This document shows positions 1-64,000 of a DNA stretch of 64,000 nucleotides, one piece after another. Source of the stretch: Escherichia phage kvi; the sequence record MN850615.1. One strand, given 5' to 3'. The position numbers and the translations under genes were made by a program. How positions within the stretch are numbered: position 1 is the stretch's first letter; the number at the start of each line of letters is the position of its first letter. The notes beneath the pieces are model-generated. The model saw only the letters and a list, made by a program, of their open reading frames with translations. It did not search any database and was not told the origin of the DNA.

Positions 1-1
1 C

Positions 2-1600
2 ATGAAAACTACCAAAGAACTGATGGAAAAATGGTCCCCGCTGCTGGAGAACGAAAAACTGCCGGAAATCGCAACTGCGTCTAAGCAGAAACTGGTTGCT
101 AAAATTCTGGAATCTCAGGAAGCGGATTTTGCTGTAGACCCGATCTATAAGGATGAAAAAGTTGTTGAAGCATTCGGTGGCTTTATCGCAGAAGCCGAAG
201 TTGCTGGCGACCACGGTTATGACGCATCTCAGATCGCGGCTGGTCAGACTACTGGTGCAATCACTAACGTAGGTCCGGCTGTTATCGGTATGGTTCGCCG
301 TGCTATTCCTAACCTGATCGCATTTGATATTTGTGGCGTTCAGCCGATGAGCACTCCGACTAGCCAGATCTTTGCAATCCGTTCTGTATACGGTCCAGAT
401 CCGCTGGCAGGTGGCAATGCTCAGAATGTTCGTGAAGCATTCCATCCGATGTATGCACCTGATGCATTCCATAGCTCTCTTGCTGCTAAAGGTGCAACTG
501 TAGGTTCTCCGACCGGGACTCCGTTTGCTAAACTAACTATCAATACTCAGATTGATGCAGGTGATATTGTACACCACACCTTCGCAGAAACTGGCATTGC
601 ATATCTGCAAAACGTTACCGCAGGACAAGTAACCCCGACCAAATCTGGCAGCGAGTCAGATGATGAAGTTGTCATGAAGCTGATTGAAGAAGGTAAACTG
701 GCTGAAATCGCTTTCGGTATGGCTACCTCTATCGCTGAAATTCAGGAAGGCTTTAATGGTTCAACTGGAAACCCGTGGGCTGAAATGTCAATGCGTATTG
801 ACAAACAGGTTGTTGAAGCGAAATCTCGCCAACTGAAAGCTCGTTATTCTATCGAAGTTGCGCAGGATCTGCGTGCTGTACACGGTATGGATGCTGACGC
901 TGAACTGAATGCTATCCTGGCTAACGAAGTTCTGCTGGAAATCAACCGTGAAATCGTTGACGTGATCAACTTTACCGCTCAGGTTGGTAAGACTGGTATG
1001 ACTCAGACCGTTGGTTCTAAAGCTGGTGTATTTGACCTGCAAGACCCGATCGATACTCGCGGTGCTCGTTGGGCTGGTGAATCCTTCAAATCTCTGATCT
1101 ACCAGATCGACAAAGAAGCTGCTGAAATCGCTCGTCAGACTGGTCGCGGTGCTGGTAACTTTGTTATCGCTTCCCGTAACGTTGTAAACATTCTGGCTTC
1201 TGCTGATCAGGGTATCAGTCTTGCTATGCAGGGTGCTGCAAAAGGTCTGAATACCGACACCACTAAAGCTGTTTTCGCTGGTGTTCTGGCTGGTAAGTAC
1301 AAAGTGTTCATCGACCAGTATGCTCGTCAAGACTACTTCACCGTAGGTTACAAAGGCGACAACGAAATGGATGCTGGTATCTACTATGCTCCGTATGTTG
1401 CTCTGACTCCGCTGCGTGCAACTGATCCGCAGTCTTTCCACCCGGTTCTGGGCTTCAAGACTCGCTACGGCATCGGTATTAACCCGTTTGCAGACAGCAA
1501 ATCCCAGGCACCGTCCGCTCGCATCACCTCCGGTATGTTGAGCAAAGACAGCGTAGGTAAAAACGCATACTTCCGTCGTGTATGGGTTAAAGGTTGCTAA
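2..1600 (+). CDS. 23: Major capsid protein gp23
   Basis: 532 aa; recalled T4 gp23 matches along the whole length (PEIA, GDHGY, AIPNLIAFDICGVQPM, NAYFRRV.VKG); ATG at 2. Confidence 0.95.
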   Translation: MKTTKELMEKWSPLLENEKLPEIATASKQKLVAKILESQEADFAVDPIYKDEKVVEAFGGFIAEAEVAGDHGYDASQIAAGQTTGAITNVGPAVIGMVRRAIPNLIAFDICGVQPMSTPTSQIFAIRSVYGPDPLAGGNAQNVREAFHPMYAPDAFHSSLAAKGATVGSPTGTPFAKLTINTQIDAGDIVHHTFAETGIAYLQNVTAGQVTPTKSGSESDDEVVMKLIEEGKLAEIAFGMATSIAEIQEGFNGSTGNPWAEMSMRIDKQVVEAKSRQLKARYSIEVAQDLRAVHGMDADAELNAILANEVLLEINREIVDVINFTAQVGKTGMTQTVGSKAGVFDLQDPIDTRGARWAGESFKSLIYQIDKEAAEIARQTGRGAGNFVIASRNVVNILASADQGISLAMQGAAKGLNTDTTKAVFAGVLAGKYKVFIDQYARQDYFTVGYKGDNEMDAGIYYAPYVALTPLRATDPQSFHPVLGFKTRYGIGINPFADSKSQAPSARITSGMLSKDSVGKNAYFRRVWVKGC

Positions 1601-1685
1601 TATAAGCCAATTCCTGAAAACTCCGGTCGGGTGCAATACCCGACTTATCATAAACCTTATGACAGTGTAAAGTGTTAATTCCAAA

Positions 1686-1715
1686 GGGAAGACTCGAAAG
1701 GGTCTTCCCTTTTTG
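1686..1715 (+). terminator. Rho-independent terminator after gene 23
   Basis: GGGAAGAC / GTCTTCCC stem with 8-nt loop followed by TTTTTG; a weaker hairpin at 1626-1644. Confidence 0.7.
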
Positions 1716-1730
1716 CGTATTATAACCCGT

Positions 1731-1738
1731 TATAAATA
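1731..1738 (+). promoter_or_regulatory. T4-type late promoter motif TATAAATA
   Basis: Exact TATAAATA upstream of the small + ORFs at 1915 and 2100. Confidence 0.4.
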
Positions 1739-1914
1739 AGGTTGCAAGCCTATATTCTATTGGGAGCGAAAATAGATACACACAACAAAGACAGGAAGAT
1801 GCAGAACATCGGTGGGTTGCTAGCCTAAATCCGGTGTCTATGATATGTGATTGATTTTGATGCTGGATTTATTAAAACACAACAAACAATTCCACCAATT
1901 TTCGTAGTAACTGC

Positions 1915-2103
1915 ATGGCAAAGGGACCAATGAATGAAATGAGCGTTCATGTTGATATTGGGTCGGATAGATTTGGTAGATATACAGATCTGGTGTATGC
2001 CGACCTTGTTATGACATTCCAGTGTGACGCTAGCGGTAATTTTTGGTTTTGGTACGCTGTTCCCCGAATTAACCCAAAATTCTCCATAAGGAGGAATGCA
2101 TGA
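1915..2103 (+). CDS. Hypothetical small protein
   Basis: 62-aa ORF from track; no clear SD at first ATG (alternative ATG at 1930 has AAGGGA). Confidence 0.3.
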   Translation: MAKGPMNEMSVHVDIGSDRFGRYTDLVYADLVMTFQCDASGNFWFWYAVPRINPKFSIRRNA

Positions 2104-2252
2104 GTAAGAAAGAAAACAGCTATGTTATGACTCGTAAGGAATACAACGAATTGATGTTAGCATTAGCTTATGCAATTATTCGTTCTGATCATGCAATTAA
2201 TCTGGTAAACAAAGTTAACCGTAGCGTTGATAATGTTTCTAGGAAGAAGTAA
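2100..2252 (+). CDS. Hypothetical small protein (50 aa)
   Basis: Not in ORF track; AAGGAGG 7 nt upstream of ATG; stop overlaps preceding ORF (ATGA). Confidence 0.45.
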   Translation: MSKKENSYVMTRKEYNELMLALAYAIIRSDHAINLVNKVNRSVDNVSRKK

Positions 2253-2291
2253 GTTTATTTTTGGAATCCTTTGGATTCCTTTTTCTTTTTG

Positions 2292-2299
2292 TATAAATA
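2292..2299 (+). promoter_or_regulatory. T4-type late promoter motif TATAAATA for gene 24
   Basis: Exact TATAAATA about 38 nt upstream of the gp24 ATG. Confidence 0.5.
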
Positions 2300-2336
2300 T
2301 GATATATCCATTAAGGCAAATACAGGATTCATAAAC

Positions 2337-3578
2337 ATGACTCATATTTTTACTGAACTGTTGCGGGAATCTACTTCCTCAGTAGCTAACCAGACAGCGC
2401 GACCGCAACTATTATCATTAACTCGCGCGGTAAACAACCTGATTTTCTCTGATCTGGTAGCAATCCAGCCAACGGATCAACCAGTATCTGCATTGTACGG
2501 CCTACGTTATCTTAATCGTGATGGTCAGATGACTTTCCGAACTGCTGCGACCTACGGTGGCGCGGCTGGTGATCGCACAGAGATTGAAGAGTTTTCAAAA
2601 GAAAAATCTTATGACGAAGGCGCACTATTCAAATCAGGCGATGTTGTATACGAAGTTGTGACCGCTGGTACAGTCGGTGAAGATGCCGAAACTCCAGAAG
2701 CTGCAATCTTTAAAGGCGTAATGACAAACAAAATTCGTTTCTACAGCGATTGTGCATCGGTAGAATACTTTGAAGATAAAAACACCGAAATTTCGTCTAC
2801 CTCTATGCAGTTTGATAAATGGCAGGTTAATGTAGGTTCTCGTAAACTGAAAACCTCATTCACGACCGAATTGATGCAGGATCTTGAGGCAAGCCAAATC
2901 AACTCTGAAAACTCTGTAATTGATCTTCTGGCTACTGTTGCTTCCGAAGAGATCAACAAAGATATTATTCAGAAGTTGATCACTGTATCATCTCGCTATA
3001 AAATTAAAGGGATCACCCCTGATGGCGTACTTTCTCTCGTTAGCGTTCAGGATGCACCAACACAAGCGCGTGAACTTTACCGCTACGCGTGCGAAATGAG
3101 CAATCAAATGTTGCGTACTTCCTCCTTTGCTGGTACATACGTTTTGGCTTCTTCTCGCGTGGTTGGCCTCCTGCAATCTACCGGGTGGATGGAAGAAACC
3201 GACAATGCTCTAAGCGAAGGTCGTCTACGTTGCGGTCTGGAAGTGTACGCAGACACGACAACACCTTTCGATTATATGCTCGTTGGTTGTAAGCACATGA
3301 TCGGTGATATGGAGAGTGTAGGTTCTCTGTTCTACTCCCCATATACAGAAGCCGACGGCGCTGGCGCGTATAAGAGCGTAATTGACCCTAATAGCTTCCA
3401 GCATCATGTAGCTATTATGAATCGTTATTCACTCTCTGTCAACCCATACACATCAAAAGTTGATCAGGAAGAACACCAGGTCATCAAGGGTGACGATTGG
3501 GGTAAAATGGCTGGACGTTCAGAAATGTCCTACATTTTAGGAATCGAACTGCCACCGCTTGAGATTGACAACGCTTAA
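2337..3578 (+). CDS. 24: Head vertex protein gp24
   Basis: 413 aa from ATG 2337 (track ORF starts earlier at an alternative codon); gp23-paralog similarity, position directly after 23. Confidence 0.9.
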   Translation: MTHIFTELLRESTSSVANQTARPQLLSLTRAVNNLIFSDLVAIQPTDQPVSALYGLRYLNRDGQMTFRTAATYGGAAGDRTEIEEFSKEKSYDEGALFKSGDVVYEVVTAGTVGEDAETPEAAIFKGVMTNKIRFYSDCASVEYFEDKNTEISSTSMQFDKWQVNVGSRKLKTSFTTELMQDLEASQINSENSVIDLLATVASEEINKDIIQKLITVSSRYKIKGITPDGVLSLVSVQDAPTQARELYRYACEMSNQMLRTSSFAGTYVLASSRVVGLLQSTGWMEETDNALSEGRLRCGLEVYADTTTPFDYMLVGCKHMIGDMESVGSLFYSPYTEADGAGAYKSVIDPNSFQHHVAIMNRYSLSVNPYTSKVDQEEHQVIKGDDWGKMAGRSEMSYILGIELPPLEIDNA

Positions 3579-4166
3579 CTAAATATCTAACCAAGACAAG
3601 TCAGATCCGCCCAAGATTTTTTCGACGGCGGATCTATTTTCTTGATGATATAAGTTAAAACATGGTATCCCATGTCTACGGGCAACATAAACAGCAATTC
3701 GAGTTCCTCCCGAAACGATTCCATTAACTTCTTTCGCCCAGAATATCACACAATCTACAGGATCATCAAGTGTCTCACCTAAGACTTGAGCAACATTTCT
3801 AGAAAACAGATTTTGCATGTATAACGGTATAGAACGAGGATTATCATAAACGTGTTCTAATTCATCCATCGCCAGATTCTTTTGTTCTAAGGTTTGCCAT
3901 GCAATAACATCATGACCGTTATGCTTATGGTCATAAAACTTCCAATTTGGAATGAAAATTTTTCTATAATCTGGATCGTAATACTTCATGAAAGCATTGT
4001 CCATACCGTAAGCCCCTCCAGAATGCGCTACAACGCGATTTTCTGACAATACCCTCCCAATGGTACTAGCCATTATCAAAATGTCGCTAGGCGCTTTTCT
4101 AGAGCCTATTAAAGCACATCTACGAAGTGGTTTTACTCCAAATAGATCTTGTAACTGGTCAAACAT
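3579..4166 (-). CDS. DprA/Smf-like (SLOG-type Rossmann fold) protein
   Basis: 195 aa; ALIGSRKAPSD...VVAHSGGAYGMDNAF and IVSGGTRIAVYVARRHGIPCF resemble the DprA Rossmann core; GGAGG SD. Confidence 0.5.
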   Translation of the reverse strand: MFDQLQDLFGVKPLRRCALIGSRKAPSDILIMASTIGRVLSENRVVAHSGGAYGMDNAFMKYYDPDYRKIFIPNWKFYDHKHNGHDVIAWQTLEQKNLAMDELEHVYDNPRSIPLYMQNLFSRNVAQVLGETLDDPVDCVIFWAKEVNGIVSGGTRIAVYVARRHGIPCFNLYHQENRSAVEKILGGSDLSWLDI

Positions 4167-4190
4167 AATATTTCCTCCATAGAAAGCAAT

Positions 4191-4219
4191 ATCATACTAC
4201 AAGTTAATAACAAATGCAA
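4191..4219 (-). promoter_or_regulatory. Putative sigma70-like promoter (TTGCAT-17-TATGAT)
   Basis: On - strand upstream of 3579..4166; weaker match than the PeSL promoters. Confidence 0.3.
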
Positions 4220-4320
4220 GTATCCGCGTAGCGGAAGCGAGCACAGCGAGCAATAAAAACACTTCCAGTAATTGATTAATAAATGTTCGAAACAAATTTT
4301 TATTATTCTATAAGATAAGT

Positions 4321-4345
4321 CTTCGTTTTGATCATAATTTAATCA
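4321..4345. repeat. Direct repeat copy 1 (25 bp, CTTCGTTTTGATCATAATTTAATCA)
   Basis: Identical 25-mer recurs at 4470-4494 inside a 410-bp non-coding stretch. Confidence 0.6.
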
Positions 4346-4469
4346 TACATGTAAAAACTACACAAAAGGATATCGCTTCGCGAACCCCTACGGAGTATAA
4401 CATTTGTGTTACAATATGTAGTGATTAATAATTAACCAAAGATACATTTTCTATGTTCTAAAGATCTTT

Positions 4470-4494
4470 CTTCGTTTTGATCATAATTTAATCA
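4470..4494. repeat. Direct repeat copy 2 (25 bp)
   Basis: Identical to 4321-4345; flanks also similar (CATGTAAA..ACTA). Confidence 0.6.
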
Positions 4495-4547
4495 AACAGT
4501 ATTAATATTGTGCACATGTAAACTAAAATTATGTTAATAACAGATAC

Positions 4548-4572
4548 AAAAAAGCCGCCCAGAAGGACGGCT
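4548..4572 (-). terminator. Rho-independent terminator (- strand)
   Basis: GC hairpin AGCCG..CGGCT followed on - strand by TTTTTT; just downstream of ORF 4581..5018. Confidence 0.5.
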
Positions 4573-4580
4573 AATGTTAA

Positions 4581-5018
4581 TTATTTGTTGATAACGATCT
4601 GATTTCGGCGAATGGTAACATTACTCTTAGAGATGATCAGATCATCCGGCACTACGTTAGTTTTGTATGGTTGGAATCGAACAAGCATCTGATTGCGTTT
4701 AGACCCTTCCTTAATCTTGATTTCCATCTGGATATTGTTGCCTACGTGAGCAACCGCAATTTCACCTTTATTCTCATAGACCCACTTGCTGGTAACGTCT
4801 CCAGCAAAAGCCTTAATAACTTGCAATGCTTCGTCGTATGCGGTAGAGCTGTGAACTTTCAGAAGGCCAGCCGTAGCAAGACGGGAGCAGGTGATCGCCG
4901 GAGATTGCCAAACATCAACATTAATTTGCTCAATCAGAGTAACACCGCCCTGATCAACTGCTTTGAATGCTTCGAACATTGCCTTTTTCATTGCTACGTG
5001 GTTTTTACGGAATTTCAT
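4581..5018 (-). CDS. Hypothetical protein
   Basis: 145 aa; ATG with GAGGTG SD; no recognisable motif. Confidence 0.6.
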   Translation of the reverse strand: MKFRKNHVAMKKAMFEAFKAVDQGGVTLIEQINVDVWQSPAITCSRLATAGLLKVHSSTAYDEALQVIKAFAGDVTSKWVYENKGEIAVAHVGNNIQMEIKIKEGSKRNQMLVRFQPYKTNVVPDDLIISKSNVTIRRNQIVINK

Positions 5019-5064
5019 AATTAGTCACCTCTATTGATTAGTTATTCAGAATATTAATTACAAA

Positions 5065-5340
5065 TCAGGACATTGCCCGTTTGAATGCGTCCATTATAAC
5101 AGTGTTATTTGGCTTGTCAACACGTTTTTGAACTTTATTTTTAAATTTTTTGTTGATGTGGTGTTTACGATAAACAACCTTTTCACGATTGGCGTAAGAC
5201 TCTCGTGCATCTTTTACCATCAACCATGCCTTAGCCGCATCTTGTCCGCTGATCCCGCCAATCTTCTTAGCAATATCAACAAAATTAAGACCGTGGTCTT
5301 CGCGTAGCATGTAAACCATTAACGCTGTTTTCTTGTCCAT
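5065..5340 (-). CDS. Hypothetical basic protein
   Basis: 91 aa, lysine-rich C-terminus; start overlaps upstream stop (TAATG). Confidence 0.55.
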   Translation of the reverse strand: MDKKTALMVYMLREDHGLNFVDIAKKIGGISGQDAAKAWLMVKDARESYANREKVVYRKHHINKKFKNKVQKRVDKPNNTVIMDAFKRAMS

Positions 5341-5537
5341 TACTTCGCCTCATTGACGATTAACAGGATAGTGATCAGTACCGGAAACTGGATCATGACA
5401 GTACCAAAAAACCGGATAAACGCATTTTCTGACTTCCACACATGACATGCGACTAGCTGATAGACCATTGTTGCAACCAAAGCCAGAAAATACATCTCGA
5501 TTGGTGCTTCTTTGATCAATCGTACAATCTCATTCAT
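5340..5537 (-). CDS. Small hydrophobic (membrane) protein
   Basis: 65 aa, largely hydrophobic; GAGGTG SD. Confidence 0.5.
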   Translation of the reverse strand: MNEIVRLIKEAPIEMYFLALVATMVYQLVACHVWKSENAFIRFFGTVMIQFPVLITILLIVNEAK

Positions 5538-5664
5538 ACTTCACCTCATACATTCATAAACACAACAACGAATAATACAGTAACAGTTATCAACGCCATT
5601 TTCAACCCCATATTCATAATATTTTCTTCGCCTCACTATGGACAGTAGCATGTCGATGCGTGCC

Positions 5665-5692
5665 ATTATAGGCATCTAAATCGCTCTGTCAA
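5665..5692 (-). promoter_or_regulatory. Early promoter (TTGACA-16-TATAAT)
   Basis: rc of TGTCAA at 5687-5692 and ATTATA at 5665-5670. Confidence 0.5.
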
Positions 5693-5702
5693 GCACAAAA
5701 AC

Positions 5703-5727
5703 AAAAAAGCCACCCCGAAGGATGGCT
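5703..5727 (-). terminator. Terminator downstream of hoc
   Basis: AGCCACCCC..GGATGGCT hairpin followed on - strand by T-run. Confidence 0.5.
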
Positions 5728-5738
5728 GATAGATTTCA

Positions 5739-6953
5739 TTAAGCAGGATGCGTTTCACGAATGCGTAGAACTCGCTCTAACGTCTCTCGGTCCAGTTTAT
5801 GTAACTCTTTGGAATGATACATGAAACCATTGCGAGATTCCATGCAAGTGCAATCACTATATTTTTCTTCCGCTGCCGCGATTGTCTCCAGATCTTTGGC
5901 GTACTTGCTGGTTGAATAAACTTCTCGGTTACGCCACTCTAACCCAGCCTCATTGAATTTAACAATCTCGTCAAATACCCACCATCCAATGTAGATAAAT
6001 GAAGTTTTGCGCCACGGGATCGGGTGTACGTAACGAAACATTTTAACAACTTCCATTGAACATTTTCTACTTGTACTTGTTGCAACTTCTACTGTTTCAT
6101 CTTCGATCTGTTGATATAGTTTAGCAACACACCAGAATTTGGCTGTGTCATCGTAAGTAGCACTCTCTTTGAACAGATGACCGTCTGGAGTGATAGAAAA
6201 TCCTTCCAGTGCTTCGCCAACCTCACTACCGATCAGAGTCGGTGACATTTGCCCTTCGCGCTGCAAATACCAGTTATATTTGATCGTCAATTCAGGCATA
6301 CCGCTAGAATCGCCTACAATGTTCTCTGACACAACATAATTAAGTAAGATCTCATTACCTAGTGCCACGGTCTTTGATTCCACCACATCCTGATCTACGT
6401 TCATTGTTGCCAGCATGATTTTAGTCGATGCGCTAGCGGCTGAATCTTCCGACTCACCCCACACTTTTACAGTATACACGCCGTTTTTATCTGCTGTAAA
6501 TTCTTGGATCGTAATATCCTTTTTTGTGTCTATAACGTCATCGCCCTTACTCCAACTATAATGTAGTTCATAGTTGTCTGATGGAGTCTTCCCACCAGAA
6601 AATTTTACTGTTGCATGTAATTCTACGTTTGTTTGTGATGATACGTAGAAATGCTGCGGTTCGGTGATATTTACGATTAATTCAGCTTCTTCCATGAGGA
6701 AAACTTCAGATTCTACTGATGTCATCGTATCGGTATCCTGTACCGTTACTTTATAGCTACCCGCATTTTCACTTGTTGCGTCTGCTACAGTTAGCGTAGC
6801 TGTGCTATTTTCATGCGGTTGGTCGTCTTTTGTCCATGTATATGTCAAATTGCTGGGTAATGGTTCGTCACCCGCTACAGTCGCCGTTAAGGTGAAACCA
6901 TCTCCAGCAAGAAAACATCTTTTGTCAGATTTAATTGATACTGTGAAAGTCAT
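5739..6953 (-). CDS. hoc: Hoc, highly immunogenic outer capsid protein
   Basis: 404 aa; Ig-like repeats then C-terminal YVHPIPW..IGWWVFDEI..ESRNG motif as in recalled T4 Hoc. Confidence 0.85.
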   Translation of the reverse strand: MTFTVSIKSDKRCFLAGDGFTLTATVAGDEPLPSNLTYTWTKDDQPHENSTATLTVADATSENAGSYKVTVQDTDTMTSVESEVFLMEEAELIVNITEPQHFYVSSQTNVELHATVKFSGGKTPSDNYELHYSWSKGDDVIDTKKDITIQEFTADKNGVYTVKVWGESEDSAASASTKIMLATMNVDQDVVESKTVALGNEILLNYVVSENIVGDSSGMPELTIKYNWYLQREGQMSPTLIGSEVGEALEGFSITPDGHLFKESATYDDTAKFWCVAKLYQQIEDETVEVATSTSRKCSMEVVKMFRYVHPIPWRKTSFIYIGWWVFDEIVKFNEAGLEWRNREVYSTSKYAKDLETIAAAEEKYSDCTCMESRNGFMYHSKELHKLDRETLERVLRIRETHPA

Positions 6954-7122
6954 ATAAAGCCACTCCCATAGAAAATCCGAATTTAATTAATTGAAATAGT
7001 TGATTGCCATCAACCAGATAACCATTGCGAGATTCCAATACATGAGTATTAGAATAGTGATGCAACGAGGCCGAAATAGTATCGATCTCGTCTGGGTATT
7101 TGTTCTGTTTGATGTAATACAT
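6931..7122 (-). CDS. Hypothetical small protein with Hoc C-terminal-like motif
   Basis: 63 aa; YYIK..ESRNGY resembles the Hoc C-terminal region; overlaps hoc start by 23 nt. Confidence 0.3.
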   Translation of the reverse strand: MYYIKQNKYPDEIDTISASLHHYSNTHVLESRNGYLVDGNQLFQLIKFGFSMGVALYDFHSIN

Positions 7123-7218
7123 TGATTTTGTTAGACATGTAGTATCCTCTTTTTAATTGCATAACGGAACTACAATTAAAATTATAACAAATATTTCACA
7201 ACTTTTATCACCCAAAAA

Positions 7219-7944
7219 TTACTTGAGTGTGTGGAATTGGCTGTGTTTAGTCTCTCGCACCTTGACAGACCCATCGCGTTTGATATAATAGATCAGTGAC
7301 TTGAGGGTGTCGTGTACATACGCGTGCGGGAAACGCTCTGGATACTTCTTCCAATCTGGAGTATTAACGATCCAGTCGAAAATCCACCACGGGCAGGAGT
7401 AGTAACCACGACCGCCACCGATCAAGCAAATGGTCGGACGGAAGCCAGTAAGATCGCAAAATGAATCAGTGTCATGTGCTGGGGAACGATGCTCTGCTTC
7501 GTTAGAGAAAATGTTGGCTACCGGAGATTCCACTTTAACTTCCGGTGCTTCTTCAACATCTGACTTAACTTCTTCGACCACTGGTTCAACTGCCGGAGAT
7601 TCTTCTTTTGTTTCTTCAATGACGATCTCAGGTTCTTTCATTGCTTCAACCAGAGACGGATCAACTTCGTCGAATACCACTTTATCATCTGCGGTGTCTG
7701 CTGCCAGAATAAGATCGTTAATACTGGTTCCTTCTGCCGGAGTTTCTTCTTCCATTTCGGAAGCCAGTTTAGTTAATTCTGTTTCTACGAACTCGATCAT
7801 GTTCTCTAGCGAGAGCGTCTTTTTGACCTTTATATCAAATTGTTTTGCGTAGTCCGCTAATTCTGTTTTAGCGGCTTTCTGTGATTCTTTGTCGTCGGAC
7901 GCCGCAATAGCGCGGAGTTCTTCGAAATATTCTTTATCAAACAT
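7219..7944 (-). CDS. inh: Acidic protein, Inh-like by position, with Hoc-like C-terminal motif
   Basis: 241 aa; Glu-rich linker; C-terminal PWWIFDWIV..YYIKRDG resembles Hoc capsid-binding motif; sits where T4 has inh. Confidence 0.45.
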   Translation of the reverse strand: MFDKEYFEELRAIAASDDKESQKAAKTELADYAKQFDIKVKKTLSLENMIEFVETELTKLASEMEEETPAEGTSINDLILAADTADDKVVFDEVDPSLVEAMKEPEIVIEETKEESPAVEPVVEEVKSDVEEAPEVKVESPVANIFSNEAEHRSPAHDTDSFCDLTGFRPTICLIGGGRGYYSCPWWIFDWIVNTPDWKKYPERFPHAYVHDTLKSLIYYIKRDGSVKVRETKHSQFHTLK

Positions 7945-7970
7945 GTTATTCTCCTGATTGGGGGTGTTTG

Positions 7971-7978
7971 TATAAATA
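7971..7978 (+). promoter_or_regulatory. Late promoter motif TATAAATA for uvsW
   Basis: Exact TATAAATA about 37 nt upstream of ATG 8015. Confidence 0.5.
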
Positions 7979-8014
7979 TTTGTATACTGTATTTATTGAG
8001 TGAGGCTATTCGCT

Positions 8015-9517
8015 ATGCAAGATATTAAAATTCACTTTCTGAACTACTCCCATGTTCAAATTGAATGTAGCGATTCAATTTTATTAGAAATGCGAGATTA
8101 TTTTAGTTTTGAAGTCGAGGGAGCGCGGTTTCAAAAAAGATTTAAGTATGGTGGATGGGATGGGCGTATTCGTCTTTTAGATTACAACGGAAAGCTGCCA
8201 ATCGGCCTAACTAAAACCGTGGGAATCTTCGCTAAAAATATGGGCTATAGCGTATGGGTAGATCCTCGCTTATTCGAAAAAGAACAAGTTACAGAAGAAG
8301 AAATTACAAAATGGTGTAATGACTTAGAATTATATTCCGGTGCTAACAGGATCACCCCGCATTGGTATCAATCAAAGGCCGTCTTTGAAGGTATTCATCA
8401 TAAACGCCGTATGTTAGTTTTGCCTACGTCCGCTGGTAAATCTGCGATTGCTTGTATGTTGTCTCGTTGGTACTTAGAGAACTACGAAGGGAAAGTGTTG
8501 ATCATCGTTCCTACCACGTCGCTAGTGCTGCAAATGCGTGATGACTTTGTTGATTATCGCCAGTTTCCTTATGAAGCAATTCATACTATCATGAGCGGTA
8601 CTAGTAAACACGTAGGTGATCGCCTGATCGTTGTTAGTACGTGGCAATCTGCATGTAAACAACCTCGTGAGTGGTTCCAACAATTCGGGATGGTTATTGT
8701 TGACGAATGTCATAAAGCCACTGCTAAAAACCTGCTAAACATCGTTACTGATATGGATCATTGCCAATTTAAGATCGGCATGACTGGTTCCCCTCGTGAC
8801 GGGAAAGCTAACATGATGCAGTATGTCGGGCTTTTCGGTGATATTTCTAAGATCGTGAGTATTGACCGCCTGATGGAAGAAGGTCAGGTGACAAAACTGA
8901 AAATTAACTGTCTTTTCCTTCGTTATACCGATGAGGAATGTAGCGCGGTTAAGGGGCGAGAATATGCGGAAGAGATCAAGTATATTACGTCTAACCCACG
9001 ACGAAATAAGTTTGCTTGTAATTTGGCGCTAAAACTCGCTAAGAAGGGCGAAAACGTATTCCTGATGTTCCGCAATACTAAGCACGGAAAACTTATGTAT
9101 GACGCGTTACAGAAGGTACACGACAAGGTTTATTATATTGACGGTGGAGTTAAGACAGAAGAACGTGATGAATTTAAGAAAATGGCGGAGGGTGACACCG
9201 GGATCATTTGTGTTGCGTCTTATGGTGTGTTCTCTACTGGTGTTTCAATTAAGAATTTGCACCATGTTATTTTCGGTCATCCAGTGAAGGAATCAACTAT
9301 CGTTCGTCAGAGTATCGGTCGTGCATTGCGCAAACATGGTTCTAAGGATATTGCAACGGTCTGGGATCTTATAGATCATCTGGCGGTGAAGACAAAGAGC
9401 AAGAATGCTAAGAAACAGTTTAGTCACCTTAATTATGCTCTTAAACATGCCCTTGAAAGAATAAAAATTTACAACACCGACCGATTTGAATATGTCACGA
9501 AAACCATCGAGATTTAA
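8015..9517 (+). CDS. uvsW: UvsW DNA/RNA helicase
   Basis: 500 aa from ATG 8015 (track start 8000 is GTG); close match to recalled T4 UvsW (RFKYGGWDGRIRLLDY, LPTSAGKS, DECH, KHGSKDIATVWDL). Confidence 0.95.
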   Translation: MQDIKIHFLNYSHVQIECSDSILLEMRDYFSFEVEGARFQKRFKYGGWDGRIRLLDYNGKLPIGLTKTVGIFAKNMGYSVWVDPRLFEKEQVTEEEITKWCNDLELYSGANRITPHWYQSKAVFEGIHHKRRMLVLPTSAGKSAIACMLSRWYLENYEGKVLIIVPTTSLVLQMRDDFVDYRQFPYEAIHTIMSGTSKHVGDRLIVVSTWQSACKQPREWFQQFGMVIVDECHKATAKNLLNIVTDMDHCQFKIGMTGSPRDGKANMMQYVGLFGDISKIVSIDRLMEEGQVTKLKINCLFLRYTDEECSAVKGREYAEEIKYITSNPRRNKFACNLALKLAKKGENVFLMFRNTKHGKLMYDALQKVHDKVYYIDGGVKTEERDEFKKMAEGDTGIICVASYGVFSTGVSIKNLHHVIFGHPVKESTIVRQSIGRALRKHGSKDIATVWDLIDHLAVKTKSKNAKKQFSHLNYALKHALERIKIYNTDRFEYVTKTIEI

Positions 9518-9522
9518 TAAAT

Positions 9523-9546
9523 AGGGGCTTTAATGCCCCTTTATTC
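9523..9546 (+). terminator. Terminator after uvsW
   Basis: AGGGGC..GCCCCT hairpin followed by TTATTC. Confidence 0.55.
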
Positions 9547-9560
9547 TACGGAGATTAAAA

Positions 9561-9797
9561 ATGATTAGCTTTAAACGTTTTTTGGTTGAGGCCGCTATTG
9601 ACGGTTTCATGCGTAAGATTTATTCTTGTAATACTATCGAGGGATTAAATGAACTTGAGGCATATTATGAGAAGCGCAAGAAAGAAACAGAATTGAAACC
9701 TGCTGATGATATTTCGATCCGTGATGCCATCGCTGGACGCCGTAAGCAACTGGAAGCGGACAACGAGCCGGAAGAGGAGCCGGAAGAGGATTTTTAA
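9561..9797 (+). CDS. uvsW.1: UvsW.1-like small protein
   Basis: 78 aa directly after uvsW; GGAG SD; acidic C-terminus. Confidence 0.55.
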   Translation: MISFKRFLVEAAIDGFMRKIYSCNTIEGLNELEAYYEKRKKETELKPADDISIRDAIAGRRKQLEADNEPEEEPEEDF

Positions 9798-9801
9798 GAT
9801 A

Positions 9802-9828
9802 TAAAAAAAGCCCCATCAATGATGGGGC
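9802..9828 (-). terminator. Terminator-like hairpin (- strand orientation)
   Basis: GCCCCATC-AAT-GATGGGGC with T-run only on the - strand side. Confidence 0.45.
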
Positions 9829-9861
9829 AAAATAAACCAATTAAAATCGGTTATCAACAAA

Positions 9862-10038
9862 TTACATTAACAGCATTGTTTGCTCTACGAGTTGTTCTTG
9901 TTCTTCGCCGTTCGCATCTTCACTAATCGAACGTTCTGTTACTAGCTGTAAGCAGTAGCCAGTGTGAACAACGCCGTTTTCTGTCTGGACGGATAACGCA
10001 TCCTCGACAGGTTGTTTACAACAAATACAGATTTTCAT
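9862..10038 (-). CDS. Small Cys-rich protein (uvsY.-2-like by position)
   Basis: 58 aa, not in track; MKICICCKQP...; between uvsW and uvsY. Confidence 0.35.
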   Translation of the reverse strand: MKICICCKQPVEDALSVQTENGVVHTGYCLQLVTERSISEDANGEEQEQLVEQTMLLM

Positions 10039-10059
10039 AAAAATTCCTCCTGCATGTAT

Positions 10060-10467
10060 TTAGCGACCAGATTCCAGCATACGCAATTCTATAGCATTCT
10101 TGATCGCAAAGCCACGAGATTTAACGATATCAAGTGCGCGACCAGAAAAATCCATTACCATCTGGTAATATGCAATTTTCGTATCAAGCGGTAAGATCTC
10201 GTCGTCTGCTGCCATGACAACTTTCAATTCTGATTTCTCATATTCAGCACGACACCAGTCATCACTACGGTTAGTGTAAAAATCAAGACGATTTTTCATA
10301 GCCTTTTTCTTTTTAGCCTCAAGAGCAATCGTCTCTCTTTTCGCCTCGCTGTAAATCCTTAACCACTTTGAGTATACTACCGGATTATTCAGCGCCTCCC
10401 ATTGCAACTTAGTCGCATCGATCTTCATGTCAGCTTCTAATTGTTCTTTCAAATCGTTTAGGTCCAT
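10060..10467 (-). CDS. uvsY: UvsY recombination mediator
   Basis: 135 aa; matches recalled T4 UvsY (KSRGFAIK, YSKWL, RLDFY). Confidence 0.9.
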   Translation of the reverse strand: MDLNDLKEQLEADMKIDATKLQWEALNNPVVYSKWLRIYSEAKRETIALEAKKKKAMKNRLDFYTNRSDDWCRAEYEKSELKVVMAADDEILPLDTKIAYYQMVMDFSGRALDIVKSRGFAIKNAIELRMLESGR

Positions 10468-10514
10468 AATATCCCCTTATTCACACTAAGACCTATATCA
10501 TATCACACACAAAA

Positions 10515-10901
10515 TCACTTTGCAAGTCTTATGCGTAGTTGTTCAAGATCATCTGGGTTATCTATTACTGAAAAGTAGATTGATACTATGATTGAGTTAT
10601 CGTCGTACTGCGGAGTTACTTCTACTGTCAGGTTTCGGACCCGTGGTTCATAGTTTCGGATCGCCTCATTGATGTTTTTTGATAAAGTATCCACCGTCAG
10701 TGGGTTCATGTTCTCAAACAAAGATTTATTGAGATCGCATCCAAACAGTGGATCAAATGGACGAGATCCCTTGCGAGTAGTCACGATCAGTAGAATAGAA
10801 TCCTTAACCGCTTTAATCCCTATGTTCTTTTTAACGTCGTTATTCCACGATCTGGATATATTGAGATCCAAATCAGTATACATCTGATTAATAGTTGCCA
10901 T
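10515..10901 (-). CDS. 25: Baseplate wedge protein gp25
   Basis: 128 aa from ATG 10901 (track start 10913 is TTG); TTRKGSRPFDP.FGCDL and FSVIDNPDD match T4 gp25. Confidence 0.9.
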   Translation of the reverse strand: MATINQMYTDLDLNISRSWNNDVKKNIGIKAVKDSILLIVTTRKGSRPFDPLFGCDLNKSLFENMNPLTVDTLSKNINEAIRNYEPRVRNLTVEVTPQYDDNSIIVSIYFSVIDNPDDLEQLRIRLAK

Positions 10902-10909
10902 GTTATACC

Positions 10910-11539
10910 TCAAAGAATTTTAAGGAAACTGGATAGACCTGATAATGAATATACACCAGATTCCCCGCATTCGCACTTGATCGGTACTGCCAGCGTGATT
11001 TGATTTCTTGTTAGCTCGTCGATCACTTCTTCCACTTTATCCGTGGTAAGCATATCCAGCACGCGGTCAAAGTCCTGTGCGTTCAGGTCGTCTATATTGA
11101 ATTGCTGATCGCCGATCACGATATATTCGATACATGCAATTACCATCTGCATAATATCAACATCTTCTGTAAACTTAGGTTGACGAAACTTGATTTTTAC
11201 TTGTCCTAAGTCTAGAATATATGGTTCAACTTCTGGTATCTGTGTGCGTGAAACATCAAGAGAGTATACTTTCTCTTTATTGCATACACCACACACCCAA
11301 GTAGCATCAATTTTCATCTTATTGAGGCTGTGACACCATAAGAGAAGAAAAATATATTCTGCTTCGCATTTCTCTAGCTCTAATGCATTGATCCCCGTAC
11401 ATTCATGTATGATCTCTATAACAACCTCTGACAGCTTGCCAGTCTCTTTTGCTGCTACCAGTTTTTGAAATTCGCCGAAGGTGAAAGCACGGGCGTGTAT
11501 CAACTTTTCGCCTAATTGGATCTTGAAAAAGTATTGCAT
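10910..11539 (-). CDS. 26: Baseplate hub subunit gp26
   Basis: 209 aa; position and size as T4 gp26; CxxC pairs. Confidence 0.8.
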   Translation of the reverse strand: MQYFFKIQLGEKLIHARAFTFGEFQKLVAAKETGKLSEVVIEIIHECTGINALELEKCEAEYIFLLLWCHSLNKMKIDATWVCGVCNKEKVYSLDVSRTQIPEVEPYILDLGQVKIKFRQPKFTEDVDIMQMVIACIEYIVIGDQQFNIDDLNAQDFDRVLDMLTTDKVEEVIDELTRNQITLAVPIKCECGESGVYSLSGLSSFLKIL

Positions 11540-11581
11540 AATAAAACACCCTTTATAAACACATAGAATTATTTAGTATTT

Positions 11582-11589
11582 TATAAATA
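11582..11589 (+). promoter_or_regulatory. Late promoter motif TATAAATA for the 51-27-28-29-48-54 operon
   Basis: Exact TATAAATA 21 nt upstream of gp51 ATG. Confidence 0.5.
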
Positions 11590-11609
11590 CCCGAAAGGGG
11601 GATTATACC

Positions 11610-12380
11610 ATGAATATTATCCGAATAAAACTACCGGAAGGTGTGCAGAGATTTAAACCATTCACGGTAAAAGATTATAGAGATTTCCTTCTGGTGTCAA
11701 CTGAAATTAAGATGAATCCAGAAGAAGAACAAACGATTCTTGATGAGCTATTAGAAGAAATATATCCAGACGTAGATCCGGCATTTCGTGAATATATTTT
11801 CCTGAATGTCTTTACTAGTTCAATTGGTAAAACTAAGATACCGCTTTGTTTTACTTGCCCGACTTGCAACAAAGAAAGAAGAATGTTGCTTAACTTACAG
11901 GTTGAAGCACTAAAACCAATCGTTCTAGAGGCCGCAGGGCTTAAAATAACTTTCCGGTATGTTAAACCATCAACCGACTATGCAAAAACGTTTCTGGATG
12001 CGATAGAGCGTGTATCTGATGGTATTAATGACTATCTATGGACTGAATTGCCGGAAGAAGTTAGAGAACAGGTTATCGATTCAATCTCATTTTCTGAATT
12101 TGAAGAAGTTGTTAAGCAGATGCACACAATCAAGATCGAACAAAAGATATCTTGTTGTGAGAGTCATGACCTGAAATACATAGGTCTTCTTCCATTATTC
12201 AAATTGTTGTTGAATCCAGATGAGTTATTCATCTTTTATCGAATAAACCATCTATTGGCAAAATCAAATTATTCTATCAGTGATCTTATGGACATGTTAC
12301 CCGTCGAGAGAAACATTGCACTGACACTGGTCGAGAAAGACGTAAAAGAGGCAAACAATGCAAAGAACGGGGTTTCCTAA
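11610..12380 (+). CDS. 51: Baseplate hub assembly catalyst gp51
   Basis: 256 aa; gene order and size as T4 gene 51; CPTC motif. Confidence 0.8.
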   Translation: MNIIRIKLPEGVQRFKPFTVKDYRDFLLVSTEIKMNPEEEQTILDELLEEIYPDVDPAFREYIFLNVFTSSIGKTKIPLCFTCPTCNKERRMLLNLQVEALKPIVLEAAGLKITFRYVKPSTDYAKTFLDAIERVSDGINDYLWTELPEEVREQVIDSISFSEFEEVVKQMHTIKIEQKISCCESHDLKYIGLLPLFKLLLNPDELFIFYRINHLLAKSNYSISDLMDMLPVERNIALTLVEKDVKEANNAKNGVS

Positions 12381-13467
12381 TGTCTCAATAAAACTTTATC
12401 AGGATTATGAGGCATTTCTAAATCATCGCTTTATAGAATTGGGTGCTACCTTTGTTACAATGACTCTGCGTGATTCGATTCGTGGGGTGAACGAAGGATT
12501 GTTGCAATTCTATGATAATAAGGCGATGCATACAAAATTAAACGGGAGAGAGATCATTCAGATTTCGCTATCCACTGCTAATACAGATGAAGTGTTTAAC
12601 CGAATCTATGGGATCTCTCATAGTAATGTAACAATTGACCAAAAATCTGACAACATTTTAACATTCCAGTTAAAGAGCTATCACGAAACATTAAACCTTA
12701 AATTTTCTCGCTCATTGACAAATAACGCGGTTAATAACGTAACTAGCATGATTGATGCTATCTATAAGGAAGTTCCTTTATGGAAACCTACTATAAAGGG
12801 TGATAACGTTGTTATTCCTCGTTGTCCGTGGGTTAGTACCATAAATGACTATATGGATTTTGTGAGGGCATACGGGCAAAGCGTAGAAACCGAGTCTTTC
12901 GTGTATTGCTGGGAAGATTTTGATGGTATAACGATCGCTGGACACGATACAATATTAAAAAATGAGCCAATACCAGCTATAATCTGTGAGCCTAGACTCA
13001 TGGGGCAGTTTATTGATATGTCGCCTAATCTGATGGTTTTTAATTTCGAGTGGCAGACTAAGAGTAATGCTAAAGTTAAAAATTCATTTAGCAATGTGAC
13101 ATACACAACTATTGATTTTGTTACTAAGCAGTATAATAAAATTATTGTTGGTAATGGGGATAACATTGCACACTTTGCTCATGGTGGCGCTTATGGCGAT
13201 TTAACTTATAAGAATGCGTTTTTGGAAGGTTCTAAACTTGCCACAATAGAACAATATGATTCATATGCTACCGCCGTGTGTCACGGTAATTTTTCGTTGC
13301 GCCCCGGTATGGTTATTCGATTCTTTGATGAGAAGCAACAAGCACGCAATGATTTTATTGTTGACGAAGTGGTGCATGAAATTAGCCGAGAGCAATCATT
13401 AACTCACCTGTATATGATCGGTAACAGCGAAGAATTACAGGAAGTCAAATTTGAAGGTAAGATATAA
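12358..13467 (+). CDS. 27: Baseplate hub subunit gp27
   Basis: 369 aa; MTLRDS..GLLQFYD..NGREIIQIS matches recalled T4 gp27 N-terminus. Confidence 0.9.
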   Translation: MQRTGFPNVSIKLYQDYEAFLNHRFIELGATFVTMTLRDSIRGVNEGLLQFYDNKAMHTKLNGREIIQISLSTANTDEVFNRIYGISHSNVTIDQKSDNILTFQLKSYHETLNLKFSRSLTNNAVNNVTSMIDAIYKEVPLWKPTIKGDNVVIPRCPWVSTINDYMDFVRAYGQSVETESFVYCWEDFDGITIAGHDTILKNEPIPAIICEPRLMGQFIDMSPNLMVFNFEWQTKSNAKVKNSFSNVTYTTIDFVTKQYNKIIVGNGDNIAHFAHGGAYGDLTYKNAFLEGSKLATIEQYDSYATAVCHGNFSLRPGMVIRFFDEKQQARNDFIVDEVVHEISREQSLTHLYMIGNSEELQEVKFEGKI

Positions 13468-13985
13468 TGACAGAAACTAAACCTATGTTAAAATTTGTTG
13501 TTCCTGTAAAAAAATTAGAGATAAACGGGAAACATATCAAGATCCCAAAAATGGGGATTAAGCAACATCGATTATTAAAAGATGTTCGTAGCTGTGATGA
13601 AACATTAAAGATTCTTCTTGATTCAATCTGTCCTGGGTTAAACGCTGCCGAGTCTGAATTGGTTATGCTTAACCTTTGTGCGTTTAATGGTAAGTGTCTG
13701 GAAGAAAAAGATGGTCTTAAGCTGTCTGATGTGTATATTTGTACAGAGACTGAATTTACTTTAAATGGTAAAGTCTTTAAATTTAAAAATCCAATGTATA
13801 CTTCTGACCCCATTATCGATGACGCTGATTTCTTGAGTCATCATTATCACGATCCTAGCGTAGACTTCCATGATTTCCCAGCTTTTATTATGGATTGGGC
13901 TACAGGATTAAGAAAAACTATTGCACTGGATACACCGGAAGGTACTATCTATGGTGGAATTAACATATTGGATCGCCTATCATGA
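13467..13985 (+). CDS. 28: Baseplate hub distal subunit gp28
   Basis: 172 aa; TAATG overlap with gp27; position. Confidence 0.8.
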   Translation: MTETKPMLKFVVPVKKLEINGKHIKIPKMGIKQHRLLKDVRSCDETLKILLDSICPGLNAAESELVMLNLCAFNGKCLEEKDGLKLSDVYICTETEFTLNGKVFKFKNPMYTSDPIIDDADFLSHHYHDPSVDFHDFPAFIMDWATGLRKTIALDTPEGTIYGGINILDRLS

Positions 13986-15715
13986 ATGACGCATTAACAT
14001 CATTTCGCGGGATGCGCAAGGAAGCGGAAGAAAACCCGATTGATAAACTTAACAAATTAGATAAACTTGATTCTATTGATAATTTGCAAGCCGCTACCGA
14101 ATTGGTGGCTGAGACAGTGGAACAAAAATCTAATGAAGTTGTTGGTGCGGTAGAGGATAACACCGCAGCCAATGAATTGACGGCAGAAAATACACAATCT
14201 ACCGCTGGCAATACCCAAAAAACTTATGAAGAATTGCAAAAACTCAATAATTTCTCTTCTCAGATGAATGAGAAATTACGTGGTTTTGGTGTTATGATGG
14301 AACGTAGATTTGGTGTTGTCAGTAAAATGGCTAGCGGTATTGGTGCGATTGAAGAAGCACTGAAAAAACCGGAACAACCGCAAACAATGCCATCACCTCA
14401 GCCAGTTTTGCCTACTGTACCGGAACAGCCTAATAATGACAACTATCAAGGTCTTCCAAAGAAAAAACCAGATGTTGAGGAACGGAAGAAAAAGAACGCC
14501 GCAGATAAGCGCGATGCGGATTCTATGGAAAATCTTCTTAAAGTTGTTCGTGGAGGATTTAAAGAAACCATAGGTATCTCTAATAAGGTCTTAGGGATGT
14601 TATTTAAGATCACCTTGACCGCTATGGCAGAAGCCGCAAAATGGGGCGCTATTTTGATGGGTATTGTTTTTGCCATTGATACCCTTATGATTCATTTCAG
14701 ATATTGGAGTGATTTATTCGAAACAAAATTTGATGAATTTATGGATAAGGCCGGAGAATGGGCTGGACCAATTAGCGATATCTTAACCACGATTCGTCAA
14801 GTTCGAGATTATTGGTCTAAAGGCGAATATGGAGAATTAATTAAATCTCTTGTTATGGGTATTGGTGATGCATTCTATAAAACCTTTATCCAACTTGATC
14901 GAATTATCACTACTGGTATTGCTAAAATTCTTCGCATGATCCCCGGTATGGGTGATTATGCCGATAAGTTAGAATACGGTGCTTTAAAGTCTGCTGTTGC
15001 TAAAGGCTATAAGCCAAATGAAAGAGAACTCGAATTAATGGATAAGGTCGAGTCTGAACACGAAGAAGACAAATATGGAGAGCGCACAGGATGGACAGGA
15101 AAAGCCCGTGATATTGGCGAAGCTATTGGGGATTCTATTAAGGATAAAGTTAACGAAGGTCTTGTTAGTCTGGGCTGGAGAGATCAAAAGGATGTTGACG
15201 CAGAGAAACGACAAGAAGAATTAAAACGCGGGGAATACAAGTCTGTTTCTGCTGAACAACGATCTGCTAGTCGTAAACTTAAAATTAAAAGCGAGGGAGC
15301 GATCAATAATATTAATGAAGTTATGGAGAATTTGAGCGGTGACTATGACAAAGAAAGAATGGAAGAGTTGAAAAAGGATATTGATGTTTACCGTGAGCAA
15401 GTTCAAGATCCTACATTAGTTGAAAGTGATCGTTCTCAGTTAGAGCGTCTTATTGAAAAATTTGATGAGATGTATGCTGATAAAACTAAGGGTGTGGTTC
15501 CAACCAAACCTGTTCCTGCAACTGAAACGGAAACAGCAAAACAAGCGGAACGTACTGAACAAATGCAGAAACAAGCTGCAATCCAGCAACAAACGACAAA
15601 TCAGACCTCAAACGTAAATAATACACAAATTGTAACAAACAATAGAACTATTAAACAGGGTGCACCAACAACTAGAATTGATGCCCCTGGTACAATTAAT
15701 ATGGGGAACTTTTAA
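13982..15715 (+). CDS. 29: Baseplate hub / tail length determinator gp29
   Basis: 577 aa; coiled-coil and Q-rich; position and size as T4 gp29. Confidence 0.85.
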   Translation: MNDALTSFRGMRKEAEENPIDKLNKLDKLDSIDNLQAATELVAETVEQKSNEVVGAVEDNTAANELTAENTQSTAGNTQKTYEELQKLNNFSSQMNEKLRGFGVMMERRFGVVSKMASGIGAIEEALKKPEQPQTMPSPQPVLPTVPEQPNNDNYQGLPKKKPDVEERKKKNAADKRDADSMENLLKVVRGGFKETIGISNKVLGMLFKITLTAMAEAAKWGAILMGIVFAIDTLMIHFRYWSDLFETKFDEFMDKAGEWAGPISDILTTIRQVRDYWSKGEYGELIKSLVMGIGDAFYKTFIQLDRIITTGIAKILRMIPGMGDYADKLEYGALKSAVAKGYKPNERELELMDKVESEHEEDKYGERTGWTGKARDIGEAIGDSIKDKVNEGLVSLGWRDQKDVDAEKRQEELKRGEYKSVSAEQRSASRKLKIKSEGAINNINEVMENLSGDYDKERMEELKKDIDVYREQVQDPTLVESDRSQLERLIEKFDEMYADKTKGVVPTKPVPATETETAKQAERTEQMQKQAAIQQQTTNQTSNVNNTQIVTNNRTIKQGAPTTRIDAPGTINMGNF

Positions 15716-16773
15716 TGAAAATTAGTGTTATCAATGATGCCGTTGATAGCTTTAAAGCGGGGGTTAAAACCTCCGCTGGTTTTACCTCAAAAAATAAAGG
15801 GAAAACATTAACCGCTCAATTCCCCGCTGAACGTGCTAGCGGTAATGATGCTAGCGGTTATTATATCAACGACTTATATAATAATGGTCTGTTATTCACT
15901 GCATACGATTATACATCTCGTACTACCGGATCGTTGCGTGATTTCAGGAAAAAGAAAAATGTTGCTAGTGGTTTTGGTGGTAGCGTTAATATCGCTGGTT
16001 TTGATTTAAATTTGGGTGGGAGAAATGCTGCATTTGACCGAGAGGCAATTGCTAATATTCTTCTTCCTCGTAGTCAATCTGACGTTGACGCTGCTAGCCA
16101 TAAGTTTAATGATGTTGGTGAATCTGTCATTTCTCGCGGCGGTGGTACTTTAGGCGGTGCTCTTTCTAATATGGCATCTACTGCCGTTTTTGGTGGTATC
16201 GAAAGTATTACTGGTGGATACCTTGCCGATCACGGTGAACAGATTTATAATACTGCGCGAAGCATGTATGCTGGTGCTGACGCACGAACTAAAAACTACG
16301 TATGGCATCTAACCCCACGTAGTATTGAAGACCTTCGCAATATTCTGATCATATACGAAACGTTTTTAGAATTGTCTTATGGTTCTAGTGGTATTTCCAG
16401 CACCGCAAAAGAATTAAAAGCGGAAGTTGATGCGTGGTATAAAAATACACTATTGAGAAAATCCACTCCAGAGGAAGCGAAGAGAAATGATACTCTTTTT
16501 GAAGGGATCACCGATTTTCTATCAAACGCAATTACTGTATCTAACCCGACAATATGGATGATCTCTAACTTCGGCAAGCGTACATCGTTTGAAGGGCGTA
16601 GCGATGCATTTGGTCCCGCTCAGATCTCAAGTGTACGTCTGGACAAGTCGCCTGATGGTAAGTTTAATGGCCTTGCTATTTCTCCTAACTTGCCGAGTAC
16701 CTTTGTTCTGGAAGTATCATTTAGAGAGATCTTGACACTTTCCCGTGGTACTATATTTGGGAGTGCGGCATAA
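15715..16773 (+). CDS. 48: Baseplate tail tube cap gp48
   Basis: 352 aa; ATGA coupling to 29; position. Confidence 0.85.
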   Translation: MKISVINDAVDSFKAGVKTSAGFTSKNKGKTLTAQFPAERASGNDASGYYINDLYNNGLLFTAYDYTSRTTGSLRDFRKKKNVASGFGGSVNIAGFDLNLGGRNAAFDREAIANILLPRSQSDVDAASHKFNDVGESVISRGGGTLGGALSNMASTAVFGGIESITGGYLADHGEQIYNTARSMYAGADARTKNYVWHLTPRSIEDLRNILIIYETFLELSYGSSGISSTAKELKAEVDAWYKNTLLRKSTPEEAKRNDTLFEGITDFLSNAITVSNPTIWMISNFGKRTSFEGRSDAFGPAQISSVRLDKSPDGKFNGLAISPNLPSTFVLEVSFREILTLSRGTIFGSAA

Positions 16774-17705
16774 TGTTTGATTTAAATGACTTTAACGAAC
16801 AAGCCGCTAACCTTGACTTTCAGCGATCTAACTTATTCAGCGTGGCATTTGCCACCACTCCAAGTAATAAGACACAAGCGATCCTAGAAAGTATGGGCGG
16901 TGCGGTATATGATATTATACCAAATGCATTAAATGACTATTTCGGGATTACTCGTGGTGATTATACTGACGCATTAACAAATCTTGCTGTGCAGGGTGTT
17001 AGGCGTGCTGTTGATTCATCTGGTGTCAAAAAGTATCTTTTAGGTGCAATGTCATCCCGCGTAGTTCAATCTCTTCTGGGGCAATTTGATGTTGGTACAT
17101 ATGCGCTTGATTGGTTCAATATGGCATATAAGACAAGCGGTCTTCTGGTGTATGCTGTTAAGGTTCCAGAAAACAGATTGAATTATGAAATGGACCGTAA
17201 CCACAATGCGCCAAACATTCGAATTACCGGACGTGATTTTGATCCGCTTGTATTGAGCTTTAGAATGGACTCTAGCGCATCAAACTATAGAGCAATGCAG
17301 GATTGGGTTAACTCAGTAGAAGACCCCGTTACAGGGCTTCGTGCGCTTCCTGTTGACGTTGAAGCAGATATTCAGGTTAACTTACATAACCGAATGGGAG
17401 TTCCTCACACGATCATGATGTTTAATGGTTGTGTTCCTGTTGGTGTGAGTGCACCGGAATTAACCTATGAAAACAACAACGAAATTACAACATTCGATGT
17501 TACTTTTGCGTATAGGACTATGCAAACTGGTGCTGTAGGAGAGCAAGCCGCGCGAGAATGGATTGAGGATAAGGCAATAAACGCAATAACAAACACTTTC
17601 GGCAATAATTTACTTGATAGTGGGTTATCTGCTGCTGGTAATGCTTTATCGCGTCTAAATGGCGTTGGTGGGCGTGTGGTGAATACTGTCACTAACTGGT
17701 TCTGA
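16773..17705 (+). CDS. 54: Baseplate tail tube initiator gp54
   Basis: 310 aa; position; TAATG coupling to 48. Confidence 0.85.
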   Translation: MFDLNDFNEQAANLDFQRSNLFSVAFATTPSNKTQAILESMGGAVYDIIPNALNDYFGITRGDYTDALTNLAVQGVRRAVDSSGVKKYLLGAMSSRVVQSLLGQFDVGTYALDWFNMAYKTSGLLVYAVKVPENRLNYEMDRNHNAPNIRITGRDFDPLVLSFRMDSSASNYRAMQDWVNSVEDPVTGLRALPVDVEADIQVNLHNRMGVPHTIMMFNGCVPVGVSAPELTYENNNEITTFDVTFAYRTMQTGAVGEQAAREWIEDKAINAITNTFGNNLLDSGLSAAGNALSRLNGVGGRVVNTVTNWF

Positions 17706-17714
17706 TAAGCGAAA

Positions 17715-17745
17715 GGCGGGGATTATCCCCCGCCTTTTTATTTTG
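17715..17745 (+). terminator. Terminator after gene 54 (convergent junction)
   Basis: GGCGGGGGA-TTA-TCCCCCGCC followed by TTTTTATTTT. Confidence 0.7.
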
Positions 17746-18223
17746 CTAAATCATTGCAATATTTTAGTGCCTTAGTTTGAAATTCTGCGCTGTTAAGTTC
17801 TTCATAACGGTCATAATCACCGTTTAATGCTGCCTTTCTTGCTTCTTGCTCTATCTGCATGTCAGACATGATAATACAGCGATCCCGTGCTTTCATCTTC
17901 TCAAGTTGTATAGACTCTTCTTTCTGCTTGCGCAATTCTTCTTGACGCTTCTTTTCTTCTTGTGCTTTCTCTTCCTGCGCTTCTTTGATTGCATCCTTGA
18001 ACATCTGCGTTTGTGGTGCTAAACCAACTTTAACGCGATCCACGTCTCGACGTTCCATTTTAGAAATAAAGCACGATTCGATCTGATCATCACTTGCATA
18101 TGCTGCTTTACATTCACGAAGCAAGAAAACCGGATCTGATTTAGCATTCATCATAGCTTCCATGTTGGCACAACCAGTAAGCATGAATGCAGCCGCAAGA
18201 CCAATCAGTTTAATCATTTTCAT
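17738..18223 (-). CDS. Predicted lipoprotein
   Basis: 161 aa; signal peptide with lipobox LTGC; Glu/Lys-rich coiled segment. Confidence 0.6.
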   Translation of the reverse strand: MKMIKLIGLAAAFMLTGCANMEAMMNAKSDPVFLLRECKAAYASDDQIESCFISKMERRDVDRVKVGLAPQTQMFKDAIKEAQEEKAQEEKKRQEELRKQKEESIQLEKMKARDRCIIMSDMQIEQEARKAALNGDYDRYEELNSAEFQTKALKYCNDLAK

Positions 18224-19044
18224 TTAGTCACCTCACCGAAAATTGTAAATTGTCTACGATTCTCATCGCCGAAAGATTCTACTACGTCGTTTACCTTGAC
18301 GCAAGTCCCGCGCGGTAAAATTACTTCACATTCGCAAGGGTTCCATGCAATTGACCCAACAACAAAACCTTTATGATCTTTTACGTCAATTACCCATGAT
18401 ACATTACAAGAATGCTGCATCTTTCCGGTCATTGATTCATATCGATTCTCACAATAAAGGCTAGTGCTGTTTGATAGCCATCCTCCAAAGATGATTGGTG
18501 TCATGCTGGTCGATACAAAGTTTTTAAAGGTAAACTCCTTATCTTCAATGATGCGCTCTATTGTCTGAATGTCAAGATGTTGACCGCGATAAAGAGTACC
18601 GTTTAACTTTTCGGTTTTATCCATGACACAATCCATCAAATCAACAATCTCTGATATCTCATCGGTCATGTCTTCTTCCCCTAAGAGAGCACCATTTACC
18701 CATTCGTATTGCTCAGACACATAATCACAGATTGCATTATATTCTGCTGGTGTTATGTTGTTATGTTTGTAATGTTTGAATACATTATCTCCAAAGTCTT
18801 CGGAGTGTACTTCATACATCACATTAATGATTTTCTTGACAAATCCATAATCTTGTGTCTCACGCTCAAGGAAGCGGATAACCTTCACATAATCATCAAA
18901 GTTAATCTGATCGCTGATCATCTCAGTGATCATGTAGCCATTAATCCCCTCAATGTCATATGTTTCGATGTAATTATCCATACGTTCCATCATTGATTCG
19001 CGTGATTCTTCCGAAAGACGAAAATCCTGTAATTTCTTGAACAT
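18220..19044 (-). CDS. ADP-ribosyltransferase, Alt/Mod family (second copy)
   Basis: 274 aa; R-S-E triad: LYRGQ, FVSTS, ECEVILPRG; paralogous to Alt C-terminal domain. Confidence 0.8.
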   Translation of the reverse strand: MFKKLQDFRLSEESRESMMERMDNYIETYDIEGINGYMITEMISDQINFDDYVKVIRFLERETQDYGFVKKIINVMYEVHSEDFGDNVFKHYKHNNITPAEYNAICDYVSEQYEWVNGALLGEEDMTDEISEIVDLMDCVMDKTEKLNGTLYRGQHLDIQTIERIIEDKEFTFKNFVSTSMTPIIFGGWLSNSTSLYCENRYESMTGKMQHSCNVSWVIDVKDHKGFVVGSIAWNPCECEVILPRGTCVKVNDVVESFGDENRRQFTIFGEVTK

Positions 19045-19061
19045 TTTAAACCTCCCATATA

Positions 19062-19095
19062 ACAGAAAACGGGGCTAGTATAAAACTAGTCCCCG
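19062..19095 (-). terminator. Hairpin/terminator between alt and downstream ART gene
   Basis: CGGGGCTAGT..ACTAGTCCCCG stem, T-run on - strand. Confidence 0.45.
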
Positions 19096-19122
19096 TTTGA
19101 GTCAACCATTATTTCTTAAAAA

Positions 19123-21174
19123 TTACATTTTAAATTTATCTGGCATTGCGTCTACAGATACCAGATCAGCGATAAGCTGACGTAGAGTTGCCTTATCTGC
19201 TTTCTTACGTTCGGTTTTAGCTTCGCTAATGAAGCTGGAGAAAGACAGGTCAGAAGCAGGTTTAACAACACCTTCACGGATGAATGCATCACCGTCCGCG
19301 ATCATCTCGCCAGATTCTTGTAATGCTGCCAGTTCATTTTTGTTCATAATATGTGCCTCAATGTAATAAGTTTCTTGTGAATCCGTCGATGCCGTAGCAC
19401 GAGTTACCGTATCAAAGGATAACACAACACCGCGAGGAAGTAAAATCTCGCATTCTTTGTAAGCAAATGCTTTGTTACCTACTGGCAAGACAGGGATGTT
19501 TTCCGCGCCAGCAATGGAGAAAGCAACATTAGCGCCACCTTCACCACGAGAGCCAGCCATAGAATCAACACCAGCAACGGCACTAGCCACGTTTGCATTC
19601 CAGCCGCCAAAAATGTTAGGTGCAAGGGAAGTGCTCACATAGTTTTTAAAGTAAAACGCTTTTTGCTTACGTGCAGTTTCCCACATTTGCGACCGGAAGT
19701 CCATACCACGATACAGAATAGTACCCGGATCAAGTTTAACTCCATAGTTGGAGAAGGCATTATCCAGTGCATCACACATCTTGACCAATTCTTCTGGATC
19801 TGCGATGCCTTCAAACTCTTCCAGCTTACGGTCGGTTAGGAAGTTGTTCATATTGATGTATGCTGCATCGGCATATTCGCTCAACACAAAACCTTCCGCG
19901 CCCGGCAGATCAAGATCAATATCTGCCATCATTTCACCCATGTTGCTAGCAATTGCTTCAAACATACCGGAAGCAACATTACGTAGGGCATCGGTTTTAA
20001 TCTGGGTGATGTGACTACGCAGCATTTCAGCTTTTACATCTGCTGGCATAGACTGGTCTACTCGATCCATTGCCAGGGCGGTGATCTTGTTTTCGAATAC
20101 TTCCTCGCTCATGATTTCTTTTAAGCGTTTGATTGATGCTGCGATAACTTCCGCAGACAATGGATCATATTGATCCTGAACTTTTACCAGTTCGCTTACT
20201 GCGTATTTTGCATCGGCTTCGCTTTCAAAAATAGTACGCATGAAACCATAGCGAGTGATAATATCACTTGTCCAGTCATTCAGAGAACGAGCGGTTGAAC
20301 GTTCTAAGGCTTGACGGTCAATCAGAGTATTAAACTGTTTCTTAGGTTCTGCTTCGGTGATATCTTCTTCCGGTTTAAGATTAATTTTTTCTGGATGATT
20401 CACATAGTCGCTGTTATAGGTCGCTTGAGTTTTCAGCATTTCTTCTTTAGTCAAACGAGATTTAGCCGCTACGCGTTGTTCTGCTTCCGCGTTTCGTTCT
20501 TCTTCTGACACAAGACTAGCCGCATATGCCTCATCTTTAGTCAGAGATTCACCAGTAGCCTTAGATACCCAGCGATCACCTAAATCACTTTCTACTTTAG
20601 TGAACAAGGATTCATCAAGTTTAATCCCTTTAATCTTATCAATCGCCATCCCGCGACGCTTGACAACAACTAAAGCGATCTTTTTGCTGGTCATTACTTC
20701 CTGCTGGAATACTTCAAACTTCGGTGTACGACGCACCAAACGCTCTATAACGCGCTTAACCAGTTCGGTCTTACCTTTCATGCGGGATACGTTAAAACGG
20801 AACATAACAGCGTCTAATTGCGCTTTACGGGCTGTTTCCATAACCACATCAAAAGCACTTGACATAACTGCAATCGGGTTATCGCCTAGACCATTTTTAA
20901 GCTGTACAATACGACCGCTTTTGTTCATTTCGCACAGTACAACATGTGCGGTCTTGTCACCCATACGAATGATTTTAGGTGTTTTGTTGGTGAAGTTACA
21001 AAGACGGACAATCACATCTTTATCGCGTGTCTGTACTGCAAAAAGCTGTTTAGGATTCTGCTTAGGCTTTAAGCACTGTACCGGAGCAATACTGCCAAAG
21101 TTTTCTTCCTCTTCCGTCAACAGCCATTTCTCGAAAGATTCAATCATTAGATCGTCGATTTCTAAGTTAAACAT
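19123..21174 (-). CDS. alt: Alt ADP-ribosyltransferase
   Basis: 683 aa (T4 Alt 682 aa); ILYRGMD, YVSTSLAPNIFGG, ECEILLPRG. Confidence 0.9.
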   Translation of the reverse strand: MFNLEIDDLMIESFEKWLLTEEEENFGSIAPVQCLKPKQNPKQLFAVQTRDKDVIVRLCNFTNKTPKIIRMGDKTAHVVLCEMNKSGRIVQLKNGLGDNPIAVMSSAFDVVMETARKAQLDAVMFRFNVSRMKGKTELVKRVIERLVRRTPKFEVFQQEVMTSKKIALVVVKRRGMAIDKIKGIKLDESLFTKVESDLGDRWVSKATGESLTKDEAYAASLVSEEERNAEAEQRVAAKSRLTKEEMLKTQATYNSDYVNHPEKINLKPEEDITEAEPKKQFNTLIDRQALERSTARSLNDWTSDIITRYGFMRTIFESEADAKYAVSELVKVQDQYDPLSAEVIAASIKRLKEIMSEEVFENKITALAMDRVDQSMPADVKAEMLRSHITQIKTDALRNVASGMFEAIASNMGEMMADIDLDLPGAEGFVLSEYADAAYINMNNFLTDRKLEEFEGIADPEELVKMCDALDNAFSNYGVKLDPGTILYRGMDFRSQMWETARKQKAFYFKNYVSTSLAPNIFGGWNANVASAVAGVDSMAGSRGEGGANVAFSIAGAENIPVLPVGNKAFAYKECEILLPRGVVLSFDTVTRATASTDSQETYYIEAHIMNKNELAALQESGEMIADGDAFIREGVVKPASDLSFSSFISEAKTERKKADKATLRQLIADLVSVDAMPDKFKM

Positions 21175-21214
21175 TTTATATCCTCTAGTTGATAACCTAT
21201 AAACCTATATTTAT

Positions 21215-21236
21215 GAAAAAGGGGCTTAACGCCCCC
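21215..21236 (-). terminator. Terminator closing the accessory early block
   Basis: GGGGC-TTAAC-GCCCC with flanking A/T runs. Confidence 0.5.
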
Positions 21237-21241
21237 ATTTA

Positions 21242-21454
21242 TTATAATGCACCATCGAGCAATTGCTCTAAGGTGTATCCTGAATAGTCTTTTTCAATAA
21301 GGGTATATTTTCCTACTCGTTTAATCCAGCCACGCATTTCAACGTATTCTGCGTAGTTGATGGTGCGAGTTGTTCCATCTTCCAGTAATGCAGTACCGAT
21401 TTCGTTAATGCGGTCATAAGTTACGTCGGTAATGATGATTTCGATGTTAGCCAT
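21242..21454 (-). CDS. Hypothetical protein
   Basis: 70 aa; AAGGAG SD; downstream of promoter at 21491. Confidence 0.5.
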   Translation of the reverse strand: MANIEIIITDVTYDRINEIGTALLEDGTTRTINYAEYVEMRGWIKRVGKYTLIEKDYSGYTLEQLLDGAL

Positions 21455-21490
21455 TTGATACTCCTTAGTAGTTCGTTTCGGTATGGGTGT

Positions 21491-21519
21491 ATTATGATAT
21501 ACACCATCTGTTATGTCAA
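21491..21519 (-). promoter_or_regulatory. Early promoter cassette (TTGACA-17-CATAAT)
   Basis: rc of TGTCAAC..ATTATG plus conserved leader CGAAACGAA..GGAG. Confidence 0.6.
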
Positions 21520-21525
21520 CAACTT

Positions 21526-21690
21526 TTAGAACATTTTTGAAATTAATTCTGCTTTGATTTCGCAGAGAACATCTAAAGATTTCTCGTCACCCGCTTTTGC
21601 TGCTTCTGCTTGCATTTTTGAAATGGCTTCAATGTCAGTGCAATTATAAGCCGCTTGAACTTTAGCGATTGCGATGATTAAGTGTTTCAT
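21526..21690 (-). CDS. Hypothetical small protein (54 aa)
   Basis: Not in track; AGGAGA SD; immediately downstream of promoter at 21723. Confidence 0.4.
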   Translation of the reverse strand: MKHLIIAIAKVQAAYNCTDIEAISKMQAEAAKAGDEKSLDVLCEIKAELISKMF

Positions 21691-21722
21691 GTTTGATTCT
21701 CCTTTCGTTTCGGTATGTGTGC

Positions 21723-21752
21723 ATTATGGGGGATCACCGATCCCCCTGTCAA
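21723..21752 (-). promoter_or_regulatory. Early promoter with palindromic spacer (PeSL-like)
   Basis: TTGACA-GGGGGATCGGTGATCCCC-CATAAT on - strand. Confidence 0.65.
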
Positions 21753-21759
21753 CAATTTT

Positions 21760-22278
21760 TTAGTTATTTTTTAATTGCTCATCTTGCAATAGGGCAATCA
21801 CATGCTGGCGATGTTCTTCCGATTGAGGCACACCGAAAAAGTTTGTTTTGTAGAAATACTCTAATCGGTCTTCTCGTGTGCTCTCTTCCATCATGATCGC
21901 GGGTAGTCCGAGATTTCTGAAACGTCGCTTTTCTGCTGGCGTAAAATCACTGTAATACAACATAGAATCATCATTACAAGCAATGCTAAACTCATCATTC
22001 ATAAAGGAGAATATTGCGTTTAAACGCTGTTTACCGTCCACGATTTCGATCTCATAGCGAGAGCCATCATCAATCTTAGCCATTGCGATAGCACCAACCG
22101 GAAAATCATTAATAAGGTTTTCGATAAACATACGTTTGTTTTCGGTGTCCCATACTAAAGGACGCTGATAATCTGGGTTCATGTTGATATAGCCATCTTC
22201 TAACCATGCATCATAAACAGAGATGACAAAGTTTTTAGTATTGGTATAGTAACGGCGTTTAGGCGTTAAACGGTTCAT
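21760..22278 (-). CDS. DUF262 / ParB-like (GmrSD N-terminal-type) domain protein
   Basis: 172 aa from ATG 22278; PDYQRPLVW and IVDGKQRLNAI match DUF262 signature; no nuclease domain. Confidence 0.6.
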   Translation of the reverse strand: MNRLTPKRRYYTNTKNFVISVYDAWLEDGYINMNPDYQRPLVWDTENKRMFIENLINDFPVGAIAMAKIDDGSRYEIEIVDGKQRLNAIFSFMNDEFSIACNDDSMLYYSDFTPAEKRRFRNLGLPAIMMEESTREDRLEYFYKTNFFGVPQSEEHRQHVIALLQDEQLKNN

Positions 22279-22279
22279 G

Positions 22280-22612
22280 TTATAGTCTCCTGAATGGATC
22301 ATCACGTAAATCAATATCTTTTAAGAACTCATCCCATGAATGCCGGATATTGTTCTTAATTCTCCAGATAAGCGCAGGGATTGAACGCTCTCCCATCTGG
22401 AAGTATGGATCATATGATCCGTATGCCCAATATGCTACTACAATTCCACAATCAGCGCAATAGTATTCTATTTCACTGGCTGGCGACCAAAGTCCATCAA
22501 TATGATCGGTGATCTTGCTTTCGATGTTATGGCTATGACAATCAGGGCAACGGATGCAATGACCTTGTTTATCGTAATTTGACGTTAGCGAATACTTAAA
22601 CAATCTCATCAT
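22280..22612 (-). CDS. Zinc-ribbon protein
   Basis: 110 aa; CIRCPDC ... CADCG; ATGATGA overlap with upstream gene. Confidence 0.55.
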   Translation of the reverse strand: MMRLFKYSLTSNYDKQGHCIRCPDCHSHNIESKITDHIDGLWSPASEIEYYCADCGIVVAYWAYGSYDPYFQMGERSIPALIWRIKNNIRHSWDEFLKDIDLRDDPFRRL

Positions 22613-23325
22613 AGATCCTTATTTGCTTCAAATACTGCCTTTGCGAATCCTCGCGGGGTAAGTGACCTGATAGTCTTTGTTTTCGTTCCTTTCCCGCCTA
22701 GCTTAGAATGCTGTTTACTGTACCCTTTATTAATCTGCAACGGTTTCTTTTCTGGCATTATAAAGCCTTGTCCGGTCCATAAGCAAGTCTTTTTCGGGTA
22801 CATATCACGGGCGGCGATATACTCAGGAAAAGTAGGATGTTTATCATCTTCCGGCAAATAACCGCCATATTCCCACGGGTGGAACATGTAATCAGGCTTA
22901 CGCCACATGCTAGAGATAACGCTTACAGGATTCTCTATCATGTAGGGAACTCCTAGCCATTCACCCAAATAAGCGGTTATTTTAGCTGCCCTTACATCAT
23001 GAACTTGAATCAATGGTCCTTGTTCTCGTTTCTTTCGTTCAAAGTGTGCAGCGCCACTAACAGCTAAATTGGTGCACGGTGGGAATGCAAAGATAATATC
23101 CGGTTTCCCCCATTCAAGGTCCATTGCTCTTTCCAGCCAGTTCAAATCAATCCAGGTGTTTACATAGGTAATGTTTGGATGTTCAAATCTGGTATTATAC
23201 TTTTTGTATGTGCCGTGGTCGCCATCATCAGCATTAAAGCAGATCACCTTATGACCTGCTTTAGCCCATTCTAGCCCCATTATCCCCGATCCGTCAAAGT
23301 TACAGAATATTAATTTTTGTTTCAT
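22609..23325 (-). CDS. Compact DNA C5-cytosine methyltransferase-like protein
   Basis: 238 aa; motif I FCNFDGSG, motif IV FPPCTN, motif VI MIENPV, C-terminal RSLTPRGFAKAV; very short variable region. Confidence 0.6.
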   Translation of the reverse strand: MKQKLIFCNFDGSGIMGLEWAKAGHKVICFNADDGDHGTYKKYNTRFEHPNITYVNTWIDLNWLERAMDLEWGKPDIIFAFPPCTNLAVSGAAHFERKKREQGPLIQVHDVRAAKITAYLGEWLGVPYMIENPVSVISSMWRKPDYMFHPWEYGGYLPEDDKHPTFPEYIAARDMYPKKTCLWTGQGFIMPEKKPLQINKGYSKQHSKLGGKGTKTKTIRSLTPRGFAKAVFEANKDL

Positions 23326-23567
23326 ATACGCCCCTTTAATCCAACACAGATTTTAGAAGGTTCTTTGCCGTGCCACATTAAGTAAAGTCCGTTAATGCGG
23401 CCTTGTTTTGTATATGATTCTTTTCTGATCTTCTTATAGTGTCGTGTTTCCTCAACTGATTGTTTAGAATACCAATCATAAAGGAAGAGGCACAAAGGCC
23501 AACCATTAGCGGCCTTAATGCAGTTATTAAGAAATTCCTTATTGCGTTTAATTAATTTTCTTTTCAC
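23322..23567 (-). CDS. Hypothetical protein (GTG start, translationally coupled)
   Basis: 81 aa; GTGA overlap with upstream stop. Confidence 0.4.
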   Translation of the reverse strand: MKRKLIKRNKEFLNNCIKAANGWPLCLFLYDWYSKQSVEETRHYKKIRKESYTKQGRINGLYLMWHGKEPSKICVGLKGRI

Positions 23568-23815
23568 GCTGCCCCCATTGGTTTGATAGTAACAGAATCT
23601 AAAAGACCTTTGTTAGCCAGTTCGCGGCAAGTTTTCAGATCCGCAACTTCCCAGCCAGCCGCAATCAGGTTATCAATGAGGCTGTTAGCAACTTCTTCGC
23701 TCATGAAAGAGCACTGTTTGCCGATGGTGTAGCGTACACGCTGTAATTTCAGTTTACGGAAGCCTTTAACGTTCAGGTCTTTAGCGATTTTCTTTGCGGT
23801 TTCGATGTTAGCCAT
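23564..23815 (-). CDS. Hypothetical protein (first gene of 5-gene operon)
   Basis: 83 aa; AGGAGA SD; preceded by promoter at 23856. Confidence 0.5.
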   Translation of the reverse strand: MANIETAKKIAKDLNVKGFRKLKLQRVRYTIGKQCSFMSEEVANSLIDNLIAAGWEVADLKTCRELANKGLLDSVTIKPMGAA

Positions 23816-23855
23816 TGTTTGATTCTCCTAAGTGGTATCTCGTCTTGATGGTTGT

Positions 23856-23884
23856 ATTGTAGGGGAGTTATCCTCCCCTGTCAA
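23856..23884 (-). promoter_or_regulatory. Early promoter with palindromic spacer
   Basis: TTGACA-GGGGAGGATAACTCCCC-TACAAT. Confidence 0.6.
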
Positions 23885-23898
23885 TACTTTTTATAAAA

Positions 23899-24066
23899 TT
23901 ATTTGTTAATTTCTGGTGCGTTGCTAGGATAGTAACCTTCTTTAACACCCAGATATTTTGCAACCATTCCTACAATCTTCTGTGCTACTACAATGTCAAA
24001 TTTCAGATAATCTTCGCCGTGGGTTTCAATGATATATGCTTCACATGCTGCTTTAGTCTCGAACAT
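23899..24066 (-). CDS. Hypothetical 55-aa protein, paralog A
   Basis: MFETKAACEAYIIETHGEDYLKFDIVVAQK...; near-identical to 27180..27347. Confidence 0.45.
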   Translation of the reverse strand: MFETKAACEAYIIETHGEDYLKFDIVVAQKIVGMVAKYLGVKEGYYPSNAPEINK

Positions 24067-24099
24067 TTTGATTCTCCTATTTCGTTTCGGTATGTGTGT

Positions 24100-24128
24100 A
24101 TTATAGGGGATCTCCCGATCCCCGTCAA
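24100..24128 (-). promoter_or_regulatory. Early promoter with palindromic spacer
   Basis: TTGACG-GGGATCGGGAGATCCCC-TATAAT. Confidence 0.65.
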
Positions 24129-24142
24129 CAACTTTTTTAAAA

Positions 24143-24424
24143 TTATTCGTGATTAGTTTCGATGTTGTACATTTTGCACCAGTTCAGCCAATCGCCCAGA
24201 TCTTGATAGTTGATGCTTTTATCTGCTGCCATCGTTTTTGTCTTGATACCCATATGTGCGTTATGAGTAAGCATTTTTACAGTGAACTCAATTTTATCGC
24301 CTTTAGCTTTAACATCAACCAGTTTGGTCCACTGGCTACCAGCGCCGCGAATGTTCATACCAACGATGTTTCCGATGTATGCTTCTTTGTTTTTCAGGAT
24401 TTCGGTTGCTTTGATGAATTTCAT
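24143..24424 (-). CDS. Hypothetical protein
   Basis: 93 aa; conserved leader/SD. Confidence 0.55.
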   Translation of the reverse strand: MKFIKATEILKNKEAYIGNIVGMNIRGAGSQWTKLVDVKAKGDKIEFTVKMLTHNAHMGIKTKTMAADKSINYQDLGDWLNWCKMYNIETNHE

Positions 24425-24457
24425 TTTTGATTCTCCAGTTCGTTTCGGTATGTGTGT

Positions 24458-24486
24458 ATTATGCTATGTTCTTACTTTGGTGTCAA
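24458..24486 (-). promoter_or_regulatory. Early promoter (TTGACA-17-CATAAT)
   Basis: rc of TGTCAA..ATTATG with conserved leader. Confidence 0.6.
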
Positions 24487-24494
24487 CAACTTTT

Positions 24495-24764
24495 TTAGAT
24501 ATTTTCAGAAATAAATTTTAAAACTTGACGTAAATGTTTCTCATCTTTGATAGACGCCGGAAGTTCTTCTTTTACTTCCTGTGCAAGATAGATATTTCCG
24601 TTCCAAGTGAAAGATCCGTCTTCGTTTACGCGATAGCTGAACATCCACTCGCAATCATTTTCGATTTCATATACACACAGAAGGGTGTAATCGTTAAAGC
24701 TATTGATTTCAAGGTCGAAGCCGTGACGTTTTGCAAAGTTGGTAGTGGTTTTAGTCAGCGCCAT
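24495..24764 (-). CDS. Hypothetical protein
   Basis: 89 aa; AGGAGA SD. Confidence 0.55.
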   Translation of the reverse strand: MALTKTTTNFAKRHGFDLEINSFNDYTLLCVYEIENDCEWMFSYRVNEDGSFTWNGNIYLAQEVKEELPASIKDEKHLRQVLKFISENI

Positions 24765-24804
24765 TGTTTGATTCTCCTAAGTGGTATCTCGTTTCGATGG
24801 GTGT

Positions 24805-24833
24805 ATTATGCTATAGGCGTGATCTGGTGTCAA
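24805..24833 (-). promoter_or_regulatory. Early promoter (TTGACA-17-CATAAT)
   Basis: rc of TGTCAA..ATTATG. Confidence 0.6.
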
Positions 24834-24854
24834 TGTTTTTTTTAATTTTATGCA

Positions 24855-24881
24855 ATAAAAAAGCCGACGCTAAGGTCGGCT
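24855..24881 (-). terminator. Rho-independent terminator (- strand)
   Basis: AGCCGAC-GCTAAG-GTCGGCT followed on - strand by TTTTTTATT. Confidence 0.6.
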
Positions 24882-24938
24882 AATAAAATCATTTAGACAA
24901 ATAATCATTCTGCGCAATCCGGTCGGCGTATGCTGGTG

Positions 24939-25196
24939 TTATGTCAATCGCCAGCACTTTAACGCGTGCTTTCTTACGACCTGGTTTTCTCGTAACCAGT
25001 GCTCATGACCGTGAACATTTTTATACTGCGATGCTTCTTCGAAGGTACGGATCGGACCTGGGTAATCAGCGTAAAGGATCTCTAGATCTTCGGTGATGTA
25101 AAAATATACATCATAATGGCTGTTCTCTAGTTTAAGCAGAGAGTTGCGAAATTGTGGTAAATTCTCGCGGGTAAATTCAACTACAAGATTTTTCAT
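24939..25196 (-). CDS. HxHW-family small protein, apparently frameshifted/truncated
   Basis: 85 aa from ATG 25196; family motif HGHEHW present but conserved VLAIDI tail is in another frame ending at 24889. Confidence 0.4.
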   Translation of the reverse strand: MKNLVVEFTRENLPQFRNSLLKLENSHYDVYFYITEDLEILYADYPGPIRTFEEASQYKNVHGHEHWLRENQVVRKHALKCWRLT

Positions 25197-25219
25197 AGTG
25201 ATATCCTCATTCAGATAGA

Positions 25220-25243
25220 TTAAAAGGGGGGCGTTAATCCCCC
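25220..25243 (-). terminator. Terminator-like hairpin
   Basis: GGGGG-CGTTAAT-CCCCC with A/T flanks. Confidence 0.4.
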
Positions 25244-25248
25244 ATATA

Positions 25249-25536
25249 TTAAAACAGTCCTTCCTGTACACCGTAGTAGAGTTCGTCGCTGATAATTTCA
25301 TTAATGCGACGGTGTGCATATTCCTGATTTGCGAAGTTGTCAGCAAGTTCTACTTTAGTTTCGCCGTCATGAGTCCATTTAGTGATAACTTTACCATCTG
25401 CAAATTTGAAGTTGAACTCTTTAGCTACTGCATCGCGTACCAGACGTGCGAACTTGTTGTTACGGATTGCATTGTCTGTTTCGTTTGCAGCGTGAGCAAA
25501 TTTGTTAACTTTCAGAGTGATAGTAATGTATGCCAT
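25249..25536 (-). CDS. Hypothetical protein (AKEFN family)
   Basis: 95 aa; RLVRDAVAKEFN; paralog of 28564..28875. Confidence 0.55.
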   Translation of the reverse strand: MAYITITLKVNKFAHAANETDNAIRNNKFARLVRDAVAKEFNFKFADGKVITKWTHDGETKVELADNFANQEYAHRRINEIISDELYYGVQEGLF

Positions 25537-25582
25537 AATTTTATTCTCCTAGTTAGAAAGTGTATCTCGTTTCGATGGGGAT

Positions 25583-25611
25583 ATTATGCTATATCCCCGA
25601 TCCGGTGTCAA
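25583..25611 (-). promoter_or_regulatory. Early promoter (TTGACA-17-CATAAT)
   Basis: rc of TGTCAA..ATTATG. Confidence 0.6.
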
Positions 25612-25617
25612 CACTTT

Positions 25618-25896
25618 TTATAAAATAATTTTTTGATATTTTTCTATGATGTTCGTGTAAGTCACATCAACCGCTAGCACCGTTGCTTCGAATCCACCGT
25701 TTAGCCAATGGCTATGATCATGATCGTGAAAGAAACCTAGACCAGTACGAAGACCTTCTTTATATTCTGCGCGTACATTCAGTTTGTCGTCGATAAACAG
25801 ATAAAACCATGAATTTTTACTAGGATTGATGATACAACCTTTCAGATTAGGGAGAATATCACGACTAAGAATAAACTTATCACCTACTTTGAACAT
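25618..25896 (-). CDS. HxHW-family small protein
   Basis: 92 aa; FHDHDHSHW..VLAVDV. Confidence 0.5.
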   Translation of the reverse strand: MFKVGDKFILSRDILPNLKGCIINPSKNSWFYLFIDDKLNVRAEYKEGLRTGLGFFHDHDHSHWLNGGFEATVLAVDVTYTNIIEKYQKIIL

Positions 25897-25900
25897 AATA

Positions 25901-26221
25901 TTAGTCCTCACTTATAAGGTCAAACCAATTGTTTTTCGCATAATGCTTAATGCGTGCTTGATCTGCTTCCGCTGGTGATAGATTCCATGCAACCACTACA
26001 ACTTCTGACGCATCGTCATCCGTTTCTGATACCCAATGATTGTGATTCATACAGTTATTTGCTATCGAGTGAGCAAATGATTTCATCACTGGAGACGTAT
26101 AATCATAGTAACGGATTTTCAGATTTTCATCAACGTACAAATAGATCGTATAAGGTTTATATTCAGTAACCAGTAACAGACAGTTACGCAATTCTGGGAA
26201 AATCTTTTTAGTTAATTTCAT
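25901..26221 (-). CDS. HxHW-family small protein
   Basis: 106 aa; NHNHW..VVVVAWN; N-terminus similar to 24939 member. Confidence 0.5.
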   Translation of the reverse strand: MKLTKKIFPELRNCLLLVTEYKPYTIYLYVDENLKIRYYDYTSPVMKSFAHSIANNCMNHNHWVSETDDDASEVVVVAWNLSPAEADQARIKHYAKNNWFDLISED

Positions 26222-26222
26222 T

Positions 26223-26441
26223 TTATAATCCTCGGTCGCGGCTATAGTACACGGTACGCCATACAATTTCATGTTTCGTGTCGCTCCAGCACACGATCTC
26301 ATTTACTCTTAAATCTTTGTTATCAACAAAAGATGAACATTGTGACGCTTCTTTCATCATTTTATATGCTGTTTTCTCATCAAATACAGCACAGATTTCT
26401 TTATACACTCGATAATCTTTGAATTGACTCTGGATACCCAT
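26223..26441 (-). CDS. Hypothetical protein (paralog pair with 26401..26658)
   Basis: 72 aa from ATG 26441; FKDYRVYKEI..KMMKEASQC. Confidence 0.45.
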   Translation of the reverse strand: MGIQSQFKDYRVYKEICAVFDEKTAYKMMKEASQCSSFVDNKDLRVNEIVCWSDTKHEIVWRTVYYSRDRGL

Positions 26442-26658
26442 AATTAACACCATTCCAACCAATTGTTTTTGAGAAAACGTTTATCCACTGTTGAGTGTAG
26501 CATGTTTCTTTCCATGATACAATACGAGTAGAATAATGGTTTTTGTTTCCAGAAAAGGACGGGCATTTTGATGCATCTTCCATCATCTTTTCGGCGAACT
26601 CTGGTGCGTATACTCGCAGGATCTGTTGATATGCTTTGTATTCTTTAAATTTGCTCAT
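26401..26658 (-). CDS. Hypothetical protein (paralog pair)
   Basis: 85 aa; FKEYKAYQQI..KMMEDASKC; 3' end overlaps next gene in another frame. Confidence 0.45.
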   Translation of the reverse strand: MSKFKEYKAYQQILRVYAPEFAEKMMEDASKCPSFSGNKNHYSTRIVSWKETCYTQQWINVFSKTIGWNGVNYGYPESIQRLSSV

Positions 26659-26923
26659 AATCATTCACTACCTTATCAGCTTCTTTTGTTGTTTTTACAT
26701 CAACTGCGATAACTCGTAAATGTTCGTCATGGTTCCACCAGTGGTCATGAATATCAGCTTGTGATTTATCACCAAAGGAATCACGAATATCATTTTTACA
26801 TTTATAGCTAATGTGACCTTCATAGTCAACATAAAGGTAATTATCGAAAATCGGCGTTTTTAAGATCATACCGAAAAATCTTTCTTTGTGTGTCTTATCC
26901 AGCGTTGCAGTAATTCGCATCAT
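26645..26923 (-). CDS. HxHW-family small protein
   Basis: 92 aa; IHDHWWNHDEHLRVIAVDV. Confidence 0.5.
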   Translation of the reverse strand: MMRITATLDKTHKERFFGMILKTPIFDNYLYVDYEGHISYKCKNDIRDSFGDKSQADIHDHWWNHDEHLRVIAVDVKTTKEADKVVNDYEQI

Positions 26924-26935
26924 AATATATTCCTC

Positions 26936-27115
26936 TTAGAAAGGGATGGTCATTTCTTGAGCTTGTACATTCTCGTTAGGATTAAACTTCATCCAACCGA
27001 TATTGTCTACCAGCATATGCACATTTTTATCATATCCTACGTGGGTAGTCAATACTGTATGTGCTTTACCTTCAATGATGAGTTCCATGTACTTCTGAAC
27101 TTCGATAGCTTTCAT
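26936..27115 (-). CDS. Hypothetical small protein (59 aa)
   Basis: Not in track; conserved leader; downstream of promoter at 27148. Confidence 0.4.
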   Translation of the reverse strand: MKAIEVQKYMELIIEGKAHTVLTTHVGYDKNVHMLVDNIGWMKFNPNENVQAQEMTIPF

Positions 27116-27147
27116 TTTGATTCTCCGTTTGTTGTCTTGATGGGAGT

Positions 27148-27176
27148 ATCTTACTACTCCCTTTAATCATTGTCAA
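27148..27176 (-). promoter_or_regulatory. Early promoter variant (TTGACA-17-TAAGAT) with hairpin over -10
   Basis: GGGAGTAGTAAGATACTCCC palindrome overlaps -10. Confidence 0.5.
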
Positions 27177-27179
27177 CTA

Positions 27180-27347
27180 TTATTTGTTAATTTCTGGTGC
27201 GTTGCTCGGATAGTAACCTTCTTTAACACCAAGATATTTTGCAACCATTCCGGTGATCTTCTGTGCTACTACGATATCGAATTTCAGGTAGTCTTCACCG
27301 TGGTTTGCTACAATGTACGCTTCGCATTCTGCTTTAGTCTGGAACAT
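27180..27347 (-). CDS. Hypothetical 55-aa protein, paralog B
   Basis: MFQTKAECEAYIVANHGEDYLKFDIVVAQK...; duplicate of 23899..24066. Confidence 0.45.
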   Translation of the reverse strand: MFQTKAECEAYIVANHGEDYLKFDIVVAQKITGMVAKYLGVKEGYYPSNAPEINK

Positions 27348-27381
27348 TTTTGATTCTCCTATATCTCGTTGGTATGTGTGC

Positions 27382-27410
27382 ATTATAGGGGATCGGTGAT
27401 CCCCTGTCAA
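27382..27410 (-). promoter_or_regulatory. Early promoter with palindromic spacer
   Basis: TTGACA-GGGGATCACCGATCCCC-TATAAT. Confidence 0.65.
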
Positions 27411-27415
27411 CAACT

Positions 27416-27709
27416 TTATAATGCTTTATATGCGTATTTCATAAATTTGTCTGCCACTTCATTGGCATGTTCAGATTCTACGCCTGATTCGAGAACAATA
27501 GCTAGGTCGGTTTCGTCATTCCCGCCGTACCAATGATTTGATGTTCGATTTTTTTCAATTGGAAATTGGTCACTTTTATCTGTGCGACAAAATACATCTA
27601 AATGCTCGTCGATGTAAAAGATCCAATCTTCATAAAGAATAACGGTATTAGAAAGATTTTTATTGCCTTCAACGAAAGGTTCGGCTACAAACAAATTAGT
27701 ATGTTCCAT
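27416..27709 (-). CDS. HxHW-family-like small protein
   Basis: 97 aa from ATG 27709; YIDEHLD..NHWYGG..LAIVLESGV; GAGGA SD. Confidence 0.45.
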   Translation of the reverse strand: MEHTNLFVAEPFVEGNKNLSNTVILYEDWIFYIDEHLDVFCRTDKSDQFPIEKNRTSNHWYGGNDETDLAIVLESGVESEHANEVADKFMKYAYKAL

Positions 27710-27725
27710 AGTATTTTCCTCAAAA

Positions 27726-27917
27726 TTATACAGCTTCGTAAACTTCCCAATGTCCAACACCAGCACGCTTAACGAAAAGGTTTTCTTTGATGTTATTCAT
27801 AAACGTCTGGATGGATTTAATGCGATTTGAAGGTTTCCAGTCTTCGTTGGCATTGCGTCGATACATCATAACATTACCAGTTCGCTTATATTCAGCAACC
27901 ATTTTAAGACCACACAT
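27726..27917 (-). CDS. Hypothetical protein
   Basis: 63 aa; GAGGA SD. Confidence 0.45.
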   Translation of the reverse strand: MCGLKMVAEYKRTGNVMMYRRNANEDWKPSNRIKSIQTFMNNIKENLFVKRAGVGHWEVYEAV

Positions 27918-27966
27918 AATATTATCCTCAATTTGTGGGAGAGTATTACCCCTCCCAATGATTGTT

Positions 27967-27995
27967 ATGTTATATCACACAAAATGGCGTGTCAA
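27967..27995 (-). promoter_or_regulatory. Putative early promoter (TTGACA-17-TAACAT)
   Basis: -35 lies within the 3' end of the upstream gene. Confidence 0.4.
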
Positions 27996-28295
27996 TGCTT
28001 CTTTTGCGGTTCCGCTAAGACTTTCGATCTCGCCTGGCATAACATCAACCGCCAGAACTTCTACAACATCCTCGGACCCTAACCAGTGAGTATGACCTTT
28101 GTAGAACTTAATAACCAGACTACCTTCCTCGTCCCATTTAACGCTATCGCTAGCCCACCACACATCACCGTCGATAAAGTTGATGTAAAGCACACTACGC
28201 CACATTGAATTAATTACTTTCAATACTGCGCCTTTCATCTCTTCCACGGTATGGTCTTCCATTTTGAAGACCTCACCTACCTGAACTTTTGCCAT
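27975..28295 (-). CDS. HxHW-family small protein
   Basis: 106 aa; GHTHWLGSEDVVEVLAVDV; GAGGTG SD. Confidence 0.5.
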   Translation of the reverse strand: MAKVQVGEVFKMEDHTVEEMKGAVLKVINSMWRSVLYINFIDGDVWWASDSVKWDEEGSLVIKFYKGHTHWLGSEDVVEVLAVDVMPGEIESLSGTAKEALTRHFV

Positions 28296-28312
28296 TTAGT
28301 CACCTCTCTTTA

Positions 28313-28492
28313 TTACATAACAATCACGCCAGCCGTTGAAAGTTGATGTTTCAACTGAGCATTTTCTGCTACCGTCAAATCAATGATTTCTTGTGACGCT
28401 GCAATCATATAGCCATTGGTGATATTGTTTTGCATCAGTTCAATGGTTTCTTCGTTGTAGCGGATTTTAGCGATGATTTCGTTGAAGTTCAT
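28313..28492 (-). CDS. Hypothetical small protein (59 aa)
   Basis: True ATG at 28492; track ORF is extended upstream through the promoter palindrome. Confidence 0.45.
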   Translation of the reverse strand: MNFNEIIAKIRYNEETIELMQNNITNGYMIAASQEIIDLTVAENAQLKHQLSTAGVIVM

Positions 28493-28526
28493 AATTGATT
28501 CTCCTAGTTCGTTTCGGTATGTGTGT

Positions 28527-28555
28527 AGTATAGGGGATCGGTGATCCCCTGTCAA
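28527..28555 (-). promoter_or_regulatory. Early promoter with palindromic spacer
   Basis: TTGACA-GGGGATCACCGATCCCC-TATACT. Confidence 0.6.
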
Positions 28556-28563
28556 CAACTTTT

Positions 28564-28875
28564 TTAAAGTTTTTCCATGATAACGGTCATAATTACATCT
28601 TCTGCGCGAGTGGTTAGATTATCAGCGTCAGCATGTGGGCGGTTGGTTGTTACAGAGATAACACCGTTGCGCACTGGTTTGATGTTGATATCAAGATGAT
28701 CCGCGAAACGTTCGCCAGTTACAGAATGAATTTTGGTGTTAAATTCTTTTGCCAGTGCCTTGCGAACTTCACGAATCAGGGTAGCGTTTTTCAGTTGGTT
28801 CTCCGCGCTCATGGTCTTCTGGGTGTTCATGGTTCCGTCGAAGTCAATCATTGGCAGCGTTACGATGTATTTCAT
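28564..28875 (-). CDS. Hypothetical protein (AKEFN family)
   Basis: 103 aa from ATG 28875; LIREVRKALAKEFN. Confidence 0.5.
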   Translation of the reverse strand: MKYIVTLPMIDFDGTMNTQKTMSAENQLKNATLIREVRKALAKEFNTKIHSVTGERFADHLDINIKPVRNGVISVTTNRPHADADNLTTRAEDVIMTVIMEKL

Positions 28876-28920
28876 TTTTGATTCTCCGTTTAAGAAAGTG
28901 TGTTTCGTTTTGATGTGTGT

Positions 28921-28949
28921 AGTATAGGGGATCACCGATCCCCTGTCAA
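28921..28949 (-). promoter_or_regulatory. Early promoter with palindromic spacer
   Basis: TTGACA-GGGGATCGGTGATCCCC-TATACT (loop inverted relative to 28527 copy). Confidence 0.6.
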
Positions 28950-28961
28950 CAACTTTTTGAA

Positions 28962-29438
28962 TTATTTTTCTTGATGCTCGCGATCGTACTTTTCGAAATA
29001 AAATTCTACTGGCTGGTCGTGGATTGACAGCAAGCCAAAGCGTTTAGCCGCTCGCAATCCCATATTGCGCTGAATGTACTTCTGGAAGTTCTCGCGTATA
29101 CACTTACGCCAGGATTCTAAGCCCATGCAGCTTTTATAAAGATTGCATTGCACACATGCCGGATTCATGTTATCAAGTATATCATGCTCCGGTTTATGCA
29201 TTCCTACAACCTTATACTTCCACGATCCATCATCATTACGGGCAATTCGTCCATTTTCATCATAGACAACCTTTGAGCGTCGTAATACTGGTTTGATATG
29301 GTCTGCGTGCCAGCGATCCCCTAGTTCCTCGCCACAATAGGCACAACGTCCACCGTATTTCATTTTCAGGATCTGACGTTGCTCTTTCTTTGACAATTTT
29401 TTAGGTTTAGGGGCTTTCGCCCCTTCATTATCACACAT
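28962..29438 (-). CDS. HNH endonuclease
   Basis: 158 aa; CAYCGE..WHADHIKPV..NMNPACVQCN; start overlaps ligase stop by 8 nt. Confidence 0.8.
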   Translation of the reverse strand: MCDNEGAKAPKPKKLSKKEQRQILKMKYGGRCAYCGEELGDRWHADHIKPVLRRSKVVYDENGRIARNDDGSWKYKVVGMHKPEHDILDNMNPACVQCNLYKSCMGLESWRKCIRENFQKYIQRNMGLRAAKRFGLLSIHDQPVEFYFEKYDREHQEK

Positions 29439-30927
29439 CGAATACCTCTTTTACTGTATTTGCAGCGGTCTTGTCGTAGCGAATACGTTTGATGATCGGG
29501 AGAAATAAAGAGAACTCCGGTTCATCTTCTTTACGTGATTTGCTGCGAATGTACCCGTTGCATGTCATCTCGATGACTTTTCCAATCAGGTTATGACGGT
29601 CAGCCCATAACATTTCTCGGTCAAGTTCATTTCGACGATCGAACGGAATTACACGTTCGATACCATCATCACCTTTTTCGGTTGTAGTGTCGGTTAATCC
29701 CGATCCGGTGTTAGTCATCATTCGTCCACACGCACTACGGACAGTAAAACCGCCTACCTTATTGGGGTCTTTACTATGCGGATATACATCAACAATTTCC
29801 GCGTCGAAGTCAATCACTTCTTTAAATTTAACCTGATCTTTACTACGGCGATCTTCAAATACACCATGTAAATTTTTAAGGATAATACCTTCTAAGCCCA
29901 TGTTGACATAACGATGATATACTTCGCGAGCTTCATCGATATTGTTAACTACAGTGTTTTCGATGATCTGAACACGAGGATCGTTAAGTTCTTCAACAAT
30001 CTGTTTTAGTTCTTCAAATCGATCTTTATATTGCTTCGTTGCTTTCTCGTTTCCGTAGTACACATCACGGTCGATAACATCCCAGACAGTGTAAACAATA
30101 CATTGGGCTTCTTCTTTTGGAATAGTTCCTTTCAGTGATTTGTTGAGGATACCATTTCCGGTCTGACGGTCTGCAACAACGGATTCTTTCACTGCTTCCG
30201 CTACTGGCGTTAATGGCATTTCCTCTTCTTCAAATATCCATGACAGAGTACCATCATAAACGCTCTCAACGAAGTTCTGCGCTGGTGTTTGCGAAAGGGT
30301 AGGCATATATACCAATTCACCATCTAGAACAATTCCACGGCCTCGTAGACGCTCTAAAACCGCAAACAAATCATCAAGTCCTTGATAGGTATTACCTGAG
30401 CGGGTATAGATTGCTAATGTTTCCCCGTCAATATCAGCCATACCACGAGCGCCATCGCTTTTAAGTTGTGCATACGCCGGATACTTGATATTAGCAATAG
30501 TCTTATCAGAACATGACGATGCAAGGTGACACGGTTGCTGGGGGATCAGTTTCTTCCATACCTTGTTTGCAGTGGTAGCGGAACAACCACATTCCAGATC
30601 ACGATTCAGGACCATCATTGCAACTTTAGCATCATCTTCTGACAAGCAAGTCAGAGTATCGGTAACTAGCTGTAATGCTGCGTTACCAGTTACTTGACGC
30701 GTGGCAAGTTTATTTTTAAAGACCTGTAATGCACCGGATAAAGACAATACAGACGAATAGCGAGATGGTTTATCGTATTTCTTTACGCCAAACGTAACCT
30801 GTTTGCAATATGCCAGATAAAAGCATTCTTTCAGTGTTTCATTGCTTGCAGATTCTTTCAGGATCTTTTCTTTCAGCGATGTTTTGTCGGTCGCTGCAAG
30901 CTGGTTAATGATATTAAGAATTGACAT
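29431..30927 (-). CDS. 30: ATP-dependent DNA ligase gp30
   Basis: 498 aa from ATG 30927; KVW..LIPQQP..LASS, AQLKSDGAR (KxDG), LDGELVY, EGIILKN, KFKEVID as in T4 ligase. Confidence 0.9.
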   Translation of the reverse strand: MSILNIINQLAATDKTSLKEKILKESASNETLKECFYLAYCKQVTFGVKKYDKPSRYSSVLSLSGALQVFKNKLATRQVTGNAALQLVTDTLTCLSEDDAKVAMMVLNRDLECGCSATTANKVWKKLIPQQPCHLASSCSDKTIANIKYPAYAQLKSDGARGMADIDGETLAIYTRSGNTYQGLDDLFAVLERLRGRGIVLDGELVYMPTLSQTPAQNFVESVYDGTLSWIFEEEEMPLTPVAEAVKESVVADRQTGNGILNKSLKGTIPKEEAQCIVYTVWDVIDRDVYYGNEKATKQYKDRFEELKQIVEELNDPRVQIIENTVVNNIDEAREVYHRYVNMGLEGIILKNLHGVFEDRRSKDQVKFKEVIDFDAEIVDVYPHSKDPNKVGGFTVRSACGRMMTNTGSGLTDTTTEKGDDGIERVIPFDRRNELDREMLWADRHNLIGKVIEMTCNGYIRSKSRKEDEPEFSLFLPIIKRIRYDKTAANTVKEVFDV

Positions 30928-31393
30928 TTTCACCTCGTTTTGTTAAACGTTCACGAATATCATTGAGGATACTACAAAATTCCGATTCAGTCAATATAGT
31001 CTTTAACGGATCAGTTCCACCTATGCTATGACGCAATTTCTTATTTCCGGTAGCGAGTAATGCTTTACAAAATTCTGGGTTATTCCGTGCCATCGTAACA
31101 AATGCCAGATGTACCAGTCTGTAATAATGCTCACTCATTCGATGAATAGGGCGACCCTGAAAATATAACATGTGATTCTCAATCTTTTCAGTTCTTCCGG
31201 TTCTTTTTGCTTTGCCACCGTGCATCAAAAAGATTTCTCTTTGTCTCTGAGGGTTCTTAAATCTTAGCCCCTGTAAAAATCCTTCTGTGCTGTTAATATC
31301 GCAACCAAATAGACGGAATGGTCTTTTATTGAAATTACTCAATTCACCCGATGGATAAGGTCCACCCGCATAGATATCAATTTCAGAAGTCAT
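30914..31393 (-). CDS. NADAR (DUF1768)-like protein
   Basis: 159 aa; GGPYPSGELSNFNKRPF..EGFLQGLRF..EHYYRLVHLAF fits the NADAR/YbiA pattern. Confidence 0.55.
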   Translation of the reverse strand: MTSEIDIYAGGPYPSGELSNFNKRPFRLFGCDINSTEGFLQGLRFKNPQRQREIFLMHGGKAKRTGRTEKIENHMLYFQGRPIHRMSEHYYRLVHLAFVTMARNNPEFCKALLATGNKKLRHSIGGTDPLKTILTESEFCSILNDIRERLTKRGENVNS

Positions 31394-31547
31394 TGAAACT
31401 AATCTCGCTAATCAGAGAGAACGGATCATAATCGTCATTAGGAATATCGATAGTAATCGAATGAGGGTTTACCCATACACCAAACTGGTCTTCTTCGGTG
31501 AATACTTCGGTATGGATTTCGTGGATGTTTACATTCATAGTTTTCAT
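31383..31547 (-). CDS. Hypothetical small protein (54 aa)
   Basis: Not in track; AAGGA SD; 3' end overlaps NADAR start. Confidence 0.3.
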   Translation of the reverse strand: MKTMNVNIHEIHTEVFTEEDQFGVWVNPHSITIDIPNDDYDPFSLISEISFNDF

Positions 31548-31590
31548 AATAAAATTCCTTAATAATCAATAACTTACAAAATCATATAGC

Positions 31591-31618
31591 CAAAATATAG
31601 GCGGGATTATTACCCGCC
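31591..31618 (-). terminator. Terminator after gene 31
   Basis: GGCGGG-ATTATTA-CCCGCC with T-run on - strand. Confidence 0.5.
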
Positions 31619-31629
31619 GTTTAAAATCA

Positions 31630-31953
31630 TTAACCGTAAACTACCACAATATTCTGTTTGTGTGTTACAGTCCATTTCAGGTCGATCTCTTCTTCCTTCT
31701 TAACGCCGTTAATAACGTCTGGATGAGGAACTTTATTCATCTTGCCATGTGGCAGTAAAACAGTTTTACCCAGCAATTCTTTATCTACCGTTTCACCGAT
31801 ATCAATAATCTTACCTACCAGCGGAATCTCGCCCATAGTGCGCTTTTGCTCAATAATGATCCCCATAGAGCTTTTTACTTCTGTCCCTGCGCTTTCTGCT
31901 TTAGCTTCAATAATCACATAGTCACCAAGTGCTTTAGGAGTTTTAACGGTCAT
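31630..31953 (-). CDS. 31: gp31 co-chaperonin (GroES-like)
   Basis: 107 aa; GDYVIIEAKAESAG and NKVPHP loosely match recalled gp31; position. Confidence 0.8.
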   Translation of the reverse strand: MTVKTPKALGDYVIIEAKAESAGTEVKSSMGIIIEQKRTMGEIPLVGKIIDIGETVDKELLGKTVLLPHGKMNKVPHPDVINGVKKEEEIDLKWTVTHKQNIVVVYG

Positions 31954-31994
31954 AATTTTATTACCTCTTCAAATCAATACAGTTTAATGATGAA

Positions 31995-32309
31995 TTATTT
32001 ATAAATTTCGACGATCTGCGCTGGAGTCAGCCCGTCTACATTAATCAGACTATCAAGCCCAAAACTACGGAAACCTTCAACTGCAATTTCATATACTGGC
32101 AAAGATGTTTCTGATTCTTTACGCGGTTTTTCAACATTCGGAACTAACCACTTTTCGTATGTTTCAAACGGCATCAGTGCCGGATCTCGCGTGGCGATCA
32201 TCTCACGGACAGTACCATCTTTCTTAGTAAACTGCAAAGAGTGAGTACCGACCGAAAACATTTTCTTTAGTGCTTCACGAAGTGCGATATTATCAACTTG
32301 TTCAGTCAT
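31995..32309 (-). CDS. Hypothetical protein
   Basis: 104 aa from ATG 32309; position between 31 and cd. Confidence 0.5.
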   Translation of the reverse strand: MTEQVDNIALREALKKMFSVGTHSLQFTKKDGTVREMIATRDPALMPFETYEKWLVPNVEKPRKESETSLPVYEIAVEGFRSFGLDSLINVDGLTPAQIVEIYK

Positions 32310-32808
32310 TATCAATACCCTTCAAATCAGTCAATAATGCTTTTGGAATACGCGTGATTGTAATATCTGCATTATTCAGAATATCAGCCCAATCACGCCC
32401 ACCATTTCGATCATATGTGTCGCAATAGTATAGATGTTTAATACCACTGTTTGCAATTGCTTTAGCGCAATCTGGACACGGTGAAGCAGTACACCACATA
32501 CTAGCGCCTTCAATCGATACACCGCTACGGGCAGCAAACAAAATAGCATTTAATTCAGCGTGGATCTCGTTTTTCTGTGACCATGCACTATGCTCTGGTC
32601 GTTTTTCTGGGATCATTTTGCCGTCATCATCCAGCCAACCGTTTTTATGTGCATGACAGCTACAATTTACTTGCCCTGCTGGAGTTCCGTTAAATCCAGT
32701 AGAAATGATTCGCCCGTCTTTTTCAATTAGTGCGCCTACCTTCCACGAAACGCATTTAGAGTTCTTTGCGATTAGATAGGCGATCTGCATGTAAGTTTGT
32801 GACAACAT
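32302..32808 (-). CDS. cd: dCMP deaminase
   Basis: 168 aa; HAELNAI and PCPDCA zinc-binding motifs. Confidence 0.9.
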   Translation of the reverse strand: MLSQTYMQIAYLIAKNSKCVSWKVGALIEKDGRIISTGFNGTPAGQVNCSCHAHKNGWLDDDGKMIPEKRPEHSAWSQKNEIHAELNAILFAARSGVSIEGASMWCTASPCPDCAKAIANSGIKHLYYCDTYDRNGGRDWADILNNADITITRIPKALLTDLKGIDND

Positions 32809-32834
32809 AATATAATCCTCACATCACATATTAA

Positions 32835-33038
32835 TTAACCGTATACGCGAAAGTATTCTACTGATCCGTCGCTATACTGTTTTACATTGAATGTATTCAC
32901 ACCATGATTATTTCTCATGATGACATATACACTGCGACGTTCATCGCTAAACGGCATAACTGGCGCTGGTTCAATATCAACACTAAAACCACGTTTAGCA
33001 AGTGCTTCGCCTAATTGCTTGAGTTTATCGGTAAACAT
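32835..33038 (-). CDS. Hypothetical protein
   Basis: 67 aa between cd and pseT. Confidence 0.45.
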   Translation of the reverse strand: MFTDKLKQLGEALAKRGFSVDIEPAPVMPFSDERRSVYVIMRNNHGVNTFNVKQYSDGSVEYFRVYG

Positions 33039-33916
33039 TAAAAGTCTCCGTAGTTAACCTGAAAACATTCTACACCAATTGAGCGGTACATGTCAACCAC
33101 TTGATCACGGTCATCTACTGCCAACACAACATGATAACGCGGTGCAATTTCAGAGAAGAAGATCTCTTTCTTCACTTCATGATCAGGACGACGATCATTA
33201 GTTTCACGTTGAAAGTGATCGCTAGGTTCAATACCCTGTTCACGCAGCCATTGCAGAGTATCTTCTTCGCAAACATCCTCACGCCCTGAGCATGTAATGA
33301 TACGATAACCATTATCACGATACAGTTTAAGCATTTCGATCACTTGCGGACGCGGTTTATCTTCTTTGACCTTTGTCCAGTCAAACGGATGACGACCGCC
33401 CTTATCCGCTAATGTTCCATCAATATCAAAGATCACTGCCTTCGGCAGCATGGTATTCGGTTTGTATACTTCTTGACCCATATATTCCTGCATCAGATAA
33501 AATTGGTTGCGCAAATGAGAAAGTGGGATTGCTTTCTCTCCGCGATAGAAATTACGTTTCTTTAGTGTCTCAAATGATTCATTGAACACTTGTTCAGTAT
33601 ACACCGCGTTAAATTCTTTTGCAAGTTCTTTGTAGAATACACGATGTTTTTCTTTCAGGTTAGTATCAGAGATAATGATACTTAATCCGCGTGATAGAGT
33701 CTCACGAGCAATCATTCTCTGAATAGACTCTACCAGCTTTTCTTTTTCCTTAGTATACTTGTATTTCAAATGTGAGTCAACGCCAAACAACATAAGACGA
33801 AGATCATCGCGATTCACATTACGATAATTACTAAACCGTTTACATGTTTCCATAGCCCATGTAGTTTTACCGGACCCAGAACAACCAACGGTTAAAATCA
33901 CTTCACATTTCGGCAT
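33038..33916 (-). CDS. pseT: Polynucleotide 5'-kinase / 3'-phosphatase
   Basis: 292 aa from ATG 33916 (AAGGAG SD); Walker A GCSGSGKTT; DxDGT phosphatase motif. Confidence 0.85.
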   Translation of the reverse strand: MPKCEVILTVGCSGSGKTTWAMETCKRFSNYRNVNRDDLRLMLFGVDSHLKYKYTKEKEKLVESIQRMIARETLSRGLSIIISDTNLKEKHRVFYKELAKEFNAVYTEQVFNESFETLKKRNFYRGEKAIPLSHLRNQFYLMQEYMGQEVYKPNTMLPKAVIFDIDGTLADKGGRHPFDWTKVKEDKPRPQVIEMLKLYRDNGYRIITCSGREDVCEEDTLQWLREQGIEPSDHFQRETNDRRPDHEVKKEIFFSEIAPRYHVVLAVDDRDQVVDMYRSIGVECFQVNYGDF

Positions 33917-34368
33917 TATTTCTCCTTCGGTTTGCACCGTTCCTCATTAAGTTCTTTTCGATAATAACACATGATCAACTTACTTTCAAGTGTATATCTC
34001 TTAATATCCGCAAGCCAGACTCTGAATTTTTGGGAGTCCTCCCACGACATAGAAACTCTAGGTTTACCGTCTATTGTATCCACTTTCAGGTCAATGTCAA
34101 CTTTTTCTATTGGTGCTGGTAGTGGTGGATGTAATTTCGGTTCCTGTGAATAATGGTCCATTGTACACGAAGAAAGCGCAAATACAATAGGCACAGCGAA
34201 GACATGGATTATGGAGGTCTGAAAATTCTTATGTGCTTTCTTAAACATCCAGTGTATCACGAAAATTGAAAACACCATCAGGATAATAATGCTTGCACCT
34301 ATCCCCAGATAATCAACCAGATTAAAATTGCTTATCTGCTCTTGTGTAGGCAATATTTCTATGCTCAT
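33916..34368 (-). CDS. Putative o-spanin (lipoprotein) / membrane protein
   Basis: Lipobox-like ALSSC then Pro-rich HPPLPAP; start uncertain (34368 with AAGGAGG SD, or internal ATG 34248). Confidence 0.45.
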   Translation of the reverse strand: MSIEILPTQEQISNFNLVDYLGIGASIIILMVFSIFVIHWMFKKAHKNFQTSIIHVFAVPIVFALSSCTMDHYSQEPKLHPPLPAPIEKVDIDLKVDTIDGKPRVSMSWEDSQKFRVWLADIKRYTLESKLIMCYYRKELNEERCKPKEK

Positions 34369-34688
34369 TTAGTAGCCTCCTTTAATTCTTCGGTAAACTC
34401 CTTAAATGAATCATTAAGCTGTTTCTCTACCAACTTTGGTTTTTGTGCTACTACATAGCCTCGTGTAGCGTCTTTCATTGCTTTGTTTTGTTCTTCTGCA
34501 AACTTAGTTCTTATTCCGTACATCTCCTTTTGTAGTGAGTCTACGACCTTCATCTTTTCATCTGTCTTTTTCTTATATTCTGTAAATTCCTGATTCAGCC
34601 GATCTACCTCCTTTTTATTTTCCCACCACATATTGCCACCTACCCCCAGCAATACAGATATGATAACAATGTATATCAGCTTTGACAT
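34365..34688 (-). CDS. Putative i-spanin
   Basis: 107 aa from ATG 34688; N-terminal TM helix then charged coiled-coil; position beside pseT as in T4. Confidence 0.5.
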   Translation of the reverse strand: MSKLIYIVIISVLLGVGGNMWWENKKEVDRLNQEFTEYKKKTDEKMKVVDSLQKEMYGIRTKFAEEQNKAMKDATRGYVVAQKPKLVEKQLNDSFKEFTEELKEATK

Positions 34689-34701
34689 ATTACCCCCAAC
34701 G

Positions 34702-34726
34702 ACAAAAGGCGGGGAACTAGCCCCGC
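34702..34726 (-). terminator. Terminator after rnlA
   Basis: GCGGGG-AACTAG-CCCCGC with T-run on - strand. Confidence 0.5.
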
Positions 34727-34732
34727 TTATTA

Positions 34733-35902
34733 TTACCAATCAATCTTATCAGCCGGAATAAGTTTCTTATAATTCCGTAGATAGTAAGTTTTCATTGAAT
34801 CCAGAATACGGTCATAATCAAGACCATCAAATGCAATCATCAGACACATGAAAATATATGCTTGTGCATCACCATGTTTACGTGATTCGATAGTCGCATT
34901 TGATGCATATGTCTTTCTGTCTTCTCCCGCGTGTGCGTTATAAAATTCTGTTGCTGTCGTGAAGGCATTGCGAAGAATAGACCTGAATGCTTCCTCGAAT
35001 AGCTCGATTCGTTCCAGTGCTTCCGGTTCGCCTTCATATGCAGCACGCAAATCATCGGTTTCGCTTTCTACGACATAGTAGATCAGGTTATTAGGAAACA
35101 TCGATGTGTTTTTAATGTTATGCACACCAATATACCATTCACTCTTCACTTTGAACATTTGACCGTCTTTAGTGCGTGCAACAATTCCTTCGATACCTTC
35201 TGCGGTCCGAACTTCATCAAGAATATTGCTAAAACGCGCTGAATCAACCTGTAACGCATTTACCAGATGAGGACGTAGGATTGCGTCAGCAAATAGCATT
35301 TGATGCGGTACGTACTCTCCTGTGACGTTATGGCGTACATTCAGAAGTGTTAGCGACGGTTCAGAATATTCTACAACAATTCGGTTGCTGGGTGCTGTAT
35401 ATTCAAAGTTGAAAGTATAATCAGACCCAATATCAGCAATCTTAGCGCGTAGATCCGCATACTTCTCTGAATACAGAAGACCGTTTGCTCTCTCTGCCTG
35501 GCTTGAGTACAAGGCCGCTTTAGACTTCAACTGAACATAGCCGTTATCAATGTATGTGCTTACTAGACTACCGTCCATTTTGTCCATGACCATTTCCACA
35601 TCTTCCGGCTTAAAGCGAGCGCGATCATTCTCACCCAAATTAAAAAACTTCTCCATAGGACGAGATGCGATGCGGACCGGACGACCTTTATCGTCAATTT
35701 CAAACATGATCCCGCGACACTCTAACGCATCTGGTTTATTCCACATTTCCGGTTTGCTCAAGTACAGATAGCTAAAAATGCGCATACGGGTTTGCATCGC
35801 CGTAATTTCATCTTTGTAATAGAACGTATCAGATCCGTCACATAGTGCCATCAGATTTTTGAACAATGCTAAAACTTTTTTGTTGTTTTCTTTTGTTGAC
35901 AT
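34733..35902 (-). CDS. rnlA: RNA ligase 1
   Basis: 389 aa; RIASRPMEKFFNLGEN, KMDGSLVS match T4 RnlA. Confidence 0.85.
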   Translation of the reverse strand: MSTKENNKKVLALFKNLMALCDGSDTFYYKDEITAMQTRMRIFSYLYLSKPEMWNKPDALECRGIMFEIDDKGRPVRIASRPMEKFFNLGENDRARFKPEDVEMVMDKMDGSLVSTYIDNGYVQLKSKAALYSSQAERANGLLYSEKYADLRAKIADIGSDYTFNFEYTAPSNRIVVEYSEPSLTLLNVRHNVTGEYVPHQMLFADAILRPHLVNALQVDSARFSNILDEVRTAEGIEGIVARTKDGQMFKVKSEWYIGVHNIKNTSMFPNNLIYYVVESETDDLRAAYEGEPEALERIELFEEAFRSILRNAFTTATEFYNAHAGEDRKTYASNATIESRKHGDAQAYIFMCLMIAFDGLDYDRILDSMKTYYLRNYKKLIPADKIDW

Positions 35903-36299
35903 AATTTGTGTTCCATTCTGGTTTAAATTTGGTGATCAAAACAGGTTCTTCGATATCGGCAGTGCTTATAATATCCTTGCCCGTTGGATTCTCAATATAT
36001 AACTCAAAGCACTGGCGGTAATAGAATGTTACTGTCTTACCTTCCTCTAGCGCCTTATGAATATTCTTACTCTTGCGAGTATCCGCTGTTGGTGTTTGTC
36101 TGTTAATGCTAGTCCGGTAATAATTGATCCGCTTTCTGAGATTGACAGTCTGACCAATGTATACCAGTTCATCATCAACCGAAATAGCGTAAAGAACATT
36201 TAAACGGTTCTTCTGAGGCGGTAGAATCACGTCACCATCTTTACACTCTAAACATGAATATTTAACGAATCCATAGTTTTCTATTAGCTCATTAATCAT
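35838..36299 (-). CDS. denA: Endonuclease II (GIY-YIG)
   Basis: 153 aa; VLYAISVDDELVYIGQTVNLRKRINYYRTSINR near-identical to recalled T4 DenA; C-terminal extension overlaps rnlA. Confidence 0.85.
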   Translation of the reverse strand: MINELIENYGFVKYSCLECKDGDVILPPQKNRLNVLYAISVDDELVYIGQTVNLRKRINYYRTSINRQTPTADTRKSKNIHKALEEGKTVTFYYRQCFELYIENPTGKDIISTADIEEPVLITKFKPEWNTNYVNKRKQQKSFSIVQKSDGTM

Positions 36300-36317
36300 T
36301 ATCCTTTCCTCACGTCA

Positions 36318-36342
36318 CAACAAAGGCGGGATTTCTCCCGCC
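36318..36342 (-). terminator. Terminator-like hairpin
   Basis: GGCGGGA-TTTC-TCCCGCC. Confidence 0.45.
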
Positions 36343-36349
36343 CACCTTA

Positions 36350-36748
36350 TTAACTTTCCAGAATATCGCGAGCTTCGTTACGCTCCTTGATGATTTTCAG
36401 GACAAATTCCAGTTTTTCTTTGTTTAGTGTTCCGTTTTCCATTGCTTCTTTGACGGTAAACACTCCGCCACCTTGACCGTATACAGTGACAGTGATTTCA
36501 CCTAACATCGTGGTATGAAAACCGCCAATTTTCGGTGATTCGAAAGAAACAATTACCTCGCGGACAGTATTACCGTCGTTGATTTCTGAGAGGGTAATGT
36601 CGTTTTTGTAGGCGGTTGCTTTAACCATACGGATCAGCATAGTCTGATCTGGGGAGATGGTCATTTTGTCCATTGCATGTTGCAATGCAGCGTAACCGAA
36701 AACTTTAACGAAGTCCAGAACGTCTTTGCGAGTTTGAAATTTAATCAT
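36350..36748 (-). CDS. Hypothetical protein
   Basis: 132 aa; downstream of promoter at 36782. Confidence 0.55.
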   Translation of the reverse strand: MIKFQTRKDVLDFVKVFGYAALQHAMDKMTISPDQTMLIRMVKATAYKNDITLSEINDGNTVREVIVSFESPKIGGFHTTMLGEITVTVYGQGGGVFTVKEAMENGTLNKEKLEFVLKIIKERNEARDILES

Positions 36749-36781
36749 CTTGATACTCCTTAGTTGTTTTGGTATGGGAGT

Positions 36782-36810
36782 ATCTTACTACTCCCGTGAT
36801 ATGCTGTCAA
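36782..36810 (-). promoter_or_regulatory. Early promoter variant (TTGACA-17-TAAGAT) with hairpin over -10
   Basis: Same GGGAGTAGTAAGATACTCCC element as at 27148. Confidence 0.5.
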
Positions 36811-36818
36811 CTGCTTTT

Positions 36819-36968
36819 TTATGCAACCGCAAACATCAACATTTGAACATTCTTGGCTGTCTGGCTTTCAAAGTTCTGACATTCTTTGATAATGTCCTCT
36901 ACTTTCTCGCCGGAGATCTCCGCGTAAGTTTCGATTGCCATTTTCAGTACCGCGTCAAAGTTGTTCAT
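36819..36968 (-). CDS. Hypothetical small protein (49 aa)
   Basis: Not in track; conserved leader/SD. Confidence 0.4.
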   Translation of the reverse strand: MNNFDAVLKMAIETYAEISGEKVEDIIKECQNFESQTAKNVQMLMFAVA

Positions 36969-37006
36969 TTGATTCTCCTTAAAGTGTATTTCGTTTCGAT
37001 GGGGGT

Positions 37007-37035
37007 ATATTAATACCCCCGTTATTCAGTGTCAA
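37007..37035 (-). promoter_or_regulatory. Early promoter variant with hairpin over -10
   Basis: TTGACA then GGGGTATTAATATACCCCC palindrome. Confidence 0.45.
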
Positions 37036-37254
37036 CTACTTTTTAATGACAATTTCGAATTTTGCTACCTTTCGTCCTCGTTTATTGAAAGCAACCCACG
37101 GACGGTTTTCAATATAGAACAATTCTTCGCCAATAATGAATACTGGCTGATTGTAAAGGCGACCCATCAGGTCACGCTGGCGAATGGTAGTAGATTCGTA
37201 TACTTCGCCTACTACAAAGTGTTTGCTGATAGAGTCGGTGCAAGTAAATTTCAT
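37036..37254 (-). CDS. Hypothetical protein
   Basis: 72 aa. Confidence 0.5.
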   Translation of the reverse strand: MKFTCTDSISKHFVVGEVYESTTIRQRDLMGRLYNQPVFIIGEELFYIENRPWVAFNKRGRKVAKFEIVIKK

Positions 37255-37283
37255 TTTGATTCTCCTTTGTTTCTTGGTGGGGT

Positions 37284-37313
37284 ATATTACTACCCCCCGT
37301 TATTCAGTGTCAA
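37284..37313 (-). promoter_or_regulatory. Early promoter variant with hairpin over -10
   Basis: TTGACA-18-TAATAT, GGGGGGTAGTAATATACCCC. Confidence 0.45.
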
Positions 37314-37320
37314 CTACTTT

Positions 37321-37539
37321 TTACTTGTTGTATTCATTCCACCATTGAGTGAGCTTATCAATTATTTTTGTGTTTCTATCCAACTTATCCCACCGTTTTC
37401 TAGGGTTTATCAACCGGAATAGGTAAGGTGTACTTGTTAAGTGAACTCGGTCAATGTAGTGATTGATGTACTGCTTTTCGATTCTAAGTTTCATCTTTTT
37501 ACGATGAAAATATGCAATGACTTGTTCTTCTGTTTCCAT
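37321..37539 (-). CDS. Hypothetical protein
   Basis: 72 aa. Confidence 0.5.
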   Translation of the reverse strand: METEEQVIAYFHRKKMKLRIEKQYINHYIDRVHLTSTPYLFRLINPRKRWDKLDRNTKIIDKLTQWWNEYNK

Positions 37540-37563
37540 ATGTTCCTCCGTTTCGATGTGCGT

Positions 37564-37592
37564 ATTATGCTATGGCAAGATCAGATTGTCAA
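37564..37592 (-). promoter_or_regulatory. Early promoter (TTGACA-17-CATAAT)
   Basis: rc of TGTCAA..ATTATG. Confidence 0.6.
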
Positions 37593-37603
37593 CACCCAAT
37601 AAC

Positions 37604-37628
37604 AAAAAAAGTCGCCACTATGGGCGAC
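37604..37628 (-). terminator. Rho-independent terminator
   Basis: GTCGCC-ACTATG-GGCGAC followed on - strand by TTTTTTT. Confidence 0.55.
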
Positions 37629-37640
37629 TTTGAACAAACA

Positions 37641-38117
37641 TTAATCATGACCGTGATTTGCAATATCCGCTCGCGTCTTATCTTTGTGATTTCCTACGTC
37701 AAAGACACGATAACCATTTTCACGCAAAACTTTAATCACTTCTGGGTTATCCTCAAAGACTCCGACAACTTCATCTTTATCAAAGGATTTAATTACCTCT
37801 AATTTGATGTGATAGTCTTTACGGGAATCTGTACGGCCTCTCATAAAGATTTTATCAAAACACACCCCGTTAGAAATTAACCAATCAATTGTTTCCATGT
37901 AAGCATGTGAACTTCGTCCGGTGAGGATGTAAATCAAATGCCCGTTGTCGGAAAGAGCATTAATAACACGAATTACATCGTAAATGGGGGAATCTCCCCC
38001 ACATGCCTTGTTATATTCGATCCATGACTCGACTTTATCAAGATTTTCGGTTGGCATCTTTGCTAGTCGATGCGTTGGATCTGTGATCGTAAAATCTAAA
38101 TCGACAAAATATATCAT
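37641..38117 (-). CDS. HAD-superfamily phosphatase-like protein
   Basis: 158 aa; N-terminal FVDLDFTI (DxD motif), ILTGR. Confidence 0.45.
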   Translation of the reverse strand: MIYFVDLDFTITDPTHRLAKMPTENLDKVESWIEYNKACGGDSPIYDVIRVINALSDNGHLIYILTGRSSHAYMETIDWLISNGVCFDKIFMRGRTDSRKDYHIKLEVIKSFDKDEVVGVFEDNPEVIKVLRENGYRVFDVGNHKDKTRADIANHGHD

Positions 38118-39274
38118 AGATATTTCCCGAATCGGTTGTAGTCATCGTCTGTTAAATCGGTATTAACCTGAGATACCAGATACATGATCTCTACTTCTTG
38201 CGCCGCGTTTTGAACTTCGTCAGAGTTCAACCATTTACGCATCCACGGTAACGGATGACGACGAACACTAAACGGGCTTTTCAGTCCGGCAGCACGCATA
38301 CGGGAATCTGCCAGGTATTCTACATAGGTTTTCAGAATTTCCGGTGACAGGTTAGGAATTGCCCCCATTGCGAATAGGTGGTCTACCCATTCTTTTTCTT
38401 GCTCGACAACATCCAGAAAGATTTTCGTTGCTTCGCCTTCAAGTTCTTCCGCAATCTGTTTCCACTCATCACCATCAACCCCCGTTTGCCATTGACGAAT
38501 AATGTATTGTGTGCCTTTTAAGTGAAGTTGTTCATCACGCGCAATAAATTTCATGATCTTCGCGTTACCTTCCAGTAAACCACGTTCGGCAAAGCTGAAA
38601 GTACATGCAAAGGACACATAAAAACGAATTGCTTCCAGTGCATTGACGCAGTGTGCACACAGATAAATCGAAGCCATCAGATCTCGTTTTGTATCTTCAA
38701 AAAATCTTCTTGCATCATCTAATGCTGTCTGGTCGTCTCGTTCTTCCCAATAACGGAGATCTTCTTTTGCATTCTCATACTTACGAATCCAATAAAGAAC
38801 ATCATCATAATATTTCCCGATAGATTCCGCTCGCTTCATGATAGCAGGGTTATCGATGATCTGGTCGAACTCACTAGCCGGATCAATGAAACAGTTACGC
38901 ATAATGTGTGTATAGCTTCGGCTATGAATCGTTTCGCTGAATGTCCATGTTTGCAACCATGTATCGAGAGTTGGATCAGATACAATTGGACCAAATGCTG
39001 CGGACGGTGCGCGACCTTGAATAGAATCAAGTAATGTCTGATACTTCAAGTTTTCAGTAAAGAAACGCTTTTCAACGTCACCCATATTAAGATATTGAAT
39101 GCGGTCGGTTGCAAGTGAAATTTCTTCTGGACGCCAGAAAAATGACAATTGCTTTTCGATCAGTTCTTCAAATACTTGATGACGCTGAATATCATAGCGA
39201 GCTATACCCAACCCACTACCCAGAAACATCGGTTCGTTCATAATATCAACATGTTCGCGGTTAAATACGCTCAT
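38114..39274 (-). CDS. nrdB: Ribonucleotide reductase beta subunit
   Basis: 386 aa; di-iron motifs (CAHCVNALEAIRF, ARDEQLH). Confidence 0.95.
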   Translation of the reverse strand: MSVFNREHVDIMNEPMFLGSGLGIARYDIQRHQVFEELIEKQLSFFWRPEEISLATDRIQYLNMGDVEKRFFTENLKYQTLLDSIQGRAPSAAFGPIVSDPTLDTWLQTWTFSETIHSRSYTHIMRNCFIDPASEFDQIIDNPAIMKRAESIGKYYDDVLYWIRKYENAKEDLRYWEERDDQTALDDARRFFEDTKRDLMASIYLCAHCVNALEAIRFYVSFACTFSFAERGLLEGNAKIMKFIARDEQLHLKGTQYIIRQWQTGVDGDEWKQIAEELEGEATKIFLDVVEQEKEWVDHLFAMGAIPNLSPEILKTYVEYLADSRMRAAGLKSPFSVRRHPLPWMRKWLNSDEVQNAAQEVEIMYLVSQVNTDLTDDDYNRFGKYL

Positions 39275-39289
39275 TAATTCACCTCACTA

Positions 39290-39457
39290 TCACTTTTTAA
39301 CACAAAAGAACTTAGTATTTCTGTTTATTTCGCTATCCTGCTGCAATTCCTGCACAGCTTCAAAACAATTTTGATATGATGAAAACTCTACGCTGGTAAC
39401 AGTTCCTTTATTATATACGCCTACGCTAACGGAAAGCAATAACCATAATGTAGTCAT
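39290..39457 (-). CDS. Small protein X1 (55 aa), tandem paralog
   Basis: Not in track; MTTLWLLLSVSVGVYNKG..; GAGGTG SD. Confidence 0.4.
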   Translation of the reverse strand: MTTLWLLLSVSVGVYNKGTVTSVEFSSYQNCFEAVQELQQDSEINRNTKFFCVKK

Positions 39458-39630
39458 TAGTTCACCTTTTGTTTTTCAACGCAATATAGATTCATAAAGC
39501 GTTTATTGTCTTCGCTGATAATCTCGCGAGCTTTAACGCAATCCTGCTTTGTTGCAAACTCAATGCTTGACATATTTCCGTAATTATACATTGAATTGCT
39601 TATTGCAATCAATAACCATACAGTAGCCAT
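39457..39630 (-). CDS. Small protein X2 (57 aa), tandem paralog
   Basis: Not in track; MATVWLLIAISNSMYNYG..; TAATG coupling both sides. Confidence 0.4.
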   Translation of the reverse strand: MATVWLLIAISNSMYNYGNMSSIEFATKQDCVKAREIISEDNKRFMNLYCVEKQKVN

Positions 39631-39797
39631 TATCCGACAACCTCAAAACATTTATCATCAGGAAGAATCGCCCATTCTACACCGTATTCATCCTCGACGT
39701 AGTAGCAAGTCCCATCATGTCGAGCATCATATTCATCACCAACAACAAAGCTATCAGCTAGTTCAAAATCTACAGCAACACATTTTAATTTGGTCAT
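39630..39797 (-). CDS. Hypothetical small protein (55 aa)
   Basis: True ATG at 39797 downstream of promoter; track ORF extended upstream. Confidence 0.4.
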   Translation of the reverse strand: MTKLKCVAVDFELADSFVVGDEYDARHDGTCYYVEDEYGVEWAILPDDKCFEVVG

Positions 39798-39828
39798 AAT
39801 AAAATCCTCACTTGTTTTTGATGGTTGT

Positions 39829-39857
39829 ATTATAGCGGGGATTTCTCCCCGCGTCAA
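39829..39857 (-). promoter_or_regulatory. Early promoter with palindromic spacer
   Basis: TTGACG-CGGGGAGAAATCCCCGC-TATAAT. Confidence 0.6.
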
Positions 39858-39865
39858 CACTTATT

Positions 39866-42109
39866 TTACAGCTTGCAAGATGAGCACTCGCTAGAGTCTT
39901 CCGTACCATCTGCACCGTCGCGAACGTTCGCATAATACAGGGTTTTCAGACCGTAATATTGAGCAAACAACATATCATCTAAAACATCAGCAATATCGAC
40001 TTTACCCGTCTTATAAGTGCTTGGATCGTAGGATGTGTTGGAACTAATCGCCTGATCTACAAACTTCTGCATGATCGCTGCCAGTGTCAGATAAGGCTTG
40101 TTACCTTTCTTGATCAGTGTCCAAAGCAGGTCAATAACATCAGCATTATTCTCTACGTTCGGAATAACCTGATTAAATTGCCCTTCTTTCGATCCTTTAA
40201 CCGATACAATACCGCGAGGCGGTTCAATACCGTTTGTGCTGTTAGATACCTGAGAAGACGACTCACAAGGCATCAGAGCCGAAAGCGTACTGTTACGAAT
40301 GCCATATTTTTTCAGGTCTTCGCGCAGTTCTTCCCAATCCATCTCATATACCGGATCAACCAGTTCATCTACTGTCTTTTTGTACCAGTCGATAGGCAGT
40401 TCACCGCGTCCATAACGTGTTTCGTGCATCAGTTCGCAAGCACCCTTCTCTTTAGCCAGTTGCACACTAGCCTTAATCAGAGCATATTGCAAGCGTTCAA
40501 ACGTTTTATGCGTAAACTCGTTAGCGTCTTCATATGTGAAGAAATTATCCGCGAGATACGATGCAAAGTTAGTCACCCCAACACCCAGAGAGCGACGTTT
40601 TTTGGATGTCAGAGCTTGCTCTACAGGATAATCCTGGTAATCTAACAGGTTGTCAAGTGCACGCACCATAACCATAGCAATGCGTTCTACTTCTTCCATA
40701 TTTTCGATATCAAAGTTTCCTAAAACATATGCTGCCAAAGTACATAGGCTGATCTCTGAATCATCACGACCCATCGGTTTTGTAGGCAGAGCAATTTCAC
40801 AACACAGGTTGGATTGTTTAATCGGTGCTACATTACGAATAAACGCCCCGTGATTGTTCATGTTGTCTGTGAACGTTGGGTAGATTCGACCAGTGTTAAA
40901 ACGTTCAATTGCCACCGCTAAAAACAGGTCTTCGGCTTTAACACGAGTTTTACGAACACTCGGATCTTTTTCCAGTTTTTCGTAAAGCTGGCGGAAACCT
41001 TCCTCATCTCGGAAGTATAGATCCCACAACAAGCCACCTGCAACATCTGGACTAAACAGAGTAATGTAATCCCGTTTAAGGAATCGCTCTACCATCAGGT
41101 TATTAATCTGTACGCCGTAATCAAGATGACGAATGCGGTTATCTTCCACCCCCTTATTGTTCTTTAACACAATCAGACTTTCAAACTCTAAATGCCACAT
41201 TGGGTAATAGAGAGTCGCCGCCCCGCCACGAATACCGCCTTGTGAGCATGACTTAACGGCAGTCTGAAAATGTTTCCAGAATGGGATAACGCCAGTATGA
41301 CGAACTTCACCATGCCCGATCTTAGATCCTTCCGCGCGAATCATACCAGCATTGATACCGATACCAGCACGCTTGCTAATATACTTGATGATTGCATTTG
41401 CTGTTTCGTTGATGCCCTGCAATGAGTCATCACTTTCAATCACCACACACGAACTAAATTGGCGTGTTGGGGTACGCACACCAGCCATAATCGGAGTAGG
41501 CAGAGATATTTGCTTATTCGCAACAGCATTATAAAAATCAATCACATGTTCAAGTCGATTTTCTGTCTCTTCTTGATGCAAGCACATACCGATCAGCATA
41601 TACGCAAATTGCGGTGTTTCGATGATTTTCTTAGTGCTGCGATCCTGAACAAGATATTTCTCTTTTAACTGCATAGCACCAGCATAGGTCATTTTAAAAT
41701 CAAGTTTATGGTCGATGAATTTCTCCAGATATTCCACTTCTTCACGGGAATACTTTTGCAGAATTTCGCGATCATATTTTCCGGTTGCAATATTACGCTC
41801 AATATGGCTGTAAAAATCAATCGGTTGGAATTGACCGTATACTGATTTGCGAAGCGCGAACATTGCAAGGTTACTTGCTACATATTGATAATCGGGTGTT
41901 TCTACAGTAATGTTATCTGCGGCGACCTTAATCAATACTTTCTGGATATCATTGGTAGACATACCTTCTGTCAGAAGTGGTTCAACCATATCAAACAATT
42001 CATATGGATCAACGTTATGACCTTCGGCTGCCGCTTCCAGAATTTTCATTACTTTTTCTTTTTCAAACGGAACAGTCAGACCGGAAGACTTAACAACATT
42101 TTTAATCAT
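39866..42109 (-). CDS. nrdA: Ribonucleotide reductase alpha subunit
   Basis: 747 aa; ATP-cone N-terminus; class Ia catalytic region. Confidence 0.95.
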   Translation of the reverse strand: MIKNVVKSSGLTVPFEKEKVMKILEAAAEGHNVDPYELFDMVEPLLTEGMSTNDIQKVLIKVAADNITVETPDYQYVASNLAMFALRKSVYGQFQPIDFYSHIERNIATGKYDREILQKYSREEVEYLEKFIDHKLDFKMTYAGAMQLKEKYLVQDRSTKKIIETPQFAYMLIGMCLHQEETENRLEHVIDFYNAVANKQISLPTPIMAGVRTPTRQFSSCVVIESDDSLQGINETANAIIKYISKRAGIGINAGMIRAEGSKIGHGEVRHTGVIPFWKHFQTAVKSCSQGGIRGGAATLYYPMWHLEFESLIVLKNNKGVEDNRIRHLDYGVQINNLMVERFLKRDYITLFSPDVAGGLLWDLYFRDEEGFRQLYEKLEKDPSVRKTRVKAEDLFLAVAIERFNTGRIYPTFTDNMNNHGAFIRNVAPIKQSNLCCEIALPTKPMGRDDSEISLCTLAAYVLGNFDIENMEEVERIAMVMVRALDNLLDYQDYPVEQALTSKKRRSLGVGVTNFASYLADNFFTYEDANEFTHKTFERLQYALIKASVQLAKEKGACELMHETRYGRGELPIDWYKKTVDELVDPVYEMDWEELREDLKKYGIRNSTLSALMPCESSSQVSNSTNGIEPPRGIVSVKGSKEGQFNQVIPNVENNADVIDLLWTLIKKGNKPYLTLAAIMQKFVDQAISSNTSYDPSTYKTGKVDIADVLDDMLFAQYYGLKTLYYANVRDGADGTEDSSECSSCKL

Positions 42110-42156
42110 ATTACCTCACTTCATATTTTAGCAGGAACAAGTTTATCCTCCATATT

Positions 42157-42180
42157 GGGGGCTTTCGCCCCCTTTGTTTA
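42157..42180 (+). other. GC hairpin with + strand T-tract in a - strand gene gap
   Basis: GGGGGC-TTTC-GCCCCC followed by TTTGTTTA. Confidence 0.4.
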
Positions 42181-43398
42181 TACTGCCATTTGAGCGGTGA
42201 TCGCTGGATGGCTTTGATAGTTGTGAATTTTAAAGTCTTTCGGAGTCTTTGTCAATACCTCATCTAAAGATTTAAATTCCGGCAACTCAATTGTTGGTTT
42301 ATCAAACGGAACACGGCTTAACTGTTCCATAACTTGATCAAAGTGGTTTTTGTAAATGTGAGTATCTCCACCAGAGAAAATCAGTTCTCCTACCTCAAGA
42401 TCACACATTTTCGCTATGATGTGAGTTAACAGCGCATAGCTGGCAACATTAAAGGGCAAGCCCAAAAAGCTGTCTACGCTTCGCTGAAACCACATACAAG
42501 ACAGTTTACCTTCATTGACGTAGAATTGCACGAAAGGATGACATACACCTAATACAGCATTATGTGTTCCCTGTACGTTCCATGAGTCAATAATGATCCG
42601 GCGATCCGTTGGATTGTTTTTAATTTGTTCAATCACGTTTTGTAACTGGTCTTCCCAAATCTTCGGGCGATAGACATATTCTTCATCGTCTTTAGTGCTT
42701 GATGTGTCTACGTCCATACTAACAAACATCGTGGTATCCGGTGCTATAATATCCCCACCCAGATAATCACTATCAAGCAGATAACCGAAATAACCATCAT
42801 CTACCCATTCCTGGAATCCCCACAAGCAATATGCATCATTAACAAAATTAGATTGAGTCTTCCAGTGGTCTGCTACCAGAATATAATCAAACTCTTCATA
42901 ACGCATACCACGCCAGATAGCACATAAACGGTCTTCTGTGTCATTGGTTGGCGTAAAGTCTTCTACCCACGGGTGCTTAAATGTATGTGTATATTTGCTC
43001 TTAACGCGCTTAATTTTGATTTCACCATGTGGATGAATCGGTTTGCGTCGCCACGCCATACCATACATATTGCCGACATTATAACCATTGAATCGCAAGG
43101 GATTCTTTTCTTTCATATCAAGACAGTTGCCGCGCCAAATATCAAAGGCTTCCTCGTCAAACTTGCCGCGTGTAATTTCCTGTAAGCGACGGCGGTCAAG
43201 TGATCCCTCCATAAACCATAGCAATTCGCCAATTACAGAGGCTGTAGCCATCTTTTTAGTGGTCAGTAATGGGAAACCCTTGCTTAAATCAATTCGCATC
43301 TCTGCGCCGAATTTAGAGAGCGTACCTACCCCCGTGCGGTCTTCACGAGGACAGCCATTATCAAGAACATCACGCAATAGTTTCAAATATTCTTTCAT
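42178..43398 (-). CDS. td: Thymidylate synthase with large internal insertion
   Basis: 406 aa; conserved TS blocks (FPLLTTKK, DSWNV, CH, GLPFNVASYALLTHIIAKMCDLEVGE) split by about 130 extra residues. Confidence 0.8.
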   Translation of the reverse strand: MKEYLKLLRDVLDNGCPREDRTGVGTLSKFGAEMRIDLSKGFPLLTTKKMATASVIGELLWFMEGSLDRRRLQEITRGKFDEEAFDIWRGNCLDMKEKNPLRFNGYNVGNMYGMAWRRKPIHPHGEIKIKRVKSKYTHTFKHPWVEDFTPTNDTEDRLCAIWRGMRYEEFDYILVADHWKTQSNFVNDAYCLWGFQEWVDDGYFGYLLDSDYLGGDIIAPDTTMFVSMDVDTSSTKDDEEYVYRPKIWEDQLQNVIEQIKNNPTDRRIIIDSWNVQGTHNAVLGVCHPFVQFYVNEGKLSCMWFQRSVDSFLGLPFNVASYALLTHIIAKMCDLEVGELIFSGGDTHIYKNHFDQVMEQLSRVPFDKPTIELPEFKSLDEVLTKTPKDFKIHNYQSHPAITAQMAV

Positions 43399-43639
43399 CC
43401 CACATCACCTTTTTCTTATTGATTGCTTTCTTACGCAGTTTTGCTACTGTCTCGTCAATGTCTATAAAGATAACACCACGGTCGAATATAGTAGCAGGTC
43501 TTGATATATCGCTATTTTCTTGCACAGGAAACCATGATGCGCTCGCTTCATCATAGAGATATTGTAAACCGTAATAATCTACGGCTACTGCGTAGTTTTC
43601 ACTGGTAGCTGTCCATAATTGAATAATACCGACTTTCAT
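43370..43639 (-). CDS. Hypothetical protein
   Basis: 89 aa from ATG 43639. Confidence 0.45.
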   Translation of the reverse strand: MKVGIIQLWTATSENYAVAVDYYGLQYLYDEASASWFPVQENSDISRPATIFDRGVIFIDIDETVAKLRKKAINKKKVMWDERIFETIA

Positions 43640-43731
43640 TATTGTTCCCGTCCGCAATGTAAGCACCGACTACCAGCAAACATTAAAGATTCACCACAAT
43701 GTTTGCACTCATAATCTGTCAGAATTTTCAT
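43639..43731 (-). CDS. Tiny zinc-ribbon ORF (30 aa)
   Basis: Not in track; CKHCG..CLHCG; TAATG coupling. Confidence 0.25.
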   Translation of the reverse strand: MKILTDYECKHCGESLMFAGSRCLHCGREQ

Positions 43732-43732
43732 G

Positions 43733-44314
43733 TTACGCCTTCTTACGTTCTAAAATTTGTTCGCTGATCAGGTAATTATCAAGGAAGTAATTATGTTCTT
43801 CTTTGGTTACAAAGTCAAAATACAATTCCTGAATCATTTCCTTAGATATACCAACATCATATTCAAATGGATCGTTGATCCCTGAACGTTTAACATACGT
43901 TAACACAATACGGTCCGCAAAGTCAACTGCTTTTTCAATCAGGGAAGGTCCACCAATAACGCTTACCAAACCTTGCAATTTCTCTATGACTTCTAATAAT
44001 TCCTTCAATCCACCATCATTAGTAATCGCGGTATACACATCAGGTTGTTCGCCGTTTTTTGCTTTCGGTGCTGGCTTACTAGTATCGGTACTAACAACCA
44101 CATTCACACGACCTTCCAGTGCTTTAGGGAGACTTTCAAAGGTATTACGTCCCATTACAACCGCCGCAAGATCAACATCTCCCATAGTGCGCATTTTAAA
44201 GTTTTCCATGTCCTTTTTAATTGGACGCCCCCAGGGTAAACCGCCTTTAAAACCAAAAGCCCAATTTTCATCTGACATTTTAGTGTCACCAATCGCAAAT
44301 ACACATTGAATCAT
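43733..44314 (-). CDS. frd: Dihydrofolate reductase
   Basis: 193 aa; GLPW motif; position next to td. Confidence 0.85.
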   Translation of the reverse strand: MIQCVFAIGDTKMSDENWAFGFKGGLPWGRPIKKDMENFKMRTMGDVDLAAVVMGRNTFESLPKALEGRVNVVVSTDTSKPAPKAKNGEQPDVYTAITNDGGLKELLEVIEKLQGLVSVIGGPSLIEKAVDFADRIVLTYVKRSGINDPFEYDVGISKEMIQELYFDFVTKEEHNYFLDNYLISEQILERKKA

Positions 44315-44329
44315 AATATAAATCTCCCA

Positions 44330-44659
44330 TCAAATCAGTTTGAAATAGTTTTCGTTTACATTTTCTTCTGTGATTGCTGTCTTAAATTCTTGACCGTTAT
44401 CCGGTGTGATGAAATAACGGTCAGAATAATCACGAAAACGTTTTAAGTGAGATACCCCAACATTAACACCATGTTCCCAAAAACGAAAGGTAATCATTTT
44501 TGGTTCATATCGATAGTCGCTGGTTAACACAGTACCATCACCGCGACGGGCTTCATAAACCGTAATACATTCACGATTAGCGGCTTTAAGGCATTCTTCA
44601 ATAGTGCCGCACGAGATAATACTTACTTTTTCATCTACGATTTGTTCTACAGTCCACAT
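44330..44659 (-). CDS. Hypothetical protein
   Basis: 109 aa; downstream of promoter at 44691. Confidence 0.5.
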   Translation of the reverse strand: MWTVEQIVDEKVSIISCGTIEECLKAANRECITVYEARRGDGTVLTSDYRYEPKMITFRFWEHGVNVGVSHLKRFRDYSDRYFITPDNGQEFKTAITEENVNENYFKLI

Positions 44660-44690
44660 AATATAATCCTCTCTTTGTTTTGATGTTTGT

Positions 44691-44719
44691 ATTATACACT
44701 ATTGCGTTACGCTGTCAAC
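44691..44719 (-). promoter_or_regulatory. Early promoter (TTGACA-17-TATAAT)
   Basis: rc of TGTCAA..ATTATA. Confidence 0.6.
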
Positions 44720-45044
44720 CTTTTTGTTCCATGAAAAGCGGTGCTGTTTCTTCTTTCAGTTTAATAACTAGCGCGGAAACTTCATCAAGAAAATCTTTTT
44801 CCATATGAGCAAGCATTGATTTAGAATCTTTGATGACTTTCAAAGAATATTCACTTAGATTTCCTTTTCCTAACAATAATGCAGGATACACACTATGTGG
44901 GATCTCGATTTCATGATATTCGCTCATAGTATAATATTTGTGAATTTTTAAATCTATATTTCTTCGTTGTACGTCCACATCAGCAATGACATACAGAAGT
45001 TCGATTTTATCGCTTTTCTGGGAAAGGGTAGCATTCAAAAACAT
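44715..45044 (-). CDS. Hypothetical protein
   Basis: 109 aa; downstream of promoter at 45074. Confidence 0.5.
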   Translation of the reverse strand: MFLNATLSQKSDKIELLYVIADVDVQRRNIDLKIHKYYTMSEYHEIEIPHSVYPALLLGKGNLSEYSLKVIKDSKSMLAHMEKDFLDEVSALVIKLKEETAPLFMEQKG

Positions 45045-45073
45045 TGTTAATCCTCCTTTGTTTCGATGTGTGT

Positions 45074-45101
45074 ATTATACATTACCGCGCCAGCATGTCA
45101 A
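45074..45101 (-). promoter_or_regulatory. Early promoter (TTGACA-16-TATAAT)
   Basis: rc of TGTCAA..ATTATA. Confidence 0.55.
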
Positions 45102-45163
45102 TATATTTTTCATAAAAATTTAGGCAATAAAAAAGCCTCCCCGAAGGGAGGCTGTAAAATTCA

Positions 45164-46138
45164 TTACATCGCTAACAGAGAGTCCAGGTCATCCAGATCA
45201 GAAGCGGAGGAAGTACCGCCACCCAGGTCCAGAGATGCCATCAGGTCATCAGCGGAAGAATCTAACGCCGTGCTAGCTGCGTTAATACCAACTACAGTGC
45301 TAGCTGCGGTCATACCAGAATCGAATGCATTCATCTGTGCGTCAAAATCGTCAAGCTGGCTGTTAATCGCTGCCGCAGCACTGGAAGCCGCAGCACCAGC
45401 TACCATAGAAACGCCCATAGTTTTCTTAAATTTGGTTTCCAGTTCATCGAACGGTTTAAACTGGCTAGGCGCTACAATCTCACTCAGATCAACCATGTTT
45501 TCCATCAGATATTTCTGATATGCTTCGTCTTCAATTTTCGGAAGCTGTGATTGCTGCATGAAACGAGAATCATCATAGTTCTGGTGTTTATCAACCTTCT
45601 TAGCTTTCAGGAGGAAGTTAGCACCGGAGAACACACAAGTTACATCTACCGGAACTTCGCCCATATCGGTATTCACGTTCACCATCGCAACGATCTTATC
45701 ATAAATTTTCTGACCGAAGCGGAATTTGAATACCTTACCTTCATTTTCTGGCGCTTGAGGATCTTTCAGTACCAGAATATTTGCGTAGTAAGAGGCTTTA
45801 CGCTTAATCAGTTGCCATTCGGTTTTATCGGTATTGTACAGGTCTTTTTCGTTAATATATTTGCACACAGGGCAAGAATCAAAATCACCGTGGGTGCTGG
45901 AGCAGTTTTCCCAATACCATTTACCATTAACTTTGAAGGAATGGTTTACCAGTTTCACAATCGGCAGACCGTCTTCTGTCTTAGACGGCAGGAAGCGAAT
46001 CAGGGCTTCACCGTTACCTGCTGCATCAGTCTTAATCTTCCACTCTTTCGGATCTTCTTTGGAGAAACCGTTGCCACCTTTCAGTGCGGCCAGTTGAGCT
46101 TGCAGTTTGGAGCTATCTTGACGACGAAACATGTTCAT
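45164..46138 (-). CDS. 32: Single-stranded DNA-binding protein gp32
   Basis: 324 aa; [19 protein letters not shown] zinc site, acidic C-terminus. Confidence 0.95.
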
Positions 46139-46198
46139 AATTATACCTCTTTATACATTAACTATTGATTAATTTACGTTTTATACTATATCAGATAC

Positions 46199-46795
46199 TT
46201 AATTGCTTGTCAATACTTTATCAATTATATCTAACAGTTTTGGCTTTCTATTTTCAAATTCTAACATCTCTTCGGGAGAAATGTCAACTACTTCTGTTTT
46301 GTTGAAAAAGTTTGGGTCTATAGCATCAGCAACAAAGTTTCTCGCAAGTGCTGCCGCTTTCTCATGAACATATATTCCCAAATATATCAACTTCTTTCTT
46401 TCGACCTGAATATTGGCAACATATTTACCATCTCGTTTATAAAGACTAACACCGATATATTCAGACGATCGGCCTTTCTGTTTACCCATATTTCTTGAGT
46501 TTTGTTGCTCGTTCGCATCTCTCAAGTTTTCAATCCGATTATCTGTTATAATTCGGTTAACATGGTCAACGTATTTTGGCATGTATCCATGATGCATAAA
46601 GAAAATTATTCTATGCTCTTTATGATGTTTACCATCGATACACACCAATCTGTATCCATGACTAGGATTAACTCCACCCGCTCTAGATCCGACTTTATGC
46701 TTTCTGTTTGTCGATATCTTGCGAATCAGCTTACCGTTATCATATTTAAAGAGTTCATGACAACGAGCATACAATTCAGGATCATATGTTTTCAC
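46199..46795 (-). CDS. HNH homing endonuclease with AP2-like DNA-binding domain
   Basis: 198 aa, GTG start; HNH block (DHVNRIITDNRIENLR) and AP2-like (SEYIGVSLYKRDGKYVANIQ); inserted between 32 and 59. Confidence 0.7.
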   Translation of the reverse strand: MKTYDPELYARCHELFKYDNGKLIRKISTNRKHKVGSRAGGVNPSHGYRLVCIDGKHHKEHRIIFFMHHGYMPKYVDHVNRIITDNRIENLRDANEQQNSRNMGKQKGRSSEYIGVSLYKRDGKYVANIQVERKKLIYLGIYVHEKAAALARNFVADAIDPNFFNKTEVVDISPEEMLEFENRKPKLLDIIDKVLTSN

Positions 46796-47459
46796 CTTTT
46801 AACCTCGATATTTCTTTACACTCTTTAACTACTTTAACAAATAATGCTCTTGCTTTTGCGGCGTCAATAACAAGTAGTTTCTTGTACGCCTTCATTTTAA
46901 CACTATAAGTTTGCCAAATCAAGTCTTTGGCTACCTTGTCGTGTTCGTCGATTATATTTAGAAAGCTATCTAACAACATAAACGACTCAAACGATATAAT
47001 CCGATTTTGCAGTAGTTTAAAGATACCGCTAGTTTCGGTTGCGGGATTGTATGTAATTAGCTCTTTAAGAGTAACCCCGCGTTTCTCTGAGAAGTATACC
47101 AGACTTTTAATGTCATCGTCAAATCGTGTTGCCGCATCAGTGATTTTACCGATGTACTCCATGTAAAACCCGTATGCGTCAACATCGGTGATTTCACCTA
47201 CCCATGCATCGGTATTAGATACCAGATTGCTTAGGAATAGGAAGTATAATTCTCTTAGATTGTACTTTTCCGCTAATTTTGCGAAATAATACTTATCTCT
47301 GCGTTTATTGAATGCGGCATCAGATAACCGCATCCTCCAATTATATTTTACGCAATCATAACGCCCGTTCATATGAGCTTTCATCATGCAATATAACATA
47401 TACACAGATTTAGCATTAATTCGCATATCTGGTTCTGGAGGAAGACGGTTTCTGATCAT
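46782..47459 (-). CDS. 59: Helicase loader gp59
   Basis: 225 aa; KYNWRMRLSDAAFNKRRDKYYF, IISFESFMLLDSFLNIID match T4 gp59. Confidence 0.9.
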   Translation of the reverse strand: MIRNRLPPEPDMRINAKSVYMLYCMMKAHMNGRYDCVKYNWRMRLSDAAFNKRRDKYYFAKLAEKYNLRELYFLFLSNLVSNTDAWVGEITDVDAYGFYMEYIGKITDAATRFDDDIKSLVYFSEKRGVTLKELITYNPATETSGIFKLLQNRIISFESFMLLDSFLNIIDEHDKVAKDLIWQTYSVKMKAYKKLLVIDAAKARALFVKVVKECKEISRLKGENI

Positions 47460-47468
47460 ACATACCCC

Positions 47469-47738
47469 TTAAATATCGAGAGTGTTGGTCGGTTCGTCGA
47501 TCACTCCCTTCCTGAGTGTTCTATTTACTATACATTCTTGTGTGATCTTGTCAATAATGGACACCGGAATATACTTCTGATAGTGACCATATTCGATAGA
47601 GTTTTCCTCTACAAACTGCGTTGTCGCTTCAAGATAAGTCAATCCCTCTTCAACAACCAGTTTTTCGATTGCAAGACCGTTTGCTGTTTTATTCGCGGCT
47701 TTTACCGCATGTTCATTAAGCATTGAACACCCGATCAT
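47469..47738 (-). CDS. 33: Late transcription accessory protein gp33
   Basis: 89 aa (ATG at 47738 or 47723); LTYLEATTQFVEENSI matches T4 gp33. Confidence 0.75.
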   Translation of the reverse strand: MIGCSMLNEHAVKAANKTANGLAIEKLVVEEGLTYLEATTQFVEENSIEYGHYQKYIPVSIIDKITQECIVNRTLRKGVIDEPTNTLDI

Positions 47739-47991
47739 AGAGTTCTACCGCTTCGTCGCGTTCTGCTTCGAAGGTTTCGCGCTGTTGCTGGTGATACAGT
47801 TTAAACAGAATGCCCCACATTTTACCATCTACGCCTAATTCTTCTTTAGCACGCTGTTTGATCTCTTTGATCTTATCGCCATATGCTTCTTGAATGGTTT
47901 TCTGATCGCTGGCTTCTTTAATCAGTTGCGCCAGGGTATTTCCGTGTACATTTTCATCGAATACTACTTTTTCTTTTTTCTGTTCAGTCAT
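47716..47991 (-). CDS. dsbA: DsbA-like dsDNA-binding protein
   Basis: 91 aa; position between 33 and rnh. Confidence 0.7.
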   Translation of the reverse strand: MTEQKKEKVVFDENVHGNTLAQLIKEASDQKTIQEAYGDKIKEIKQRAKEELGVDGKMWGILFKLYHQQQRETFEAERDEAVELYDRVFNA

Positions 47992-47996
47992 AATAT

Positions 47997-48596
47997 TTAA
48001 CCCTCTTTCGTCATTAATTGAAAACCACGTTCAGCTTTTGAAATTTCGCTAGGACTTAAATCGTCACCAACATATTCTAGCATCATTTCTCGGATAATGT
48101 CAAGTGCTTTTTCATCACCTGATTTTAACTCGAACTCAAGTTCATAATGAGCAGTGTTTCCCAATCCTTCGCCTACTTTGCCATAATAGAAAGTGTCTTT
48201 GCACATTTCCACTATACCACAACCCATATCTAGAGTCAATGACTTGCGATATGTCATTACTTGCATTATTGCAGTGATATAGTCGGAGTTTACCCCTAGA
48301 CTATCAATAAAATGGACGAACTCATCCCAATTTGAAAATGTCATTTCCTCGCGGTTGAATAGTCCAGATTCATTATCACCCATTTTGACCATGATCTCTG
48401 ATTTTCTACAGTCAAGTCGTGCATAAATTCCTTTTTGACGTAGCGCATGATCTTCGGTATCATAATAAAATTCGTGTTTTAATATGTTATCTCGGTCTAA
48501 GAGATTGTACCCGTCATACATTGCCACCCACAAATCACAGATGGTTTCGACGCCAATTTGTGAGTGTGCATAGTATTTTAATTCAAGTTCTTTCAT
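47997..48596 (-). CDS. CYTH (triphosphate tunnel metalloenzyme)-like protein
   Basis: 199 aa; N-terminal ELELK (ExExK), YYDTED, C-terminal HYELEFELK. Confidence 0.5.
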   Translation of the reverse strand: MKELELKYYAHSQIGVETICDLWVAMYDGYNLLDRDNILKHEFYYDTEDHALRQKGIYARLDCRKSEIMVKMGDNESGLFNREEMTFSNWDEFVHFIDSLGVNSDYITAIMQVMTYRKSLTLDMGCGIVEMCKDTFYYGKVGEGLGNTAHYELEFELKSGDEKALDIIREMMLEYVGDDLSPSEISKAERGFQLMTKEG

Positions 48597-48606
48597 GTGT
48601 CAACCC

Positions 48607-49554
48607 TTAGAACTCACCAATTTTCTGTAACATTTTAACTAACGCATTTGTTACAAAATAGTTATAAATTTTACCGCGTGGTGCTGGTTTAGATTTTTCC
48701 CATGCTAACAAAATTTCATATTCGATGTTATCAGGAATAAATTCAAAATCAATAAGTTCGCGGTTTTCGTCAAAGCGTCGTGCTTCTTCCTCTGTCATCA
48801 AAGACTTTGGATCTTCGGCATCGAAAATTTGCTCTAACCATTTGGTTGCAATTGGTTTAGCTCGTTCTCCTTCCAGTCGTGAGATAATGAAATCACTACG
48901 GCACTTGATAGAAGCTACACCGTCTTTTGCGTCACCCTTAACACATTTTACCATAAGGTCTTTGTAAGGGCTACCATATTTGCATTTCTTCCACGCTTTC
49001 TGTACTGGCGACCACTGTTTCACGTTTTTGTATTTGTGCAACTGTGTGTAGTCACCATCGCCGGAGTTGATTAGCACCTGGCGACCTTCTACAGAAAACT
49101 TTTTAGTTAATACAGCGATTATATCATCCGCTTCAACTTTGTCAACCTTAATAACGTGATAAGGCATGTTCTCTTTAAACTCTTCGGTGATCTTATTGAT
49201 CGCAGCAAAGATCATCTCCCAATCACGCGGATCTGCGTCTCGTTTTTCCTTACGGTTGCGTTTATAGTAAGGTGCGATATCACGTCGCCAGTAACCTTTG
49301 CTTGAATCAAAGGCAAGTACCGTAATTGGGTATTGCTCTTTGAATTTTGTCATATTATAACGCATGGTGTCAAGGATAAGATGACGGATCATACCTTCAT
49401 TAATAGGATCTTCCGGTTTAAAGGTATGTGAGATAGTAGCAATCATAAGCTGCGACATATCAATCAAATGCACACCTTCCGGCAGTTTATCTTCTGGATC
49501 ATCGAAGAAATCATTAAGTGTAGCGGTCGTTTTTGTAAATGGGTTATACGTCAT
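48607..49554 (-). CDS. rnh: RNase H (FEN-family 5'-3' exonuclease)
   Basis: 315 aa; GYWRRD, VEADDIIAVL, SGDGDYTQLHKYKNVKQWSP match T4 RNase H. Confidence 0.9.
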   Translation of the reverse strand: MTYNPFTKTTATLNDFFDDPEDKLPEGVHLIDMSQLMIATISHTFKPEDPINEGMIRHLILDTMRYNMTKFKEQYPITVLAFDSSKGYWRRDIAPYYKRNRKEKRDADPRDWEMIFAAINKITEEFKENMPYHVIKVDKVEADDIIAVLTKKFSVEGRQVLINSGDGDYTQLHKYKNVKQWSPVQKAWKKCKYGSPYKDLMVKCVKGDAKDGVASIKCRSDFIISRLEGERAKPIATKWLEQIFDAEDPKSLMTEEEARRFDENRELIDFEFIPDNIEYEILLAWEKSKPAPRGKIYNYFVTNALVKMLQKIGEF

Positions 49555-49556
49555 AA

Positions 49557-49742
49557 TTAAGTTCTCTCCACTCTCACAACAACATATTCGCCAAACGAGT
49601 TAGATACTTCACGGTCATACCCGTACTTCTCCATAACTCGCAGAATTGCATTGTTTAATTCGGCGCGGAAATAATTGTAATCCTTATCAGGGATTCTGTC
49701 AACTACCCATTTTGCACCTTCTGACAAATCAACTTTAACCAT
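49557..49742 (-). CDS. Hypothetical protein
   Basis: 61 aa upstream of rnh. Confidence 0.45.
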   Translation of the reverse strand: MVKVDLSEGAKWVVDRIPDKDYNYFRAELNNAILRVMEKYGYDREVSNSFGEYVVVRVERT

Positions 49743-49780
49743 AATATATCATCCTCTTTTGTTTCTATCAAGCCTTATTT

Positions 49781-49788
49781 TATAAATA
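49781..49788 (+). promoter_or_regulatory. Late promoter motif TATAAATA for gene 34
   Basis: Exact TATAAATA 29 nt upstream of gp34 ATG. Confidence 0.5.
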
Positions 49789-49816
49789 TGAACATACTAT
49801 AAAAGGAGACCCAATA

Positions 49817-52800
49817 ATGGCAGATTTTTCTCAACATTTCAAGGCCACATTTGGCTTTGACGCTGGTAATGAAAAGGTCGTCAATGTAGCATTGGCTGAT
49901 AAGAATGTCAACACCGATGCGGTCAACGTTGAATTTTTCAATTACCATAATGGTATTACTCAGTATGACACAACTCGCGGTTATGATCAATACGGAACTA
50001 CAATCTATCAAAACCGTCCGTATTATGCAAAAGAAGATATCACAAAGCCAGCAGGTGATTTTGACCCGACTAAATGGCAAGCACTGCGCACGGACCCACG
50101 TTGGGATTATATTGCAGCAACTTCCGGTGATACTCCTTTACAGTCTGGTGATTATATCGCAGCAGATGGTCAATTTGCAAACTTGACTTTCTCTATGCCA
50201 ACTAAACCAGCAGAGGGAGACACTATAACAGTAAAAGATATCGGTGGCAAGTGTGGTGTTAACGAATTATCGTTCTTGAGTACAGGACATGAGTTTTACC
50301 ATAACGGTAATGTGTACAACCGAAAATGGTATTGCACTACCCCGTATGCAATGAACTATTTCATCTTTGTTCGTAATCGTTGGCATGTTTATCAGACAGG
50401 AACAGAGCCACGCGGTGTGTACGCACAGCCAGCGATTGATGCTATTCAAATGCAGAATGGTGATCAGGTATTTCGTCGTAGTTCGTTGGGTAATATTACC
50501 TTAGTGCTTCCTAAGTTTGCCAACAATGGCGACATGATCCAGACTACAGACCTTGACGGATTAACCGCAACCAACCACGTTACGGTTAAAGTTCATGAGC
50601 ACGCAGAAGAACAATCAATTGGCACGTCCGGTCTAAAAGAGATTATCGGTAAGCGTAGCGGTCATGGTGTATTCATCTTTGACAAGACGGAAAACTTATG
50701 GCGTTTGTGGGATGGTGATCAGTCTGTTCGTCTTAAACCGATCATCGATGACACTCGCTTGCAACCTAATAGCTATGTTGCTGTATTTGGTGATCGTGAT
50801 GTTACTCTGACGCTGCCGACCAATGTCGAGCCGGGTGATCGTATTCAAGTTTCTATGCAGTATATGAACGGAAACCAGAATTGCCGTATTATCACCGCCA
50901 CAGAGGATACAAAAATCCTTATGCAGAAAAACATGGTTCAGTTTCCTAAGCGTAGCGAGTACCCATTCAATGGGACCGATACATGGACGGGAGTATCTGA
51001 ATTATCTTTCAACGCTGCAAATGATTATGTACCTTATCTGGAGTTCTCTTATTCAGAAGGTGATGATGGTAAGAAATACTGGTTGGTGGCACATGCTCAC
51101 CCGATTGTAGAACGAGTAGATCCGACTCGTAAAGATCGTGTTGGTGTAATTGCACTGGCTACCCAGACTGAAACGAATAAAAATCATGAAGATAATCCTA
51201 GCGACGAAGTTGCGGTGACTCCAAAGGTTCTGGCTAATAAAACAGCCAACGAAACTCGACGCGGTATTGCTCGCATTGCGACTCAAGCGGAAACGCATCA
51301 AGATACTGGTTCCAACTTCCTGGATGATGTTATCGTTACGCCTAAAAAGTTAAATGACTGTGTTGCTACCGAAGCCCGTCGTGGTGTGATGGAAATTGCA
51401 ACTCAACATGAAACCAATGAAGGTTTAGACGATACCCGCGCTATTACTCCTAAGAAATTAGAAGAACGTCGCGCTTCCGAAGATCTCGCTGGTATTGCTG
51501 AAATTGTTCAGGCTGGCGGCAGTGCTGCCGCTCGACGTGGCGAAGCTGGTACAGGGATCTATAACATCAATGACCATGCTAAAATTGTTACGCCAAAAAA
51601 CATCAACGAAGTCAAGGCGACCGAAACTTCCCGTGGTGTTGGCTATCTGGCAACTGACGCGGAAGTGCAAGGGGCTACAGAATCAACCCCGCAAGATGCT
51701 TTACTCATCACGACTCGCACGCTAACGAAACGTACTGCTACCGAATCGCGCACTGGTATCGCTGAAATTGCAACTCAGGAAGAAACAAACTTAGGTCAAA
51801 GTGATAACCATATCATCACGCCTAAAAAGCTGCATACTCGCCGCGCAACGGAAACTTTACACGGTTTAGCAGAAATTGCAACTCAGCCGGAATTTGACGC
51901 AGGTCGTGACGATTCTCGCATTTCTACCCCATTGAAGATTAAAACCTTCTTTGAGAATGCACAGCGTTTGAAAGTAGATCCGACTCAGGGGCTTAACCTT
52001 ACTGGTGATTTGTGGCAAGGTATCATGATCAGCGGTCTGGATGCAACCGAAGACACAAAAGGTGTCGCTAAAGTTGCTACTACTCAGCTTACGGATGCGG
52101 GTCAAGATGATACTACAATCATCACGCCTAAAAAGCTGCAAGGCAAAAAGGCAACCGAAGGTAAAGAAGGTATTATCCGAGTTGGTACTCAAGCCGAAAC
52201 CGTGGCTGGTGCACTGGCTAATGTAGCAATTTCTCCGAAGAACTTCAAATATGTTGTTCAGACAGAGGATACATGGAAAGCAACCGAATCGCGTCGTGGC
52301 TTCTTGAAAGTTGCTACTCAGGAAAACTGTTTTGTTGGTGATAATCTGCAAGGTTCTACTCAAGAACTAGGAAACTACCAGCATGACGGAATTGCTGTTA
52401 CCCCGAAAGGATTAAACTACGCACTTGCTAATTTCTTACCTAAGATGGCAACCGCTCAGAATAGTTTGAAATTGGGTAACGTAGAGGCCGCTAAATGGGC
52501 GCGTAGAGACATTGACCAGACCATAGAGAGCAATTACACGTTTAATAAAAAAGTTAACGTGAAGGGCGATTTAGAGTGCTTAAAATCAGGTTCCTTTGAA
52601 ACTCTGTCTGTGACTAAGAACTCGACCGATGTTCCGAGTAATGGTCATCTGGTGTTGGGTGAGCGTGGAGTTGACGGTCACACCGGAATTACTCTGCATG
52701 GCACAACCGCATCGGAAGGCATGAAAAACTCTTGGTCTATTATCGTTGGTGGTACTGGAACAGCGCAAGTTGTTGATAGTGATGCTATCGCTTTCGGTAA

Positions 52801-53557
52801 AATCAATGATGGTGGAGTCGTTGAGCATTACGCCTTTGCTATGAAACACAATGGCGACGCGACAGCATATAGAGACTTTATTGCAGGTCGTAACCTGTAT
52901 GCGAAACAAGGCGGTTTATACATTGTTGACCAGTCTAATCCGGCAATGACTCGTTCCCCAGATGGTATGCTGAATATCGGTCACGGTGGAAGTGTTAACA
53001 TCAAGGCAGGGCATCAAACGTTAACTACAGAGATCGCCGGACAGAAGTATCAGATCGTACACGCAGGAAACGCTGACGAAGTTCTTAACCGTCAGTTTGT
53101 TAAGAATGCTGGCGATACAATGGTCGGTAAGCTGACTATGGATAATGCGCCTATTGTTTCTGTTAAGCATGAAGCTAGCGCGGCAACCGCTCCGGCAATC
53201 GGTAACATCGGTTTCTGGAATATGCGAGTTACTACCCAGAACATCAAAGAAACTTATCCAGAGAAGAAAAACGGTACTCTGATGCAATGGGGTACTGACG
53301 CGGACGGGCTTACCCAGCTTTGGTCCCCTGATGGTACTCATAAACATTATATCCGTTCCGGTACTGGTGGTCAATGGACCGCATGGGGTGAAATTTACAC
53401 CAAACAGAATAAGCCTACCGCTCAGGAAATCGGGGCAGTAGTTGCAGAAGGTGGTTTAATGAACTCTATGACGGTTCGTGACTGGATCAAAGTTGGTAAT
53501 GTTAAAATCATCGCCAATAATCTGACTCGTACCGTAGACTTTATTTGGGAAGACTAA
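49817..53557 (+). CDS. 34: Long tail fibre proximal subunit gp34
   Basis: 1246 aa; repeated ATQAET/IATQ motifs; size and position. Confidence 0.9.
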   Translation: MADFSQHFKATFGFDAGNEKVVNVALADKNVNTDAVNVEFFNYHNGITQYDTTRGYDQYGTTIYQNRPYYAKEDITKPAGDFDPTKWQALRTDPRWDYIAATSGDTPLQSGDYIAADGQFANLTFSMPTKPAEGDTITVKDIGGKCGVNELSFLSTGHEFYHNGNVYNRKWYCTTPYAMNYFIFVRNRWHVYQTGTEPRGVYAQPAIDAIQMQNGDQVFRRSSLGNITLVLPKFANNGDMIQTTDLDGLTATNHVTVKVHEHAEEQSIGTSGLKEIIGKRSGHGVFIFDKTENLWRLWDGDQSVRLKPIIDDTRLQPNSYVAVFGDRDVTLTLPTNVEPGDRIQVSMQYMNGNQNCRIITATEDTKILMQKNMVQFPKRSEYPFNGTDTWTGVSELSFNAANDYVPYLEFSYSEGDDGKKYWLVAHAHPIVERVDPTRKDRVGVIALATQTETNKNHEDNPSDEVAVTPKVLANKTANETRRGIARIATQAETHQDTGSNFLDDVIVTPKKLNDCVATEARRGVMEIATQHETNEGLDDTRAITPKKLEERRASEDLAGIAEIVQAGGSAAARRGEAGTGIYNINDHAKIVTPKNINEVKATETSRGVGYLATDAEVQGATESTPQDALLITTRTLTKRTATESRTGIAEIATQEETNLGQSDNHIITPKKLHTRRATETLHGLAEIATQPEFDAGRDDSRISTPLKIKTFFENAQRLKVDPTQGLNLTGDLWQGIMISGLDATEDTKGVAKVATTQLTDAGQDDTTIITPKKLQGKKATEGKEGIIRVGTQAETVAGALANVAISPKNFKYVVQTEDTWKATESRRGFLKVATQENCFVGDNLQGSTQELGNYQHDGIAVTPKGLNYALANFLPKMATAQNSLKLGNVEAAKWARRDIDQTIESNYTFNKKVNVKGDLECLKSGSFETLSVTKNSTDVPSNGHLVLGERGVDGHTGITLHGTTASEGMKNSWSIIVGGTGTAQVVDSDAIAFGKINDGGVVEHYAFAMKHNGDATAYRDFIAGRNLYAKQGGLYIVDQSNPAMTRSPDGMLNIGHGGSVNIKAGHQTLTTEIAGQKYQIVHAGNADEVLNRQFVKNAGDTMVGKLTMDNAPIVSVKHEASAATAPAIGNIGFWNMRVTTQNIKETYPEKKNGTLMQWGTDADGLTQLWSPDGTHKHYIRSGTGGQWTAWGEIYTKQNKPTAQEIGAVVAEGGLMNSMTVRDWIKVGNVKIIANNLTRTVDFIWED

Positions 53558-53590
53558 TTAAAGGGGGCGAAAGCCCCCTATGGGGTTATT

Positions 53591-54730
53591 ATGACACAAG
53601 AGATAGAATTACGCAACACTGGAATTAGGTTTGCGCATTTCGACGAAGACTCTGCGACATTTACCAGCATTTCAGAAAATAACTCTGTGATGTATAAGCT
53701 GGAAGTGCGCGGATCTAATGCGGATTCTACCAAACCAGCAAGAATTAGATTTAATGGAGTGGAGATCGTCGGGACTGGCTATGAGACTGGCCTAAACTTT
53801 AAAGTTTTTACTCCAACTGGACAATTGCACGAAGAAAAGGTATTCTATGGTCGTGGTGCTGTATTGGCAATGCGTGATTATCTTTATTTGCTAAAAGGCG
53901 ACTATATCATTGCGATGGCAACGCATGGAGAATTGTTTGCAGATCCGATAAGTGATGATATATTTTCTAAGCTGGGATCTGTATCATTCCCGAATCACAT
54001 TTTGCTACAGCAAATGCCTCGTGTATCCTATGCAGCAATTTATTCTACTAAAATGGGTAAAATTGTGTGCGAAGGGATGCAAGCAACTCACGGGGAAGGT
54101 CAAGATTCGTCTATACAGATCGAGAAAGTTTATGATACTATAGACGATCTTGCAATAACAGGAACACCACAACGATTTTTAGATTATCCGGTTGAGTATG
54201 TTAGCGAAGATTCCGAACATTTCGAGCTAATACAATGGCCTCGTGATGAGACCAGCGCCCCACTTGAGGATTTTAACATAAAGGCAGGTGACAAACTATC
54301 AATATCCTTTGAATTGTTCCGTGATAGTGCCGCAGCCGCAGCCAACGTAACAGCGCGTTTCTATCACAACTACTTCACCGATGGACAATATCAAACTGGT
54401 GTTCGATACAATGCCAGCAAAAAAGACCAATGGGAAAAGTTTGAAGCCGTCTATACCGTACCGGAAGGAGTTGATAGTGTAGTAACTGGTTGTATCAGAT
54501 ATCCAACCAACTCCAATGAAGGTATTGTTAAAATTAGAAACATACTAATAACGCCGATCAGTGGAGTCGTCAAAACTACTGGTCCTACTTCATTTGGTGT
54601 TAATGGTGTTAGAACAACTCATATTCAGGATAACGGTGATTTTACTAACCCTGTAATGAGTCTTCTTAAACTACCCAGAGATAATAAACACATCACATCC
54701 AACAACTTTAAAGAGTTCGATGTTGATTAA
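53591..54730 (+). CDS. 35: Long tail fibre hinge gp35
   Basis: 379 aa; position and size. Confidence 0.8.
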   Translation: MTQEIELRNTGIRFAHFDEDSATFTSISENNSVMYKLEVRGSNADSTKPARIRFNGVEIVGTGYETGLNFKVFTPTGQLHEEKVFYGRGAVLAMRDYLYLLKGDYIIAMATHGELFADPISDDIFSKLGSVSFPNHILLQQMPRVSYAAIYSTKMGKIVCEGMQATHGEGQDSSIQIEKVYDTIDDLAITGTPQRFLDYPVEYVSEDSEHFELIQWPRDETSAPLEDFNIKAGDKLSISFELFRDSAAAAANVTARFYHNYFTDGQYQTGVRYNASKKDQWEKFEAVYTVPEGVDSVVTGCIRYPTNSNEGIVKIRNILITPISGVVKTTGPTSFGVNGVRTTHIQDNGDFTNPVMSLLKLPRDNKHITSNNFKEFDVD

Positions 54731-54741
54731 CATTTTTAACA

Positions 54742-54770
54742 AGCCGATCCATGTGGTCGGCTTTATTTTT
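54742..54770 (+). terminator. Terminator after gene 35
   Basis: AGCCGATC..GGTCGGCT hairpin followed by TTTATTTTT. Confidence 0.55.
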
Positions 54771-54892
54771 ATACAGTTGGTTAAATTGTAACCAAAACGA
54801 AGAAAGATCTTTAGAATAATAGAAAATTTGTTTCGGTTAAAAAGTAGTCAGTGCCTACGGCACGTCGCGAAGCGATATTTTGTTAACATTCT

Positions 54893-54900
54893 ATAAATAC
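54893..54900 (+). promoter_or_regulatory. Late promoter motif TATAAATA for gene 36
   Basis: Exact TATAAATA 32 nt upstream of ATG. Confidence 0.5.
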
Positions 54901-54932
54901 TCGGAACTATAACTAATTTTTGAGGTTACTTT

Positions 54933-56423
54933 ATGGCAGATTTGAAATATGGATCTACTGTAGGTGGATCTCCCATTTGGACGCAAGGAAACTTGACGAT
55001 CCAGCCAGCGGGGGATCAGCTTTTCTACAAAGGTCATAAAATCTATACCGCTTTTGATAAACCTTCGGCTGCCGATTTTGATGCTGTTAGTGCATCCGAA
55101 GGTGGCACATTTCAAAAGCAAGTTCATTTCGAGGAAGGTTTAAGCGTAGGTAGCGCATCGGCTGGAGAAACCAAAAAGAACGGGATCTTTAAAGGAAATA
55201 GTGATGCGGCTAACTTTGATGGTGTAAGTTGGGGTTTGCATTCGTGGAAATCTATTGGTTTTGTTAATGCCCGTGATGGCGTTATCATGGCTTATATTGA
55301 CACTACCACAGGTGATTTTAAAACTAAAGGGACTATCGAAGGGACAACCATTAAAGACACAGGTCAACGCGTCTATAGCCCTGTTAATAAACCAACGAAT
55401 AATGATTTAGATTTGGTGTCTCGTCGCGGTGATACCCTCACAGGAACATATAATTTAAACACTGTCACTGTTAAACTATCGGTTGATTCGAAATTAATTG
55501 CAAGGGAACGTGATTTAATTAATTTTGATGCGACTAAGATCTATTATGGTAACGTTCTTGATACGTTGGTCTTCCGAAGTAAAGATGAGCCTACCATTTT
55601 TGTTAATGGTAAAGAAGGTCGTTTTTATCACACCAACAATAAACCAACTAAAGCCGATGTGGGACTAGGCAATGTCACCAATGATGCACAGGTTAAACGT
55701 GCTGGTGATATTATGGAAGGTAACTTGCAAGCGCCTAGAATGTTGGCGACAAACGATCCGGCTGGTCCTAATGAATTGGTTCGTTTGAGCTACTTTGAGA
55801 AAAAATCAATGGTAGCAAATCCATCCATCATTGGAAACGTTGATTGGAACACTCTTATTAATCGCGGTATCTATCGTGTGGAAAATGCTGGGTCGGGTAC
55901 TAATAAACCGTCTGATAGCTATTATAACGGCGTTTTGATGGTATATCGCCCAGAAGATGCTGTCGGTACTCGTCGAATTGTTCAGGTATACTATCCTGAA
56001 TCTATTGATCATCCGATGTGCTGGCGTTCTTGTTCTAATGAATCATGGACTGTATGGAACTATGTAGATCACCGTAAATTGGCTGATATTCGCTATGTTA
56101 ACGTAACTGGCGATACCATGACAGGACCGTTAACTGTTCCGGCGGCAAATGGCGTTAAAACGGCTAGCGGTGCATATAATGGTGATAACTACTATGCTGG
56201 ACTTAATAGCTTAAATGGTACAGCAATGATTCATCGTGTTAGCGATATTAAAGCGCACGAGAAACTAGGAATCACACATGATTCTAAAATTATTTTCGTT
56301 AAATCTCGTGGCAATACTCAGGACACCGATACCTTTGAATTATACCACGAAGGACATAAACCAACTCCTGATGAGGTTGGCGCGGTTCCGCTCAATGCGG
56401 TAATTGATTTTGGTACTTTCTAA
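54933..56423 (+). CDS. 36: Long tail fibre distal connector gp36 (enlarged)
   Basis: 496 aa; N-terminus MADLKYGSTVGGS.IW.QGN matches T4 gp36, which is only 221 aa. Confidence 0.8.
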   Translation: MADLKYGSTVGGSPIWTQGNLTIQPAGDQLFYKGHKIYTAFDKPSAADFDAVSASEGGTFQKQVHFEEGLSVGSASAGETKKNGIFKGNSDAANFDGVSWGLHSWKSIGFVNARDGVIMAYIDTTTGDFKTKGTIEGTTIKDTGQRVYSPVNKPTNNDLDLVSRRGDTLTGTYNLNTVTVKLSVDSKLIARERDLINFDATKIYYGNVLDTLVFRSKDEPTIFVNGKEGRFYHTNNKPTKADVGLGNVTNDAQVKRAGDIMEGNLQAPRMLATNDPAGPNELVRLSYFEKKSMVANPSIIGNVDWNTLINRGIYRVENAGSGTNKPSDSYYNGVLMVYRPEDAVGTRRIVQVYYPESIDHPMCWRSCSNESWTVWNYVDHRKLADIRYVNVTGDTMTGPLTVPAANGVKTASGAYNGDNYYAGLNSLNGTAMIHRVSDIKAHEKLGITHDSKIIFVKSRGNTQDTDTFELYHEGHKPTPDEVGAVPLNAVIDFGTF

Positions 56424-56427
56424 TATT

Positions 56428-56451
56428 AGCGGGGATTCTCCCCGCTTTTCT
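56428..56451 (+). terminator. Terminator after gene 36
   Basis: GCGGGGA-TTC-TCCCCGC followed by TTTTCT. Confidence 0.6.
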
Positions 56452-56491
56452 AAATAATATTATTCTAATAACCGTTTAAGGATTTTATAAA

Positions 56492-59260
56492 ATGGCAGAT
56501 TTAAACAGAATCCAGTTTAAACGCACTAGCGCAGCCGGACGTAAACCGGATGCTGGTACGATGAATCCGGGAGAGTTGGCAATTAACTTAGCAGACCAAT
56601 ATCTGCTTACAAAAAATGATGATGGGCAAATTGTTAATTTAAGCTGCCCTCCTGTTTATGATAAAGGCTTTAATGTAAACGGTCGTGTTGTTGTAGATGA
56701 CCTTGTGTGGAGTAATACCGCAAACTATTTCGATGATCCGACCGCACGAAATCTTGATAAATTTGGGGCGTTTCGTACTAATGATATGGATGGTCATCTA
56801 GCATTGGCTTTGCATATTCCCCATCCTAGCGGTATAAATCATGCTCGTGGGTTGGATTTTACTTATGGTTCTAACGTTGTTCCTACTGTAAAAACCTATG
56901 GTTATAACGCTGATGGTGTATTGGCATATTCATATCGCATGTATCACGAAGGTGATAAGCCTAGTCCGTCAGAATTGAATGTGTACAGCAAACAAGAAGT
57001 AGATCGGATGTTCCAGAAGACCATCAACTTTGGTGTAGAAACTGGATGGTTTAAAATTGCTACCGCCATTATTCCGCAAAATGATGGACGTAGCTTGAAA
57101 ATTAGATTGATTGGTGGAAATGGGTGGAACGTAGGACAAACTGGACAATGTAATATTATTGAACTTGTTATAAGGACTAGCAACGGTTCGCCTAAAGGAA
57201 TTAACTTTGTTGCGTATCATCATGTTTCTGGTTACGAGAATCAATTTTGTGCCATTAATACAAGTGATGACACTTATGATATCTATGCATATTACTTCGA
57301 ATTTACTAATATGGTAATGGCTGAATATCAAGCGTCTACCGGTGTTAATTTAACTGTACTTGATCGACCTGAATATGTAGGCGAAAAACCTGTAGCTGAT
57401 CATATCTATGATGCATATACAATACACTCCTTTAACAGTTTCAGTAACCGTGGGACATTAAATTTTGCTGGAAACCATCAAGGCCAATATGACATTGAGC
57501 ATATGAACGAACAACCGACAAATGCTAAAAATATGTTGCGTCGGTTTAGAAGCTCTGCTCTTGCCACTATCTGGCATGAAACCGTTGATGACCAGAATTA
57601 TCGTCTTGCCACTGGCAGTACAGATTCAGGTCAACAATTATTGCTGACAACAACCGGGTTACATGTCAAGAGATTAACATTGGATGGTGGTGCTGCGGGT
57701 GGAAATGCTGGTATTGATATTCGTCGAGGACCAAACGAAGCAAGCCATTTTAATTTTATGGATTATCGCACTGGTCAAGATGTTCGTAATGGCTGGTTTG
57801 GTTTTGGTGATTTGACGACCAAAGATTTTATTTGGTGGAACGATAACGGTCAAAACTCGATAAACTTGGTCGAAAACGGTGAATTACAGATTTCTGGTGG
57901 TAAAGGCCAGAAAATTGTAATGAATAGCGAAGTTGCATTATCTGAAAATGCTCGTTTGGCTGTTAGAGGTGGTAATTATGGCGTGATATTCCGTAATGAT
58001 GGAACGAGCTTTCATCTGCTTACTACCGATTTAAAAGATTCTTTTGGTAATTGGAATAATCGCAGACCGTTCAGTTATGATTTCGCCACTGGTGGATTAT
58101 ATTTAGGTGGTACTGACACCGCACGTTGTTTGCATCTGGGAATTGATGGTAGTACCCGTATCGAGGATAACTTAGTTTTCAGGGCGGGATCTCGTCAATC
58201 AATGGACTACTTAGAATTTGTTCATTGGGGGGCAAGCAATGTAGGTCGAAATAACGTTTTAAGTCTTCGTGACTCAAAAGGGTTTTTAGCAGAATTTGAG
58301 CGTAAAGGTGATAACACCATTCAAAATACATTCTTCGGAAGATTTAAAGTCAATGGTGATTCTAACGTTATTACCATTAATGCTCCTACTGATTCTGATG
58401 CTGTTTATGTGAAAGGTACTTGTAATGATGTAGATAACTGGTATATCGGTAAAGGTGGTGCTGGTAATGGATTAGTTTTTTGTAGTTATAAGACTAATGC
58501 GGCTGTTCATCTCACAGATAATGGTGAGATAGCACTTGCGCCACAAAATTTTAATAATGTTAGTATTAGCAAAGACCGCATCTATATAAACGCTACACAG
58601 TGGGTTGCTAATCATTCCGGTGCATGGGACGGACAATGGCGCGAAGAAGCACCTATCTTTGTTGATCAGGGTAGTGTTGGAGAAGATAGCTATTATCCAC
58701 TTATTAAAGGACATAGCCAGATCACAGGTCAAGGTTATTCTACTAAGGTTGACTTTGGCTTACGTCGTACTCCCCAAACATGGGGACAAGCTGTTATTCG
58801 TGTTGGTTCTGCGGAAAACTCGCCAGCGGCTGGTCATCCTCAAGCTGTATTCGAGTTCCATCATGATGGTACTTTCTATTCTCCGGGTAATGGTAACTTT
58901 AACGATGTTTATATTCGTTCTGATGACCGTCTTAAGATTAATAAAGAAGAGTTAGAAAACGGAGCACTTGAAAAAGTATGCCGTCTGAAAGTTTATACTT
59001 ACGATAAAGTTAAGTCTATTAAAGATCGTAGTGTGATTAAACGTGAAGCTGGTATTATTGCTCAGGATCTTGAAAAAGAATTGCCGGAAGCTGTATCGAA
59101 AGTTGAAGTTGATGGATCTGACGTACTGACAATTTCTAACTCGGCAGTGAATGCTCTTTTAATTAAGGCTATTCAGGAAATGAGTGAAGAAATTAAAGAA
59201 TTGAAAACTCCTTTCTTTACTAAAATTGCTCGCAAAATTAGTAAATATTTTAAATTCTAA
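56492..59260 (+). CDS. 37: Long tail fibre distal subunit gp37 with C-terminal S74-type chaperone
   Basis: 922 aa; N-terminus MADLNRIQFKRT matches gp37; C-terminus SDDRLKINKEEL..VYTYD resembles the intramolecular chaperone. Confidence 0.85.
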   Translation: MADLNRIQFKRTSAAGRKPDAGTMNPGELAINLADQYLLTKNDDGQIVNLSCPPVYDKGFNVNGRVVVDDLVWSNTANYFDDPTARNLDKFGAFRTNDMDGHLALALHIPHPSGINHARGLDFTYGSNVVPTVKTYGYNADGVLAYSYRMYHEGDKPSPSELNVYSKQEVDRMFQKTINFGVETGWFKIATAIIPQNDGRSLKIRLIGGNGWNVGQTGQCNIIELVIRTSNGSPKGINFVAYHHVSGYENQFCAINTSDDTYDIYAYYFEFTNMVMAEYQASTGVNLTVLDRPEYVGEKPVADHIYDAYTIHSFNSFSNRGTLNFAGNHQGQYDIEHMNEQPTNAKNMLRRFRSSALATIWHETVDDQNYRLATGSTDSGQQLLLTTTGLHVKRLTLDGGAAGGNAGIDIRRGPNEASHFNFMDYRTGQDVRNGWFGFGDLTTKDFIWWNDNGQNSINLVENGELQISGGKGQKIVMNSEVALSENARLAVRGGNYGVIFRNDGTSFHLLTTDLKDSFGNWNNRRPFSYDFATGGLYLGGTDTARCLHLGIDGSTRIEDNLVFRAGSRQSMDYLEFVHWGASNVGRNNVLSLRDSKGFLAEFERKGDNTIQNTFFGRFKVNGDSNVITINAPTDSDAVYVKGTCNDVDNWYIGKGGAGNGLVFCSYKTNAAVHLTDNGEIALAPQNFNNVSISKDRIYINATQWVANHSGAWDGQWREEAPIFVDQGSVGEDSYYPLIKGHSQITGQGYSTKVDFGLRRTPQTWGQAVIRVGSAENSPAAGHPQAVFEFHHDGTFYSPGNGNFNDVYIRSDDRLKINKEELENGALEKVCRLKVYTYDKVKSIKDRSVIKREAGIIAQDLEKELPEAVSKVEVDGSDVLTISNSAVNALLIKAIQEMSEEIKELKTPFFTKIARKISKYFKF

Positions 59261-59297
59261 CAACAAGGGGGCAACGCCCCCCTTTGGAGTATAAATT

Positions 59298-60077
59298 ATG
59301 GCAGTAGTTGGTGTTCCTGGTTGGATTGGAAGTTCAGCCGCAAATGAAACAGGGCAACGATGGATGAGTCAAGCGGCTGGTCAATTAAGATTGGGTGTTC
59401 CTTGCTGGATGAGTCAATTTGCAGGTCGCTCGCGAGAAATTATTCATACACTTGGTGCAGACCATAACTTCAATGGTCAGTGGTTCCGTGATAGATGCTT
59501 TGAAGCAGGTAGTACACCTATAGTGTTTAATATCACTGGAGATTTAGTATCATATTCTAAAGATGTTCCTTTATTCTTTATGTACGGAGATACACCGAAT
59601 GAATATGTTCAGTTGAATATACACGGCGTAACGATGTATGGACGTGGCGGTAATGGCGGTAGCAATGGTCCTGGATCAGCCGGGGGGCATTGTATTCAAA
59701 ATGATATTGGTGGGAGACTAAGAATTAATAATGGTGGAGCTATTGCAGGTGGCGGTGGCGGTGGCGGTGGCGGTAACAGGGGTCGACTAGTATTTGGTGG
59801 TGGCGGTGGTCGCCCATTCGGTGCTGGTGGGTCTTCCTCGAATATGGGTTCTGGTGCAACCGCTGGCACTATTTACGCTCCGGGTCAAGGATCTGTTGGT
59901 TCGGGGTCTCTTAGTGCATATACAGGCGGTGCGGGCGGTAACGTTGGTGCTGCTGGAGGAAGATGTAATACTCACGGTAACGGTACAGAATATAACGGCG
60001 GAGCTGCTGGTTATGCTGTTATAGGGTCTGCTCCAACGTGGCAAAATCGCGGAGCTATTTACGGACCGGCTGTTTAG
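59298..60077 (+). CDS. 38: T2-type receptor-recognising adhesin gp38
   Basis: 259 aa; N-terminus [17 protein letters not shown] and glycine-rich motifs. Confidence 0.85.
59748..59776 (+). repeat. (GGTGGC)n codon repeat in gp38
   Basis: Tandem GGCGGTGGC units encoding poly-Gly. Confidence 0.6.
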
Positions 60078-60140
60078 ACGCAATTATAAAAAGAATTAAG
60101 GAAAACTCCCACGGAAGGGAACTACTAAGGAGAAACGGCT

Positions 60141-60380
60141 ATGGTCTATAATATCGTCATTGGTGCTTTGTCTAATTTCGGAATGAAACTATTGTCAAAG
60201 TTAATTAGTGAAAAGATGCTCACTAAAATTTTCTTCTATTGCGCTCGTCGTCTTGCGGCTTATACCAATACGCCAATTGATGATCGTTTTGTGGAAGAAC
60301 TTTATAAGGAGTTTAATAAAGATCAGTCAGAAGATAGTAACGAGCAAGATAAACCTAGTGATAGTCAACTACCTAAATAA
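60141..60380 (+). CDS. Hypothetical protein between 38 and t
   Basis: 79 aa; AAGGAG SD; hydrophobic N-terminus, acidic tail. Confidence 0.45.
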   Translation: MVYNIVIGALSNFGMKLLSKLISEKMLTKIFFYCARRLAAYTNTPIDDRFVEELYKEFNKDQSEDSNEQDKPSDSQLPK

Positions 60381-60413
60381 GAGTACACTGTCATAGTTAT
60401 CTTAGGGCATTAT

Positions 60414-61070
60414 ATGCAAGTTTCTGAAAAAGGGAAAGACTTTGCTATCTCAAATGTCCTGCGCGCTATTTTCACAACTAAAAGCACGGAGTTGCTCGTA
60501 CTTCGTGTTTTTGCTGCCGTCGTGTTGTCCATATTAGCATTTGTCGTTTATAGTAAAAACGAGTTATTTGCGCTTTATAAAGAGACTCGTTATGAGACTT
60601 ATGCTCACATTCTCCAGGTAGAGAAAGACCGCAATTTTGATAATGCAGCACAGGAGCAGTTACAGATAGTTCATGTGTCGGCTGATGCCGATTTTTCTGC
60701 TGTTTTTAGTTTTCGTCCGAAAAACCTAAACTATTTTGTTGATTTGGTGGCATATGAAGGAAAGCTACCGCATACAATCGATGAAAAAAATTTAGGTGGA
60801 TTCCCTATCAATAAAACGAGTGAAGAATATCGTAGGCATCTTTTAGGTAAATCCTATTTTACCGATAAAGATTTCCAGTATATTCCATCAAGAGAAAAGA
60901 AATTAGAGAATATCGATATAGGTTTCATGTATTCTTGTCCTATATTCAATCTCGATAATGTCTATTCTGGTAGTATCGCCATTTCATGGAAGAATAAACC
61001 GGATATTGACATTGAGAATTTAGATACTCTTTGCAATCAATCTGCCAGAATCCTCGGAAGGATTAGATAA
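60414..61070 (+). CDS. t: Holin T
   Basis: 218 aa; LQIVHVSADADFSAVFSFRPKNLNYFVDLVAYEGKLP and LCNQSARILGR match T4 holin. Confidence 0.9.
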   Translation: MQVSEKGKDFAISNVLRAIFTTKSTELLVLRVFAAVVLSILAFVVYSKNELFALYKETRYETYAHILQVEKDRNFDNAAQEQLQIVHVSADADFSAVFSFRPKNLNYFVDLVAYEGKLPHTIDEKNLGGFPINKTSEEYRRHLLGKSYFTDKDFQYIPSREKKLENIDIGFMYSCPIFNLDNVYSGSIAISWKNKPDIDIENLDTLCNQSARILGRIR

Positions 61071-61076
61071 CTTAAA

Positions 61077-61108
61077 GGGGAAGCCTTTCGGCCTCCCCTT
61101 CTTTTTAT
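61077..61108 (+). terminator. Terminator after t (convergent junction)
   Basis: GGGGAAGCC-TTTC-GGCCTCCCC followed by TTCTTTTTATT. Confidence 0.6.
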
Positions 61109-61353
61109 TGGCGCATAGACGCGCCTGAATCGCATTTTGACGCTGTATGATGAAAACAGGTAGCGTACCAGTCATCGGCTTGTTTGTCTTCGTCAGAAAA
61201 CGCGTAATTGCGTTGTATGCCGTTTTCTACTTTGACCAGTGCAATAGCTGTTTCTGGAAGATCAATCAATCGGACAAAATCGCCATCTTCCCATTCTACA
61301 CGAGCAATATCATAACCCATCTCAAAATAAACAATCGCTTGCTCTAATCTCAT
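61105..61353 (-). CDS. Hypothetical protein
   Basis: 82 aa. Confidence 0.45.
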   Translation of the reverse strand: MRLEQAIVYFEMGYDIARVEWEDGDFVRLIDLPETAIALVKVENGIQRNYAFSDEDKQADDWYATCFHHTASKCDSGASMRQ

Positions 61354-61697
61354 TCTGGAAACTTCCCGTAAACATTCTCTGCCAACTTACGTGCATCGCT
61401 AATAATATCTTTCATGTGATGGTCGTATTGCTTTGCCATAATAAGAATACAATCAATGAAGAATGAATAACGTCTAGAATTTACTAAAAAGTTTTTACCT
61501 AGTGAATCAAACGGATCTGGATCATCAAGTTCGATAGATTCTCTAACTTTAGACAATTCTTTCATTACAAGGTTTACATCGTTTATAATATCTTTTGATT
61601 TATATGCGCCTTTCTTTAACAATATGGCGGTCAATTCTGACGCAGTTTCTTGAAATTCTTTCTGATAAGCTGAGTTTACATCATCGATATTAAACAT
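61350..61697 (-). CDS. Hypothetical protein, tandem paralog 1
   Basis: 115 aa; MFNIDD...ENVYGKFPE. Confidence 0.5.
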   Translation of the reverse strand: MFNIDDVNSAYQKEFQETASELTAILLKKGAYKSKDIINDVNLVMKELSKVRESIELDDPDPFDSLGKNFLVNSRRYSFFIDCILIMAKQYDHHMKDIISDARKLAENVYGKFPE

Positions 61698-61706
61698 AAT
61701 CGCCTC

Positions 61707-62039
61707 TCAAATATTGCCGTAAATGTTTTCAGTCATGGTTCTTGCTTCTTCCAGCATTTTGGTCATGCTCATGGTGTAGTTGTTATCTCGTACAGACTTA
61801 ATAACGACAAGCAAGGAATCTAGGAAAACTTTATATACTCTCCATTTTACGCTATTGTTGAATAGTTTTATATCTTCTACTTTATCGATCAGATAACCTA
61901 AAACAGATAGCGCCTCGTTCACTTCTTCCGTTACTTTACTGCCACTAAACCAGATGGGGTAAAGCTGGATTGACAGCGACCGTGCTGCCTCTTTCAGTTC
62001 GGTCGCCTTCCATGATTCATATTGATCAAAGTTAAACAT
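61707..62039 (-). CDS. Hypothetical protein, tandem paralog 2
   Basis: 110 aa; MFNFDQ...ENIYGNI. Confidence 0.5.
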   Translation of the reverse strand: MFNFDQYESWKATELKEAARSLSIQLYPIWFSGSKVTEEVNEALSVLGYLIDKVEDIKLFNNSVKWRVYKVFLDSLLVVIKSVRDNNYTMSMTKMLEEARTMTENIYGNI

Positions 62040-62051
62040 TATAGAATACCA

Positions 62052-62384
62052 TTACAGATGAAAACCTGTTACGATCACCGCATCGATCATACCGCTAGGA
62101 ATAAACGGTTCGCCCTCTTTTATTTCAACTTTGAATTGATGCCATTTCGCTAATACTTCTTCCGGTACACCCAGCGATTTGGCGTCTGCTTTAGTTTCAT
62201 CCATAATCCAACTAGGCTGCATGAGAGCATAGTTTACATAGTCCATTTCTGGGGTCATGTCATCAATGTTAATATATTTGCAGTTGACGCGTTTCAGAAT
62301 TTCAAATTCTTTATTGTCAACCTGTACCATGTATAATTCAGTAGTTTCTGGAATCAGTTCCCACACAATCAGTACATTTTTCAT
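62052..62384 (-). CDS. Hypothetical protein
   Basis: 110 aa. Confidence 0.5.
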   Translation of the reverse strand: MKNVLIVWELIPETTELYMVQVDNKEFEILKRVNCKYINIDDMTPEMDYVNYALMQPSWIMDETKADAKSLGVPEEVLAKWHQFKVEIKEGEPFIPSGMIDAVIVTGFHL

Positions 62385-62392
62385 AGTTCACC

Positions 62393-62761
62393 TCACTTAA
62401 CAAAGATTTTCTTTAATGCTTTCAGGATCGTTGCTTCCGGTGCTTCTTCCGGTGGAGGAAGCAATTCTACCACTTCCTCTTCCAACTCGATATAGTCTAC
62501 CAGATATTCTACATAGAATGCAAGTGCTTCCATGAAATTAGATGCTACATCCGATTCACCACAAGCGCCTACATGCATTGTATAAACATCACTGCGATCA
62601 AGTTTGTGGATGCTTCCCAGATAGTTTCGGTTATACCAGACTTCCCACACTTTCAGCTTTCCGGTTTTGGTTGCTGTTTTATAATCGGTTTCGTAATGAT
62701 GCAATTGACGTTGCAGATCATTGATAATAACACATTTTTCGTAATTGTTTTGAATTTCCAT
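62393..62761 (-). CDS. Hypothetical protein
   Basis: 122 aa; acidic C-terminus. Confidence 0.5.
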   Translation of the reverse strand: MEIQNNYEKCVIINDLQRQLHHYETDYKTATKTGKLKVWEVWYNRNYLGSIHKLDRSDVYTMHVGACGESDVASNFMEALAFYVEYLVDYIELEEEVVELLPPPEEAPEATILKALKKIFVK

Positions 62762-62771
62762 GATGTAATCC

Positions 62772-62963
62772 TCACTTATCGTTAAGAAGTTCTAAAACTT
62801 TCTGTCGTACTTTGTCAATATTAGTTGATTCAAAAACTGTACGGTATCCCCAGCTTTGACCGTATGATCGCGAGCAATCCCCATATCCCCATTGTTCAAT
62901 CTGATAGTATTCAAGGAATGGGTGCTGCCGAACTATGATACCATCGCGATTAAAAATTACCAT
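62772..62963 (-). CDS. Hypothetical protein
   Basis: 63 aa. Confidence 0.4.
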   Translation of the reverse strand: MVIFNRDGIIVRQHPFLEYYQIEQWGYGDCSRSYGQSWGYRTVFESTNIDKVRQKVLELLNDK

Positions 62964-62986
62964 AATATAATCCTCACGTCAACAAC

Positions 62987-63274
62987 TTATTTTCGGTTGT
63001 GGTCACGATATGTTTTAAAATATCCCTCGTACCACGGTAAAATATCTGGATTTTTACCACTATACAGACCTTTAACCATCATGTCAATAAGGCCACCTGG
63101 TGTTTGATAGTTTCCAGCTTTTATAAGCTCTCTGATTAAAATCTCTCTGTATATGTCTTTCGGATCTTCGTAATCAACTTGTATTGTGGTTGTGTTCTCA
63201 TTCAATTTGGTTTCTGGAGTATCTCGCATCGCATCCCACCAATCTTTTGTGATCTTCATGTTATTGAATTGCAT
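62987..63274 (-). CDS. Hypothetical protein
   Basis: 95 aa. Confidence 0.45.
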   Translation of the reverse strand: MQFNNMKITKDWWDAMRDTPETKLNENTTTIQVDYEDPKDIYREILIRELIKAGNYQTPGGLIDMMVKGLYSGKNPDILPWYEGYFKTYRDHNRK

Positions 63275-63285
63275 AATTTAACCTC

Positions 63286-63894
63286 TTACTTGCAAACGTA
63301 TTGATCTACATCAATTGCGCCACCGAATGTAGGATGACGTTTTTCGAATCGAATAGTTCCGTCGTTTGGTTCGAAAACGGAGTATTCATATAGATCTTTC
63401 TTGCCAACATTCTTATAAAACCCGCCTTTAGTCATAACGGTTTCTTGTACGTTTGCTTTGTGTACGTTGTATTCGTCAATGTATACAAAATCAACCATCT
63501 TCCCATTTTTAATGGTTACTTTAAGATCTCCTGGTTGATTTCCATATTTGGCATACAGTGGCGCTTCTTTAATTTTTGTGGAAATTCCATCTTTCATACT
63601 CCACTCATAACGAACGGTGCATTGATAGGTAAAAGTTTCGACCTTCGGTTCTTCTACCACTTTTGCTTCCTGTTTCGGTTGTTCTTCTTCAACCTTCGCA
63701 GAAGTCTCTGAATCGCTTTCTGACGCGGTTTCTTCTTTAGGTAATACATTCATCAAGTTTTGGATTTGAGCGTTGTATACAGCCTCCAGTGGCTGAATCT
63801 GCCCGATATTGATCATTGTATCACGAACAGTTTTATTCCAGTTTCGTTGCTCTTGTTTCAGAGACGGATCAATCTTAACAGCCTTAACATACAC
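63286..63894 (-). CDS. Hypothetical protein with acidic linker
   Basis: 202 aa; likely GTG start; helical N-domain, Glu/Lys linker, beta-rich C-domain. Confidence 0.45.
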   Translation of the reverse strand: MYVKAVKIDPSLKQEQRNWNKTVRDTMINIGQIQPLEAVYNAQIQNLMNVLPKEETASESDSETSAKVEEEQPKQEAKVVEEPKVETFTYQCTVRYEWSMKDGISTKIKEAPLYAKYGNQPGDLKVTIKNGKMVDFVYIDEYNVHKANVQETVMTKGGFYKNVGKKDLYEYSVFEPNDGTIRFEKRHPTFGGAIDVDQYVCK

Positions 63895-64000
63895 CTCATG
63901 AAGTTTAGAGTCCAGTGCGGAGATAGACTCATTAGCACAAATAAACTTCTCTGATTTGGTAGTAGCTTTAGCGCAATCAAAGGACGCAGCGTTAGCACCG

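Follow-up and report, generated by a model that had tools for sequence, protein, structure and literature searches.

The two near-identical 55-aa genes found in the window, by which we mean the whole stretch of 64,000 nt of Escherichia phage kvi analysed here (record MN850615.1), are very probably an old pair of paralogs, orthologous to ORF191 and ORF205 of phages phi1 and RB49, which reside in separate cassettes and are shuffled by recombination between promoter-early stem-loops (PeSLs). Based on sequence comparison, the window, 98.3% identical to KFS-EC and 92.5% to phi1, is assigned to Krischvirus, as an RB49/phi1-like T4-type coliphage, and likewise corresponds to the alt-to-gene-30 hyperplastic region; the orthology of the two genes to ORF191 and ORF205 comes from a gene-by-gene map against phi1/RB49. 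No integrase was seen in the region, either in this map or in the list of ORFs. Several older paralog families are found in the same region of the window, and for this reason local duplication is considered common there.

Copy A (23899..24066, minus strand; ORF191) and copy B (27180..27347, minus strand; ORF205), both members of phrog_8009, share 49 of 55 residues, in agreement with the near-identity claimed in the original prediction, and the DNA identity of 85-90% that it had estimated over some 200 bp including the leader is likewise borne out. In fact, the coding sequences have 146 of 168 nt in common (86.9%), 15 of the 22 differences falling at third codon positions, and blastn of 23898..24135 against 27179..27417 returns, within the window, a single ungapped-like alignment of 240 nt (85.8%, E = 1e-74) that extends about 72 nt upstream of the ATG, into the promoter and leader, and ends 1-3 nt past the stop codon. 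The 168-bp coding parts and the PeSLs form direct repeats 3.28 kb apart. A search for further copies had also been proposed; tblastn detected no third copy of the gene in the window, and at least 51 Krischvirus records carry both. Under the first-start rule copy B may also be called as a 77-aa ORF from a TTG codon (27180..27413), which is an artefact of that rule; the real start is the ATG at 27347, located 8 nt behind a GGAG Shine-Dalgarno sequence, aligned with the start of copy A and annotated as the start in relatives. The phrog_8009 profile matches both proteins in full length (residues 1-55 of 55; E = 6.8e-38 and 1.2e-38), and more than 40 Krischvirus records contain the copy A protein with 100% identity. 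A Pfam scan of both proteins gave no family at E up to 1, the AlphaFold2 model (pLDDT 67) displays helices at residues 5-16 and 18-39 and a disordered tail, a Foldseek search of this model against BFVD and PDB returned nothing below E = 1, and a literature search with the locus tags and the PHROG identifier retrieved no paper.

Between A and B in the window dS is 0.68, dN 0.055 and omega (dN/dS) 0.08, and in relatives the A-B dS reaches 1.06, with a mean of 0.81, whereas among orthologs across the genus it amounts to 0.08 for A and 0.13 for B. Both copies occupy conserved positions in RB49, phi1, GEC-3S and most of the 58 Krischvirus records. Judged by these values, A and B are an old paralog pair, both under strong purifying selection. 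The state that preceded the duplication was seen in no sequenced relative.

A divergence between A and B so far above that found within the genus would also be expected if the two genes were xenologs and had not been duplicated within the genome, one of them being a diverged allele of the same ORFan that entered on a PeSL cassette or mini-circle from another phage during co-infection and became integrated at a PeSL already in place. The gene family does span phage families, since Swiduovirus and Skatevirus siphoviruses possess 51-aa homologs with 69-72% identity, located in different flanking DNA, and PeSL mini-circles are encapsidated and have been proposed as vectors of horizontal gene transfer (PMC2839356). 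Nevertheless, we hold such an origin to be unlikely, though deserving of consideration: A and B resemble each other (89% aa identity) much more than they do the siphovirus homologs (about 70%), the older paralog families of the region speak for local duplication, and no A-type or B-type donor lineage was found outside Krischvirus among 5.8 billion proteins and 1.8 billion representatives. The search of the 5.8 billion proteins yielded only 4 clusters, all of them near-identical or truncated/chimeric ORFs, and an exhaustive profile search of 1.84 billion representatives yielded 9 matches, about 4 of them real; full-length relatives seem to be confined to P0001, P0005 and P0007 among these 9, P0006 being a chimera and the remaining ones low-complexity stretches in long proteins. 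A metagenomic homolog, P0003, lies on a 7.6-kb contig with unannotated small ORFs beside PHP and 2-hydroxyacid dehydrogenase genes. The 55-aa protein is itself strongly conserved, kept in two copies and common to unrelated siphoviruses.

The elements upstream of A and B are identified as published PeSLs from their location, promoter, AT-rich tract, stem-loop, repetition and crossover places in the sequence. In published PeSLs the stem-loop, typically of the polyG...polyC type, takes one of five places with respect to the promoter, and conservation covers about 100 bp. PeSL193/191 (24067..24142, minus strand), between the ORF193 stop and the ORF191 ATG, has a -35 box TTGACG (24128..24123) and a -10 box TATAAT (24105..24100) separated by a 17-nt spacer (11 of 12 positions of the sigma-70 consensus), with the stem-loop GGGGATC-GGGA-GATCCCC (24123..24106, predicted MFE -15 kcal/mol) between the two boxes and, after the -10, a leader followed by a GGAG Shine-Dalgarno sequence; the same element is present in RB49 and in GEC-3S, where it is annotated as a promoter. 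PeSL206/205 (27348..27415, minus strand), between the ORF206 stop and the ORF205 ATG, matches the consensus at 12 of 12 positions (-35 TTGACA, 27410..27405; 17-nt spacer; -10 TATAAT, 27387..27382), and its stem-loop GGGGATC-ACC-GATCCCC (27404..27388) has a predicted energy of -17.8 kcal/mol (z = -3.0). The AT-rich tracts TTTTAAAAAAGTTG and ATTATAAAGTTG are located upstream of the A/B promoters. At the 3' end cassette A is bounded by PeSL191/190 (23816..23898, minus strand), with the stem-loop GGGGAG-GATAA-CTCCCC between -35 and -10 (-20.5 kcal/mol, z = -6), and cassette B by PeSL205/204 (27116..27179, minus strand), which belongs to another PeSL subclass and has its stem-loop GGGAGTA..TACTCCC over the -10. 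Besides the two 55-aa genes, about 12 other sites of the window display the PeSL anatomy, PeSL repeat families (D1-D5, D9-D10) stand in front of many unrelated genes, and sigma-70 -35/-10 sites number 27 against 2.8 expected. An Rfam scan of 21000-30000 found no family at E up to 1. A lacZ fusion of phi1 PeSL206/205 gave about 13,000 Miller units, which makes it a strong promoter, terminator activity was reported for phi1 PeSL211/210, and a PeSL stem-loop terminates on a par with rrnB T1; RB49 PeSL193/192 was also cloned, and activity is given only for the wild-type PeSL206/205 clone (PMC2839356). These promoter and terminator values belong to phi1/RB49 elements, and for the window phage the activities are predicted from orthology.

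Natural variants of the locus are found among the relatives. In Cognac and FL04 the 3.3 kb between the copies (ORF204-193) is gone and one chimeric cassette remains, composed of the upstream context of B and the coding sequence and downstream context of A; Cognac crossed over in the leader/start region, FL04 within the stem-loop. We rejected the reading of this arrangement as the ancestral single-copy state, given the sharp mosaic of B upstream and A coding sequence; the FL04 coding sequence is 100% identical to phi1 A at the nucleotide level, and because of this identity the single-copy state is regarded as derived. JK32 and Brandy precisely lack copy A and retain one chimeric PeSL, its 5' half from PeSL193/191 and its 3' half from the PeSL191/190 leader, and in RB49 ORF192 is inserted at the AT-rich edge of the PeSL of A. 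Mini-circles with ORFs 191-194 of RB49 have been recovered, the crossover having joined the PeSLs of the 190-191 and 194-195 intergenic spaces (PMC2839356). Within copy A of the window a B-like tract covers at least 23947..23968 (minus strand; nt 99-120 of the coding sequence) and includes five contiguous diagnostic sites, at all of which A-specific bases are found in copy A of phi1, RB49, GEC-3S and FL04; a second tract comprises six diagnostic sites in Brandy B. On the evidence of these 5-6 sites in 9 genomes, both tracts are read as putative gene conversion between the paralogs.

The original prediction had taken the region for a recent, single duplication of a whole promoter-leader-gene cassette, of which the 85-90% identity would be the remnant. 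A continuous alignment of 240 nt at 85.8% over promoter, leader and coding sequence is in accordance with this account, which we nonetheless consider highly improbable. The A-B dS of 0.68-1.06 compares with about 0.1 among orthologs, the positions of both copies are fixed genus-wide, and part of the A/B identity in the window is supplied by the later conversion tract. Moreover, the upstream elements of A and B, 83% identical in the identity matrix, are nearer to PeSLs of unrelated genes than to their supposed twin: PeSL210/209 (28493..28563, minus strand), before the unrelated ORF209, is the closest relative of both, with 89% identity to the element of A and 85% to that of B, and the ORF186 ortholog is preceded by a PeSL of the same subfamily (21691..21759, minus strand) with 85% and 81% identity, respectively. 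The leader of copy A is essentially of the ORF209/ORF193 type and that of copy B is unique, loop and leader variants swap positions among the orthologous PeSLs of relatives, and the 3' flanks (PeSL191/190 against PeSL205/204) share 61%, which is background. Neither a dS at or below ortholog divergence nor homology into both flanks, as expected of a recent segmental duplication, was observed. Only the coding sequence is specific to the pair, the similarity of promoter and leader being attributed to PeSL family membership and concerted evolution and bearing no trace of the duplication. The pattern named beforehand as contradicting the duplication of a cassette, identity confined to the coding part, is in substance what these comparisons give. 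It follows that the genes are paralogs, each in a cassette, as had been proposed, while their recent origin has to be abandoned and a joint move of promoter, leader and gene is not demonstrable; the notion of cassettes as units of recombination is that of the published PeSL model (PMC2839356) and is supported by the variants in Cognac, FL04, JK32 and Brandy. The original duplication event cannot be traced back: the flanks have undergone homogenisation, and no sequenced relative retains a state from before it. That the repeat is instead a non-coding regulatory element or a chance ORF, as the very short ORFs with neither a Pfam match nor a confident fold might suggest, has a negligible probability and was rejected in view of the omega of 0.08, the prevalence of third-position differences, the correctly spaced Shine-Dalgarno sequence, the full-length phrog_8009 match (E = 1e-38) and the conservation of the protein in unrelated siphoviruses with different flanks.

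For the old ORF191/ORF205 paralog pair in PeSL cassettes we propose the following mechanism. Each gene constitutes a separate early-gene cassette that opens with its own PeSL, in the order AT-rich tract, sigma-70 -35 and -10 with a G-rich/C-rich spacer hairpin, conserved leader and GGAG Shine-Dalgarno sequence, and closes at the next PeSL. The PeSL is expected to drive the early transcription of its own gene and the hairpin to attenuate upstream read-through, as experiments on orthologous or sister elements have shown. Because some 70-100 bp of PeSL sequence recurs before many unrelated genes, the homologous recombination machinery of the phage can cross over between PeSLs, and these crossovers lead to excision, insertion, duplication or deletion of whole ORFs. 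Long ago, re-insertion of an excised cassette or unequal exchange between PeSLs most likely produced the second copy, and since then the A/B coding repeats, together with the PeSLs, have probably behaved as direct repeats, giving rise to short conversion tracts and, in some lineages, to deletion of the intervening DNA. In nine close relatives the 3-nt loop of the GGGGATC-NNN-GATCCCC hairpin alternates between ACC and GGT, its exact reverse complement, at four orthologous PeSLs, and the stem-loop is where at least one deletion found in nature (FL04) and a mini-circle junction from the literature are located. We may speculate, as a rather improbable option, that recombination or inversion takes place actively at this hairpin in a structure-specific manner, for instance through cutting of, or template switching at, a cruciform or hairpin by a phage enzyme, in which case the 55-aa genes would be the cargo of a site-directed cassette system and not of general homologous recombination.

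A paralog pair in PeSL cassettes is an already known kind of phage gene shuffling. The PeSL/ORFan cassettes of RB49 and phi1 (Arbiol et al. 2010, Genome Biol Evol 2:140, PMC2839356) come from the same genus and hyperplastic region, include the elements orthologous to those of the window (PeSL206/205, PeSL193/191, which equals 193/192 plus 192/191 in RB49, PeSL191/190 and PeSL210/209), and display the same anatomy (AT-rich tract, -35, G-rich/C-rich hairpin, -10, leader and Shine-Dalgarno sequence) and the same crossover places (AT-rich tract, loop, and between -10 and ATG). A term search of the main text of that paper found no mention of the ORF191/ORF205 paralogy, nor of deletions by, or conversion between, two paralogous cassettes; the paralogy, inter-cassette deletions and conversion proposed here derive from the present comparisons. 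Likewise, in the PeSLs of T4/PST and KVP40/nt-1 (Comeau, Arbiol and Krisch 2014, Genome Biol Evol 6:1611, PMC4122927), composite promoter/terminator motifs are described as flanking variable ORFs and as homologous exchange points in hyperplastic regions, although in other genera and with other PeSL sequences. From the letters of the sequence alone, the original prediction had found again the cassette architecture of PeSLs in RB49-like phages. A paralog pair that acts as a direct repeat, and whose probable outcomes are the exact loss of a cassette, conversion tracts and a 3.3-kb deletion that leaves chimeric cassettes, offers a small and concrete illustration of PeSLs and helps to explain the gain and loss of small early genes in T4-type hyperplastic regions. 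Integron gene cassettes consist of an ORF and an attC hairpin, have circular intermediates, as a rule lack a promoter and depend on a dedicated tyrosine integrase. By analogy, both kinds of cassette may be viewed as single-ORF modules bounded by hairpin-forming repeats, excised as small circles and re-inserted at like sites. To our knowledge PeSL cassettes have no dedicated recombinase and, unlike those of integrons, they carry their own promoter and general phage homologous recombination is enough to move them.

Copies A and B of the 55-aa gene are 168-nt ORFs on the minus strand, at 23899..24066 and 27180..27347, precisely where the original prediction had placed them. The region 23000-28500 matches Escherichia virus KFS-EC at 98.3% identity and over 50 further Krischvirus genomes (phi1, GEC-3S and JSE among them) at 92-97%. 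On the annotated maps of phi1 and RB49, copy A corresponds to ORF191 and copy B to ORF205, both in the run of small leftward genes that separates alt from the gene 30 DNA ligase. The coding sequences are identical at 146/168 nt (86.9%) and the proteins at 49/55 residues, with 13 synonymous and 6 non-synonymous codon differences and 15 of the 22 nucleotide differences in third codon positions. A single 240-nt blastn alignment spans coding sequence and upstream region at 85.8% identity (A 23898..24135, B 27179..27417, E = 1e-74), in agreement with the 85-90% anticipated for some 200 bp, leader included, and the similarity stops 1-3 nt past the stop codon. Copy B as a 77-aa TTG ORF was rejected as an artefact of the first-start rule in ORF calling; its true start is the ATG at 27347, preceded by a Shine-Dalgarno within TAGGAGAATCAAAA. 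No third copy was detected by tblastn within the 64 kb.

Both proteins align end to end with phrog_8009, a family annotated as of unknown function, and Pfam yielded no family for either; dozens of genomes list the two genes as coding for hypothetical proteins. The AF2 model (pLDDT 67) has one helix at residues 5-16, a second at 18-39 and a tail, YYPSNAPEINK, that is conserved yet disordered; a fold search with this model returned no significant matches. Homologs of 51 aa, 69-72% identical, occur in Swiduovirus swi2 (locus L006:3001-3156) and Skatevirus SeSz-2 (L007:3001-3156), ~45-kb siphoviruses, in a small rightward two-gene insert flanked by the leftward large-terminase gene and a portal-side block of small leftward genes, and no GGGG/CCCC PeSL (promoter-early stem-loop) lies upstream of them. 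This ORFan is common to unrelated phage families.

Three genes downstream of copy A lies the ORF189 ortholog (238 aa; 22609-23325, minus strand), which relatives list as a DNA (cytosine-5, Dcm-like) methyltransferase. ORF197, ORF199, ORF200, ORF203 and ORF208 (24939-25247, 25618-25896, 25901-26221, 26645-26923 and 27975-28295) form an older paralog family, 27-35% identical, with a common HxHW...(L/I)AVDV motif, and the tandem ORF201 and ORF202 (26223-26423 and 26401-26664), 39% identical, form another. Local gene duplication is therefore recurrent in this region, and ORF191/205 is its least diverged paralog pair.

The elements preceding A and B are PeSLs as in phi1 and RB49 (PMC2839356), in which an AT-rich tract, a sigma-70 promoter, a polyG/polyC stem-loop in one of five positions, a Shine-Dalgarno and an ATG are combined; about 50 occur per genome, mostly in hyperplastic regions and preceding ORFans (Arbiol et al. 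2010, PMC2839356). On the coding strand they read AAAAAAGTTG-TTGACG-GGGATCGGGAGATCCCC-TATAAT-ACACACATACCGAAACGAAATAGGAGAATCAAA-ATG for A and TATAAAGTTG-TTGACA-GGGGATCACCGATCCCC-TATAAT-GCACACATACCAACGAGATATAGGAGAATCAAAA-ATG for B, with 11/12 and 12/12 matches to the sigma-70 consensus, 17-nt spacers and, inside each spacer, a 7-bp G/C-rich hairpin folding at -15 (A) and -17.8 (B) kcal/mol. All sequence-testable defining features of PeSLs were found at both elements, which are orthologous to published, assayed PeSLs. In GEC-3S, promoters were annotated independently at these very positions, and an Rfam scan of the region gave no family. In the window, TTGAC-N18-TATAAT with one mismatch allowed occurs at 27 sites vs 2.8 expected, nearly all on the minus strand, and about a dozen such elements cluster into families D1-D5, D9 and D10 in a repeat search. 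With T4 as a guide, the GGAG Shine-Dalgarno sequences would be candidate targets of the RegB endoribonuclease, which would fit early-only expression. In predicted RNA folds the AT-rich/-35 flank pairs with the -10 box and so lengthens the hairpins, as GCAUUAUA...UAUAAUGC in PeSL206/205 (27382-27425) and GUAUUG...CAAUAC in PeSL191/190 (23856-23890), and, if single-stranded, such folds would sequester the promoter hexamers.

In order to assess whether promoter and leader had moved with the gene, as originally proposed, each PeSL in the window was taken from the ATG back to 12 nt before the -35, and all pairs were globally aligned. The upstream region of A is 83% identical to that of B, vs 89% to the PeSL of the unrelated ORF209 (28493..28563) and 85% to that at 21691..21759; B scores 85% and 81% against the same two elements. 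Local blastn concurs (82 nt at 89% to 28495..28575; 73 nt at 87.7% to 21692..21761). A's leader ACACACATACCGAAACGAA recurs almost unchanged in the PeSLs of ORF209, ORF193 and the ORF186 ortholog; B's leader, …CCAACGAGATA…, is unique. The predicted upstream similarity is thus real but PeSL-family-wide, and the 3' flanks are not alike: the PeSLs downstream of A and B are 61% identical, which is background, and differ in stem-loop subclass. Similarity specific to the two loci is limited to the coding sequence (repeat family D6, 172 nt), and flank similarity is a property of the PeSL family. Among nine relatives, loop and leader variants shift between orthologous PeSL positions, A's GGGA loop being carried by the ORF209 PeSL in phi1 and GEC-3S; accordingly, PeSLs evolve in concert and do not record duplication history.

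Contrary to what had been supposed, the duplication is not recent. In the window dS between A and B is 0.68, with dN = 0.055 and omega = 0.08 (Nei-Gojobori), and over nine genomes it averages 0.81 and reaches 1.06, vs 0.08 within A orthologs and 0.13 within B orthologs. The low omega shows that both copies are functional genes. By tblastn the family occurs in 65 phage records, with two copies in ~51 Krischvirus genomes and a single copy in seven listed records, and in the window, phi1, RB49 and GEC-3S each type keeps its own position and PeSL type. The duplication, or acquisition of a second allele, is older than the Krischvirus diversity sampled. That a diverged allele was imported from another phage, instead of duplication within the genome, is rather unlikely: the family does occur in Swiduovirus and Skatevirus, at ~70% identity and without a GGGG/CCCC PeSL, but none of the homologs outside the genus sides specifically with A or with B, and the family is very small. 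As for in-genome duplication, the second copy probably arose when an excised PeSL cassette was re-inserted or through an unequal exchange between PeSLs.

Part of the identity originally noted is probably secondary homogenisation. At 29 variable coding sites, about 26 of them diagnostic, A of the window is B-like at the final five diagnostic sites (nt 99-120), where A of phi1, RB49, GEC-3S and FL04 is not, and B of Brandy is A-like at six sites in a row (nt 51-75). Were such bases placed at random among the ~26 sites, contiguous runs like these would have probabilities near 3e-4 and 9e-5, which indicates conversion tracts.

That cassettes are units of recombination is borne out by the relatives. 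Cognac and FL04 have a single copy in the order …ORF207-ORF206-[55 aa]-ORF190…, so that ORF204 to ORF193 (~3.3 kb) is missing. In a four-way alignment Cognac is B-like across the ORF206 3' end, -35 region and leader and A-like from the Shine-Dalgarno-to-ATG spacer on, and FL04 switches from B-like to A-like within the hairpin; these chimeric cassettes result from two independent crossovers between direct repeats. The single copy as ancestral state was rejected, since the FL04 coding sequence is 100% identical to phi1 A, and this state is derived. In JK32 and Brandy, ORF190 directly follows ORF193 with one chimeric PeSL between them, matching PeSL193/191 up to ...TATACTACACACAT and then the PeSL191/190 leader CAAGACGAGATACTACTTAGGAGAATCAAACAATG; this junction is exactly what the mini-circle model predicts for a clean excision, or an empty site. 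MIZ4 has a larger deletion bounded by PeSLs, from ORF191 to about ORF186. Further cassettes of this region differ in presence: ORF210, which the window has (28564-28875), is absent in Brandy and JK32, where ORF209 directly follows ORF212 (L005 and L010, about 4767-4844), and the window lacks ORF192 of RB49 (presence/absence loci include L008:4449-4925).

Depending on which of nine close relatives is considered, the 3-nt hairpin loop reads either ACC or GGT, its exact reverse complement, at the PeSLs upstream of ORF205, ORF209, ORF210 and the ORF186 ortholog (27388-27404, 28533-28549, 28927-28943 and 21729-21747; orthologous sites in L001-L010), while the palindromic stem GGGGATC/GATCCCC, with a GATC (Dam) site in each arm, stays constant; GGGA and ATC loops likewise shift between positions. 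These flips suggest hairpin inversion or frequent PeSL-to-PeSL conversion. Together with the crossovers inside the stem-loop they lead to the reading of the hairpin as an active recombination or inversion site, which we regard as very improbable.

PeSL cassettes and ORFan shuffling are already known. Arbiol et al. (2010) worked on this same region, and orthologous PeSLs act as strong early promoters and efficient terminators, with ~13,000 Miller units for a lacZ fusion of PeSL206/205, the promoter of B, and termination equal to rrnB T1 for the stem-loop of PeSL211/210 (PMC2839356). PeSL-by-PeSL exchange yields circles carrying ORF191; encapsidated mini-circles with ORFs 191-194, from a crossover between PeSLs of the 190-191 and 194-195 intergenic spaces, were recovered by inverse PCR, and mini-circles were demonstrated for the ORFans ORF210 and ORF192, the latter flanked by PeSLs in RB49 and missing in phi1 (PMC2839356). 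A term search of the main text of the 2010 paper gave no mention of the ORF191/ORF205 paralogy (PMC2839356), and a literature search for the locus tags gave no citing paper; paralog-mediated deletion and conversion tracts are therefore small additions. For this pair the present analysis shows the anatomy, orthology, family-wide promoter/leader similarity, age and purifying selection, together with the deletions, excisions and conversions found in natural relatives, whose crossover intervals were mapped.

Follow-up and report, generated by a model that had tools for sequence, protein, structure and literature searches.

The 85-codon open reading frame (ORF) recorded at 24939–25196 of Escherichia phage kvi is a frameshifted version of a conserved 102-residue gene, the orthologue of RB49 ORF197c, and we consider it somewhat more probable than even (about 0.55) that a real slippage mutation, the loss of one C from a CCC run, produced it. 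Read this way, the change is an unremarkable loss of one base from a homopolymer, in an accessory gene that the phage can do without. The window, that is, the whole 64,000-nucleotide stretch analysed here, derives from a genome of 163,673 bp (MN850615) and belongs to an RB49-like, T4-type phage of the genus Krischvirus. The region matches 56–58 records of such phages at 83%–98% identity, and none of the records in the phage collection searched is identical to it.

The frameshifted gene and its intact relatives

The product of the recorded ORF (Table 1) is identical to QHR71544.1 (P0036), which is annotated as "hypothetical protein kvi_65 [Escherichia phage kvi]". It runs from MKNLVVEF to NVHGHEHW, continues as LRENQVVRKHALKCWRLT, and ends at the stop at 24939–24941 (minus strand); its final 14 residues, QVVRKHALKCWRLT, are out-of-frame sequence, so that the native residues number 71. 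In the -1 frame, no stop interrupts the sequence from 25002 onward, which gives ...KKARVKVLAIDITPAYADRIAQNDYLSK up to a stop at 24889–24891 (minus strand); 7 nt separate this stop from the terminator hairpin that follows it at 24862–24881. An earlier note on this DNA had described a family-type tail in an adjacent frame that would end at about 24889 beside the terminator, and this description proved accurate. It had also identified the ORF and its HGHEHW motif correctly, but had put the stop 8–16 codons after HGHEHW, whereas it falls 18 codons past HW.

Table 1. Features of the truncated gene, its cassette, and its intact paralogues (window coordinates)
Feature	Position	Strand	Remarks
Truncated ORF	24939..25196	minus	85 aa plus TAA stop at 24939–24941; start ATG at 25196
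GAGGA ribosome-binding site	25204..25208	minus	7 nt upstream of ATG 25196; read from sequence
HGHEHW motif	24996..25013	minus	preceded by NV (...NVHGHEHW)
Lesion site	24983..24984	minus	CC left from CCC run; from alignment with relatives
Ancestral codons 72–102 plus TGA stop	24889..24982	minus	now in the -1 frame; reads PGRKKARVKVLAIDITPAYADRIAQNDYLSK, then stop
Intrinsic terminator	24855..24881	minus	stem 24862–24881, T-run to 24855; stem-loop half of PeSL boundary
Sigma-70-type early promoter, TTGACA-17-CATAAT	24805..24833	minus	next cassette; promoter half of PeSL
GGGGG...CCCCCC stem-loop	25226..25243	minus	between upstream gene and truncated gene
Intact paralogue, 92 aa	25618..25896	minus	phrog_17255
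Intact paralogue, 106 aa	25901..26221	minus	phrog_9345
Intact paralogue, 92 aa	26645..26923	minus	phrog_15972
Intact paralogue, 106 aa	27975..28295	minus	motif GHTHW...VLAVDV

Where relatives read GAAAACCCAGG, the window reads GAAAACCAGG, with one C fewer in the alignment. This is the sole gap in the alignment with Whisky, RB49, and KFS-EC, each of which has an annotated 309-nt coding sequence for 102 residues, and the identical one-base gap is present against JEP8 and Logan contigs L011 and L012 as well as in the comparisons of 40 kb with four relatives. The earlier note had thus been right to expect a single-nucleotide indel in the interval from HGHEHW to the VLAIDI tail, although not at 24955–24975 as it had suggested; the missing base maps about 8–10 nt upstream, at 24983–24984. 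Because restoring one C gives 100% identity over 309 nt with intact genes elsewhere, the resemblance of the downstream frame to the family is, to judge from this match, not a chance one.

The gene is orthologous to RB49 ORF197c (AAQ15426.1), JEP8_045, and Whisky HFGIMCCB_00195, which fall in phrog_9345. The restored 102-residue protein matches this profile with E = 3.7e-48 (residues 1–102 on profile positions 1–102 of 106), and the ORF as recorded shares just residues 1–71 with the group. The position of the locus is kept as well, between the orthologues of ORF198c and ORF196c/194c and ending at the same terminator. Relative to the RB49 ORF197c group, the kvi gene has the same neighbours, ribosome-binding site, and terminator at 96%–98% DNA identity, but is one C short and encodes 71 native plus 14 out-of-frame residues instead of 102.

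Among the 56 phage records detected by tblastn with the restored 102-residue protein, 54 carry a single full-length match (80%–99% identity), and only JSE, represented by two records of one genome, is split. Similarly, all 35 full-length orthologue clusters in a collection of 5.8 billion proteins are 100–103 residues long, and the sole short clusters are those of kvi (85 residues) and JSE (80 residues); one metagenome contig and one IMG/VR contig carry CCC. The earlier note had proposed comparison with relatives as the way in which the short form might turn out to be the conserved state, and with 54 of 56 records intact it did not. The displaced tail has zero nonsynonymous changes relative to Whisky, RB49, KFS-EC, and JEP8, and the pN/pS ratio across nine orthologues is 0.19 for codons 1–71 and 0.12 for codons 72–102. 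The latter value argues that the tail is coding sequence selected in its ancestral frame, and its codons are, on this measure, under purifying selection. At the level of sequence, these comparisons show that the intact 102-residue form is the conserved state, that the deletion is a derived, singleton change, and that no decay has followed in the downstream frame of the kvi copy. As in a pseudogene, the copy is disrupted relative to intact orthologues that evolve under purifying selection, with no secondary decay after the C is restored.

The same orthologue is broken in JSE (EpJSE_00203/EpJSE_00202), also by a one-base homopolymer deletion that leaves the tail in another frame. The JSE event is nonetheless independent of that in kvi, as a run of five A is shortened to four upstream of HGHEHW (TATAAAAATG to TAT-AAAATG), the JSE product loses the invariant histidines, and the gene is annotated as two coding sequences. 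The JSE deletion, which may be a true mutation or a sequencing miscount of the homopolymer, lies within 304–611 of L004 (JSE, EU863408).

The HxHW family and the predicted effect of the deletion

Within 24889–28295, the window encodes five proteins in which HxHW precedes a V-[LIV]-A-[VI]-D-[VI] strand, and the four besides kvi_65 match the annotated lengths of their JEP8 orthologues. The residues invariant among 29 family members are His64, His66, Trp67, and Ala83. In kvi, the ORF frame holds both histidines and the tryptophan, and Ala83 with the VLAIDI strand is found only in the -1 frame. By these signature residues the gene descends from the HxHW family, but part of the signature is missing from its annotated product. 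An AlphaFold model from 29 family members (pLDDT 80.8, pTM 0.77) has four N-terminal strands, places HGHEHW in a poorly defined loop, and includes a strand at 77–83 (VKVLAID) and a C-terminal helix at 88–100 among its most confident parts. With everything after residue 71 replaced by the frameshift, the predicted beta-strand 5, the C-terminal helix, and Ala83 are lost from the modelled fold.

We propose that one C was dropped from the CCC run, most likely by polymerase slippage during phage replication. Translation would then leave the ancestral frame after Asn71, add 14 unrelated residues, and stop at 24939–24941. With strand, helix, and invariant Ala83 all removed, the 85-residue product is most likely non-functional, and its loss would be tolerated because the gene is accessory and four intact paralogues adjoin it. 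Dispensability is supported both by the tandem arrangement of these four paralogues and by the independent frameshift of the same gene in JSE.

No Pfam family scored above threshold for the protein, the PHROG entries phrog_9345, phrog_17255, and phrog_15972 all have no assigned function, and the BFVD matches were without exception uncharacterised proteins of this family, which a profile search found confined to Krischvirus-sized contigs. Our working guess is a small early protein with putative host-factor or metal-ion binding via the histidine pair. A phmmer search of 1.84 billion proteins also pulled in, through residues 56–89, large bacterial sortilin-Vps10/BNR beta-propeller proteins (P0039–P0048), each by 4–7 weak repeats of about 7 bits apiece that are summed. 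The propeller pattern is ...GGxHWxxxxxGL....VxxLAIDPxNP, compared with HGHEHW...VKVLAIDITP in the family. We did not accept the resemblance as a sign of BNR/sortilin homology, as the scores are sums of weak repeats and the Asp-box residues (S-x-D-x-G-x-T/x-W) are absent, the family having N-V-H-G-H-E-H-W here; none of the four family members scanned matched a BNR-type Pfam model at E <= 1. More probably than a single-blade origin, the propeller resemblance reflects convergence on a motif, amplified by the number of repeats.

Origin of the missing base

The exact restored protein (P0080) is present on the Logan assemblies of runs ERR15880647 and ERR15880661, and the window gene with one C added is identical to the intact genes of both over 309/309 nt. 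Because of this identity, the lesion, as far as divergence can date it, is of very recent origin unless the record is in error. The window and contig ERR15880647_84928 disagree at three points in 2,401 bp, namely a substitution at 26721 and a C-run shortened by one base in the window both at 25231, within the intergenic stem-loop of Table 1, and at 24984; look-ups of proteins from the neighbouring DNA yielded contigs of other runs alone. In a comparison of about 40 kb of the window with four relatives (colinear over 42.6 kb with JEP8), we counted eight indels private to the window, among which that at 24983–24984 is the sole one to break a coding frame; one is a 15-nt in-frame deletion, and the others are intergenic. 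One-base intergenic homopolymer expansions at 37293 (C5 to C6; about 12 contigs covering the site) and 37604 (A6 to A7; about 15 contigs) are private to the window and bear on whether the record holds consensus errors.

Phage kvi came from wastewater in Denmark, with E. coli MG1655 as the isolation host, and its genome was sequenced from Nextera XT libraries on an Illumina NextSeq and assembled de novo with CLC and SPAdes; coverage was x59 according to Supplementary Table S1, and the lysate was not a pure clone, as a second phage was also present (PMC7552041). Were the missing base a consensus (sequencing or assembly) error, the phage itself would have CCC and the intact 102-residue gene, and one base would have been lost in the deposited sequence. 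We give this explanation serious weight, if short of even odds. The CC allele is a singleton, being found in none of the 54 other phage records, IMG/VR, metagenome contigs, GTDB genome contigs, or complete E. coli genomes (the scans of the last four returned CCC alleles or no match); the truncated ORF is on record in no independent assembly, and its protein (P0036) is known from the GenBank genome only. An error would also fit the undecayed tail frame and the fact that the restored gene agrees at every base with the intact genes of two independent Logan assemblies. The mixed lysate and the de novo CLC/SPAdes assembly at x59 add to its plausibility, but coverage of this depth should outvote sporadic errors. 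Illumina chemistry seldom miscounts a run of three bases, and no other gene is broken in about 40 kb, though longer homopolymers are more error-prone. Homopolymers elsewhere in the record point in both directions: two of the three differences from the near-identical Logan contig are C-runs one base shorter in the window, and private length changes cluster at 25231, 37293, and 37604, but the apparently private indels at 21680 and 21741 (C4 to C5) are exactly matched by the independent assembly DRR831685, so the record is accurate at other homopolymers of unusual length. On account of the x59 Illumina coverage, and because no other indel in about 40 kb disrupts the reading frame of a gene, we favour a real mutation over a consensus error and infer that the lesion lies in the phage DNA rather than in the record only.

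That the break is real and yet not silent, through either low-level -1 slippage at A_AAG or homopolymer on/off switching across the five-member family, is very unlikely. Programmed or leaky -1 frameshifting between Trp67 and the stop at 24939–24941 would yield a near-full-length protein with an altered linker, detectable as a product carrying VLAIDITPAYADR peptides. Its attraction is that the tail lies in the -1 frame, so that, as at programmed -1 sites such as E. coli dnaX (A_AAA_AAG) and the phage tail chaperone G/GT, a -1 coding segment overlaps the end of the upstream ORF. The overlap zone (24942–25005) contains three A_AAN tetranucleotides, A_AAC once and A_AAG twice, and E. coli ribosomes are known to be prone to shifting at A_AAG as an A-site motif. 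In contrast to those programmed sites, however, kvi has no slippery heptamer, convincing stimulator, or conserved two-frame layout. None of the 21 zero-frame heptamers of the zone has the form X_XXY_YYZ. The candidate site G_UUA_AAG (24957–24963) is followed directly by a 7-bp hairpin in the predicted fold, but this hairpin begins 0–1 nt past the site, which is too close, and the stability of the local RNA fold does not exceed that of shuffled sequence (z = -1.5). No Shine-Dalgarno-like element was seen upstream, and the A or T run of about eight or more that transcriptional slippage would use is absent, the longest run in the zone being A4. The two-frame layout is moreover unique to the kvi record, as JSE breaks elsewhere, upstream of the motif, and the identical sequences stand in-frame in 54 intact relatives, so that selection cannot have shaped them for shifting. 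We consequently regard frameshifting as extremely improbable; a leak of about 1% may occur at A_AAG, without sign of a programmed signal, and the locus contributes nothing new on recoding. Re-initiation at GTG 24957, which would serve a 22-codon tail ORF, was rejected, with no Shine-Dalgarno-like sequence ahead of it.

An equally slender chance attaches to a functional 85-residue isoform, or to an on/off switch by which homopolymer slippage toggles members of the five-gene family. Two independent homopolymer frameshifts in the same gene among about 55 genomes (C3 to C2 in kvi and A5 to A4 in JSE) are what a switch would produce; the gene would then have been turned "off" independently in kvi and in JSE, in populations that vary in which paralogues are expressed. 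Known contingency tracts are, however, far longer than these runs of three and five bases, and the two truncations end on opposite sides of the invariant HxHW. No second occurrence of either short form turned up in the other genomes or metagenomes searched, and the short form is without the invariant Ala83 and the best-modelled core strand. Among the three explanations put forward in the earlier note, recoding now has a very low probability, and nearly all of the probability is shared between a fresh pseudogene and an error.

The kvi_65 entry (85 residues) and the UniProt/BFVD entries describe a truncated, partly out-of-frame product of a conserved 102-residue gene, and the practical value of the present result is mostly one of annotation, as these entries merit a flag as a frameshifted copy. 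If the favoured slippage mutation is real, kvi also provides a natural knock-out for one of five paralogues in an uncharacterised early family specific to Krischvirus, and the intact, otherwise identical allele that exists in nature would complete a clean pair for testing the role of the gene.

Cassette setting and other observations in the window

Arbiol et al. (2010) described PeSLs, in which a promoter and a stem-loop are combined, as cassette boundaries around nonessential ORFans in RB49 and phi1, and hyperplastic regions have been described as rich in nonessential ORFans (PMC2839356). Judged from its surroundings, the kvi gene is a small early ORFan in such a PeSL-bounded cassette, located in the hyperplastic region that alt and gene 30 (DNA ligase) flank. 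A terminator hairpin directly precedes a sigma-70-type early promoter at the cassette boundary, so that the kvi ORFan, like those of RB49 and phi1, is bounded by a G/C-rich terminator stem-loop and then a strong early promoter (PMC2839356). Whereas the work on RB49 and phi1 concerned recombination by which entire cassettes are gained, lost, or exchanged, the kvi cassette is in place with one base missing (PMC2839356). The near-consensus promoter TTGACA-17-CATAAT occurs three times in 1.2 kb (24458–24486, 24805–24833, and 25583–25611, all on the minus strand), and of the copies in the scanned stretch it is that at 24805–24833 that directly follows a terminator hairpin, the PeSL pattern. The C-run of the stem-loop at 25226–25243 ranges from C4 to C7 among relatives, with C6 in the window and C7 in Logan contigs that are 99.9% identical to it; PeSL stem-loops appear to be hotspots of homopolymer length change. 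In RB49, the 25-codon RB49p196.1 (L002, AY343333, 610–687) overlaps the stop of ORF197c, spans the terminator hairpin, and looks like an over-call.

Several further features were seen in the window and its relatives. At about 32190, the window has 16 nt that are absent from JEP8, where 29906–30204 of L005 is annotated as two short "tail fibers protein" coding sequences; JEP8 seems to have a frameshift of its own in this gene. In Whisky (L008, MZ504878, 3400–7392), the ribonucleotide reductase large subunit is in two pieces and the small-subunit region in three, and RB49 and KFS-EC have a single gene for each of these subunits; the split in Whisky could be due to inserted elements or frameshifts. 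Finally, an early ORF at 21760–22314 of the window (minus strand) corresponds to a 172-residue product with a GmrSD_N match (PF03235, DUF262-type) in Logan contig L023, and this phage GmrSD-like N-terminal domain might be related to defence or counter-defence.

Follow-up and report, generated by a model that had tools for sequence, protein, structure and literature searches.

Six diverged copies of a small His-Trp motif protein in the hyperplastic region of a Krischvirus genome

The window (the whole 64-kb stretch of DNA analysed) belongs to a Krischvirus (RB49-like) genome, that of a T4-like coliphage. It contains six small genes, designated here A to F, which were all found where the first-pass annotation had placed them; all lie on the minus strand, flanked by genes for a ligase and a methyltransferase in a hyperplastic region. 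Such regions of T4-like phages are full of early ORFans, with a supposed role in adaptation to hosts and host defences; we know of almost no ORFan from them with a known function. The region corresponds to RB49 ORFs 190-211, of which ORFs 192, 195, 196, and 211 have no counterpart in the window, a sign of cassette gain or loss between close relatives. The RB49 equivalents of the six copies are ORFs 197, 199, 200, 203, 206, and 208, respectively, and each copy has a Shine-Dalgarno sequence (GAGG) 6-9 nt 5′ of its ATG.

The encoded proteins are small (85-106 aa), soluble, and neutral to acidic; their pI values (4.5-6.9) argue against general nucleic-acid binding. Copy B (25618-25896, minus strand; 92 aa) has a KOW-like N-terminus (MFKVGDKF), the motif HDHDHSHW, and the tail VLAVDV. 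Copy C (25901-26221, minus; 106 aa), whose closest paralogue is A, has NHNHW and the tail VVVAWNL; copy D (26645-26923, minus; 92 aa) has IHDHWW and VIAVDV; copy E (27416-27709, minus; 97 aa), the most diverged, has TSNHW and IVLESGV; and copy F (27975-28295, minus; 106 aa) has GHTHW and VLAVDV. The (V/L)(L/I)AVDV tail that the first-pass annotation ascribed to all six matches exactly only in B, D, and F, whereas C and E depart from it. Copy A is called as an 85-aa ORF (24939-25196, minus), identical to kvi_65 of phage kvi, and has lost one C (AAAACCC to AAAACC) directly 3′ of the codons for HWLREN. Because of this 1-nt deletion the final 15 residues are read in the wrong frame, and an out-of-frame remnant of the normal C-terminus extends to about 24889; intact orthologues of A are 102 aa long, with a VLAIDI tail, and end ...VKVLAIDITPAYADRIAQNDYLSK.

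Eight sigma-70 promoters scoring 11-12/12 lie on the gene strand; they are the promoter/stem-loop cassettes (PeSLs) known from RB49-type phages. A PeSL promoter at 28527-28555 (minus; TTGACA-17-TATACT, with a stem-loop GGGGATC/GATCCCC in the spacer) by position heads an operon of an rb209-like gene, F, an rb207-like gene, and E. Directly downstream of E is a perfect PeSL promoter (27382-27410, minus; 12/12), equivalent to PeSL206/205 of RB49; that element is placed between E and the gene after it and proved to be a very strong promoter in experiments (PMC2839356). A weaker PeSL-like promoter detected in the promoter scan (27148-27176, minus; 10/12) is positioned to head a tight operon of an rb204-like gene, D, rb202-like and rb201-like genes, C, and B; a further PeSL promoter (25583-25611, minus; 11/12) similarly precedes an rb198-like gene and then copy A. 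Between these last two genes is a terminator-like hairpin with a G/C stem and a T-run (25227-25243, minus), where a terminator is annotated in GEC-3S; it may attenuate expression of A. A second terminator-like hairpin (24862-24881, minus) lies just past the end of full-length A. None of the six copies is promoter-proximal, each being second or later in a multi-gene unit.

This organisation recalls the PeSL-associated ORFans of RB49 and phi1, which occupy the same region with the same promoter and stem-loop cassettes, and promoter and terminator activity has been shown experimentally in the RB49 counterpart of the region (Arbiol et al. 2010; PMC2839356). That study is concerned with the regulatory cassettes and their shuffling; it neither describes the proteins nor raises the subject of paralogy (PMC2839356). 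Several features of cassette ORFans are present: hyperplastic location and, on the gene strand, a sigma-70 consensus promoter with a G/C stem-loop and a Shine-Dalgarno sequence. In contrast to single-gene mobile PeSL cassettes, the six copies are internal operon members that are not PeSL-flanked. The near-consensus sigma-70 PeSL promoters on the gene strand fit the early block proposed in the first-pass annotation, and we infer from them that the six copies are probably expressed early.

The six genes form one protein family and are true diverged paralogues, mutually 20-35% identical, as had been claimed from the shared motifs. BLASTP links A-C (54 bits), A-F (31), B-D (28.5), B-F (25), and A-D (25). 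When each copy in turn was omitted from the family HMM, it still scored 53 (A), 41 (C), 31 (F), 27 (B), 23 (D), or 15 (E) bits, whereas 999 shuffled versions of that protein reached a top score of 8-17 bits. By sequence, E is the weakest of the six. Alignment of each copy to the family profile with hhalign gave probabilities of 98.7-99.8%, compared with no more than 2.4% for all remaining ORFs of the window. Shuffles and leave-one-out profiles rule out the possibility that the motifs are chance matches; the similarity is well above that level. No seventh copy was detected among all ORFs of the window with the family HMM and hhalign, and the similarity between rb198 and rb210, considered as an additional paralogue pair, is not significant. 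Adjoining F in phage JSE is an 88-aa protein (EpJSE_00215) lacking HW (Foldseek TM 0.54-0.64; hhalign 17%), only a possible remote relative of the family.

The HxHW motif noted at first pass holds in part. Among 22-23 diverse members the His-Trp pair (HW) is invariant, but the first histidine is about 90% conserved and is missing from E of the window; the extra histidines are copy-specific, those of HDHDHSHW and HGHEHW varying among orthologues. AlphaFold models of two of the six copies, F (pLDDT 87.6, pTM 0.80) and E (pLDDT 84.6), are confident and have an identical order of strands and helices, and a Foldseek search of BFVD returns other members of the family; these models are concordant in predicting a common fold. 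The predicted build is five β-strands, a loop or 3-10 turn bearing (H)xHW, a last strand of the VLAVDV type, and a C-terminal helix, with the five strands probably forming an SH3-like small barrel.

No family match was found in Pfam, NCBIfam, PADLOC (defence systems), or PDB sequences, and weak single matches (PROCT, TTL, T4_Y03C, and others) each involve 1 of 23 members. Among the structure libraries searched, no solved structure is significantly related to the E and F models; literature searches gave no mention of the six proteins, and no T4 counterpart was found near gene 30. The same proteins are present in PHROGs as groups 9345 (A and C), 17255 (B), 15972 (D), 15965 (E), and 16486 (F), matched at E 1e-48 to 1e-72 and all of "unknown function". 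PHROGs keeps these five groups separate, with weak cross-hits (E 7e-5 to 0.01) joining three or four of them; our analysis shows that they are one family, with one predicted fold and one invariant motif.

Comparison with SH3-like small β-barrels (KOW, Tudor, FeoA, and the DtxR C-domain) yields no match that reaches significance; the present family has much longer loops and a C-terminal helix, and nothing in those barrels corresponds to its HW motif. Structure scores against AcrIIA7 (8kbi) and the anti-Thoeris sponge Tad2 (9eib), whose chains we take both to be DUF2829, are not significant, and the Pfam domain of Tad2/AcrIIA7 has no match in 23 members at E <= 10. An H-S/T-H tripeptide is shared with JAB/MPN (JAMM) metalloproteases, and copy B has a sub-threshold PROCT match, but the E...H-x-H-x7-S-x2-D motif and the MPN fold are lacking. 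The histidine triad (HIT; H-phi-H-phi-H-phi-phi) is likewise rejected: three alternating histidines occur in B only, where the spacers are polar (HDHDHSH), and the remaining copies have two or one histidine in the motif.

The family is phage-specific and essentially confined to Krischvirus. Matches among GenBank phages are in Krischvirus records only; an exhaustive search of 1.84 billion representatives returned 21 matches, two of them spurious (a 1034-aa MAM-like and a 1440-aa OmpA-type repeat protein, both repeat-summed artefacts), and two single-protein scans of IMG/VR gave no match. Five of the six comparison genomes (kaaroe, RB49, GEC-3S, JK32, and Skers) have all six copies in the same order. 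Metagenomic relatives on several contigs carry an orthologue of their own for each copy, at roughly 28-60% identity, and type-specific orthologues are still present in phages with a ligase that has diverged to 72% identity. One 2.1-kb metagenomic contig encodes five family domains, of which a single 203-aa protein combines two. A diverged relative has only two copies, both of the E type, and therefore six copies are not required. Frameshifted copies are A in the window and in JSE, E in JSE, and possibly B in TB34; B and C are replaced in JSE. Individual copies thus appear dispensable, judging from the frameshifts in A, E, and possibly B.

The first-pass annotation envisaged repeated duplication under diversifying pressure, and this does not hold: the copies are only 20-35% identical, their subfamilies are older than the splits among relatives (each copy having its own orthologue in the metagenomic relatives), and dN/dS is low. 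Among orthologues dN/dS is 0.05-0.3, the same as in neighbouring genes, with dS up to about 1.9; whole-gene values for A are distorted by its frameshifted tail. These values point to ancient paralogues under purifying selection. Variation is focused in an indel-prone loop that directly precedes the HW motif on its N-terminal side; in E, dN is 0.46-0.51 in this loop versus 0.04-0.15 elsewhere. Positive selection was considered and rejected, with dN/dS below 1 both for the whole gene and for the pre-HW loop alone. Between phages otherwise about 95% identical, C, D, and E have been exchanged as entire alleles.

A role in anti-defence or host takeover, as first proposed, is a reasonable guess from the genomic context. 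The reading we tentatively favour, though we put it at somewhat under an even chance, is that the paralogues are stoichiometric binders or inhibitors of host factors, acting in takeover or counter-defence. The PeSL sigma-70 promoters would transcribe the six copies within the first minutes of infection, and each paralogue would bind or inhibit one host factor stoichiometrically; the invariant HW loop would provide a shared contact or ligand site, and the hypervariable loop before it would set target specificity. Distinct targets set by that loop would account for the retention of several diverged copies despite single losses. Against such binders stand a dN/dS that stays under 1 in the variable loop as well and so bears no arms-race signature; the lack of a homologue of known function or a significant structural analogue; the distal position of every copy, with A behind a terminator-like hairpin; and the relative with two copies only. 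The invariant His-Trp pair could, moreover, equally be a catalytic or ligand site.

Metal binding, which the first-pass annotation had suggested from the histidine cluster, would have the HxH histidines hold Zn, Ni, or Fe jointly with a second subunit or with an acidic side chain from the Y-I-D-E strand, making the proteins small metalloenzymes, metallochaperones, or metal-dependent binders; with just two conserved histidines, one of them not invariant, and no invariant column for a third ligand, we consider this unlikely. By analogy with Tad and Acb, the proteins might instead be small-molecule sponges for nucleotide immune signals or cofactors, with a different ligand for each paralogue, base stacking by the Trp, and a phosphate contact by the His, a reading we judge rather unlikely. 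That the paralogues bind each other as subunits of one hetero-oligomeric assembly would fit their retention together in fixed order in five of six comparison genomes, the packed or overlapping arrangement of D, rb202, rb201, C, and B, which suggests translational coupling, and the two domains fused as a 203-aa protein in a relative. Such an assembly is improbable, however, given single losses (A in the window and JSE, E in JSE), the replacement of B and C in JSE, and the relative with only two copies; fusion of adjacent genes 4 nt apart is, besides, a trivial event.

Cassette turnover in the hyperplastic region (PMC2839356) and the frameshifted copies would both be expected if these were functionless or nearly neutral ORFans carried along on recombinogenic PeSL cassettes. 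We disfavour this as very improbable, as dN/dS stays at 0.05-0.3 with dS reaching about 1.9, copies 20% identical share an invariant motif, and type-specific orthologues survive in phages with a ligase 72% identical. It is hardly credible that the proteins are components of a Krischvirus cytosine hypermodification pathway, an idea raised by the adjacent C5-methyltransferase-like gene. Krischvirus SAP contains glucosyl-methyl-dC but encodes neither a synthase nor a glycosyltransferase that can be recognised, and TB34, 99.96% identical to SAP, contains plain cytosine (PMC13390438); copy B has a +1 frameshift just before the HW motif in TB34 and is intact in SAP. About 38 further coding "frameshifts" appear in the published SAP/TB34 variant table, among them some in DNA polymerase, the sliding clamp, topoisomerase, and RNR; since these apparent frameshifts hit essential genes, the table is dominated by sequencing error, and the link through TB34 copy B was dropped. 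The proteins also fall short of TET/JBP dioxygenases and glycosyltransferases in size and do not resemble them; proximity to the methyltransferase-like gene is the sole remaining link.

A bolder reading, about as unlikely as metal binding, gives the family a new fold in which the HW site recognises one particular ligand; this might be a metal, a nucleotide signal, or some conserved part of a host immune protein. The paralogues, some of them hetero-oligomeric (compare the natural two-domain fusion), would then constitute a multi-specificity counter-defence battery, a novel anti-defence class peculiar to RB49-type phages.

Krischvirus phages are part of therapy collections. To our knowledge, RB49-type phages do not have the hydroxymethylation and glucosylation genes known from T4, and the absence of these modification genes makes the early counter-defence repertoire of practical interest. 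Our analysis merges five PHROG groups of "unknown function" into a family with one predicted fold, a single His-Trp site, and a specificity-like variable loop nearby; these three features together offer a concrete mutable target for screening. If the proteins do prove to be tunable binders or sponges, the anti-defence catalogue would gain a new scaffold; if they do not, they would be a clean case of an old, stable multigene family amid rapid cassette turnover.

The six minus-strand genes of the HW family (copies A to F: 24939-25196, 25618-25896, 25901-26221, 26645-26923, 27416-27709, and 27975-28295) are present as the first-pass annotation described them, each with a GAGG Shine-Dalgarno sequence and an ATG start. 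Pairwise BLASTP scores were 54 bits for A-C, 31 for A-F, 28.5 for B-D, and 25 for both B-F and A-D. Leave-one-out profiles gave the omitted copy 53 (A), 41 (C), 31 (F), 27 (B), 23 (D), and 15 (E) bits, compared with best scores of 8-17 bits for 999 shuffles; hhalign probabilities were 98.7-99.8% for the six copies and at most 2.4% for every other ORF in the 64-kb window. The family is therefore real, and the proposed paralogy holds, profiles and hhalign separating the six genes from shuffles and from other window ORFs. Copy E is the most diverged member; profile searches and hhalign of the window ORFs found no seventh copy in the 64 kb.

Alignments of 18-23 diverse members bear out the proposed HxHW motif only in its last two residues (H and W), which are invariant; the first histidine is ~90% conserved and is missing from the window's E (TSNHW) and two relatives of the E type. 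Orthologues also differ in the additional histidines of A and B. The (V/L)(L/I)AVDV tail is exact in B, D, and F, but degenerate in C and E. Copy A is frameshifted in the window: one C of AAAACCC is missing just after HWLREN (near 24985), truncating the conserved tail, which the downstream DNA still encodes out of frame. Intact copy A in RB49 and kaaroe has 102 aa and ends VKVLAIDITPAYADRIAQNDYLSK; the 85-aa window product is identical to kvi_65, annotated in Escherichia phage kvi. The deletion may be genuine, or it may reflect missequencing of the homopolymer.

Predicted structures of F (pLDDT 87.6, pTM 0.80, alignment depth 18 sequences) and E (pLDDT 84.6, pTM 0.80, depth 22) run through the same elements in turn: first a strand and a short helix, then three strands and a long loop that contains the HW turn, and finally the VLAVDV strand and a helix at the C-terminus. 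Foldseek comparison of these models with the PDB gave no match at E < 0.3, and a profile search of PDB sequences gave no match to the family; in BFVD, Foldseek returned only family members and weak matches (TM 0.40-0.52, probability 0.87-0.92) to two further phage proteins that are likewise uncharacterised, one of them from Providencia phage PSTRCR_114. Firmly established for the family are one confidently predicted fold without a solved relative and one invariant His-Trp site. The proteins have pI values of 4.5-6.9 and lack hydrophobic segments.

The six-gene block is the equivalent of RB49 ORFs 190-211, each annotated "hypothetical protein." It is flanked on one side by the gp30 DNA ligase (28962-30933) and an HNH endonuclease gene, and on the other by a C5-methyltransferase-like gene (22609-23325) and a gene with a GmrSD_N/DUF262 domain. 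The latter, two genes from the methyltransferase-like gene, encodes a stand-alone ParB-like protein of ~172 aa (21760-22278; Pfam 72.5 bits); the 238-aa "DNA methyltransferase" has an FPPC motif and no Pfam match at E <= 0.01. The overlapping paralogues rb201-like and rb202-like (26223-26441 and 26401-26664; 40% identity, 52 bits) belong to the operon of D and C and lie between those two genes.

Eight matches (11-12/12) to TTGACA-N17-TATAAT occur on the gene strand. In most of them the spacer holds a GGGGATC...GATCCCC stem-loop, and a conserved leader and Shine-Dalgarno sequence come next. These are the PeSL (promoter/stem-loop) cassettes described for RB49 and phi1, and such near-consensus promoters support the early context suggested by the first-pass annotation, as far as sequence can indicate. 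The intergenic repeat of ~70 nt (AT-rich tract, TTGACA, G/C stem-loop, TATAAT-like element, conserved leader, Shine-Dalgarno) is found at 23835-23896, 24063-24135, 24437-24498, 24784-24845, 25562-25623, 27345-27417, 28490-28562, and 28884-28961, and on the gene strand translates as a spurious ORF prefix, MLTGDHRSPI.HTY. Promoter P28555 would be read into rb209-like, F, rb207-like, and E; P27176 into the tightly packed or overlapping rb204-like, D, rb202-like, rb201-like, C, and B; and P25611 into rb198-like, a hairpin, A, and a terminator. None of the six family genes is promoter-proximal. In RB49, PeSL206/205, which directly follows E, gave ~13,000 Miller units, and the PeSL211/210 stem-loop terminates as well as rrnB T1 (PMC2839356). 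Paralogy among these ORFs is not mentioned in either PeSL paper or in the comparison of five T4-like genomes, and no paper citing the locus tags or accessions of the six genes was found in the literature searched.

Compared with RB49, the window lacks ORF192 (158 aa, signal-peptide-like), ORF195, ORF196, and ORF211 (regions 24100-24900 and 28880-28962), differences in keeping with insertion and deletion through PeSLs, as described in RB49 and phi1. Two 55-aa genes of the ORF191 and ORF205 types (23899-24066 and 27180-27347), each directly behind its own PeSL, share 89% protein identity and 87% DNA identity over 172 nt; this duplication is much more recent than those of the HW family.

The 4.1-kb block is matched at 90-99% identity by 58 GenBank records, all from Escherichia/Shigella RB49-like phages of the genus Krischvirus (family Straboviridae). 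The most distant relatives, used as tblastn queries on 50,697 GenBank phage records, likewise matched only Krischvirus. When 5.8 billion protein clusters were searched by word index, every match was an orthologue of one of the six types and lay on a contig of 164-176 kb. Exhaustive profile comparison with 1.84 billion representative proteins yielded 21 matches at E <= 1e-3; two, long proteins whose scores were summed over repeats, were rejected as spurious, leaving 19: proteins of 57-128 aa and one tandem fusion of 203 aa. Five family domains lie within a 2.1-kb metagenomic contig, whose genes are rb209-like, F-type, rb204-like, the two-domain fusion, D-type, and C-type. The fusion (L003 823-1434, metagenome SRR8048117) has its own HNHW in each domain, and the contig keeps the pairs rb209-like/F and rb204-like/next family member. 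A 20-kb contig encodes a phage ligase 72% identical to that of the window; its ligase-to-alt interval holds the same kinds of small genes and only two family members, both E-type. Copy number therefore varies between phage lineages. Every distant relative has one clear best-matching type, so the subfamilies predate these lineages.

Gene order A-F is the same in kaaroe, RB49, GEC-3S, JK32, and Skers. In JSE, A (independently of the window) and E are frameshifted, and B and C are replaced by two divergent C-like genes. An extra 88-aa JSE gene adjoining F (EpJSE_00215, L005 6612-6878) has GNGH instead of HxHW; the structure predicted for its product is similar to that of F (Foldseek TM 0.54-0.64, probability 1.00; hhalign probability 17%), and it is possibly a remote member without the motif.

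The first-pass annotation had proposed repeated duplication under diversifying pressure; recent diversifying duplication is not supported. Nei-Gojobori values (window versus six relatives) are purifying, 0.05-0.3 for family genes and in the same range for neighbours. Measured against a genome background dS of ~0.1, some alleles are deeply diverged: D in GEC-3S has 57% protein identity and dS 1.9, and E has 68% identity in GEC-3S and JK32 and 82% in Skers. The non-family neighbour rb201 shows a similar deep replacement in GEC-3S and JK32 (64% identity), so allele or cassette exchange is typical of the region and not special to the family. Within orthologue groups, variability and indels cluster in the loop immediately preceding the HW motif; motif and strands are constant. 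In copy E, loop dN is 0.46-0.51 versus 0.04-0.15 elsewhere; dS is saturated there too, and omega is below 1. Taken together, the evidence points to duplication long ago, to purifying selection, and to a loop that tolerates change or is exchanged; the family is firmly placed as lineage-restricted, anciently duplicated, small early-region proteins under purifying selection.

The family proteins may be stoichiometric binders of host factors, for host takeover or counter-defence. We infer that this fits the evidence best, given the early operon position, the small, soluble, acidic products, a conserved site beside a variable loop, the retention of several specificities, and the dispensability of single copies. 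Foremost among the rivals is a metal site, suggested earlier from the histidine cluster, which we consider unlikely; next, and less likely again, the proteins could act as a small-molecule sponge. A hetero-oligomer of the paralogues is improbable, and it is very improbable that the genes are neutral passengers.

A role in DNA modification is the least credible of these. Krischvirus SAP has glucosyl-methyl-cytosine without a known pathway, and TB34, 99.96% identical to SAP, has plain cytosine (2026 paper, PMC13390438). TB34 also has an extra T (CTGGTCTAGG to CTGGTTCTAGG; L011 ~5430 versus SAP, L010 5431) that shifts the frame of copy B (+1) ahead of the HW motif; the site is intact in SAP and in every other relative. 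However, the variant table published for SAP and TB34 contains ~38 further frameshifts in coding sequence, with polymerase, clamp, and RNR genes among those affected; many are in essential genes, so the table mostly reflects sequencing error. Every C-to-T "SNP" that it lists lies in a proline codon, suggesting base-calling artefacts. The copy B frameshift was therefore dropped as a link to DNA modification.

The analysis has so far given no sign of an unusual mechanism; the HW family is of moderate interest as an ORFan family that is clean, novel in structure, and accessible to experiment.

Follow-up and report, generated by a model that had tools for sequence, protein, structure and literature searches.

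Probable ancient paralogs of a small phage-only family on PeSL early cassettes of a Krischvirus genome

Two small genes in the accessory region of a Krischvirus (RB49-like, T4-type coliphage) genome, here termed ORF1 and ORF2, are very probably ancient paralogs of a small phage-only family, both carried on early cassettes of the PeSL (promoter-early stem-loop) type, with the ORF2 unit deleted or inserted by PeSL recombination. As judged by sequence comparison, they are genuine, very diverged members of one tiny family, phrog_7474. The stretch of DNA analyzed (hereafter the window) comprises 64,000 nucleotides, and both genes lie in its accessory (hyperplastic) block, which adjoins the DNA ligase gene gp30. 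The coordinates and gene structures assigned to them in a preliminary description match those of the annotated genes RB49p198 and RB49p210 (Table 1), and each has an ATG start preceded by a GGAG ribosome-binding site. ORF1-type pairs show dN/dS values of 0.04-0.14 (0.04-0.10 for ORF1 against its orthologs), and the values for SP18gp146, a Gaprivervirus homolog, against VR25/VR26 fall within 0.04-0.14; these ratios indicate that the ORF1-type and SP18gp146-type genes are real, the VR25-VR26 pair itself giving 0.29. ORF2 orthologs within Krischvirus differ by 1-3 synonymous and 1-4 nonsynonymous substitutions, too few for a dN/dS estimate.

Table 1. Features of the two genes and their flanking elements (window coordinates)
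Feature	Coordinates	Strand	Details
ORF1	25249..25536	minus	95 aa; ortholog of RB49p198
ORF2	28564..28875	minus	103 aa; orthologous to RB49p210, named "ORFan210" in Arbiol et al. 2010
Intrinsic-terminator-like hairpin	25226..25243	minus	GGGGG-attaacg-CCCCC(C) + T run; directly 3' of ORF1 stop
PeSL upstream of ORF1	25577..25623	minus	AT-rich tract; promoter scan 11/12; repeat family D1
-35 box of ORF1 PeSL	25611-25606	minus	TTGACA; 17-nt spacer to -10 CATAAT at 25588-25583
Stem-loop of ORF1 PeSL	25598-25577	minus	GGGGATAT-agcata-ATATCCCC; overlaps -10; followed by leader with GGAG SD
PeSL upstream of ORF2	28921..28961	minus	-35 TTGACA 28949-28944; 17-nt spacer; -10 TATACT 28926-28921
Stem-loop of PeSL upstream of ORF2	28943-28927	minus	GGGGATC-GGT-GATCCCC; in -35/-10 spacer
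PeSL downstream of ORF2 (promoter of next gene)	28527..28562	minus	TTGACA 28555-28550; TATACT 28532-28527
Stem-loop of PeSL 3' of ORF2	within 28527..28562	minus	GGGGATC-ACC-GATCCCC

The two proteins are about 27-29% identical, and their Smith-Waterman score of 61 was reached in 0/2000 shuffles (26.4 +/- 4.7; z about 7). The preliminary description had rested their kinship on a shared motif, (L/I)(V/I)R(D/E)(A/V)..A.AKEFN. This fits ORF2 (LIREVRKALAKEFN), but the corresponding stretch of ORF1, LVRDAVAKEFN, is three residues shorter; AKEFN itself occurs in both, and R.VR.A.AKEFN.K is the ungapped placement in the Smith-Waterman, MAFFT and HMM alignments alike. Pairwise alignment further extends the resemblance past the short motif and across the N-terminal halves, which are identical at 17/40 residues in an alignment beginning at M.YI.TL. 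At the same time, BLASTP with composition adjustment yields no alignment of ORF1 with ORF2, and when 388 ORF fragments from the window are compared all against all, this pair comes only 19th (E 7e-3), amid spurious pairs. Thus, the direct comparison alone is marginal and not decisive.

The decisive evidence comes from a bridging homolog and from profiles. In a 2.3-Gb search SP18gp146, present as a single copy in Gaprivervirus, matches ORF1 at E 3e-7 and ORF2 at E 2e-5 over nearly full length; it is 31-43% identical to either ORF and nearer to each of them than they are to one another. An HMM built without ORF2-type sequences recovers ORF2 at E 3.5e-9, and one built without ORF1-type sequences recovers ORF1 at E 1.1e-15, such that the bridge and these leave-one-out searches together settle the homology of ORF1 and ORF2. 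In line with this, hhalign comparison of the two subfamilies gives a probability of 82% (E 1e-5), and the 100-position profile of phrog_7474 (PHROGs v4) is matched end to end, at E 1e-30 to 2e-48, by ORF1, ORF2, SP18gp146 and P0002, a metagenomic ORF1-type protein (ORF1: E 2.1e-42, residues 1-95 on profile positions 1-100; ORF2: E 6.8e-43, residues 1-103 on positions 1-95). The profile searches thereby bear out the earlier proposal that the two are members of a single small family of proteins.

This family is of remarkably narrow range. An exhaustive hmmsearch of 1.84 billion protein representatives recovered 4 clusters only, constituting three subtypes, two in Krischvirus and one, single-copy, in Gaprivervirus; neither this nor word-indexed searches yielded more distant relatives. 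No third copy was found in the window and no ORF2-type gene in the divergent metagenomic contig L006. A PDB profile search with the family found nothing, Pfam and NCBIfam scans returned nothing credible, phrog_7474 bears no functional annotation in PHROGs v4, and a literature search on RB49p198, RB49p210, phrog_7474 and the function of Krischvirus early genes retrieved the 2010 PeSL paper only. Among the 58 Krischvirus records matching the region, ORF1 is present in 56 and ORF2 in 43, each copy being 93-100% conserved across the records that carry it; ORF2 is 98-99% identical to the phi1 protein and 93% to that of RB49.

The AF2 models of ORF1 (pLDDT 80.8) and ORF2 (pLDDT 72.3) have the same predicted beta-alpha-beta-beta-alpha topology, the latter with an additional low-confidence loop (residues 50-59) between helix 1 and strand 2. 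Both were derived from one shared 7-sequence alignment, and hence their common topology is not independent evidence. The predicted secondary-structure elements coincide with the ORF1/ORF2 alignment columns, and the ORF1 model matches an independent BFVD model of RB49p210 (Q7Y3J6) with TM 0.65/0.57, at rank 4 of the viral library; structure prediction is thus in keeping with the relationship. The family protein is accordingly modeled as a soluble single domain of roughly 100 aa, beta1-alpha1-beta2-beta3-alpha2, whose conserved core would consist of strand 1 and the long helix 1 ending in A-x-A-K-E-F, with ORF2 probably having diverged fastest in the C-terminal helix and carrying an expandable loop.

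The alternative that fares best, though it is improbable, holds that the two proteins have no more in common than an N-terminal module of about 46 aa, comprising strand 1 and helix 1, the C-terminal halves being of different origin and joined in a mosaic by recombination at the conserved AKEF. Indeed, the C-terminal halves of ORF1 and ORF2 show no direct similarity (Smith-Waterman z -0.6; 9/49 identical), HMMs built from ORF1-type or ORF2-type sequences only detect each other just around residues 18-49, and the phage is noted for modular shuffling (PMC2839356). Against it, ORF2 and SP18gp146 align over residues 1-75 by hhalign (probability 95%) and 1-95 by HMM, and the ORF2 C-terminal half gives z 3.5 against SP18gp146 (12/3000 shuffles reach it) in a collinear, ungapped alignment. 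Likewise, both proteins are predicted to run strand-strand-helix, with invariant K, V and R columns in matching elements, and the independent RB49p210 model matches that of ORF1 over 107 columns. We also considered SP18gp146 itself as a chimera of an ORF2-like N-terminal and an ORF1-like C-terminal half, and rejected this: neither the identities of the halves nor the informative sites give a significant sign of mosaicism (Fisher p 0.46), which also speaks against the module-only explanation. Similarity limited to the short motif, which the preliminary description named as grounds for refuting the kinship, is therefore not what is seen in the N-terminal half; common descent of the C-terminal half rests on the SP18gp146 bridge and the predicted fold.

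PeSL cassettes and the ORFan210 of phages RB49 and phi1 have been described by Arbiol, Comeau, Kutateladze, Adamia and Krisch (2010; PMC2839356) and by Comeau et al. (2014; PMC4122927); in the former account a PeSL joins sigma-70 -35/-10 boxes, preceded by an AT-rich tract, to a G/C stem-loop, with subclasses in which the stem-loop either overlaps the -10 box or lies in the spacer (PMC2839356). The attribution of its own promoter cassette to each ORF holds: TTGACA-17-CATAAT precedes ORF1 and TTGACA-17-TATACT precedes ORF2, each intergenic before the SD and start, each with an AT-rich tract ahead of it and each with a G/C stem-loop. By this sequence evidence each ORF would be an autonomous early-type transcription unit within the accessory block, as previously suggested. 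The PeSL upstream of ORF2 corresponds to RB49 PeSL211/210; published in vivo assays report terminator activity for the stem-loop of that RB49 cassette and promoter activity for PeSL206/205 (PMC2839356). From the elements in the window and these sister-cassette reporters, we predict that host sigma-70 RNA polymerase reads each gene from its PeSL as a separate early unit, and that the stem-loop may also terminate transcription arriving from upstream. Downstream, ORF1 is followed by a plain hairpin from which promoter hexamers are absent in the promoter scan; the ORF1-type gene of contig L006 is likewise followed by a terminator-like hairpin. The leader AAACGARAYACACTTTCT was examined as a potential paralog-specific element and discarded, as a two-mismatch copy, AAACGAAATACACTTTAA (common AAACGARAYACACTTT), occurs at 36979-36996 before an unrelated 49-aa ORF; hence, it is a feature of a PeSL subclass and not evidence that leader and ORF were duplicated together.

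ORF2 constitutes a unit of 394 nt from PeSL to PeSL, bounded by a direct repeat (D2, spacing 394). In the genomes of JK32 and ELT3 exactly this unit is missing and one chimeric PeSL is kept, the two deletions having different crossover points. Homologous recombination between the flanking PeSLs thus deletes or inserts the unit, a behavior demonstrated for ORF2. ORF1, present almost throughout the genus, behaves as a more fixed gene.

The designation "duplicated early gene" is sound insofar as both belong to one family and sit in the accessory block, but a duplication is not traceable: the window repeat comparison reveals no DNA similarity between the coding regions, and the protein identity is low. 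With copies about 28% identical, either an ancient duplication or separate acquisitions are indicated, rather than a recent duplication. A recent in-place duplication within the block, with the copies still functionally redundant, is a most improbable alternative: the block does contain recent duplicates (23899-24066 and 27180-27347; a 172-nt stretch with 87% DNA identity) and the PeSL repeats offer a substrate for such events, but the dissimilar coding DNA, the low protein identity and the closeness of SP18gp146 to each copy stand against it, as does the strong conservation of each copy across its Krischvirus carriers, which places the split before the radiation of the genus. As for the two remaining routes, the lack of DNA similarity, the low identity and the position of SP18gp146 mean that an ancient duplication cannot be told apart on sequence from the independent capture of two diverged members through PeSL-mediated exchange of cassettes. 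Most plausibly, the second copy would have been placed by PeSL cassette movement, having either been copied long ago within the genome or brought in from another phage. The idea that unrelated small ORFs merely share a chance motif, picked from many possible pairs, has a negligible probability: the BLASTP result, the window-scale E-value amid similarly scoring spurious pairs and the out-of-register motif in ORF1 would agree with it, but it is contradicted by the independent bridge significant against both ORFs, the leave-one-out HMMs, the common PHROG and the agreement with an independent structural model, while the identity of SP18gp146 to either ORF is at odds with its being a recent artificial chimera.

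Much of this was already known: dozens of Krischvirus genomes carry annotations of the two genes, one PHROG already unites them, and a paper of 2010 had described the promoter cassettes as well as the mobility of ORF2 itself (PMC2839356). The finding of two members of one family, each on its own cassette, is correct yet ordinary, and matters little beyond bookkeeping. What the analysis adds is that "ORFan210" is not an orphan, having a paralog, ORF198, in the same genome and a single-copy relative in Gaprivervirus, and that natural PeSL-to-PeSL deletions of exactly ORF2 are present in public genomes. The family thus offers a compact example of the divergence of PeSL-bounded genes and, since natural ORF2-minus phages exist, a tractable target for assigning function.

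DinI is an SOS protein that binds the RecA filament. It (PDB 1GHH, 7YWA; PF06183; phrog_189) resembles ORF1 and ORF2 in size class and in their predicted beta-alpha-beta-beta-alpha order, and 7ywa_A is the best PDB match of the ORF1 model (Foldseek probability 0.97, TM 0.50/0.58, E 0.03), with DinI ranking second for the ORF2 model (TM 0.35/0.41); these E-values, 0.03-0.12, are above significance. The C-terminal helix, read from the sequences, is net acidic in both, whereas the strongly acidic C-terminus of DinI is absent from ORF1 and ORF2, which are near neutral overall. Membership in the DinI family is ruled out by profile comparison and missing signature residues: hhalign gives a probability of 0.35% against DinI alone and 0.46% against a 9-sequence DinI alignment, a Pfam scan of the ORFs yields no match at E <= 10, DinI maps to phrog_189 and not phrog_7474, and, where the DinI alignment has invariant tryptophans (W71, W77), the C-terminal helices of ORF1 and ORF2 contain no tryptophan. 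Comparable Foldseek scores (TM 0.45-0.58) are obtained with the tautomerase/MIF superfamily, likewise built of beta-alpha-beta units. Those enzymes use a catalytic N-terminal proline (Pro1 after Met removal), which is absent here (N-termini MAYIT in ORF1, MKYIV in ORF2), and they show no sequence similarity to the two ORFs. Going by the borderline DinI match, the best guess at function, though a rather unlikely one, is a dispensable early accessory factor binding another protein; were the fold DinI-like, the partner might be a nucleoprotein filament such as RecA or UvsX. It is very doubtful that the phrog_7474 proteins, carried on PeSL cassettes, would have a DinI fold and modulate recombinase filaments, be they of host RecA or of phage UvsX; if so, a T4-type phage would tune SOS signalling or recombination early with two diverged paralogs, and these might even be the PeSL-recombination 'helper' speculated upon by Arbiol et al.

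The closest parallel is with the PeSLs of RB49 and phi1. Where Arbiol et al. discuss ORF210 they treat it as an ORFan, with no mention there of a link to ORF198 (PMC2839356). In contrast to the PeSL-bounded ORFan210, ORF1 has a PeSL upstream only. The crossovers reported for RB49 and phi1 fall at varied places within the PeSL (PMC2839356), and those of JK32 and ELT3 are alike in this respect. Finally, the ORFan210 unit has been detected as minicircles by inverse PCR with a monomer of roughly 400 bp (PMC2839356), comparable to the 394 nt that separate the PeSLs of ORF2 here.

The 4.1-kb stretch around ORF1 and ORF2 shares 93-97.5% identity with RB49-like T4-type coliphages (genus Krischvirus), and in RB49 coordinates the block, with the DNA methyltransferase on one side and the DNA ligase gp30 on the other, holds about 25 small 'hypothetical protein' genes on a single strand. 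The ATG starts first assigned to both ORFs are right, with a GGAG Shine-Dalgarno before each; the longer, GTG-initiated version of ORF2 would extend into that gene's own promoter. Both products are soluble proteins of about 11 kDa. Among the 58 Krischvirus records matching the region, 56 carry ORF1 and 43 carry ORF2, whose frame is unbroken in the 43. Purifying selection acts on the ORF1 type, with dN/dS of 0.04 against the RB49 orthologue and 0.10 against a metagenomic one of 72% identity; the ORF2 orthologues are separated by too few substitutions, a handful of sites in all, for dN/dS.

Coordinates, cassette elements and predicted secondary structure of the two genes
Feature	Position	Strand	Description
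ORF1	25249-25536	minus	95 aa; counterpart RB49p198
ORF1 AlphaFold2 model			strand 1 E4-9, helix 1 H19-40, strand 2 E50-55, strand 3 E61-64, helix 2 H71-91; pLDDT 80.8, pTM 0.74
ORF1 promoter	25611->25583		TTGACA-17-CATAAT; hairpin GGGGATAT/ATATCCCC overlapping -10 box
ORF1 downstream hairpin	25243->25226		plain terminator, no PeSL there
ORF2	28564-28875	minus	103 aa; counterpart RB49p210
ORF2 AlphaFold2 model			strand 1 E2-8, helix 1 H24-48, strand 2 E62-68, strand 3 E74-77, helix 2 H84-102; pLDDT 72.3, pTM 0.66
ORF2 promoter	28949->28921		TTGACA-17-TATACT; GGGGATC-GGT-GATCCCC in spacer

The preliminary description had united the two as a small paralog family sharing an AKEFN motif. AKEFN is present in both, but the extended motif holds for ORF2 (LIREVRKALAKEFN) and not for ORF1, which is three residues shorter (LVRDAVAKEFN); every alignment method places the segment in the same ungapped register, R.VR.A.AKEFN.K. 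Pairwise alignment gave a divided answer: BLASTP with composition adjustment found no match between the two proteins, whereas Smith-Waterman, aligning ORF1 residues 1-44 with ORF2 residues 1-48, scored 61 against 26.4 +/- 4.7 in 2000 shuffles (z ~7), with 17/40 residues identical between the N-terminal halves but no direct similarity between the C-terminal ones (z -0.6). The likeness is thus not limited to the short motif, and the paralogy, as read from the alignment, is real well past it in the N-terminal half. Because the pair had been picked out of many, all 388 ORF fragments of the window were compared with one another; the pair emerged with an E-value of 7e-3 at rank 19, amid spurious pairs arising from translated promoter repeats, so that the direct resemblance would by itself be suggestive yet insufficient for homology.

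The shared family is established through a third gene. In tblastn searches of 50,697 phage genomes, both proteins match, beyond their Krischvirus orthologues, the same single-copy Gaprivervirus gene (SP18gp146, VR25_147, VR26_141; dN/dS 0.11-0.29), ORF1 over residues 9-92 (E 3e-7, 43-45% identity) and ORF2 over residues 1-95 (E 2e-5, 32% identity). In the joint alignment this SP18 type is ORF2-like at its N-terminus (MKFI.N....DFDKTGN..SAEN) and ORF1-like at its C-terminus (RRI..I.SDELYYGVQE). A chimeric SP18gp146 would undo the transitive argument, but neither identity by halves nor the counts of informative sites revealed a significant mosaic (Fisher p 0.46), and the C-terminal halves of ORF2 and the SP18 type are collinear (z 3.5; 12/3000 shuffles). 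Profile searches concur: among 1372 ORF fragments, an HMM built without ORF2-type sequences recovers ORF2 (E 3.5e-9, residues 1-95) and one built without ORF1-type sequences recovers ORF1 (E 1.1e-15), with no other match below E 0.07. The two Krischvirus subfamilies score 82% against each other in hhalign and 98.6% and 95.3% against the SP18 type, and the independently built PHROGs place ORF1, ORF2 and the SP18 type, with end-to-end matches, in phrog_7474. The bridging gene, leave-one-out profiles, hhalign and PHROGs together settle the homology of ORF1 and ORF2. With the genes known before and already grouped in one PHROG, the finding is correct but ordinary.

Structure prediction agrees. The order of elements is identical in the AlphaFold2 models of ORF1 and ORF2, and each invariant column occupies the same element in both (strand 2 for K53/K66, strand 3 for V62/V75, helix 2 for R77/R90), although the models are dependent because both were built on one seven-sequence alignment. 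The ORF1 model also matches the pre-computed, independent BFVD model of RB49p210 (Q7Y3J6; TM 0.65/0.57, Foldseek probability 0.99), at rank 4 of the viral library. Two other BFVD entries, A0A5P8PI50 and A0A976SVE8 (87 aa), match ORF1 at TM 0.67 and 0.52. Full-length paralogy is thereby supported by the bridging homologue and the predicted fold. The extra residues 50-59 of ORF2 form a predicted loop with pLDDT below 50. Compared with the window gene, RB49p210 (7213-7542 of the RB49 locus) has 18 nt duplicated in tandem and in frame, so that ERFADH occurs twice; the duplication falls exactly in this loop, which links helix 1 to strand 2.

The pair had also been called a duplicated early gene; of this the paralogy stands, while its origin is equally compatible with an ancient duplication and with two separate acquisitions through cassette exchange. 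The SP18 type is nearer to each copy than these are to one another, and three long branches make the root unplaceable. A recent in-place duplication is excluded by the lack of DNA similarity between the coding regions, the protein identity of ~27-29% and the 93-100% conservation of each copy across Krischvirus.

The family is very narrow. Only the three subtypes and one truncated variant came back from word-indexed searches covering 5.8 billion proteins and from a profile run exhaustively against 1.84 billion cluster representatives; searches of Pfam, NCBIfam and PDB sequences were empty. The window has no third copy, and a divergent Krischvirus-like metagenomic contig (L006) has the ORF1 type but no ORF2 type. 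In truncated SP18-type variants, all that remains of the family sequence is its initial 55-57 residues, covering strand 1, helix 1 and the loop after them. One, in phage DCP80 (2501-2704 of its locus), is an ORF of 67 aa situated at a rearrangement junction; the other, the metagenomic protein P0006, has 84 aa and a tail unrelated to the family. In Shigella phage SP18, SP18gp146 is flanked (2400-2880 of the locus) by G/C stem-loops next to TGCTTTA, which is MotA-box-like, rather than by TTGACA PeSLs (promoter-early stem-loops), so that a different promoter class may serve the gene in that phage.

That each ORF has its own promoter cassette was borne out: both lie behind a consensus sigma-70 promoter with a stem-loop, the published PeSL, and these cassettes are genuine and were reported earlier. 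Their elements belong to repeat families with at least six copies in 7 kb, and the arrangement of upstream PeSL and downstream plain terminator around the ORF1 type recurs in L006. A PeSL of ORF1's subclass, its stem-loop overlapping the -10 box and its leader being ATCGAAACGAAATACACTTT, lies at 36979-37035 (minus strand) before an unrelated 49-aa ORF (36819-36968); the leader common to ORF1 and ORF2 is therefore a feature of the cassette subclass. The published study describes the PeSL of RB49 and phi1 as a sigma-70 early promoter fused to a terminator/attenuator stem-loop, that of PeSL211/210 terminating as strongly as rrnB T1, and treats ORF2 itself as 'ORFan210', for which inverse PCR detected minicircles (monomer ~400 bp, dimer ~800 bp) arising through recombination between flanking PeSLs (PMC2839356). 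The two PeSLs flanking ORF2 in the window are spaced by 394 nt, and precisely this PeSL-to-PeSL unit (within window 28490-28961) is missing from phages JK32 and ELT3, where a single PeSL is left. The surviving stem-loop has the loop of the upstream PeSL in JK32 (GGT) and of the downstream PeSL in ELT3 (ACC); the crossover points therefore differ.

Other duplicated genes, or candidates for such, occur in the window, all on the minus strand. A near-identical 55-aa pair (23899-24066, MFETKAACEAYI..., and 27180-27347, MFQTKAECEAYI...), with 87% DNA identity over 172 nt and a PeSL before each copy, is, unlike the AKEFN pair, a recent duplication. A larger small-protein family at 24939-28295, presumably the 'first' paralog family of the preliminary description, is marked by an H-x-H-W motif and, after it, a strand resembling '(V/I)(V/L)AVDV' (24939-25195, with approximate start, 25618-25911, 25901-26302, 26645-26923, 27975-28295 and perhaps 27416-27766; pairwise E-values 4e-11 to 4e-2). 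Candidate pairs are 26223-26462 with 26401-26664, seen by eye in translations, and, from the all-vs-all comparison, 61353-61706 with 61710-62051 (E 3e-8) and 33041-33943 with 37644-38141 (E 2e-9).

As to function, a literature search on RB49p198, RB49p210, phrog_7474 and Krischvirus early genes returned only the 2010 PeSL paper. The best PDB fold match of the ORF1 model is DinI bound to the RecA filament (7ywa_A; probability 0.97, E 0.03, TM 0.50/0.58), and DinI ranks second for the ORF2 model. The family is nevertheless not filed under DinI, because comparing its profile with that of nine aligned DinI proteins gave a probability of 0.5%, the invariant tryptophans of DinI are missing from ORF1 and ORF2, and its PHROG differs from phrog_7474; MIF/tautomerase folds also scored similarly. 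A small early protein that binds a partner, which might be a recombinase filament, is a guess of low confidence. DinI itself has the beta-alpha-beta-beta-alpha topology predicted for ORF1 and ORF2.
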